A DNA stretch of 29,683 nucleotides from Spirochaetaceae bacterium (GTDB lineage: Bacteria; Spirochaetota; Spirochaetia; B11-G9). The stretch lies in NCBI GenBank assembly GCA_030643345.1, contig DAOWMA010000001.1:1-29683 (forward strand). Direction: 5' to 3'. The notes beneath the pieces were generated by a model that was given only the letters and a program-made list of their open reading frames with translations, had not been told where the DNA came from and searched no databases. Each line of letters begins with the position of its first letter. Position 1 is the first letter of the stretch. Below, piece after piece: positions 1 to 29,683 of the stretch. The translations under genes and the position numbers were made by a program.

Positions 1-722
1 GTTTCTTCAATCTTATAGGCTGCATTATTTGAGAATAATCTAATTTGATCACCAGTTGATAATCTCCCTTCGAACACCCTTATATGTATAATTACACCTC
101 TATAAGGATCATAATGAGAATCAAAGATTAATGCTTGAAGAGGGTTATCAGCATCACCCTTAGGCGGTGGTATATACTCCACAAGAGATTCAAGCAGGTC
201 CTCTACACCGGACCCTGTCTTTGCTGAAATAGGTACAGCAATATCAGGATCAAGTCCAAGTTCATGATCTATTTGATGCTTTACAAAATCTATGTCGGCA
301 CTTGCAAGATCAATTTTATTTATAACAGGTATTATCTCGAGATCATGTTCGATAGCCATATACATATTTGCAAGTGTTTGAGCTTCCACCCCCTGAGTTG
401 CATCAATCAAAAGAAGAGCACCTTCACATGAAGAGATGGCTCGTGAGACTTCATACGAAAAATCAACATGTCCGGGTGTATCAACCAGATTTAAAATATA
501 TTCTTCTCCAGCTGAGTTCGTAAAAGGAATAGTGACAGCCTGGGATTTTATGGTAATACCACGTTCTCTCTCAATATCCATACTGTCAAGAAGCTGATTT
601 TTAAATTTTCTCTCATCTACAATTCCGGCTAATTCAATGAATCTATCAGCAAGAGTAGATTTCCCATGGTCAATATGTGCAATTATGCAGAAATTCCTTA
701 TTCTGCTTTTATCTGTTTCCAT
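1..722 (-). CDS. lepA: Elongation factor 4 (LepA), N-terminal part; runs off the left edge of the window
   Basis: Not in the ORF track; translated by hand from ATG at 722: [27 protein letters not shown]...[19 protein letters not shown]...[40 protein letters not shown]...NKID. These are the LepA G-domain signatures. Confidence 0.97.
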
Positions 723-764
723 TATTATTTCCCGATATTCTCTGAATAGTGAGAGTTGAAGATA

Positions 765-2312
765 TTACGAATCCGGCATACCGTCAAGTGCATGTCTTAC
801 CATTGTTAAAAGATCTACAGTTTCAAATGGTTTAGGTAGAAACCCACCTCCTTCAATGTCTACACCCTTTTTTTTCACAACTTTACTCTCATATCCTGAA
901 ATATAGATCGTTTTAAATTCCTTGCCCATAGAATGGAGTCTGTCCGAAAGCTTTTTACCATTCATTAAAGGCATAAAAACATCTGCAATAAGTAAATCAA
1001 ATACCATATTATCATTTTCTGAAATAAGTAAAACTTCTCCGGGATTTGAAGCTTCTATAGTTTGATAACCATTTACAGAAAGCATTCTTACTACTATTTT
1101 CCTAACATCATCCTCATCTTCAACGATAAGGATAGTTTCGTCCCCTTTAAGTTTTTCAATTTGTTCTTCCGGTTTTTTTATTGGTAAAGTCTTTTCTGCA
1201 GTTGTTTCCAGATAAATTGTAAAGATAGTCCCTTTCCCATTTTCTGATTCAACATCAATATATCCACCACTTTGTTTAATAACTCCATACACAGTCGAAA
1301 GGCCAAGACCTGTCCCCTTGTTTACTGATTTTGTTGTAAAAAAGGGATCAAAAATGTGCTCTATATTCTCCGCCGGAATACCGATGCCATTATCTTTAAC
1401 ACTAATAGCAACATAATTCCCTTTAGGCACTAAACCAGTGGTAACAAGTAGATTAGCATCTAATCGGCATATCCTTGAATTTATTACAAGGTAACCACCC
1501 TCCTGCATTGCATCTTTTGCATTGAGAACAAGATTAAGTACAACCTGTTCAATTTGTGCCTGATCAATAAATACTGCCTGATACTCGTCAGCAGCAATAA
1601 TACTTAATGATATATTCTCGGGCAGGAGCCTGTTAATCATTCTTGATACATTTTCAATAATAATATTTATCTCAACAATTTCAGGATTTAACACCTGTTT
1701 TCTGCTGAATGCAAGCAGATGCTTTGTTAATGAATTGGCCTTAAGGGCTGCATTTCGGATACCATTAATTTCAGAAATAATATTCTCTCCATGAATAATT
1801 TTGTCCTCAATTAAAGTTGAATATCCGAGTATAACTGTCAATATATTGTTAAAATCATGTGCAATACCACCGGCCAAATCACCCACTGCTTTCATTTTTT
1901 CTGATTGTCTTAATTGTTGTTCAAGCTTACTTAGTTCATACTTCATCTTCGTACGATACAGTGCCATTTCTATAGCAACCCGTAGATTATTTGCCCCAAA
2001 TGGTTTTATCAGGTAACCAAAAGGTTCTACATGTTTTGCTCTTTCAATAATACCTTCATCTGAATATGCTGAAAGAATAATAAAGGGAATATTATATTTT
2101 TCATTTATAATAGCAGCAGTATCAATTCCGTCCAGAGGTCCCTGAAGCTTGATATCCATAATAATCAAATCCGGAATAAAATCTTTAATCTTTTCCAAAA
2201 CTTCTTCCCCGGAGGGAACGATTCCAGCAACAGAGTAACCTATTTTTTCAAGATTATTTTTAAGGTCCAGAGCAACAATGGCCTCATCTTCAACTATGAA
2301 TATACTAATCAT
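765..2312 (-). CDS. Cytoplasmic hybrid histidine kinase (REC-HisKA-HATPase-REC)
   Basis: N-terminal REC (IVEDE, MDIKL, KP), H-box GGIAHDFNNIL, N/G boxes (NLVLNAKDAM, DNGIG, FFTTK, GTGLGL), C-terminal REC (IVEDE, ADVFMP, KP). No TM or sensor domain visible. Confidence 0.92.
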   Translation of the reverse strand: MISIFIVEDEAIVALDLKNNLEKIGYSVAGIVPSGEEVLEKIKDFIPDLIIMDIKLQGPLDGIDTAAIINEKYNIPFIILSAYSDEGIIERAKHVEPFGYLIKPFGANNLRVAIEMALYRTKMKYELSKLEQQLRQSEKMKAVGDLAGGIAHDFNNILTVILGYSTLIEDKIIHGENIISEINGIRNAALKANSLTKHLLAFSRKQVLNPEIVEINIIIENVSRMINRLLPENISLSIIAADEYQAVFIDQAQIEQVVLNLVLNAKDAMQEGGYLVINSRICRLDANLLVTTGLVPKGNYVAISVKDNGIGIPAENIEHIFDPFFTTKSVNKGTGLGLSTVYGVIKQSGGYIDVESENGKGTIFTIYLETTAEKTLPIKKPEEQIEKLKGDETILIVEDEDDVRKIVVRMLSVNGYQTIEASNPGEVLLISENDNMVFDLLIADVFMPLMNGKKLSDRLHSMGKEFKTIYISGYESKVVKKKGVDIEGGGFLPKPFETVDLLTMVRHALDGMPDS

Positions 2313-2330
2313 CCCGGTCCCCTGTATTAA

Positions 2331-2975
2331 TTATTGATTATTCAATCTCCACTCAGTTGCAAATTGTATTAACCTGGTTGAATCTTTTATATTTAACTTT
2401 GTTTTAATATGAGATTTATATGTTTCAATAGTTTTTATACTAAGAAAAAGATCTTCCGCTATCTTTTTTGTTGTAATACCATGTCCAACCATTTCAAAAA
2501 CTTCAAATTCGCGATCGCTTAACAGCTCAACTGCAGGTATAGAATTGTTATTCCCTGAAACAATTTTGTTAAGCATTTTTTTCTGCATATTGGGACTTAG
2601 ATAAATTCCACCATCAAGGACCTGATGTATTGCAGTTAAAATAGACTCTGTTGCTTCACTTTTCATTATATAGCCTTTTGCTCCTGCACGTATAACCCTT
2701 TCAGCATAAACATTTTCATCATGGAGCGAGACAACAATTATCATCATTGAAGGATACAGCTTTTTTATATCCTTTATAAGCTCAAGTCCACTTCCCCCTT
2801 TTAAAGAGAGATCAATGAGAACAAGATCAGGTTTTTCTCTTTCCAGGATTTCATGAGCAATAAAGGTAGTTTCAGCTTCACCAACTGTACAGATATCCTC
2901 TTCAAAGTTGATAAGCTGCACCATACCCCTTCTTACGATAGGATGGTCTTCAACTATTACAATTTTTTTCTTCAT
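2331..2975 (-). CDS. NarL/FixJ-family response regulator (REC + LuxR HTH)
   Basis: IVEDHPIVRRG, LIDLSL, GAKGYIMK, C-terminal LSDREFEVFEMVGHG...IAEDLFLSIKTIETYKSHIKTKL. Confidence 0.95.
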   Translation of the reverse strand: MKKKIVIVEDHPIVRRGMVQLINFEEDICTVGEAETTFIAHEILEREKPDLVLIDLSLKGGSGLELIKDIKKLYPSMMIIVVSLHDENVYAERVIRAGAKGYIMKSEATESILTAIHQVLDGGIYLSPNMQKKMLNKIVSGNNNSIPAVELLSDREFEVFEMVGHGITTKKIAEDLFLSIKTIETYKSHIKTKLNIKDSTRLIQFATEWRLNNQ

Positions 2976-2982
2976 TAAAGCC

Positions 2983-4392
2983 TCATGACTGCATTATGGG
3001 TACTCTGCAAGTTACTTTCGTACCTTCTCCCTTATTTCCAATAATCGTTATTTTCCCGTCAATTACATTTGTCCGGTATTTTAGAATACTCAACCCTAAT
3101 CCTTTTCTATTATTTGCGCTGTCAATAAATTGTCCGGTACCATTATCAGATATCTGTAAACATATCTCTGAATCCTTTACTGTCAAAGACAGTTTAATAA
3201 TAGACGCATTAGAATGTTTTATAGAATTCGTAAGTGCTTCCTGAGCAATATGATATAACTGGGTAATGGTGGTATTCTTTTTTATAATCATATCAGTTTC
3301 TTCATCGATTTCATACATTATATCAATACCGTAGAGATTCACATAAAAGGATATCAGTTCCTCCAGAGCAGCAGATATCCCTTGATTTTTAATATTTCCA
3401 CTTATAAGATTTCTGGCCAGATTTTTTGTCAAATTAACAGCATCTTTCGTATCCATAGTAATATTATGGACCATATCTGCTTCTGTTGACAAATCTTTAT
3501 ACCGAAGACTATTCTCGAGGACCTTTAACTGGAACATAAGCCCGGTTAAATGCTGACCCAGATTATCATGAAGATCCCGGCCTATTCTACGACTTTCTTT
3601 TTCTGATATTTTAAGAATTTCTTTTTCCATATGCCTCTTTTCAGTTATATCATGGGCAATAATAGAAACACCTGTTATCTTTTCCAGATTATTCTTAATT
3701 GGAGAGATTTTTAATGAAATATTCAGGATTTCTCCCTTCTTGTTCTGCCTGACTGTATCGTAATGATCTATTTCAATACCCATTTTCACCCTGTCCAGAT
3801 TCCCGGGTATCTCATTGGGGAATGAGTCAGGTGTAAGAATAGATAATTTTTTTCCAATTACCTCATGTAACTCATATCCAAAAATATCAAAAGCTCCTTT
3901 ATTCCAGCTTATTATAGTTCCATCCATGGTTGCACCAATAACAGCATCATTAATGCTCTTTAAAGTTACTGATAAAAGCTCCTCTTTCTCCCTTACCTCC
4001 GCTTCCATTTTACTTCGGTAAATAGCCATTTCTATAGTGGTATATAGATTTTTTAAATTGGTTGTTTTTGCAATAAAACCATAGGCTCCGGTTTTTTTTG
4101 CTCTGGAAATTGTTACTTCATCAGAGAGTGACGTTAAATAAATAACTGGAATATAATATTTACGTCCTATCTCCTTTGCAGTCTCAATGCCATCCATATC
4201 ACCTTTAATACGAATATCCATTAAAACCAGGTCCGGAGCAGTATTTACTAAAATTTCAAGAGCTTTATTACCTGTACATGCATAAGGAAGAACGTTATAA
4301 CCCAATTTACGAAGCCTTGATATAAGACCTTCAGCTATAATAACCTCATCCTCTACGACCAGTATTGTATTTTTTTCGAATTCGCCTTCCAA
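2983..4392 (-). CDS. Cytoplasmic histidine kinase REC-PAS-HisKA_3-HATPase (NarX/UhpB type)
   Basis: REC (VVEDE, MDIRI), PAS (DAVIGATMDGTIISWNKGAFDIFGY), HisKA_3 H-box IGRDLHDNLGQ, QEALTNSIKHS, DNGTG, GLGL. TTG start. Confidence 0.9.
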   Translation of the reverse strand: MEGEFEKNTILVVEDEVIIAEGLISRLRKLGYNVLPYACTGNKALEILVNTAPDLVLMDIRIKGDMDGIETAKEIGRKYYIPVIYLTSLSDEVTISRAKKTGAYGFIAKTTNLKNLYTTIEMAIYRSKMEAEVREKEELLSVTLKSINDAVIGATMDGTIISWNKGAFDIFGYELHEVIGKKLSILTPDSFPNEIPGNLDRVKMGIEIDHYDTVRQNKKGEILNISLKISPIKNNLEKITGVSIIAHDITEKRHMEKEILKISEKESRRIGRDLHDNLGQHLTGLMFQLKVLENSLRYKDLSTEADMVHNITMDTKDAVNLTKNLARNLISGNIKNQGISAALEELISFYVNLYGIDIMYEIDEETDMIIKKNTTITQLYHIAQEALTNSIKHSNASIIKLSLTVKDSEICLQISDNGTGQFIDSANNRKGLGLSILKYRTNVIDGKITIIGNKGEGTKVTCRVPIMQS

Positions 4393-4413
4393 GTTACACC
4401 CATTCTGATAAAA

Positions 4414-6180
4414 TTAAATAAAATTAGAGGTCCCTAAATAAGCACCTAACTGAACACCACTTTCAAGAAAACCGGCCTTTCTTTTCTTTATTCTTATCTG
4501 CATTATAATAAGTTTCTGATCATCAATTACTTCCCATTTTTTTATGCTGAAAGGATCATTTACTGAAAGACCTGTTTCATCAGCAATAGTCCCTGGAAAA
4601 ACATCAGTAACAATATATTCTGAACCAAAAATAGATTCAGAAATACTGTTTACGGTCATACCAAATACAGGTGGAATAAGATTTTCTTTTACATCAATTT
4701 GTGATGCTTCAAGAAGCGGAAAATCCGGTCTGCTTCCCAAAGCTATTATACCGGACATCTTCACTCCATCACTAATCCAATCCATCTGTATTGCCATATC
4801 AGGTTCCAACTTAAGAAAAATTTTATTTACATCTTCAATTTTCTTTATTTTATTACCCATTATATTTGTAATAATATCGTTATCCTTCAAACCGGCTCTG
4901 GATCCGTTACCTCCCGGTATTTTATAAATGACTCGAAGTCCCTCATCATCCTCTTTAACAGCCAGGCCAAGAAATGGGTGGCTAACACGCCCTCCCTTAT
5001 ATAATGATGGAATAAGGGGAACCAGGAACTCTCCCGGAATAGCAAAATTAATACCCTCAAATTGCTCAATTCCAGCAAAAACAACTCCTACAAGTTCACC
5101 ATCAGAATCAATCAAAGGGCCTCCACTGTTTCCATGGTTAATAGGAACATCAACCTGAATAACACTGCCCATTTGAAGAAATTTGCGCCCGGAAGCACTG
5201 ATAATCCCGGATGTTATTGTATTTTCCAACCCACCAGGTGATCCTATTGCAATAATAGGGGTACCTGGATAATACTCTTTCCCTTCTGAAAATGAGAAAA
5301 TTATTTCCGGTTCAATTTCAACCTTCAATAAAGCAATATCAAAAGCTTTATCCCATCCAACTACTTTTGCAGGTATTTTCTTATCAGGTTCATCCCAAAG
5401 ACGTATATACAAACGCGAAAAGCCTTCAAATTCAGGATCAACTTCACTCTCTATAACATGATAGTTTGTAAGAAGGTAACCATTCTTATCTATAAAAAAA
5501 CCGCTGCCAATGACACCGTCAGGGATTCCTATACCGCTTTCAATCCTCATTCCGCGATTAACCCATATAGTAACTGTACCCTTCAGAAAATCGATTTTTC
5601 GAAGATCATTGTTAAAATTTTCCGGATTCATGCCTAAATCCAGTGAACGGCTGGAAGATTCCTTAAGCAGTTTCCTGATAAAACTCTTATCACCTCCAGC
5701 CCTTACCAAATCCATTAATTTAATAATCTCCATATCTGTTAGTAAACTAAGATTAAGATCATTCCTGGCTATAGATGATTTCAATGCAGCAGAAACTTTT
5801 TTATCATCATTAAATAACATAGAACTTATTAGAAGATTATAGTTCCAATCTCCTGATAATTCTATATTTGCCTGTTCAGCTGTAAGAAACAATGAAGCAG
5901 CCTTTAAAAAATTTTTTTCTTCTATCTCCCTGGTGAAAAGTTTATTAATCAATAAAGAAGCCTTATTAAATAAGATTTCTGTCTGCTTTTTATCATCATC
6001 TGTACCTGTACGTTTTAGAGTTGAGATATCCTGTAAAACACAAGCAATCTTTTCTTCCCTTATATTATTTTCTATTTTTGCAATTGTTAAATCTTCAAGA
6101 GATTGCATATCTACACGGGAAGGACCAATGGCACATGAAATTATTAATGGTAGTGCAACAATAAAAAGAGTAAATTTCAT
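4414..6180 (-). CDS. S1C (HtrA/DegP-like) serine protease lipoprotein with PDZ domain(s)
   Basis: Signal peptide with spirochaetal lipobox ...PLIISC; catalytic triad motifs LTNYHVI, DIALLK, INHGNSGGPL; PDZ-like FLGLAV...RAGLKDNDII. Confidence 0.9.
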   Translation of the reverse strand: MKFTLFIVALPLIISCAIGPSRVDMQSLEDLTIAKIENNIREEKIACVLQDISTLKRTGTDDDKKQTEILFNKASLLINKLFTREIEEKNFLKAASLFLTAEQANIELSGDWNYNLLISSMLFNDDKKVSAALKSSIARNDLNLSLLTDMEIIKLMDLVRAGGDKSFIRKLLKESSSRSLDLGMNPENFNNDLRKIDFLKGTVTIWVNRGMRIESGIGIPDGVIGSGFFIDKNGYLLTNYHVIESEVDPEFEGFSRLYIRLWDEPDKKIPAKVVGWDKAFDIALLKVEIEPEIIFSFSEGKEYYPGTPIIAIGSPGGLENTITSGIISASGRKFLQMGSVIQVDVPINHGNSGGPLIDSDGELVGVVFAGIEQFEGINFAIPGEFLVPLIPSLYKGGRVSHPFLGLAVKEDDEGLRVIYKIPGGNGSRAGLKDNDIITNIMGNKIKKIEDVNKIFLKLEPDMAIQMDWISDGVKMSGIIALGSRPDFPLLEASQIDVKENLIPPVFGMTVNSISESIFGSEYIVTDVFPGTIADETGLSVNDPFSIKKWEVIDDQKLIIMQIRIKKRKAGFLESGVQLGAYLGTSNFI

Positions 6181-6182
6181 AA

Positions 6183-7838
6183 TTATTTTATATCTCCATT
6201 AATCTCAAAAATTGTATCAAAATCCCCATTGAGTTCAGTTGACAATTCTTTGTAGATGATTCCATTTTCATAGCGCTCCCGTGAATCCACTAACCCGTCC
6301 TCATTAAAATCCCAGTTTCGTACAAAACCATTCTTATAGTCTTCTATATATTCTGGAATACCATTGTTATTTACATCAAATAAAACAGTTTGAAGTAATC
6401 CATCCTTGTATTTATATGTAGTATCGAATACACCATCACTGTCTAAATCTCTAAAAACTGTAATAAGAACAGAGTTCATAAAATGTCGTTCTATTACCCT
6501 TACTCCATCAGAATTAAAAATATTTTCAATACTTTCATCCGCTCCCATCCAAACATATTTTGACTCTAAACCTTTATCAAAATTATTTACACTTTTTTCA
6601 GCAGACGCAGCGGTTAAAACGCTGCTGTCAGGTAAACTGATGTTATCCAGAATAGACGGGACATCTTTTATAATATCCAAAGGAATTTTTATTATATCCA
6701 GTGAAAGTGAATATGGAACTAATTGATATTCAATTTGTGATTTATCATCAGATACAGTAACATGTATAAGGTTTGGATATGATTTGTAAGAAAAAGTAAT
6801 TGTTTTTCCCATCTCTTTAATTTCAAGTCTAACAGAAGACTCTTTCCACTCTACTGCATAATTAGTATTCTGATTACTGTTAAAACTAAAAGAAATCAGA
6901 TTCCCCATATTATACAAAGCCTCAGTGTCAGGAAAACCATTATTATCAATATCATAATTTATAGTTAATTTTATCAAACCAAGTTGTTTTAAAAATAACT
7001 GCTTATTTTTCTCATCTGAGAGAAGATTATAAACTCTGATTAATTCCTTATGATCAACAACAGAATTCTCAGGATACAGCTCCTCCAGAAGTTTTCCCAG
7101 CATGTCAGTTCTATTACAGATAGTACTAATCCTGTAAAAACGGTCCTCACCCCAGCGGTTCTTATAATAATCTACAAGAAAACCGCATTTTGATGAATCT
7201 CTGATTATAAGCTGAACTACATCTTTTGAAAAATAATCTGATGGATCGCCAGAAATGAGAATCTTTTCTGCCTTTAAACGCCATTCATGATCGTAGACAG
7301 CCATTATCAACTGTGGATACCTATCGTAAGGAGCAGCTTCAAGAAGATTCTCTGCTGCTTCTAAAGCTTCGACAATCTTTCCAAGGCCAAGAGCCAGTCG
7401 TATAAATATTTCAGTAGAAAATGAACTATTAGGCAGATCATTACTAAAAGGAAGTAAATTAATATAGGCTGATTCAATATCTCCTGTCTGGTACATATAT
7501 TTCGATAAATATGCCCTGGCTGTCATCTCGTTAAAATACTTCCATTTATCTGCAATTATTGCATTAGAAAGATCACTGGCAGAAGAGTCTTTAACCCCGG
7601 ACATCCGGCCTGATACCCCTCTGATAAAAAGAGCATCAGAGCTTGTATTAAAAAACATTAAAGAAATATCCGCAAGGGAATATGCTTCCTCATAATTACC
7701 GGAACCAAACAACTCTACAGCATGCTCCAGGTATATACCTGCAAGCAAATCATCAGGGGCCTTATCAGCTACAGCTGATATCATGGAGAAAGAAAACAGG
7801 TAAAAAATCACCATTAACAAAAATAATCTTTTATTCAT
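6183..7838 (-). CDS. Exported TPR-like protein with C-terminal DxDxDG-like repeats
   Basis: N-terminal signal peptide, helical TPR-like region, then repeated DIDNNG / DLDSDG / DVNNNG / DFNEDG motifs. Confidence 0.6.
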   Translation of the reverse strand: MNKRLFLLMVIFYLFSFSMISAVADKAPDDLLAGIYLEHAVELFGSGNYEEAYSLADISLMFFNTSSDALFIRGVSGRMSGVKDSSASDLSNAIIADKWKYFNEMTARAYLSKYMYQTGDIESAYINLLPFSNDLPNSSFSTEIFIRLALGLGKIVEALEAAENLLEAAPYDRYPQLIMAVYDHEWRLKAEKILISGDPSDYFSKDVVQLIIRDSSKCGFLVDYYKNRWGEDRFYRISTICNRTDMLGKLLEELYPENSVVDHKELIRVYNLLSDEKNKQLFLKQLGLIKLTINYDIDNNGFPDTEALYNMGNLISFSFNSNQNTNYAVEWKESSVRLEIKEMGKTITFSYKSYPNLIHVTVSDDKSQIEYQLVPYSLSLDIIKIPLDIIKDVPSILDNISLPDSSVLTAASAEKSVNNFDKGLESKYVWMGADESIENIFNSDGVRVIERHFMNSVLITVFRDLDSDGVFDTTYKYKDGLLQTVLFDVNNNGIPEYIEDYKNGFVRNWDFNEDGLVDSRERYENGIIYKELSTELNGDFDTIFEINGDIK

Positions 7839-7844
7839 ACTGAT

Positions 7845-7872
7845 ACTCTACCACAAATCAGATACAATTCAA
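7845..7872 (-). promoter_or_regulatory. Putative sigma70 promoter for the TPR-HtrA genes
   Basis: Minus strand TTGAAT-N16-TAGAGT with TG extension (TGgTAGAGT), 6 nt before the ATG at 7838. Confidence 0.4.
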
Positions 7873-7882
7873 AACAGGAATT

Positions 7883-9760
7883 TTATTCAGCCTTTCCTTT
7901 TTTGGTATCTTCTATGCCAATAAGCAACTTAATATCTTTATCATCCAATGTTTCTTTAGAAATCAGCTCTTCAGCAATTAATTTTAACTGGTCCAGATTA
8001 TCTGTCAGGATTTTACGGGTAGCGGCAAGAGATTCATCAAGAATCATTGCAATTTCAGTATCAATCTTTTTGGCAGTTTCTTCAGAATAATCTTTATGTC
8101 TTGCAATTTCTTTCCCGATAAAGATAGGTTCTTCCTCCTGACCAAAAGATATAAATTTAAAAGTATCTGACATACCCCATTCAGTAACCATACGACGGGC
8201 TATATTTGTTGCCTGCTGAATATCATTTTGAGTTCCGGTTGTTGTCTGTCCATAGATAATTTCTTCGGCAATATACCCACCCATAGTAATTTTAATTCTA
8301 TCAAGAAGCCAGCTTTTATCCTTGGAATATGATTCCTTTTCAGGAAGAGATATGGCCATACCCATGGCACGCCCTCTTGGGATTATAGTAACCTTATGAA
8401 GAGGGTCAGTATGTTGAAGATGATAATGGAGCAATGCATGCCCGGCTTCATGATATGCTGTAGCTCTTTTGTCTTCAACAGAAATAATTTTCGATTTACG
8501 TGCAATACCCATAAGCAATTTATCTCTTGCTTCTTCAAGGTGTTCTAAACTTACAGTCTTGGAATCTTCTCTGGCTGCAAAAAGTGCCGCCTCATTTACA
8601 AGATTTGCCAAATCTGCTCCGGACATACCAGGTGTAGCTTTTGCAATTCTGTTTATATCAACATTCTTAGTAAGGGGAATCTTTTTTGAATGGATTATTA
8701 GAATAGCTTCACGCTCCCTAACATCAGGAAGATCAACAACAACCTGTCTGTCAAACCTACCTGGTCTAAGTAATGCCGGGTCAAGAACATCAGGCCTGTT
8801 TGTAGCAGCAATAATGATTACACCGGTTTTTGTATCAAAACCATCCATTTCAACAAGCATCTGATTAAGAGTCTGCTCTCTTTCATCATTCCCACCACCA
8901 TATCCGGCACCTCTCGTCCGACCAACGGCATCAAGCTCATCAATAAATATAATACAGGGAGCATTTTTCCGCCCCTGCTCAAACAGATCTCTTACTCTGC
9001 TGGCACCTACACCTACAAACATTTCAACAAAATCGGAACCGGACATATGAAAGAATGGAACTCCTGCTTCTCCGGCTACGGCCTTTGCCATAAGAGTCTT
9101 GCCTGTTCCGGGCATACCTACAAGGAGAACACCCTTAGGTATCTTTGCTCCAATATTTGTAAATTTTGTCGGAGTTTTTAGAAATTCAACAACTTCTGTT
9201 AATTCATATTTAGCTTCGTCCTGTCCGGCCACATCAGCAAAAGTAATATTCTCAAGTTCAGAATGATATTTCTTTGCACGACTCTTGCCAAATGAGAAGG
9301 CTTTATTTCCTCCACCCTGGAACTGACGAAGCATAAACCAGAAAAAACCGACAAACAAAAGCCATGGAAGAAGTTCAAGAATAACCTGACCAACAGAAAC
9401 AGCCTTGGGAGCTCCTGTTATTTTAACTCCCATCTCCCTTAATTGTGACATAAGATGATCATCATAATATGGTATTCTGGTTTTAAAAACTGTATATTCT
9501 CCACCTGAAGCACTTGAAAGGGTCCCATTAATTTCATTACTATCAAGAATCTTAACTGCTTCAATCTCTCCCTGCTCAAGATATGATAAAAAAACCGAAT
9601 ATGGAATTTCAACATCTACACTATTTTCATTCACCATAAAAAGAAGTACAAACATTACTACAAGAGATAATAAGAAGAATAGTGCAAACTTATTCTTGTT
9701 AAAATTAAATTTCATGTTATTAGGTTCTTTATTTTCAGGCGGTTTATTTTCATTATTCAC
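7883..9760 (-). CDS. ftsH: ATP-dependent zinc metalloprotease FtsH
   Basis: Two TM helices, Walker A GMPGTGKT, Walker [34 protein letters not shown] zinc motif. GTG start overlaps the tilS TGA. Confidence 0.98.
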
Positions 9761-11160
9761 TTATACATCTCCATATAGCTGGCACTGACAACAAATTTTC
9801 CGCTATCAGGGCTATTGTTCTTGTAAGTTATTGCAATTCTATTTTTAAAACCGAAAGGTTTCCCAATCACGGCAATTATGCCGGATCTGTCTTCAATAAC
9901 TGGAATTTTCCATCTATCTTCCGGTAATACACCCCAATCACTAAATAATTTCTTTATAGGCTTAAAACCTTCTGCTAAATGAATACCATCTCCAGTCATT
10001 TTTGACCTGATAATAACAGGGTTTTTAAGATTCTCTCTGCTAAACCAGACTGTATCTTCCGGAAATTCATTCAATTCTTCAATATGAAGGCTAAAACCCG
10101 GGAATATTTCCTGGTCACCTTCCTCTATCACCTTAAGATAACTTTTTTTGGAGGAAAGGACAACAACTCTTTTCCATATTATCTTCTCTTTATGATGCAA
10201 AAGCTGGCAGTTGTATCCCTGAATTAGAATATTTGATCCACCAACAGGTTTATAGTTGAGTGCTGCACTTATAAATCTATACGACAGGCGGTTAAAGGGT
10301 CTATTTTCCCACATATCCCAGCTTTTATATAGGGTTTCCACCTGCTGATAATCCGGTTTTGCAAAAAAGTCGTCACTGTAAAACCAGGTGTCCCCCCCTT
10401 TTGTTAATTTTACACCCAGTGGAGGATTATTTGAAGTTAATACCGATCTGATACTATCCATTTTTTCTAAAAAAGTTGAAAGCGACTTTCGATATCCGGG
10501 AAATATCTCCGCAATTACAGGGATAAGTTTTAATCTTACCTTATTACGAAGATAAACTGTATCAAGATTGGTTTTATCCACTACATAAGGAATACCATTG
10601 GAATTAATATATTCCATAATCTCATGTTTCTCAAACATAATAAGTGGTCTGATAAAATATTCCCGTTTCTGAGGAATACCTGCCAAACCATGAATACCCG
10701 AACCCTGGAAAAAACGCATGATTAAAGTCTCAAACTGATCATCGAGAGTATGCCCCATTGCGATATGGCTTGCATCAATTTCTATTTTTATTTCTTCAAC
10801 CAGCCTGTATCTGTATTCTCTTGCAATATCTTCAATACTTCGTCCGGTTACTTTCGACTCAGAAGCAATTTCTCCCGGTGCTATATGTCTGATATAGCAG
10901 GGGATGTCAAGTTCAGCTACTATTTTCTCAATTTGAATGTATTCATCTGACATCTCTTTTTCAGATCTTATTCCATGATCAATATAGGCTGCATGAAGGC
11001 TGAACCCTAACGACTTTTGAATATCATTTAGAACCCACAGGAGGGCACTGGAATCAGGGCCGCCTGAGTATGCTACAAGAATTTTACTCTTATCCGATAT
11101 TCCATATTTTCTTAAAAAATCAAGAACTTTTGTTTTAATTGTTTTTTCGGTTATATTCAT
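9757..11160 (-). CDS. tilS: tRNA(Ile)-lysidine synthetase
   Basis: PP-loop VAYSGGPDS, IDHGIR, AREYRY, GHTLDDQFET, RPL, RNKVR; TilS C-terminal domain. Confidence 0.96.
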   Translation of the reverse strand: MNITEKTIKTKVLDFLRKYGISDKSKILVAYSGGPDSSALLWVLNDIQKSLGFSLHAAYIDHGIRSEKEMSDEYIQIEKIVAELDIPCYIRHIAPGEIASESKVTGRSIEDIAREYRYRLVEEIKIEIDASHIAMGHTLDDQFETLIMRFFQGSGIHGLAGIPQKREYFIRPLIMFEKHEIMEYINSNGIPYVVDKTNLDTVYLRNKVRLKLIPVIAEIFPGYRKSLSTFLEKMDSIRSVLTSNNPPLGVKLTKGGDTWFYSDDFFAKPDYQQVETLYKSWDMWENRPFNRLSYRFISAALNYKPVGGSNILIQGYNCQLLHHKEKIIWKRVVVLSSKKSYLKVIEEGDQEIFPGFSLHIEELNEFPEDTVWFSRENLKNPVIIRSKMTGDGIHLAEGFKPIKKLFSDWGVLPEDRWKIPVIEDRSGIIAVIGKPFGFKNRIAITYKNNSPDSGKFVVSASYMEMYK

Positions 11161-11704
11161 TCATAACCCTCGCAACTGTAGTGGTTAATAGTAAAACAGC
11201 AGCTGAAACTCCCCTTTCTACACCTTTCTTAAACTCAGGCAACTCTCTCTCATCGGGTTTACTTAAAACATGAGTTATTATATTACCATACCCCGCTGGA
11301 CGTGATATTCCTATATAAATTCGAATAAAGTCATCACTGCCATAGTTTTTTATGATGGAATTTATTCCATTATGACCAGAATAAGATCCTTTAGTCTTAA
11401 TCCTGCATTCACCATAGGCTAAATCCATATTATCACAAACAACCACCGGTAAATTATCAGAACCCAAATATTTTTTAATAATACCTGGTAATATTAAACC
11501 GGATCTGTTCATAAAAGTAAGAGGTTTTATCAGGATAACTTCCCTGCTCTGATATAACCCCCTGGCAATAAGATAATTCTTAAAAAAAGGCTTCTTAAGT
11601 TTTAGAGAAAAAAAACGGGCAAGTTCATCAATAACCATGAAACCGGCGTTATGCCTGGTTCCCTGGTATTTCGGTCCTGGATTTCCCAGACCGATAAAAA
11701 TCAA
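11135..11704 (-). CDS. pth: Peptidyl-tRNA hydrolase
   Basis: GLGNPG..Y..TRHNAGF, KPLTFMNRSG, GHNGINSI. Start reassigned to TTG at 11704 downstream of GAGGA (189 aa). The Lys-rich extension in the ORF track is the rplY tail read in another frame. Confidence 0.95.
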   Translation of the reverse strand: MIFIGLGNPGPKYQGTRHNAGFMVIDELARFFSLKLKKPFFKNYLIARGLYQSREVILIKPLTFMNRSGLILPGIIKKYLGSDNLPVVVCDNMDLAYGECRIKTKGSYSGHNGINSIIKNYGSDDFIRIYIGISRPAGYGNIITHVLSKPDERELPEFKKGVERGVSAAVLLLTTTVARVMNEYNRKNN

Positions 11705-11711
11705 CAGTTGT

Positions 11712-12353
11712 CTATTCCTCGGCTTCTTCTTCACCTTCTTCAGCTTCTTCGCCTTCTTCAGCTTCTTCGCCTTCTTCAATCTCTTCTTCAACCTCAAGAA
11801 CTTCTTCCTTGAAAGCTGTAACACTTACAACAACCTGTTCCATCATATTAAGAATAGTAACAGATTCAGGGACTTCCAGTTCATTCACATGAATTGAATC
11901 TCCGATTGTAAGATCTGTGATATCAACTTCAAATACTTCAGGAATATCCTTCGGCAGACATTCAACATCAATTTCGTGCAAGCGATGTTCAAGCAATCCA
12001 CCCTCTTTGACACCAACAGAAACACCTGTTAAATTTACCGGTACTCTTGTTTTCAGGGTTTGTCCTCTTGCAACTTCAAAAAAATCGATATGGGTAATCT
12101 GCCCCATCAGCATGTTTTCCTGAAAATCTTTTACCAACACCTCATAATTTTTACCGTCAACAACTATTGTTATAAGTATATTTTCAGAAATAATATGAAA
12201 TTTTGTATCAAATTCTTTTGCACCAATTGAAATATGAACAGGTTTGTTTTGTCCATAAATTACACATGGTATTTTACCCTCTTTTCTTAAACGTCCTGCA
12301 GGACCCTTTTTAAAAGTATTCCTTTCATATCCTGCGAGAGTTTTCTTCTCCAT
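11712..12353 (-). CDS. rplY: 50S ribosomal protein L25/general stress protein Ctc
   Basis: RLRKEGKIPCVIYG, ITHIDF, VPVNLTG..VGVKEGG, CLPKDIPE; acidic tail with 18-bp repeats (EEGEEA). Confidence 0.96.
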   Translation of the reverse strand: MEKKTLAGYERNTFKKGPAGRLRKEGKIPCVIYGQNKPVHISIGAKEFDTKFHIISENILITIVVDGKNYEVLVKDFQENMLMGQITHIDFFEVARGQTLKTRVPVNLTGVSVGVKEGGLLEHRLHEIDVECLPKDIPEVFEVDITDLTIGDSIHVNELEVPESVTILNMMEQVVVSVTAFKEEVLEVEEEIEEGEEAEEGEEAEEGEEEAEE

Positions 12354-12385
12354 GAAATGCTCCTTAAATTACAATAAATCAGATA

Positions 12386-12457
12386 CTGGGGCGGTAGGAT
12401 TCGAACCTACGATACCGGCACCAAAAACCGGTGGCTTGACCACTTGCCGACGCCCCA
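12386..12457 (-). tRNA. tRNA-Gln (anticodon TTG)
   Basis: Reverse complement TGGGGCGTCGGCAAGTGGTCAAGCCACCGGTTTTTGGTGCCGGTATCGTAGGTTCGAATCCTACCGCCCCAG: cloverleaf, anticodon loop TT-TTG-GT, GTTCGAATC T-loop; CCA not encoded. Confidence 0.96.
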
Positions 12458-12536
12458 AAGCATAGAAACCTATGACCCATGCCTGAAACGGCACATTACA
12501 GCAGCTTGTCTGAGATCAGAACAACCGGCTCCGTGT

Positions 12537-12564
12537 ATTATACTTTTTTTCTAATTAAAGTCTA
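12537..12564 (-). promoter_or_regulatory. Putative sigma70 promoter for tRNA-Gln/rplY
   Basis: Minus strand TAGACT-N16-TATAAT. Confidence 0.55.
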
Positions 12565-12579
12565 TAGCCTATAGAAACT

Positions 12580-12870
12580 CTAACTCTTTTCTTCTTTATG
12601 CGAACCATCGTTATTTATTGGCTCTTTTTCATAGGCTATTAAAATATCACTCTGAAGTTTCGATCTGAAATCGGAATTTATAGGATGTGCGACATCCTTA
12701 TACTCTCCTGTTTTTGTCTTTCGACTGGGCATTGCAATAAAAGCGCCATTCTTACCCTCAATTACCTTAATATTGTGCACAACAAAGCAATTGTCGAAAG
12801 TAACAGTCACATAGGCCTTGAGTTTACCATCTGCTCCAACCCGACGAATTCTAATATCAGTAATCTCCAT
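12580..12870 (-). CDS. spoVG: SpoVG family nucleic-acid-binding regulator
   Basis: [10 protein letters not shown]...[35 protein letters not shown]...[11 protein letters not shown]. Confidence 0.97.
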
Positions 12871-12891
12871 AAACCCTCCAAGAAGTATTAG

Positions 12892-13776
12892 CTATTCAGC
12901 TGTTGGGTAATTGTAAACTGCCTCAGGCCTGTTCGCAAGCATTTTTACTTTGTGGACCCTTATATTATTATTTTTTAATACTTTTTCAGCATTTCGGACC
13001 TTGACAGGATCACTAAATACTCCAAAAACTGAAGAACCTGTACCTGTAATTGATGAATAGTCTGAACCATTGTCATTGAGTAATTTAATTATTTTTCTAA
13101 ATAATGGATTTTTTTGATAAAGATATGGAGAGAATGAGTTGGAAAATGACCATTCAGAAGGATGATCATTCAAGTATTCAGTAGATATCTCCTCAAATGT
13201 CATAATGTGCTGATCATTATTTAATACCAGAGAAGTAAAAGCTTCTTTAGTACTGTTATGAAAACCTGTATCTACAATCAACAGCGAAAGATCATCTCTT
13301 GTCTGTAGTGAAACAAGATCTTCTCCCCGACCTCCTGCAACAGCACTTGAATCTCCCAGAAAGAATGGGACATCACTGCCAAGTTCCAGAGCTATGATTT
13401 TTAACTCATCGTCTTTTATATCAAGTTTCTGTAGTAATCGTATCCCATTTAGAGTTGCTGCAGCATCACTGGAACCTCCCCCCAACCCTGCTCCTGCAGG
13501 TATATGTTTTTTACAGCTAATAAAAAACCCGGATTTAATATCATATTTTTCCCGTAACGCAACTGCAGCTTTATAGATTAAATTATCTTCCATGGAACAA
13601 TCAAAATTCCCCAAAACGAGAACTTCATCACTTTTTACTGTTTTAATATATAATTCATCGTAGAGAGAAACCATTTGAAAAAGTGAAATAAGGTTGTGAT
13701 ATCCATCCTTACGCTTTGAAATAATCTGCAGGTGTAAATTAATTTTAGCAGGAGCCAGAATCTTAAGATTATCCAC
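12892..13776 (-). CDS. ispE: 4-diphosphocytidyl-2C-methyl-D-erythritol kinase
   Basis: APAKINLHL, DGYHNL, GHMP motif IPAGAGLGGGSSDAA, LGSDVPFF, TGTGSS. Likely start GTG at 13776 after GGAG. Confidence 0.95.
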   Translation of the reverse strand: MDNLKILAPAKINLHLQIISKRKDGYHNLISLFQMVSLYDELYIKTVKSDEVLVLGNFDCSMEDNLIYKAAVALREKYDIKSGFFISCKKHIPAGAGLGGGSSDAAATLNGIRLLQKLDIKDDELKIIALELGSDVPFFLGDSSAVAGGRGEDLVSLQTRDDLSLLIVDTGFHNSTKEAFTSLVLNNDQHIMTFEEISTEYLNDHPSEWSFSNSFSPYLYQKNPLFRKIIKLLNDNGSDYSSITGTGSSVFGVFSDPVKVRNAEKVLKNNNIRVHKVKMLANRPEAVYNYPTAE

Positions 13777-13819
13777 AATTATTACTCCAAATGATAATTT
13801 ATTTATTCCCAATTTATAT

Positions 13820-13848
13820 TTGACAGCTTTATATTTGTTTTCTATAAT
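13820..13848 (+). promoter_or_regulatory. Consensus sigma70 promoter
   Basis: TTGACA (13820-13825) - 17 nt - TATAAT (13843-13848); exact consensus. Confidence 0.85.
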
Positions 13849-13855
13849 AATTCTT

Positions 13856-14323
13856 ATGGATACAAATAATCTAGATCTATTTATAAAAGCAGCAGAAGAA
13901 ATTTTTCAGGAAATAGGTTTTACTGAACTTGTCATTCAGGATAGCAGCAGCAATGAACAGGTATATGAACTCATTGCAAATATAGGCATAACCGGAGATA
14001 TTTCAGGATTTCTGCTTATCAGGTCTGATCTGGAGAGCAGTATGAAATTTATCAATAAAATGCTTACCAATATGGGAATGGAAGCTGAAGAAACCGATTT
14101 TGGGCAATTTCACAAAGAAGCCTTTGGTGAAATACTTAATCAGATTTCAGGCCGGGCTACTATGCTGCTGGAAACTTCTGATGTTAACTGCGATATCACA
14201 CCTCCTACAATTCTAATGGGGGAAAAAATTTCAATGGGTACATATGTTGCAGCTGAAATTATCCATAAGACTATTAGTGGTAATTTTGGAAGTTTTGATC
14301 TTTCAATAGGTGCAAAAGAATAA
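13856..14323 (+). CDS. cheX: CheX-like chemotaxis phosphatase
   Basis: MDTNNLDLFIKAAEEIF..., IGITGDISG, catalytic ExxN (EILN), DITPPTILMG. Start moved to ATG 13856; the TTG at 13820 is the -35 box. Confidence 0.75.
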   Translation: MDTNNLDLFIKAAEEIFQEIGFTELVIQDSSSNEQVYELIANIGITGDISGFLLIRSDLESSMKFINKMLTNMGMEAEETDFGQFHKEAFGEILNQISGRATMLLETSDVNCDITPPTILMGEKISMGTYVAAEIIHKTISGNFGSFDLSIGAKE

Positions 14324-14351
14324 TACAAGTTTAAGGGAGGATTAAGAAACT

Positions 14352-14579
14352 ATGGAAGAAGATTTTTATGATGACAGTTTTGATGATTACGAAAATGAAT
14401 TTGAGGATAAATACTCAGAAATAGAAGATGACCTGCTTGATGATGAATTTGATGATGAATGCGAAGATGACGATGACGAATTTGAAGAAAATCTTGACAC
14501 CGACGAAGAGGATATGCTGGAAGAAGATGATGATATGGACTACGATGACGGCCTTGACTATGATGATTTCGATGAATGA
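14352..14579 (+). CDS. Hypothetical hyper-acidic small protein (75 aa)
   Basis: ATG preceded by GGGAGG; 29 D + 18 E of 75 residues, only one K. Confidence 0.7.
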   Translation: MEEDFYDDSFDDYENEFEDKYSEIEDDLLDDEFDDECEDDDDEFEENLDTDEEDMLEEDDDMDYDDGLDYDDFDE

Positions 14580-14929
14580 TAGATAATCTCACCTGAAAAC
14601 CATAACTTATCAAGATTATAGAATTCTCTCATCTCCTTATTCATTATGTTAATAATGTAGTTTCCGCAATCTATAAGTTCCCATCCGTCATCAGCTATCT
14701 GTTTGTGACGTCTTAAAATACCCACTTTATTAGTATCTAACATAACCTTAAGCTGCCGTACTAAACCCTTTAGATGACCGATACTGGTACTTGTAGCAAT
14801 AATAATATAGTCTGTCCAGCTATTCTGGTCCCTGACGTCTATAACAAGAACATTTTCACCATTATGCTCACTAATAAACTCACCAATTTCTGTTGCTATA
14901 GATTTGTCAGTTTTTACAATATCTTCCAT
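14558..14929 (-). CDS. rsfS: Ribosome silencing factor RsfS
   Basis: GENVLVIDV....WTDYIIIATSTSIGH, GWELIDCGNYIINIM...REFYNLDKLW. ATG 14929 (alternative TTG 14932). Confidence 0.93.
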   Translation of the reverse strand: MEDIVKTDKSIATEIGEFISEHNGENVLVIDVRDQNSWTDYIIIATSTSIGHLKGLVRQLKVMLDTNKVGILRRHKQIADDGWELIDCGNYIINIMNKEMREFYNLDKLWFSGEIIYHSSKSS

Positions 14930-16103
14930 CAAAATCCTTCCCCAATATAATTATTATTTCTGAATTATTTAAAACTGTAGTCATTGTTTTATCAAAATAT
15001 TTTTCAGGATCATATGAAATTTCATTACAAAGAATTATTTCCGCAACTTTTTCTGCCGTTGTTCGATCTCCATTCCGACTTACAATAACAGTATTTTCAA
15101 GAACATTATCATCGAAATTTGCAATCCTCGAAATGTCGTAACCAAAACTCTTAAAAACCTGTGCTGTTCTGTTTGCCAGACCAGTTTGACCCGTTCCATT
15201 TAAAATATCCATTGTTATATTAAGTTCATCTGCACTTATTACTTCAGTATTCGCAAGAGAAACAATAGTCTGCTGAACAGTTTCCCTTAGAAGATTACCT
15301 TCATAGTGCGGAAAAAGCAGATTTTTTTCGTCTACCAACCGGGAAGTCCCTAAAACCCGCTGAAAAACTATTCGTTCCGTATCCAGTTTAGTGAATATTC
15401 CAAAAAAAGAAAGAAAAGCATCTTTCTTAAGATTTGTATCAATATATGATTTAAAATATGTGGCAAATTCTTTATTTTTTAAAAATTTGCTATTAATATC
15501 AAATTGAGTAAAAAGAGACTGCAGTATCTTTTGTCTTCTACTGATATGCTCAACATCAGATAATGATCCATCATTATATTCCATATAAGCAATAGTTTTA
15601 AATCCATCAAGAACAAGATTCCCGGATGGCAGTAAAACAGGATTATCCGGATTAAGAGACTCAACCGGATTTGCAATAAATATCTTTATCCCGTTAAATA
15701 AATCTATTATATTTTTAAAATCCTTGATATCCATTGAAATATAATAGGGTATTTCCACTTTCAATATACCTGCTATCTTTTGGGAATAAACAGAAGGATC
15801 AGAAAAATCAAAAAGAATATCTATTCGATCCATTTTTTTTAATTTACTTATAATTGAACCCATATAACCAGGAATATCAAATAAAGCACCCTTGCCGGTA
15901 TTACTATCGTACAAAAGAAGATCTGAGAAGATAAGTTCACCCCCATCATGAACCATAATCAGCATATTAATTGGCTGTCCAGCTTCAATTACACTTGTAA
16001 TTTGATCAGTTTTAAGTCTGGTAAACAAAACTCCGACAGTAGCTACAGCAATAACAAAAATAAGTATAATAATTAATCTATCTAAAGTTTTTCTTTTTCT
16101 CAA
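14907..16103 (-). CDS. LCP (LytR-CpsA-Psr) family membrane protein with LytR_C domain
   Basis: N-terminal TM anchor, LCP-like core, C-terminal ILNGTGQTGLA...A..F...G...IILGKDF (LytR_C); sits in the nadD-yqeK-LCP-rsfS context. Confidence 0.8.
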   Translation of the reverse strand: MRKRKTLDRLIIILIFVIAVATVGVLFTRLKTDQITSVIEAGQPINMLIMVHDGGELIFSDLLLYDSNTGKGALFDIPGYMGSIISKLKKMDRIDILFDFSDPSVYSQKIAGILKVEIPYYISMDIKDFKNIIDLFNGIKIFIANPVESLNPDNPVLLPSGNLVLDGFKTIAYMEYNDGSLSDVEHISRRQKILQSLFTQFDINSKFLKNKEFATYFKSYIDTNLKKDAFLSFFGIFTKLDTERIVFQRVLGTSRLVDEKNLLFPHYEGNLLRETVQQTIVSLANTEVISADELNITMDILNGTGQTGLANRTAQVFKSFGYDISRIANFDDNVLENTVIVSRNGDRTTAEKVAEIILCNEISYDPEKYFDKTMTTVLNNSEIIIILGKDFDGRYCKN

Positions 16104-16112
16104 AACACAACC

Positions 16113-16688
16113 TCAGGAATTGTTATTTTTTTCTAAATTTGAAAGTTTATCATAAAGGAGCATTGAAGATTCAGTTATCCGATAACCTTTATCCCGCAGA
16201 TACGCGGATTGAATATTCAATATTTTTAAAGTCATTTCATTAAGATCAAGTTTCATTATCATCTCTCTAAATGATGGAGTAATGTGGGCCCTTCCAGGTT
16301 CTATATAATCAGCAATAAACAGAACTTGTCCAAGACGACCCATGTCAGGATGCCCTGCTGTATGCCAGCGTACCGCCTGAAGGACCTCATTATCTTCAAG
16401 TTTAAAATTATTCCTAAGTATTTCCGCACCAAATCTACCATGAAGGAGTACTGGATTTAATTTTTCTTCCTCTGAAACAAGATATCCATCTTTAAGTAAA
16501 GTAATTCTTTTATCATCCACAGGAAGTTCTCTGGCAATATCATGGCTGATACCGACAATTCTGCCTTTATCTTCATCAAGTCCAAAGCGACTGCATAAAT
16601 CCACACATATCATTGCTGTCGATAGTGAATGATCAAGCCTGGGGATACTCAAATTCATTTCAACATATTTTCGTATTTTATTATACAT
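16113..16688 (-). CDS. yqeK: HD-domain Ap4A hydrolase YqeK
   Basis: RLDHS, SHDIAR, LLHGRFGA, AVRWHTAG, LFIADYIEPGR. ATG 16688 overlaps the end of nadD. Confidence 0.88.
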   Translation of the reverse strand: MYNKIRKYVEMNLSIPRLDHSLSTAMICVDLCSRFGLDEDKGRIVGISHDIARELPVDDKRITLLKDGYLVSEEEKLNPVLLHGRFGAEILRNNFKLEDNEVLQAVRWHTAGHPDMGRLGQVLFIADYIEPGRAHITPSFREMIMKLDLNEMTLKILNIQSAYLRDKGYRITESSMLLYDKLSNLEKNNNS

Positions 16689-17256
16689 TGTTTCTGTACA
16701 AACCTCTATCCAATATATAATTATACACACTTTCCGGAATAAGATACCTAAAGGCCTTCCCTGCTTTTATTCGCTCTCTAATATCAGTTGAAGATATATT
16801 AATTGTAACATTACTAATATATTTATAAATTAAACCAGTTTCCAGCTCAGGATCTGAATCTCTGTGGGCAACTATAATATCAACAAGATCAAGTAATTCC
16901 TTCACATTATGCCAGTCTTTCAAACCACTTACCAGATCGTCTCCAATAAAAAGACCAATCCTTCCTGAAACCCTGTATCTGTTTTTTACTGATTTTACAG
17001 TATCGATCATGTACGAAACACCACCCCGTTCTATCTCACAAAGATCGATAAGAGAGTCACTATCAGTTAAAGCTAATTCCAACATTTTAATACGATTATC
17101 AGAAGAAACCAGCTCATCACTTGATTTATGGGCCGAAATATTTGAGGGTATAAATATCACCCGTTCGTACCCCATTTGTATTTTTAATTCCTCACTTAGA
17201 TACAAATGTCCATTATGTACCGGATTGAATGAACCTCCGATAATAATCGTTCTCAA
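16681..17256 (-). CDS. nadD: Nicotinate-nucleotide adenylyltransferase
   Basis: GGSFNPVHNGH, EIERGGVSYMIDT, IGDD...W, ISSTDIRERI. Probable TTG start at 17256 after GGAG. Confidence 0.93.
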   Translation of the reverse strand: MRTIIIGGSFNPVHNGHLYLSEELKIQMGYERVIFIPSNISAHKSSDELVSSDNRIKMLELALTDSDSLIDLCEIERGGVSYMIDTVKSVKNRYRVSGRIGLFIGDDLVSGLKDWHNVKELLDLVDIIVAHRDSDPELETGLIYKYISNVTINISSTDIRERIKAGKAFRYLIPESVYNYILDRGLYRNNV

Positions 17257-17257
17257 T

Positions 17258-18238
17258 TTAATCTCCAATAATTTGCTGAAATTTTTTCTCTAAATCTTTC
17301 AAACCTTCCCGGGAATAAACTGAAATTCCAAGAACCTTCTCGTTCGGAAGAGTTTTTTTTAGTTTATCAAGATTTATTTCAGTTTCTTCAAGATCTGTCT
17401 TCGTCCCAACAATAAGTCTCGATTTTTTTACCAGATCCGGTGCAAACTCTTCAAGTTCCTTATAAAGAACACTAAAAACTTCCCCGCAGTCATCAGAACT
17501 TAAGTCTATAAGAAATATTAAGGCCTTTGTTCTGGAAATGTGTTTTAAAAATTTAAATCCCATTCCAGCTCCGGCAGATGCTCCCTCAATAATACCCGGA
17601 ATATCGGCAATTATAATATCCCTTCCTGAAGTCTGCATAACACCCAAATTCGGTATTTTTGTAGTAAAAGGATATGCGCCAATTTTTGGGTTTGCATTTG
17701 TAAGAACATTTAAAAGAGATGATTTCCCTGCATTAGGCAGTCCAACAAGGCCGATATCTGCTATAATAGCAAGTTCGATATGGAGACGTCTCCCGCTGGC
17801 AACCTTTCCCCTCTGTGCATATCTTGGAGCCTGTTTTCGGGAAGTTGCAAAATGTTGATTACCAAGCCCCCCCTTACCTCCATGCTGAAAAACCCATGTT
17901 TCAAAACCAGTCAGATCTTTGAGTATTTCGCCTGTGTCAGGATCTTTTATAATTGTGCCGGGAGGCACCAAAATTACAGAATCTTTACCGTCACTTCCGT
18001 GTCTTCGACGGCCTGCCCCCTGATGCCCGTTTTCGGCTCTATAGACTCTTTTTTGTTTGAGATGGGCCAGTGTTTTTAAATTATTTTTTACAACAAATAA
18101 AACACTTCCGCCTGTTCCACCATCGCCTCCGTCAGGACCTCCAAGTGGAACATACTTCTCTCTCCTAAATGAAACACATCCGTCACCGCCGTTTCCGGCA
18201 GAAACATCAATAAAGGTCTCATCTGCAAAACCTATCAT
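17258..18238 (-). CDS. obgE: GTPase ObgE/CgtA
   Basis: SFRREKYVPLGGPDGGDGG, GLPNAGKSS, YPFTT, DIPG, TKTD; 326 aa, no C-terminal extension. Confidence 0.97.
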   Translation of the reverse strand: MIGFADETFIDVSAGNGGDGCVSFRREKYVPLGGPDGGDGGTGGSVLFVVKNNLKTLAHLKQKRVYRAENGHQGAGRRRHGSDGKDSVILVPPGTIIKDPDTGEILKDLTGFETWVFQHGGKGGLGNQHFATSRKQAPRYAQRGKVASGRRLHIELAIIADIGLVGLPNAGKSSLLNVLTNANPKIGAYPFTTKIPNLGVMQTSGRDIIIADIPGIIEGASAGAGMGFKFLKHISRTKALIFLIDLSSDDCGEVFSVLYKELEEFAPDLVKKSRLIVGTKTDLEETEINLDKLKKTLPNEKVLGISVYSREGLKDLEKKFQQIIGD

Positions 18239-18270
18239 CTTAAACTCTTAATTTACCTAAATAACTATAG

Positions 18271-18525
18271 CTAAACGATAGGAACGATATTTATATACTT
18301 TCTATTTGCCTTTTGCTTAAACATGACCATTCCGGCTGCCTTAGCAAATAAAGTATCATCTTTGCCCTTTCCTACATTAATTCCAGGGTGAAATTTAGTA
18401 CCCCTCTGACGAACAATAATTTCACCGGCTTTTACAGGCTGTCCACCGGACTTTTTAACACCCAGACGCTGGGATGCGGAATCCCTTCCGTTTTTAGTAC
18501 TACCGCCACCTTTTTTATGTGCCAT
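18271..18525 (-). CDS. rpmA: 50S ribosomal protein L27
   Basis: [24 protein letters not shown]...[13 protein letters not shown]. Confidence 0.98.
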
Positions 18526-18547
18526 TATTTATCTCCTTCTTATCAAT

Positions 18548-18889
18548 TCAATTCGAATCAGTTCTTCTCAGACTGATCCTGCAGTAATCAGGATACTCCA
18601 AAGCCAAATCCTTCAAGCCGACCACAGTAAATGCGCTTACGCCCCGAAGCCAATCTTTTTCATACCCTTCAAGTAAAGATATACTAAAATGTAACTCACC
18701 TTTTTCCTCTGCACTTCCTTCAATACTGATGGAAGGTTCCATCTCCAAAGTCCTGGAAACTGTCCGAAGCAAAGTAGAAGCTGCTGCACAGATAATATCC
18801 TTACCAGCCTCAGCAGAGCCGGAATGACCGGAAGCATCAATCCTGAAGAGACATCCGCTTAAATCCAGCCACAAAGTCACATCTATCAA
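18548..18889 (-). CDS. prp: Prp/YsxB ribosomal-processing cysteine protease
   Basis: Lies between rplU and rpmA; SGH(22)...DIIC(34)AAAS motif; C-terminal LALEYPDYC. Confidence 0.85.
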   Translation of the reverse strand: MIDVTLWLDLSGCLFRIDASGHSGSAEAGKDIICAAASTLLRTVSRTLEMEPSISIEGSAEEKGELHFSISLLEGYEKDWLRGVSAFTVVGLKDLALEYPDYCRISLRRTDSN

Positions 18890-18896
18890 GAAATAA

Positions 18897-19211
18897 CTAA
18901 ACTCCTGCTATTTCATTTACCTTAACATAGGTATAGTTTTGTCGATGTCCCTGTTTTCTTCTATATCCCTTTCTTCTCTTAAACTTGATAATAGTAACTT
19001 TTTTATCCTTACGATGGTCTTCTACAGTTGTAGAGATCTTCACACCCTTTACATAAGGGGTACCAACCTTAACCTTACCATCATTATTAAGAAGAAGCAC
19101 GGAATCAAATTCCAGTACCGATCCATTTTCTGCATCTACTTTATCAATCTTCAAGACTGCATCTTTTTCTGCTTTGTATTGTTTTCCCAAAATTTCCACT
19201 AATGCGTACAT
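18897..19211 (-). CDS. rplU: 50S ribosomal protein L21
   Basis: MYALVEILGKQYK...VGTPYV...KRRKGYRRKQGHRQNYT. Confidence 0.98.
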   Translation of the reverse strand: MYALVEILGKQYKAEKDAVLKIDKVDAENGSVLEFDSVLLLNNDGKVKVGTPYVKGVKISTTVEDHRKDKKVTIIKFKRRKGYRRKQGHRQNYTYVKVNEIAGV

Positions 19212-19249
19212 CTGCTAAACCTCAATTATTACAAAATCAACTAGGGTAC

Positions 19250-19279
19250 TATATAGCATAACAGGCTCTCTCTGGTCAA
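19250..19279 (-). promoter_or_regulatory. Putative promoter of rplU-prp-rpmA-obgE
   Basis: Minus strand TTGACC-N18-TATATA with TG extension; GAGG SD before the ATG. Confidence 0.45.
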
Positions 19280-19354
19280 TACTCGGGTTGTTCTTTACGG
19301 TAGATCAATGATTCCCAGGTTATGATTTTTGAATTTCCTGGGCATTACCCTGGA

Positions 19355-19382
19355 TAGAGGCGAACACAAGGTCCGCCCCTAC
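19355..19382 (-). repeat. GTAG-type REP palindrome
   Basis: Minus strand GTAGGGGCGGACCTTGTGTTCGCCTCTA, sitting in the loop of the ACCCTGG/CCAGGGT stem. Confidence 0.7.
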
Positions 19383-19450
19383 CAGGGTCAGGCTATTCGC
19401 TGCAATTCCGCCCGGATTTGATTAACACGATTACAATTTTGTTTTGGTGC

Positions 19451-19478
19451 GTACAGACGCAAGATTTTGCGTCTCTAT
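19451..19478 (-). repeat. REP palindrome (GTAGAGACGCA type)
   Basis: Plus strand GTACAGACGCAAGATTTTGCGTCTCTAT; 19443-19477 is the exact reverse complement of 21411-21445 (35 bp). Confidence 0.75.
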
Positions 19479-19641
19479 CGCGGCATACAACCACGGTACG
19501 GGATTTCCGCTGCTATCCTTAATGCAGATGGCAAACTTTTTTATGTTTTAATGCTTTACATTCAGATATCAGTATTTAATATAGGGTTTATTGCTTTTTG
19601 TATTAAAATAAAGGTAATATTAGTAAATTAAACATTATTAA

Positions 19642-20196
19642 CTAACAAAAGATAATAAAAGGAAAATAAAGATAGTGAAAATTAGACTTATCCAAACCCA
19701 ATGCCTGAGTAATAATATGATTCCGGGGGTGGGAAATAATATCTCTCTTTTCTATCTGCCCCATTTTATATAGTTCCCAAACTTCAGACTGGTCCTCTGT
19801 AAGCTGTGTTAGTTTCCCATTTCTAAACAGATATCCCCGACTATCTCCTACATTGTAGAGATCCACTACATTATCCTTAAAAAGAGCTGTAACCAGAGTA
19901 GTTCCCATTCCATCGTACTGTTTGTATTTTAAGGACAGATTATAAAGCTTATCATTTACTTTTTTTACTAATTTTGGAAAAGCTTCGTCCGGTGTTTTGT
20001 AATAATCGTCAAACAGCCAGGTGAAAGCCATTTGAGAAGCTACTTCTCCGGCATTTCCTCCACCCATACCATCGTATAGAACAAATAGATGACCGTTTTG
20101 GGATGTACCGACTCCTTCCGTAATGTCCGGCAACATATAAAAATCCTCATTGTGTGAATAGCGTTTACCGATGTCTGTTTTTGCTGTGTAGTGCAT
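19642..20196 (-). pseudogene. C-terminally truncated PP2C/PrpC-type Ser/Thr phosphatase
   Basis: TDIGKR..HNED, DGMGGGNAGEVAS, GMGTTL, NVGDSRGY, QLTEDQS, HPRNHIITQALG. The sequence then turns into AT-rich junk; the CSDG and DN motifs are absent in all frames I read. Confidence 0.85.
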
Positions 20197-20260
20197 GCTC
20201 CATCCTTATTCCAATAAAATGATTAATAATATCAATTAAAATAATTCAATCAAACAAAGG

Positions 20261-20341
20261 TTAAACGAAATCTGCCCCACAACATGTACAAATGTTGCTG
20301 TCACTTTTAATTTCTTTTCCGCAATCGTTACAGAATGGCAT
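20261..20341 (-). CDS. 26-aa zinc-ribbon microprotein (or gene remnant)
   Basis: Not in the ORF track. MPFCNDCGKEIKSDSNICTCCGADFV*; CxxC-x10-CxxC; GAGGAG 6 nt upstream. Confidence 0.65.
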   Translation of the reverse strand: MPFCNDCGKEIKSDSNICTCCGADFV

Positions 20342-20374
20342 GATGGACTCCTCTTGCAAGTGTTATCGCAATTT

Positions 20375-20403
20375 ATTTTAAGACACATTAACCAATTTCT
20401 CAA
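20375..20403 (-). promoter_or_regulatory. Putative sigma70 promoter for the zinc-ribbon/PP2C unit
   Basis: Minus strand TTGAGA-N17-TAAAAT; the -35 box lies inside direct repeat 1. Confidence 0.6.
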
Positions 20404-20492
20404 GTAATTATTTTGCCAAAGATCTCTTCATTTAAGATAAACAAACCCAAGTATTGCTCTCAAACTCAATTGATAGTATATTTACTTTATGG
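20391..20492 (+). repeat. 102-bp direct repeat, copy 1 (rpn upstream region + ATGG)
   Basis: 100/102 identical to 21241-21342. Confidence 0.97.
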
Positions 20493-21014
20493 CTTTCGAA
20501 CATGACAGAAGATACAAACGAATATTCTCTCATCCATATTTTATACAGAAGCTTTTAGAATCTTTCGTCAATGAATCCTTTATTAAAGATTTGGATTTTT
20601 CTACACTTAAACGAGTAGAAAAAAGTTTTATCAATGCCGATTTTAATGAAAAAGAATCTGATCTTATTTTTACTATTCAGTTTAAGGGAAAAACTATCTA
20701 TATCTTTTTATTGCTTGAATTTCAGTCCACTGTAGATAAATTTATGCCGGTACGTTTCTTAAGATATATAATGGAACTTTACGAGTCTTATAAAAATAAA
20801 AAATGCTGTTTCTGCTATATTTTATATTGAGAATTCAAGCCCTTTGGAACTTGAAAATGAAATAGATATACTTATGGAAATTATTAAAAATGAAAATCTT
20901 TCTATTATACAAGAGCTTGTAGATTGGTTTAACAACTATCTATCCGGTTTAAAAAGCAATTTTGATAAAGAGAGTATTTCTATAAAATTAGAATCTTTAA
21001 CGGAGGTAAAATCG

Positions 21015-21218
21015 ATGTTTGCTACAAAACTAAAAGAACATGATGAAAAACTTATAGAACAGGGTGTTGAACAGGGTATTGAACAGGGTATTGAACAGGG
21101 TATTGAAGAAACAGCTGTAAAAATGCTTGAAGCGGATGCAGATATTTCATTTATTTCAAAAATTACTGGTCTTTCCAGGGAAAAATTGATAGAAATGAAG
21201 GGAAAAATTGGGAAATAG
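21015..21218 (+). CDS. Small internal Rpn C-terminal product (RpnS-like antitoxin), 67 aa
   Basis: GGAGGT (21002-21007) 7 nt before ATG 21015; MFATKLKEHDEKLIEQGVEQGIEQGIEQGIEETAVKML...ISKITGLS. Confidence 0.65.
   Translation: MFATKLKEHDEKLIEQGVEQGIEQGIEQGIEETAVKMLEADADISFISKITGLSREKLIEMKGKIGK
21057..21104 (+). repeat. 4 x 12-bp coding tandem repeat (EQGV/EQGI)
   Basis: GAACAGGGTGTT followed by three GAACAGGGTATT. Confidence 0.95.
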
Positions 21219-21240
21219 GTATAATTCCTGTTTTATAAAC

Positions 21241-21342
21241 ACCAATTTCTCAAGTAATTATTTTGCCAAAGATCTCTTCATTTAAGATAAACAAACCCAA
21301 GTATCGCTCTCAAACTCAATTGATAGTATATTTATTTTATGG
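21241..21342 (+). repeat. 102-bp direct repeat, copy 2 (no rpn gene follows)
   Basis: Second copy ends at ATGG and continues only as MDQIMKP*. Confidence 0.97.
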
Positions 21343-21363
21343 ACCAGATAATGAAACCCTAAA

Positions 21364-21521
21364 GCGTTAAGGATAGTAGCGGTACCCCGCACCGTGGTTG
21401 TATGCAGCTGTAGAGACGCAAAATCTTGCGTCTGTACGCACCAAATCAAAATGTGGTCCCGTTAATCAATTCGGGAGGAGTTCAAGCGGATAGCCTGACC
21501 CCGGGCACCGGGGTAACGCCC
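21364..21521 (-). ncRNA. Flavo-1-like structured repeat, copy B, with one embedded REP
   Basis: Minus strand GGGCGTTACCCCGGTGCCCGGGGTCAGGCTATCCGC...CGGGGTACCGCTACTATCCTTAACGC; homologous to copy A in inverted orientation; first G is the last base of the argS TAG. Confidence 0.6.
21410..21437 (+). repeat. GTAG-type REP palindrome
   Basis: GTAGAGACGCAAAATCTTGCGTCTGTAC. Confidence 0.75.
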
Positions 21522-23284
21522 TACATTCTCTCAAGATACGGTATTCCCACCAGATAGAATGCATTTTTCAATACCTGGAGAACAGCTCTTACAAGTGTAA
21601 TACGGCTTACAACAATATCCTTATCAGGGTCCTGGAGTATCGGGATATCGTGATAATAGCGGCTGAATATTTTGGACAGGTCATACAGATACGAGGTTAT
21701 TACAGAAGGATTCATATTTTCCCCCGCATCTTCAACAATCTCCGGAAAAGTTGATAACATTTTTACTATTTCACGTTCCTGTTCAAGGTCGAGTATCCCC
21801 GGCTTAAACTCACCGCCCTTAAAGTCATCTTTACGCTCCTCATACTTCCTGAGCATGCTGCTTATACGTGCACCCATGTACTGCAGGTAGGGACCGGTAT
21901 TACCGGAAAAAGAGATAGATTCCGACGGATCAAATATCATGTCTTTTGCAGGTGAAATCTGCAGGAGATAATAGTTTAATGCAGCAAGGGCCACAGATTC
22001 AGATGTCTTTTGGAGATTATCCACCAGAGCTGTCCTGTCCTTGGCTGTAATTTCTGCTTTTGCAATCTCTGTCAGCTCCTGTACAAGATCGTCAGCATCC
22101 ACTACAGTCCCTTCTCTGGACTTCATCTTTCCATCAGGAAGATTTACCATACCATAAGAGAGATGATGAAGATTATCTGCCCAGTCAAATCCAAGCTTCT
22201 TTAATATATGAAACAGTACCTGAAAGTGATACTGCTGTTCTGAACCTACCACATAGATTAACTTCTCAAAAGTCCAGTCTCTGTGCCTGGCAATAGCGGT
22301 ACCAATATCCTGGGTAAGATAGAGTGATGTTCCATCACTTCTTAAAAGAACTTTTTTATCCAGATTTATTTCTGAAAGGTCCGCCCAGATGGAACCGTCA
22401 TCTTCTTTGTAAAAAACACCGGATTCAAAGCCTTTAAGGACCTCTCCACGTCCCTCCTTATAGGTTTTACTCTCAAAATAGTATTCATCAAAAGCGATAC
22501 CGGTTTTTTCATAGGTTTCTTTTATCCCGGATATAGTCCAGCCATTCATCATTTCCCAGAGATCTTTAATATCTTCTACCCCGTTTTCCCAGTCCTTCAA
22601 CATCGTTCTGGCTCCGGCTTCCGCATCCGGATCTTCCTTTGACCACTGGTTAAACTTTACATAATAGTCGCCCACAAAATGATCACTTTTTATTCCAGTG
22701 CTTTCAGGTGTGGAACCCTCTCCAAATGTTTTATACGCAAGCATCGACTTACATATATGAACACCACGATCATTTATAAGATTAACCCTGCGTACTTCAG
22801 CACCATTGGCGGCCATTATTTTTGCGACACTCATTCCAATAGAGTCATTTCGTAAATGACCAAGATGCAGTGGTTTATTGGTATTAGGACAGGAAAATTC
22901 AACCATTACCTTCTGACCCCGAAAATTAGCTGTATTACCAAAGGTACTTTCATTTCGGAGAATATTATCAATAACTTTTTCAGTAAGATCGGAGAGATCT
23001 ATTCTAATATTTATATAAGGTCCTGTAATGTTAATAGATGCAGCAGCTTCAGGATCATTTTCTTCAAAAAAAGATTTTAAATTCCCGGCAATATCTGCAG
23101 GGTTCTTCTTAAAAAGTCTTGCTAATGGGAATAGAGGAAATGCAATATCACCCATCTCCGGCTTCGGGGGTTTTTCCACTATAAGATTTATCTGCTCCCT
23201 GTTCAGCTTAAAACCCTGAAGCTCAGCAATGGAAAATAAGGCCTTTTCCAGTTTAATTTTCCATTCTATCTTTATATCATTCAT
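21521..23284 (-). CDS. argS: Arginine--tRNA ligase
   Basis: VEFSCPNTNKPLHLGHLRN (HIGH), SLYLTQDIG, YVVGSEQQYHF, GKMKSREG, GNTGPYLQY. ATG 23284 is best spaced from GGGAG (alternative TTG 23287). Confidence 0.97.
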   Translation of the reverse strand: MNDIKIEWKIKLEKALFSIAELQGFKLNREQINLIVEKPPKPEMGDIAFPLFPLARLFKKNPADIAGNLKSFFEENDPEAAASINITGPYINIRIDLSDLTEKVIDNILRNESTFGNTANFRGQKVMVEFSCPNTNKPLHLGHLRNDSIGMSVAKIMAANGAEVRRVNLINDRGVHICKSMLAYKTFGEGSTPESTGIKSDHFVGDYYVKFNQWSKEDPDAEAGARTMLKDWENGVEDIKDLWEMMNGWTISGIKETYEKTGIAFDEYYFESKTYKEGRGEVLKGFESGVFYKEDDGSIWADLSEINLDKKVLLRSDGTSLYLTQDIGTAIARHRDWTFEKLIYVVGSEQQYHFQVLFHILKKLGFDWADNLHHLSYGMVNLPDGKMKSREGTVVDADDLVQELTEIAKAEITAKDRTALVDNLQKTSESVALAALNYYLLQISPAKDMIFDPSESISFSGNTGPYLQYMGARISSMLRKYEERKDDFKGGEFKPGILDLEQEREIVKMLSTFPEIVEDAGENMNPSVITSYLYDLSKIFSRYYHDIPILQDPDKDIVVSRITLVRAVLQVLKNAFYLVGIPYLERM

Positions 23285-23338
23285 CAATTGCTCCCAGGAT
23301 TGCCACCCTACTTAATTTTTTTAATCAGTGCAACCATT

Positions 23339-25048
23339 TCAGGAGCCAAAATTACTTTCCATATCATATAGCTGATGAGATATATTTCGTGCTTCATCCA
23401 GACGGAACCGAATATCACTCAGTTGAGCAATCAGATTTTTATTTTCACCCTTACCTATATATCCAAAATTTGACAGAGTATCGTATACTCCTCCCATATC
23501 TCCCTGCACTATCCCTGAAATAACATCAATTAGTAAACCCATGGCAGTATTGAAATTTACAATTATCTTCTCAATTTCTTTGTCAATGGAATCCATTACC
23601 TCATTAATTTGTTCGATACAGGACTCTTTTTCACTATTTTCGGATCTTATATTTTCAACCAGCTGAAAATATTCCCCTCCAGCGGCAAGATTATTATCAA
23701 TTATAATAAATTCATCTACAGTATCAGTTATTGTCCGATAAGATTTATTATAATCCGTACGATTCTGCTCTTTGTAGAACTGACCATCAATAAGAACCAG
23801 CTTAAGAGGTTTATTCAACGTCCTGATAAAAACATCTTCCAGAAAGGCATTAATAAAACCTGCACTTACTTCATATTTAACATGTAATTTTTCATCCCAT
23901 AAGCCAGTCTTATAATTATGTAATACAGGTTTACTTGAAATATTCAGAAAAAACTCTGCTTCCTCTTCAAGCTGCTGCTTCTTCTCTCCCTTTGTATATT
24001 CATCCATCATTTTATCAAATCTTTTAAACCAGAAACGTCTAAAAAGAGCATACCAATCCTCTGCACCACCTATATGGACAGGATGAAAGTTCATATTCCG
24101 GTTTACAAGACAAAGAATGGATTCCAGGGGTATTTCGGAATTAAATTTACGAATCGTATTTAATGTTCTATTTGCTTCCTCAAGATTATTTTTTAAGATA
24201 TTTTCCAAATCAGAAACATCCTCAGAGTTGGACAATCCGTACCCAAACATAAAAACTGCATCTAATGTATCTGTTGATGGTGAAACATTTAAGCTGAAAA
24301 GGGTATCAAGAAGCTGATGAAGGGATTTACGGATATCAATAAAACTACAGACAGTACTTTCTTCCCCATCTGCAGTTGTAAAAGCTGATATAATCTTTTC
24401 GAAATTAAAAACTGCAAGTGTATTTAATACATGCAGATTTTTTATTTCCCGGTAAATAATCTTTTTTTTATCTGAATCAATTTCAGCTAATATTTCATCA
24501 ATTCTGAATTCAATATGCCTTTTAAGCTGAAATGAATTTTCAAAATTAAAATTTTCTGATACCTTTTCAGGATCAATTTCATTTAGCAGCTTTGCTTCTA
24601 TTTCCGGAAAACGGAGCCCTACAAGAAAGGCAATAAACTCGTTTTCATTTGATCGTAGAATTAAAGATAGAGTATTTCTAAAGACAGCCAAACTTTCCTG
24701 AAGCTTTTCAATTCTGACTAAAAAATTATTAAGAAATATTTTCCTGCTGTAGTTAATTAAACCAGGACTGCTTTTTTCCAATTTCCTGGAAAGTTTATCC
24801 ATTGACAGGTTCTCAATAACTTTTTCCTTCTCCCGGGAAGAAAATAAAACTGTAAAGAAAATGATTATCTTTTCAAAAAAACTGAAGTTATGATAACTTT
24901 TTTCGTGATCATATTCCTCTTCCAAAACCTCCTCTTTTAAAGGCAGATCATTAATCGGGGCAATATAATGCATTTTATTGATCATTTCGAGTCTTTCAGC
25001 CTGAGTCAGCCCGGCTATTAGCCTGTTAAATACTGATTTCTCTTCCAT
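23339..25048 (-). CDS. Spirochaete-conserved hypothetical helical protein (probably DUF5312 family)
   Basis: 569-aa ORF; the N-terminus (FNRLIAGLTQAERLEMINKM) resembles DUF5312 proteins as I recall them. Confidence 0.55.
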   Translation of the reverse strand: MEEKSVFNRLIAGLTQAERLEMINKMHYIAPINDLPLKEEVLEEEYDHEKSYHNFSFFEKIIIFFTVLFSSREKEKVIENLSMDKLSRKLEKSSPGLINYSRKIFLNNFLVRIEKLQESLAVFRNTLSLILRSNENEFIAFLVGLRFPEIEAKLLNEIDPEKVSENFNFENSFQLKRHIEFRIDEILAEIDSDKKKIIYREIKNLHVLNTLAVFNFEKIISAFTTADGEESTVCSFIDIRKSLHQLLDTLFSLNVSPSTDTLDAVFMFGYGLSNSEDVSDLENILKNNLEEANRTLNTIRKFNSEIPLESILCLVNRNMNFHPVHIGGAEDWYALFRRFWFKRFDKMMDEYTKGEKKQQLEEEAEFFLNISSKPVLHNYKTGLWDEKLHVKYEVSAGFINAFLEDVFIRTLNKPLKLVLIDGQFYKEQNRTDYNKSYRTITDTVDEFIIIDNNLAAGGEYFQLVENIRSENSEKESCIEQINEVMDSIDKEIEKIIVNFNTAMGLLIDVISGIVQGDMGGVYDTLSNFGYIGKGENKNLIAQLSDIRFRLDEARNISHQLYDMESNFGS

Positions 25049-25055
25049 TGATTAG

Positions 25056-25064
25056 ATTATAACA
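25056..25064 (-). promoter_or_regulatory. Extended -10 promoter
   Basis: Minus strand TGtTATAAT, 7 nt before ATG 25048. Confidence 0.6.
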
Positions 25065-25065
25065 T

Positions 25066-25095
25066 AAAAAGACTCTCTGAACGAGAGTCTTTTTT
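25066..25095. terminator. Intrinsic terminator after the tRNA operon (bidirectional shape)
   Basis: AAAAA-GACTCTC-TGAAC-GAGAGTC-TTTTTT. Confidence 0.85.
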
Positions 25096-25166
25096 AGTCC
25101 CTAGGGGAATCGAACCCCTCTCTGAAGACTGAGAATCTTCCATCCTAGCCGATAGACGAAGGGACC
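25095..25166 (-). tRNA. tRNA-Glu (anticodon CTC)
   Basis: Reverse complement GGTCCCTTCGTCTATCGGCTAGGATGGAAGATTCTCAGTCTTCAGAGAGGGGTTCGATTCCCCTAGGGACTA. Confidence 0.96.
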
Positions 25167-25171
25167 AGAAG

Positions 25172-25243
25172 CTGGCCTAGAAGGACTTGAACCCTCACTG
25201 ACGGAACCAGAATCCGCTGTGCTACCAATTACACAATAGGCCA
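25172..25243 (-). tRNA. tRNA-Gln (anticodon CTG)
   Basis: Reverse complement TGGCCTATTGTGTAATTGGTAGCACAGCGGATTCTGGTTCCGTCAGTGAGGGTTCAAGTCCTTCTAGGCCAG. Confidence 0.96.
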
Positions 25244-25276
25244 GTGCAGCCATCCGATTAGATCGGATACCGTGGT

Positions 25277-25305
25277 AATTTAACTAATGCCCTGTATTTT
25301 GTCAA
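25277..25305 (-). promoter_or_regulatory. sigma70 promoter of the tRNA-Gln/tRNA-Glu operon
   Basis: Minus strand TTGACA-N17-TAAATT; the -35 box overlaps the apt stop codon. Confidence 0.7.
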
Positions 25306-25844
25306 GACATCGTTTCATTTTCATAATTAATCAGAGTAGTTAGCTTATAATTATTAAGTGGTTCGAAATTATTTAAAAAAGGAAGACCAATAACACAAAA
25401 AATTTCCTTAACAACAGCTCCGAAAGACTCGATAAGTTCAGCTGCTGCCTTTAAAGTACCACATGTCGCTACCAGATCATCAACCAATAATATTTTATCA
25501 CCCTTTTCGATATCAATTTTTTGTATCTGTATTACATCTTCACCATATTCCAGAGCAAAACTCTTCTCCATCGTCTTTCCCGGAAGCTTACCTTTTTTCC
25601 TTGCAAGAATAAGAGGGATGCCAAGTTGTTCAGCTAAGGGAGAGGCAAAAAGGAACCCCCGTGCTTCTACAGCCACAATACCATCGATATCAGTATCTTT
25701 ATACTTTTTTACCATCTCTGAAATACAAAACTTAAAAGCAGCAGGATTTGAAAGAATGCTTGTTATATCATAAAAAACAATACCCTCTTTGGGAAAATCC
25801 TTAACCTTACGTATTGCTTCATCAAGATTGAATTCATCAGCCAT
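25302..25844 (-). CDS. apt: Adenine phosphoribosyltransferase
   Basis: IRKVKDFPKEGIVFYDIT, VEARGFLF, RKKGKLPG, LEYG, LVDDLVAT(C)GT. Confidence 0.95.
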   Translation of the reverse strand: MADEFNLDEAIRKVKDFPKEGIVFYDITSILSNPAAFKFCISEMVKKYKDTDIDGIVAVEARGFLFASPLAEQLGIPLILARKKGKLPGKTMEKSFALEYGEDVIQIQKIDIEKGDKILLVDDLVATCGTLKAAAELIESFGAVVKEIFCVIGLPFLNNFEPLNNYKLTTLINYENETMS

Positions 25845-25904
25845 ATCAATTCCTTATTAAAAAATGGTTTGATTTTTATATGAGTATAATCTATTTTTAT
25901 ATAC

Positions 25905-26093
25905 ATGAATACTATTATCCCTATTGCCAGTGGAAAAGGCGGTGTGGGAAAAACCATTTTTACCGCGAATCTTGGTATTGCTCTTGCAAATAAAGGAAAA
26001 ACTGTAATTGCAATAGATCTTGATCTTGGAAGTTCCAATCTGCACACCTGTCTTGGTATTAAAAACAGACATCCGGGAACCTGCTTCATATAG
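25905..26093 (+). pseudogene. Truncated MinD/FlhG/ParA-family P-loop ATPase (N-terminal ~58 aa)
   Basis: IIPIASGKGGVGKT (deviant Walker A), IDLDLGSSNLHTCLG, then an abrupt stop. Confidence 0.85.
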
Positions 26094-26142
26094 GTTATCA
26101 GGATAAACCCAAATTATATGATTCAAATGAGGATATAAAGAG

Positions 26143-26178
26143 ATCCGTAGGGGGGATTCATGAATCGCCCCTACGGAT
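26143..26178. repeat. GTAG-type REP, 36-bp palindrome with one mismatch
   Basis: ATCCGTAGGGGGGATTCA|TGAATCGCCCCTACGGAT; overlaps the tsaD stop codon. Confidence 0.8.
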
Positions 26179-27184
26179 ATTTTTTTCTGAAGGCCTGTAC
26201 TCTTGCAGAGGCAGTCATGGAATAATCGGATGTTATTCCCCTTTTCAGGTAGTGATAACCGATACCTGCAATCATAGCACCGTTATCTGTACACAGTAAC
26301 ATGGAAGGAATGATGGTTTCTATCCCCTTCAATTCCAGCAATTCCTTTCTAAGAAGTGAATTTGCAACAACACCACCACCTGCGACTACCCGTGTTAGCC
26401 CGGTATCCTTTAATGCCCGTCTAACCCTTCGCATAAGTATATCAACAGCTGCCTTCTGAAAACTTGCAGCAATATTTTCCTTTGATTTCTCAGCAGCTCC
26501 ATTTCTAAACCGATCCAGCTGGTTTACAACAGCAGTTTTCAATCCTGAATATGATACATCGTATTTATGATCACCTTTATGCAGAGAGGGATCCGGAAAA
26601 GTAAAAGCTGATGAATCTCCTTCTTTTGCCAGACGATCAATGGCAACCCCTCCCGGATACCCAAGTTCATAAAATTTGGCTACCTTATCAAATGCCTCCC
26701 CGCAGGCATCGTCAATAGTAGTACCAAGAACTTCCATCTCATCGAATTCTGTAACTCTGCTGATTACTGTATGCCCACCGGATACAAGTACTCCAAGATA
26801 AGGATATTCTATTGTCTGTTCAAGATAAGGAGCATAGAGATGAGCCCGTATATGATCAACACCAATAAATGGTTTCTCCAGAGATAAAGCAAGCCCTTTT
26901 GCAAAACTCAAACCAACTAAAAGTGAACCTACAAGACCCGGACGACTGGTAACAGCTACCCCATCGATATCCTTAAGGTTAAGACCTGCCTGATCTATAG
27001 AATCCCTGACTACCGATATAATCCATTCTGTATGAAGGCGGGACGCAATTTCAGGTACAACTCCATTATGGGGTTTATGTAATTCAATTTGGGTAGCAAC
27101 TACATTGCTTAGGACCTTTTTTCCGTCTTCTACAACCGAGGCGGCACATTCATCACAGGAAGTTTCAATACCAAGAATCTTCAT
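26171..27184 (-). CDS. tsaD: tRNA threonylcarbamoyladenosine biosynthesis protein TsaD
   Basis: MKILGIETSCDE, GVVPEIASRLH, PGLVGSL, HIRAH, VSGGHT, DDACGEAFDK, SYSGLKT, CTDNGAMIA. ATG 27184 after AAGGAG. Confidence 0.97.
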   Translation of the reverse strand: MKILGIETSCDECAASVVEDGKKVLSNVVATQIELHKPHNGVVPEIASRLHTEWIISVVRDSIDQAGLNLKDIDGVAVTSRPGLVGSLLVGLSFAKGLALSLEKPFIGVDHIRAHLYAPYLEQTIEYPYLGVLVSGGHTVISRVTEFDEMEVLGTTIDDACGEAFDKVAKFYELGYPGGVAIDRLAKEGDSSAFTFPDPSLHKGDHKYDVSYSGLKTAVVNQLDRFRNGAAEKSKENIAASFQKAAVDILMRRVRRALKDTGLTRVVAGGGVVANSLLRKELLELKGIETIIPSMLLCTDNGAMIAGIGYHYLKRGITSDYSMTASARVQAFRKKYP

Positions 27185-28100
27185 CAAACTCCTTTCCAAT
27201 AAATAGATCTGTAAGATTATTTAATGCATAATTATTCTCTAAAAGGGTCGGATACAGATCAAGAAGAATATCTGCTAATTCTTCGGTCCAGATATGTCCA
27301 ATCATTATTGCATGACCTTTTTTTTCGGCTATATTAAGGCCATTTTCGACAGCCCCCAGTATTGATATTCTTTCTTTACTATTATCCAGAAAAATACTCC
27401 TCTCTGCAAATGGTATTCCAACTGCTTCAGCAGCTATACGTCCGACAGATTTTGCTGTTGTTCTGCTGTCGAGAAAAAACATATCTTTCTCTTTTAGTAC
27501 TTTAAACAAATTACTCATTAACTCAGGGTCTGCAGTACCAGCAGACCCCATATGATTATTCATCCCCCTGACCCCGTGATAATCCTTAAGATTATCTGTA
27601 AGTACCGCGGCTACCTGTTCCTCATCCATTCCTATAAGCAAAGCTCCAGGCCCGGGGTTCTGCCCACCTACTGCTTCCATAGGTTGGTGAATAATATAAT
27701 CCTTCCCTGCCCCTATAATAAGTTTAACAGCTTCCTCAGTATATTTTAAACCCGGCAGAACTGCAAATGTAATTTTCATAGGCAACTTAAGAAAAGGTTC
27801 CAGCTGAAAGACATTATTACCCACATCATCAATTACAAAATAAAGAACCCCTTTTGGGCTTTCTACCACCTTTTCAGGATCAGAAACAATCTTCTTCTGA
27901 ATTACTTCCGGTTCTTTCTGCTCACTGGTATCCATTAAAGTTTCGGACTCTTCAAAACTGTCAGAAGTTCCTGTTTTATCCTCAAGGAGCAGTATTGCAA
28001 AAAAAAGCAAAACTAAAATAACTGAAAGCAATATTACTACTGCTTTCAGTCTTTTCTTTTCCATCTGCCTGAGGCTATTATTATTTTTATTTTTCGTCAA
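27165..28100 (-). CDS. Divergent polysaccharide deacetylase family (YibQ-like) membrane protein
   Basis: N-terminal TM; VIDDVG, TFAVLP, HQPME, GMNNHMGS, FLDSRT, SIFLDN, IGH. Confidence 0.88.
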   Translation of the reverse strand: MTKNKNNNSLRQMEKKRLKAVVILLSVILVLLFFAILLLEDKTGTSDSFEESETLMDTSEQKEPEVIQKKIVSDPEKVVESPKGVLYFVIDDVGNNVFQLEPFLKLPMKITFAVLPGLKYTEEAVKLIIGAGKDYIIHQPMEAVGGQNPGPGALLIGMDEEQVAAVLTDNLKDYHGVRGMNNHMGSAGTADPELMSNLFKVLKEKDMFFLDSRTTAKSVGRIAAEAVGIPFAERSIFLDNSKERISILGAVENGLNIAEKKGHAIMIGHIWTEELADILLDLYPTLLENNYALNNLTDLFIGKEFDEDSWY

Positions 28101-28113
28101 CCTTAAACCTTGC

Positions 28114-28950
28114 TTAGTTATAAATATACTCTTTTAATTCAACGGCATGTTCCCGAAGTTTCTTTATAGCCCGTTTTTCAATTTGACGTACAGTTTCGGG
28201 AGAAATACCCATTTCTTCTCCAATATGCTTAAGGGTGTACTTTTTACCACCATAAAATGAAAATCTGTACAATAAAATTTGTTTTTCTTTTTCCAACAGA
28301 CGTTCCAGAAATTTCATTGTCTCTTCTCTGAAACTTTTCTTCATTAGCTCTTCATCAGGATCATATGATTTATCTTCATATATATCCATTAGAGTACCTG
28401 AATCATCAGAAAAGGTGCTGTCCAGAGAAAAAACTACTCCTGCAGAGTTAATAAGATCCGCAACATCTTCAGGATCTTCATTCAACTCAAAAGAGATCTC
28501 TTCTATTGAAGGTTTTCTTGAAAGCTCCTGATTAAGCAAATAATAGGTTTTTTGAATATTTTTAAGAAGCTCTTCTTTTCTGTGAGGCAGTCTGATTGTC
28601 CTTCTTTTTTTTGAAAGAGCTCTTACTATTGATTGTTTTATCCACCAGGCTGCATAGGTAGAAAACCTGACATTCTTTTTATAATCATATTTTGAAGCGG
28701 CTTTGATAAGTCCAAGATTTCCTTCCTGCACAACATCAAGGAAACTTACATCAGGGGTAACATAAGACTTGGCAATCTTTACAACAAGTCGAAGATTTGC
28801 CTCAATTAACCGCTGCCTTGCAATTTCATCACCATTTTGTATTTTACGGGAAAGCTCCAGCTCTTCATCAAAACTTAGTAATGCACTACGCTGAATCTGT
28901 CTGAAATAAGTTTTTAATGTATTATCTTCTGCTTCTTTCTTCGCATTCAT
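28114..28950 (-). CDS. rpoS: Alternative sigma70 factor, spirochaetal RpoS-like
   Basis: [37 protein letters not shown]; no region 1.1. [14 protein letters not shown] and [23 protein letters not shown] resemble Borrelia RpoS as I recall it. Sigma54 promoter upstream. Confidence 0.75.
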
Positions 28951-28971
28951 GCATAACTCCTGCTAATTACA

Positions 28972-28988
28972 AGCAAATTCCGTGCCAA
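28972..28988 (-). promoter_or_regulatory. sigma54 (RpoN) -24/-12 promoter
   Basis: Minus strand TTGGCACGGAATTTGCT; GG-N10-GC spacing exact. Confidence 0.85.
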
Positions 28989-29108
28989 TTTAAGTGAAGA
29001 AATATTTATCTTTTTAATTACTTACAATACAAGGAGTTATTTTATTTCTTATCTTTTTTGAAAGGTATTATCGACTTATTGTATGTTTTATTATACACAT
29101 TGTATTTA

Positions 29109-29465
29109 TTACTTAATTATAATTTCACTACTTTCTGTACTCAGCTGTCTGTACAGCATATCCTTAAGACCAAAATTGCCTGTATTACTCATTTTTTTTG
29201 CATACTCATCATATATCATATCTTCAAAAATATCCTCGGCCATACCTCCACCCAGGAGAGATGTTTTTTCAACTGTCTTTCTCATTGAATCGAGCATTTG
29301 TTTAATAAATATAGCTTCAAAATCACTGCATGCCTGTTTAATTTTATCGTCATTTTTTGTCTGCAGGTTTCTTTCCAGAGAGGAAACTCCTGCACGTCCG
29401 GACGGACCTGTATTTGAGATAGTCATTCTATTCATAGCTGTCAGGGAATCACTGCTTATAATCAT
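29109..29465 (-). CDS. flgJ: Flagellar rod-binding protein (FlgJ N-terminal domain only)
   Basis: KIKQACSDFEAIFIKQMLDSMRKTV...EDIFEDMIYDEYAKKMS...LYRQL; GAGGT SD. Confidence 0.85.
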   Translation of the reverse strand: MIISSDSLTAMNRMTISNTGPSGRAGVSSLERNLQTKNDDKIKQACSDFEAIFIKQMLDSMRKTVEKTSLLGGGMAEDIFEDMIYDEYAKKMSNTGNFGLKDMLYRQLSTESSEIIIK

Positions 29466-29481
29466 CTGTTACCTCTCTGAT

Positions 29482-29683
29482 TTATCTCTTAAGATTATTT
29501 GCAATACCAAGCATTGTATCGGAAGTCTGTATAGCCTTGGAATTAAGTTCATATGCTCTTTGCGCAACTATCATGTTAACCATTTCAGTTACGACAGAAA
29601 CATTCGACATTTCAAGAAATTTTTCCTGTATTTGTCCCATTCCATCGAAACCCGGTCTTCCGCCTATTGCATCTCCTGAACCA
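29482..29683 (-). CDS. flgG: Flagellar basal-body rod protein FlgG, C-terminal part (start lies outside the window)
   Basis: Translated by hand: ...[45 protein letters not shown]. Confidence 0.93.

Follow-up and report, generated by a model that had tools for sequence, protein, structure and literature searches.

The window analysed here is a 29,683-nucleotide stretch of DNA from a Spirochaetaceae bacterium. Between the genes for ribosomal protein L21 (rplU) and arginyl-tRNA synthetase (argS) it holds two homologous elements, A and B, in opposite orientation, with accessory DNA (hereafter the cargo) between them. The features of the interval are as follows:

18897-19211, minus strand: rplU (Pfam Ribosomal_L21p, E 1.6e-36), first in an rplU-prp-rpmA-obg run
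19212-19336, minus strand: native rplU upstream region and A-rich 3′ extension of element A
19337-19528, minus strand: element copy A, long form (model R1, 182 bits; Rfam Flavo-1, 31.1 bits, E 5e-4), with closing stem GCATTA/TAATGC, Flavo-1-like basal stem, central palindrome and a 3′ hairpin with a second GTAG palindrome
19451-19478: REP-like 28-nt palindrome in A, within the 35-nt core common to B (19443-19477)
19642-20196, minus strand: Stp1-type PP2C phosphatase ORF, C-terminally truncated, 184 aa
20236-20403, minus strand: 55-aa ORF, from the ORF list
20391-20492, plus strand: direct repeat 1, 102 nt, comprising the rpn upstream region and start codon, 98% identical to 21241-21342
20489-21218, plus strand: broken rpn (Rpn/YhgA-like recombination-promoting nuclease), as ORFs 20489-20830 and 20844-21218
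21241-21342, plus strand: direct repeat 2, which begins a second rpn copy and breaks off after ATGG, where the 5′ extension of B starts
21361-21524, plus strand (21343-21524 with the 5′ extension, 21343-21360): element copy B, short form (model R1, 162.5 bits; Rfam Flavo-1, 19 bits), with closing stem GCGTTA/TAACGC and its 3′ end against the argS stop codon
21410-21437: REP-like 28-nt palindrome nested in B
21521-23287, minus strand: argS (Pfam tRNA-synt_1d, DALR_1 and Arg_tRNA_synt_N), convergent with B

A and B are 84% identical over 144 nt, and their longest exact run spans 35 nt (19443-19477, the reverse complement of 21411-21445); the similarity is well above chance, with covariance-model scores of 182 and 162.5 bits. 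The pair is arranged head-to-head, the 5′ ends facing inward and the 3′ ends outward. An earlier note on this DNA had described two inverted homologous elements with a 35-bp core that enclose all non-housekeeping DNA between rplU and argS, and both statements hold; its calls of a truncated PP2C gene and a broken rpn gene are borne out by profiles. Specifically, the PP2C ORF covers positions 1-163 of 232 of NCBIfam NF033484 (148 bits, cut-off 230) and positions 18-136 of 209 of Pfam PP2C_2, and rpn has an internal deletion of ~168 nt (~60 profile positions) relative to a 312-aa homologue in genome G007 (blastn), matching Pfam Transposase_31 at positions 2-104 only and TIGR01784 at positions 2-94 and 155-270. 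The GC content of the rpn region is 26-31%, compared with 38% for the genome. The 55-aa ORF, which the earlier note had called a zinc-ribbon ORF, has no family match in Pfam or PADLOC, PADLOC gave only marginal matches for the cargo proteins, and Rfam at gathering thresholds returned three tRNAs only across the whole window.

On the rplU side, the upstream sequence of this gene is conserved in the spacers of G001, G002, G003, G006 and G007 (G000-G006 being seven genomes of one genus of uncultured marine Spirochaetaceae, with G000 the window's own). Between A and rplU, within 19212-19336, stands a conserved promoter-like site, TTGACC-N17-TATATA; if this is a promoter, A lies outside the rplU leader. 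The 3′ extension of the element has the A-rich consensus GCCC-AGGAAATTC (~42 copies).

Fold of the elements and relation to Flavo-1

In an unfitted MAFFT alignment of 26 copies, 91.7% of cells pair, compared with 27-42% when the partners are slid, and 19 of 31 pairs have changed on both sides, a number reached by none of 500 shuffles; the outcome holds for 44 copies. RNAalifold recovered the basal helix, with double-sided changes at 10/166, 15/161, 19/157, 20/156, 24/152 and 26/150, and the closing stem occurs as GCGTTA/TAACGC, GCATTA/TAATGC, GTGTTA/TAACAC, GCGTGA/TCACGC, CCGTT/AACGG and GCGTA/TACGC, among other variants. Across the 44 copies, strong compensatory covariation extends over the closing stem, the basal stem and the central palindrome. 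Covariation of the 6-bp end-to-end closing stem points to selection for pairing, whereas a sequence recognized by a transposase would be expected to stay constant. The elements are structured, single-strand-forming units and not plain repeats, and to that extent the earlier interpretation is supported.

The earlier note had also called the elements Flavo-1-like. The Flavo-1 motif (RF01705; Weinberg et al. 2010, PMC2864571) is placed by Rfam in Bacteroidota and some Spirochaetes, and its gathering score is 42 bits. It is the sole Rfam family matched, over its full length and on the same strand, in A, B and 16 of 17 further copies; all scores lie below that cut-off (A and B as listed above, with permissive filters, and 24.2-32 bits for the 16 others), so the name stands as a likeness and not as family membership. 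At gathering thresholds Flavo-1 has no match in the window, a scan of the whole genome with its model gave weak matches only (13.7-16.1 bits), and 'type 2' variants of the repeat family match neither Flavo-1 nor any credible Rfam family. The element resembles Flavo-1 in its covariation-supported basal stem with two symmetric G/A-rich internal loops and is near the consensus on both strands of that stem (GAU.G.AGCGGAAAU ... AUUG.AGCG.A.AGC..GA). By contrast, an insertion of 90-92 nt that carries the palindrome takes the place of the model's apical part (19-23 nt), and the element adds a closing stem, a 3′ hairpin and A-rich extensions. Judged by sequence and predicted fold, the element is thus a distant, enlarged relative of Flavo-1, below the family cut-off. 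For annotation, sub-threshold Flavo-1 matches are no ground for naming such elements small RNA genes.

Distribution of the repeat family and its nested palindromes

A count over the whole genome, as envisaged in the earlier note, yields 21 model R1 matches in G000, alongside 15 in G001, 33 in G002, 19 in G003, 34 in G004, 13 in G005 and 6 in G006; four sister-genus genomes have 0, 0, 0 and 1. When 185,579 species genomes were scanned for the exact pattern, uncultured marine Spirochaetaceae/Spirochaetia MAGs were the only ones with the element. The copies at C312, C106 and C256 have orthologues in G003 and/or G004, and the genes beside copies are core genes (topA, thyX, uvrA, nrd, aconitase and rimP, among others). 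The majority of checked copies stand at orthologous sites by core genes and not at synteny breaks, which goes largely against the enrichment at variable regions that the earlier note had expected. A search for filled and empty sites at 20 loci of G003 and G004 found three orthologous filled sites and no clean empty site for other copies, most loci being interrupted by contig ends. Between the orthologues C106 and G004:C14, and likewise between C256 and G004:C78, the palindrome differs in its inner 12 nt, each copy having the type common in its own genome. At the thyX and HU loci, a type-2 core has taken the place of a type-1 core.

Two element loops carry 28-nt GTAG palindromes. Strict GTAG...CTAC palindromes number at least 50 in the window's own genome, fall into several classes and are in many cases solitary in intergenic DNA; the nested palindromes have the traits of REP sequences, being short, GC-rich, GTAG-headed, extragenic and present in many copies. 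REP sequences and REPINs, with their RAYT transposases, have been described in Pseudomonas and enterobacteria (Bertels and Rainey 2011, PMC3116915; PMC3337134). The genome encodes six Y1_Tnp (PF01797) genes, of which that on contig C50 matches NF047646 ('REP-associated tyrosine transposase') at 89.6 bits (cut-off 80) and lies between a head-to-head element pair, 1.1 and 2.5 kb away with other genes intervening. Within ~1.5 kb of the RAYT-like genes on C209 and C125 no elements occur, and those on C307 and C263 contain GTAG palindromes within the ORF. The link between RAYT genes and elements is thus circumstantial.

The repeat family resembles REPINs in its nested GTAG palindromes of several classes and dozens of copies, in the RAYT-class Y1 gene between inverted repeats, and in copies that are retained at orthologous intergenic sites and show concerted evolution within each genome. 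It differs in that the element is a ~190-nt branched fold with a non-palindromic scaffold and palindromes as nested passengers, whereas a REPIN is a hairpin formed by a doublet of two REPs; in having six RAYT-like genes, compared with one; and in its host, a Spirochaete lineage. BIME, ERIC and BOX are mosaic intergenic repeats, modular and foldable, with exchangeable sub-modules, and often stand right behind stop codons. The elements described here share these properties but have no sequence relationship to BIME, ERIC or BOX, which are not known to form conserved inverted pairs around variable gene cargo.

The argS-rplU site in related genomes

In nearly all relatives that carry both genes on one contig, argS and rplU are neighbours, ~70-180 nt apart; among these relatives are all four genomes from the two sister genera and members of several further families of the class. 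The interval in the window is thus extra DNA, as the earlier note had held. The comparison with close relatives that it had proposed shows that the sister species G003, the closest relative (ArgS 95% identical), lacks the entire block and has a 114-nt spacer. This spacer keeps a CCC-GGAAATT tail resembling the 3′ extension of A, which could be a scar or, alternatively, a motif favoured as a target at a site that was never occupied. Set against G003, the filled site reveals no clean target duplication (TAG|GGCGTTACC ... GTAATGCCC|AGGAAATT compared with TAG GCTCCC GGAAATT). A remnant of a copy in the orientation of A survives in both G002 and G006.

In the most distant congener, G005, an A-like copy precedes rplU and a B-like copy lies against the argS stop codon. 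Its island, 1661 nt long and joined from two contigs overlapping by 141 nt, carries a 79-aa ORF and a weakly PIN-like 193-aa ORF, both unrelated to the cargo of the window, and blastn homology between the two ends at 19526 and 21364, that is, at the element heads. The B copies of the window and G005 cluster in the copy tree (support 0.975); the A copies do not cluster, and their orthology is based on position and on an alignment that runs unbroken from rplU into A. The DNA between the heads is wholly different between species. The elements themselves stay put, and their own inner modules are overwritten genome by genome.

A second head-to-head pair surrounds the variable island on contig C50, and one in G004 surrounds a single EamA gene; together, head-to-head pairs number four at three loci in seven fragmented genomes, which is not statistically distinguishable from chance pairing.

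Origin and turnover of the enclosed DNA

We consider it probable (roughly 0.6) that A and B are an old resident head-to-head pair of a genus-specific, REPIN/BIME-like structured repeat, the centre of which gathers and turns over accessory DNA. That G005 has this pair in this position around different cargo argues for long-lived bookends and not for a hopping cargo transposon. Under this model, the pair would have begun as an inverted doublet just past the argS stop codon, before the sampled species split. The centre of the resulting long palindrome may be a fragile or recombinogenic point, at which small accessory modules (toxin-antitoxin or defence-like) would be captured and would later decay, and slippage across the base of the palindrome could remove pair and cargo in one event. 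Two species with different cargo inside one conserved bracket offer a concrete case that can be tested, and it would show how such repeats make local accessory-gene hot spots beside essential genes. Described in 2010, Flavo-1 has stayed an orphan 'RNA motif'; its distant relative here, outside Bacteroidota, behaves as resident, concertedly evolving REP/REPIN-like DNA, with nested REP palindromes and a RAYT-encoding host.

The earlier note had instead proposed a non-autonomous composite transposon, with the elements as ends of a unit mobilized in trans and carrying the enclosed genes. The island is bounded exactly by the outward 3′ ends of A and B and is not present in the closest relative, the genome has genes for RAYT-class transposases, and a second inverted pair surrounds the C50 island; as in composite transposons and MITEs, inverted terminal copies flank cargo, and each element has a short inverted repeat at its ends. 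However, the cargo genes are decayed, no second cargo copy exists in the window's own genome and no cargo unit in 10 family genomes, the cargo of the window contains neither a transposase nor a remnant of one, RAYT remnants are lacking in the cargo of G005 as well, and neither unit transposition nor, at the one site compared (G003), clean duplication is seen. Y1 transposases of the IS200 type act on same-strand ends, whereas these ends are inverted. In G005 the ends are fixed and the content variable, the opposite of what a transposon predicts. A cargo-carrying transposon is thus not supported and very improbable as an account of the pair; of the earlier proposal, the idea of cargo exchange between the elements survives in altered form.

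Site-specific exchange would go further, making the heads single-strand recombination sites, folded like integron attC, between which cassettes are swapped. Homology between G000 and G005 ends within a few nt of both heads, the duplicated rpn copy is cut exactly at the 5′ extension of B, the pair in G004 holds a single gene, and the fold is under selection. Like attC, the elements fold as single strands, keep their structure while sequence and terminal structure vary, and lie right behind ORFs. They lack the RYYYAAC ... GTTRRRY core order, however, and form no arrays: on inspection of the alignment, the closing stem reads GTTA...TAAC and not ...AAC...GTT..., the reverse of the R″/R′ order of attC in all aligned copies, and an attC-like reading was rejected. 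Moreover, the cargo-side junctions have no common motif, none of the pairs has a recombinase linked to it, the argS-rplU site is informative in only two species, and selected elements with drifting or replaced DNA between them would also produce sharp boundaries. We therefore regard exchange of this kind as quite improbable, and equally improbable is a general role of head-to-head Flavo-1-type pairs as a cassette-holding device, with small accessory or defence modules swapped at the heads and the bracket inherited vertically. If the heads were recombination sites, they would represent a new way to hold gene cassettes, an integron-like function without an integron and a role for the orphan Flavo-1 motif.

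It is also conceivable, though unlikely, that each copy is a functional RNA, either a small RNA or a cis-acting element such as a stabilizer of the argS mRNA end, and that the bracket is coincidental. Strong covariation, conserved Flavo-1-like G/A-rich internal loops and persistence at orthologous sites across species are consistent with this, as are the orientations of copies (20 of 29 co-oriented with the downstream gene, and 7 of 9 convergent copies within 20 nt of a stop codon). Yet no common pathway links the downstream genes, and A, with the conserved promoter-like site between it and rplU, is probably outside the rplU leader. The wobble cells (7 G.U-type compared with 21 A.C-type) show no clear bias for the sense strand, and the central hairpins are perfect palindromes, which are also found alone and are exchanged across the genome. 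In Flavobacterium psychrophilum, moreover, Flavo-1 matches are found both sense and antisense to transcripts, and many show no transcription (PMC9723704). A riboswitch or leader regulon was rejected, the downstream genes being unrelated core genes and A lying upstream of the rplU promoter-like site.

It is hardly credible that a chimeric join produced the whole island or one of the copies, the latter an objection already raised in the earlier note. The source genome is a MAG of 391 contigs (68.6% complete), and many of its contigs terminate at copies of the repeat; however, Logan contigs from the source sample bridge three of the four pair junctions exactly (flank/A, cargo/B and B/argS; A/cargo, at ~19527-19745, is the one outside their coverage), which argues against an artefact, and the independent MAG G005 has the same architecture. 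A metagenome scan with an 18-nt pattern of the B/argS junction gave 37 matches, none with the element and thus all due to chance. The Logan contigs also include one 'opposite strands' joint (19427/21459; shorter side 42 nt, depth 3.4) and one 159-nt skip, which were set aside as evidence of inversion or excision, being too short and too likely to derive from other copies.

The argS–rplU interval and its cargo

Between rplU and argS, the window carries two elements in inverted orientation, copies A and B:

run ending at 19211, minus strand, obg, rpmA, prp and rplU
19337-19528, copy A, sense on the minus strand
21361-21524, copy B, sense on the plus strand
21521, start of the stop codon of argS, minus strand

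The earlier note had claimed that inverted homologous elements enclose accessory DNA at this site, and alignment confirmed it: the two copies are 84% identical across 144 nt, including a 35-nt run identical in both, and their heads (5' ends) face the cargo, with the 3' ends directed outward. The cargo comprises an ORF for a Stp1-type PP2C phosphatase that covers no more than positions 1-163 of the 232-position profile, an ORF of 55 aa that matches no family, and an rpn gene broken into two ORFs, with ~168 nt missing relative to its 312-aa homologue in genome G007. The rpn part (26-31% GC versus 38% for the genome) is flanked by a 102-nt direct repeat, 98% identical, whose second copy stops after ATGG, where the 5' extension of B starts. 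The C-terminal part of rpn contains a 12-nt tandem repeat (EQGI-type; window 21044-21107), of which one unit, at 21067, is missing in Logan contigs of two source-sample runs, so the repeat number varies within the population.

A folded, Flavo-1-like family

Of the families in Rfam, only Flavo-1 is matched by the copies. A and B match it, as do 16 of 17 others, in each case along the full model and on one and the same strand, with scores of 19-32 bits that all fall below the gathering score of 42 bits. The element differs from Flavo-1 in always carrying a 90-nt insertion in its apical part, and a variant with a different core but the same 5' and 3' modules (type 2, as opposed to type 1) has no match in Rfam. 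On these grounds of sequence comparison, we name the family Flavo-1-like rather than assign it to Flavo-1.

The ends of the unit are joined by a 6-bp closing stem (consensus GCGTTA/TAACGC), followed by a basal helix that has two internal loops, both G/A-rich, an apical region containing a perfect 28-nt palindrome, and a 3' hairpin that is short in B and in the copy on contig C62 and elsewhere contains a second palindrome. In an alignment made without fitting to the structure, 91.7% of cells paired, versus 27-42% with the partners slid, and 19 of 31 pairs had double-sided changes, values reached by none of 500 shuffles. The outcome was the same with 44 copies, and the closing stem alone has at least six compensated variants. 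This covariation argues that the fold is under selection, as RNA or as single-stranded DNA.

The window's genome, a MAG of 391 contigs that is 68.6% complete, holds ~12 copies of full length, along with variants. R1, a covariance model made from 26 copies, gave 21 matches there and 15, 33, 19, 34, 13 and 6 in the congeneric genomes G001 to G006, respectively; four genomes of two sister genera gave 0, 0, 0 and 1. An exact-pattern scan of 185,579 species, one genome each, confined the element to uncultured marine Spirochaetaceae/Spirochaetia MAGs. What is new is a variant of known repeat kinds (a Flavo-1-like scaffold and REP/REPIN biology) in a new lineage. Beyond the closing stem, ~42 copies have semi-conserved A-rich extensions (5', AAAACA..TGAAAACC; 3', GCCC-RRAAARAATC). 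These may belong to the element itself or represent a preferred target.

Resident copies, palindromes and RAYT genes

Every copy that was placed is intergenic. The neighbouring genes are core genes of no common pathway (topA, thyX, uvrA, nrd, aconitase, rimP, ctpA, osmC and rplU); of 29 copies, 20 point in the same direction as the gene downstream, and of the nine convergent ones, seven are no more than 20 nt from a stop codon. In G004 (L053, contig C162; 749-1104 and 1121-1308), one copy lies 17 nt downstream of a tmRNA gene, on the opposite strand. The copies on contigs C312, C106 and C256 have orthologues in G003 and/or G004. For C106 and C256, the palindromes differ from those of the G004 orthologues (C14 and C78, respectively) in their inner 12 nt, each sequence matching the common type of its own genome, and copies in the copy tree tend to cluster by genome. 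At the thyX and HU loci, a type 2 core stands in place of a type 1 core, which looks like module replacement in place. The two species compared have different cores upstream of thyX (C380 of the window's genome versus L041 on G003:C285) and behind the HU-like gene (L072 3187-3337 versus L118 726-880), with the same 5' and 3' modules. Judged from these comparisons, the elements are residents rather than jumpers, and their inner modules change in concert within each genome.

The 35-nt core common to A and B is palindromic, with the pattern GTAG[AG]G...CTAC. Strict palindromes of this kind occur at least 50 times in the genome; they fall into several sequence classes, and many stand alone, among them one of a different class in the window at 26147-26174 (GTAGGGGGGATTCATGAATCGCCCCTAC). 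The genome has six Y1_Tnp genes, of which that on contig C50 scores above the NCBIfam cut-off for 'REP-associated tyrosine transposase'. Palindromes together with a RAYT-class gene fit the picture of REP/REPIN-RAYT systems (PMC3116915; PMC3337134). A specific link between RAYT and the large element is circumstantial: the C50 gene is the only RAYT gene situated between element copies; the RAYT-like genes on C209 and C125 have no element nearby. These three closely related genes occur in one incomplete genome; RAYTs are typically described as single-copy. Two further RAYT-like ORFs, on C307 (L083, 2769-2796) and C263 (L075, 194-221), contain in-frame GTAG palindromes in the linker that connects the HUH motif to the Tyr motif, so that the repeat lies within a gene of its presumed transposase family. 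The RAYT genes on C50 and C209 each adjoin a similar 105-aa hypothetical gene.

The C50 gene lies within a second inverted pair of the same geometry, flanked by an HU-like gene and, on the other side, a class II aaRS gene. The pair also encloses a nucleoside phosphorylase, a DUF433/DUF5615 pair, a hypothetical gene and a PEGA lipoprotein. At this site, G003 and G004 also have element copies on either border, the one next to HU being of type 2, and what lies between differs in part or entirely. G002 carries other small genes there, over 0.9 kb, and no element. In G004, a RAYT and a 105-aa hypothetical gene directly adjoin the HU-side element; the same genome has a head-to-head pair enclosing a single EamA gene. 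Inverted pairs are too few for a statistical claim.

History of the site and competing explanations

Nearly all relatives that have both genes on a single contig show argS and rplU side by side in the same direction, separated by ~70-180 nt. They include all four genomes from the two sister genera, as well as several further families of the class; the 2.3-kb interval of the window is therefore derived. The whole block is missing in the sister species. Congeners differ as follows:

G003 (closest, ArgS 95%), 114-nt spacer without elements, retaining CCC-GGAAATT, which matches the 3' extension of A
G002 and G006, remnant of an A-oriented copy immediately after the argS stop
G005 (most distant, ArgS 76%), both copies in the window's orientations, an A-like one upstream of the promoter region of rplU and a B-like one directly against the argS stop

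The G005 island (1661 nt, from two contigs joined over a 141-nt overlap) is unrelated in cargo to that of the window, its only recognisable content being a 79-aa ORF and a weak PIN-like 193-aa ORF. Between the window and G005, blastn homology extends from rplU through A as far as 19526 and restarts at 21364, through B into argS. The B copies of the two genomes are nearest relatives in the copy tree (support 0.975); the A copies are not, and both have the GCATTA closing-stem variant. Most parsimoniously, the ancestor of the sampled genus already had the pair; the cargo was later replaced, and G003 and G001 lost the block.

The best reading as a whole, with a probability of about 0.6, draws on the folded family, the nested REP palindromes, the RAYT genes, the fixed sites with concerted change, the conserved bracket with unrelated cargo and the loss of the whole block in the sister species. 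An inverted doublet would have been laid down behind argS in the genus ancestor; the palindrome centre, between the heads, would be a site of breaks and of foreign DNA capture, and slippage over the palindrome base would delete everything together.

That the copies instead belong to a functional RNA family is a minority possibility, to which the selected fold is relevant; G.U-type cells number 7 versus 21 of A.C type, many of the latter at helix ends, and wobble pairs thus give no preference for the sense strand. In Flavobacterium psychrophilum, Flavo-1 matches lie sense or antisense to transcripts, and many are untranscribed (PMC9723704). Site-specific cassette exchange at the heads seems improbable. 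More doubtful still is a composite cargo transposon, the unit mobilised in trans that the earlier note had proposed. The note's interpretation finds support in part: the bracket around accessory DNA is real, but the elements are its stable part and there is no sign of the unit moving. An assembly artefact is very improbable, the flank/A, cargo/B and B/argS junctions being spanned by Logan contigs of the source sample, a marine sediment.

A promoter-like TTGACC-N17-TATATA site before rplU, present in window 19212-19290 and in the spacers of G001-G003, G006 and G007, is well conserved over two genera.
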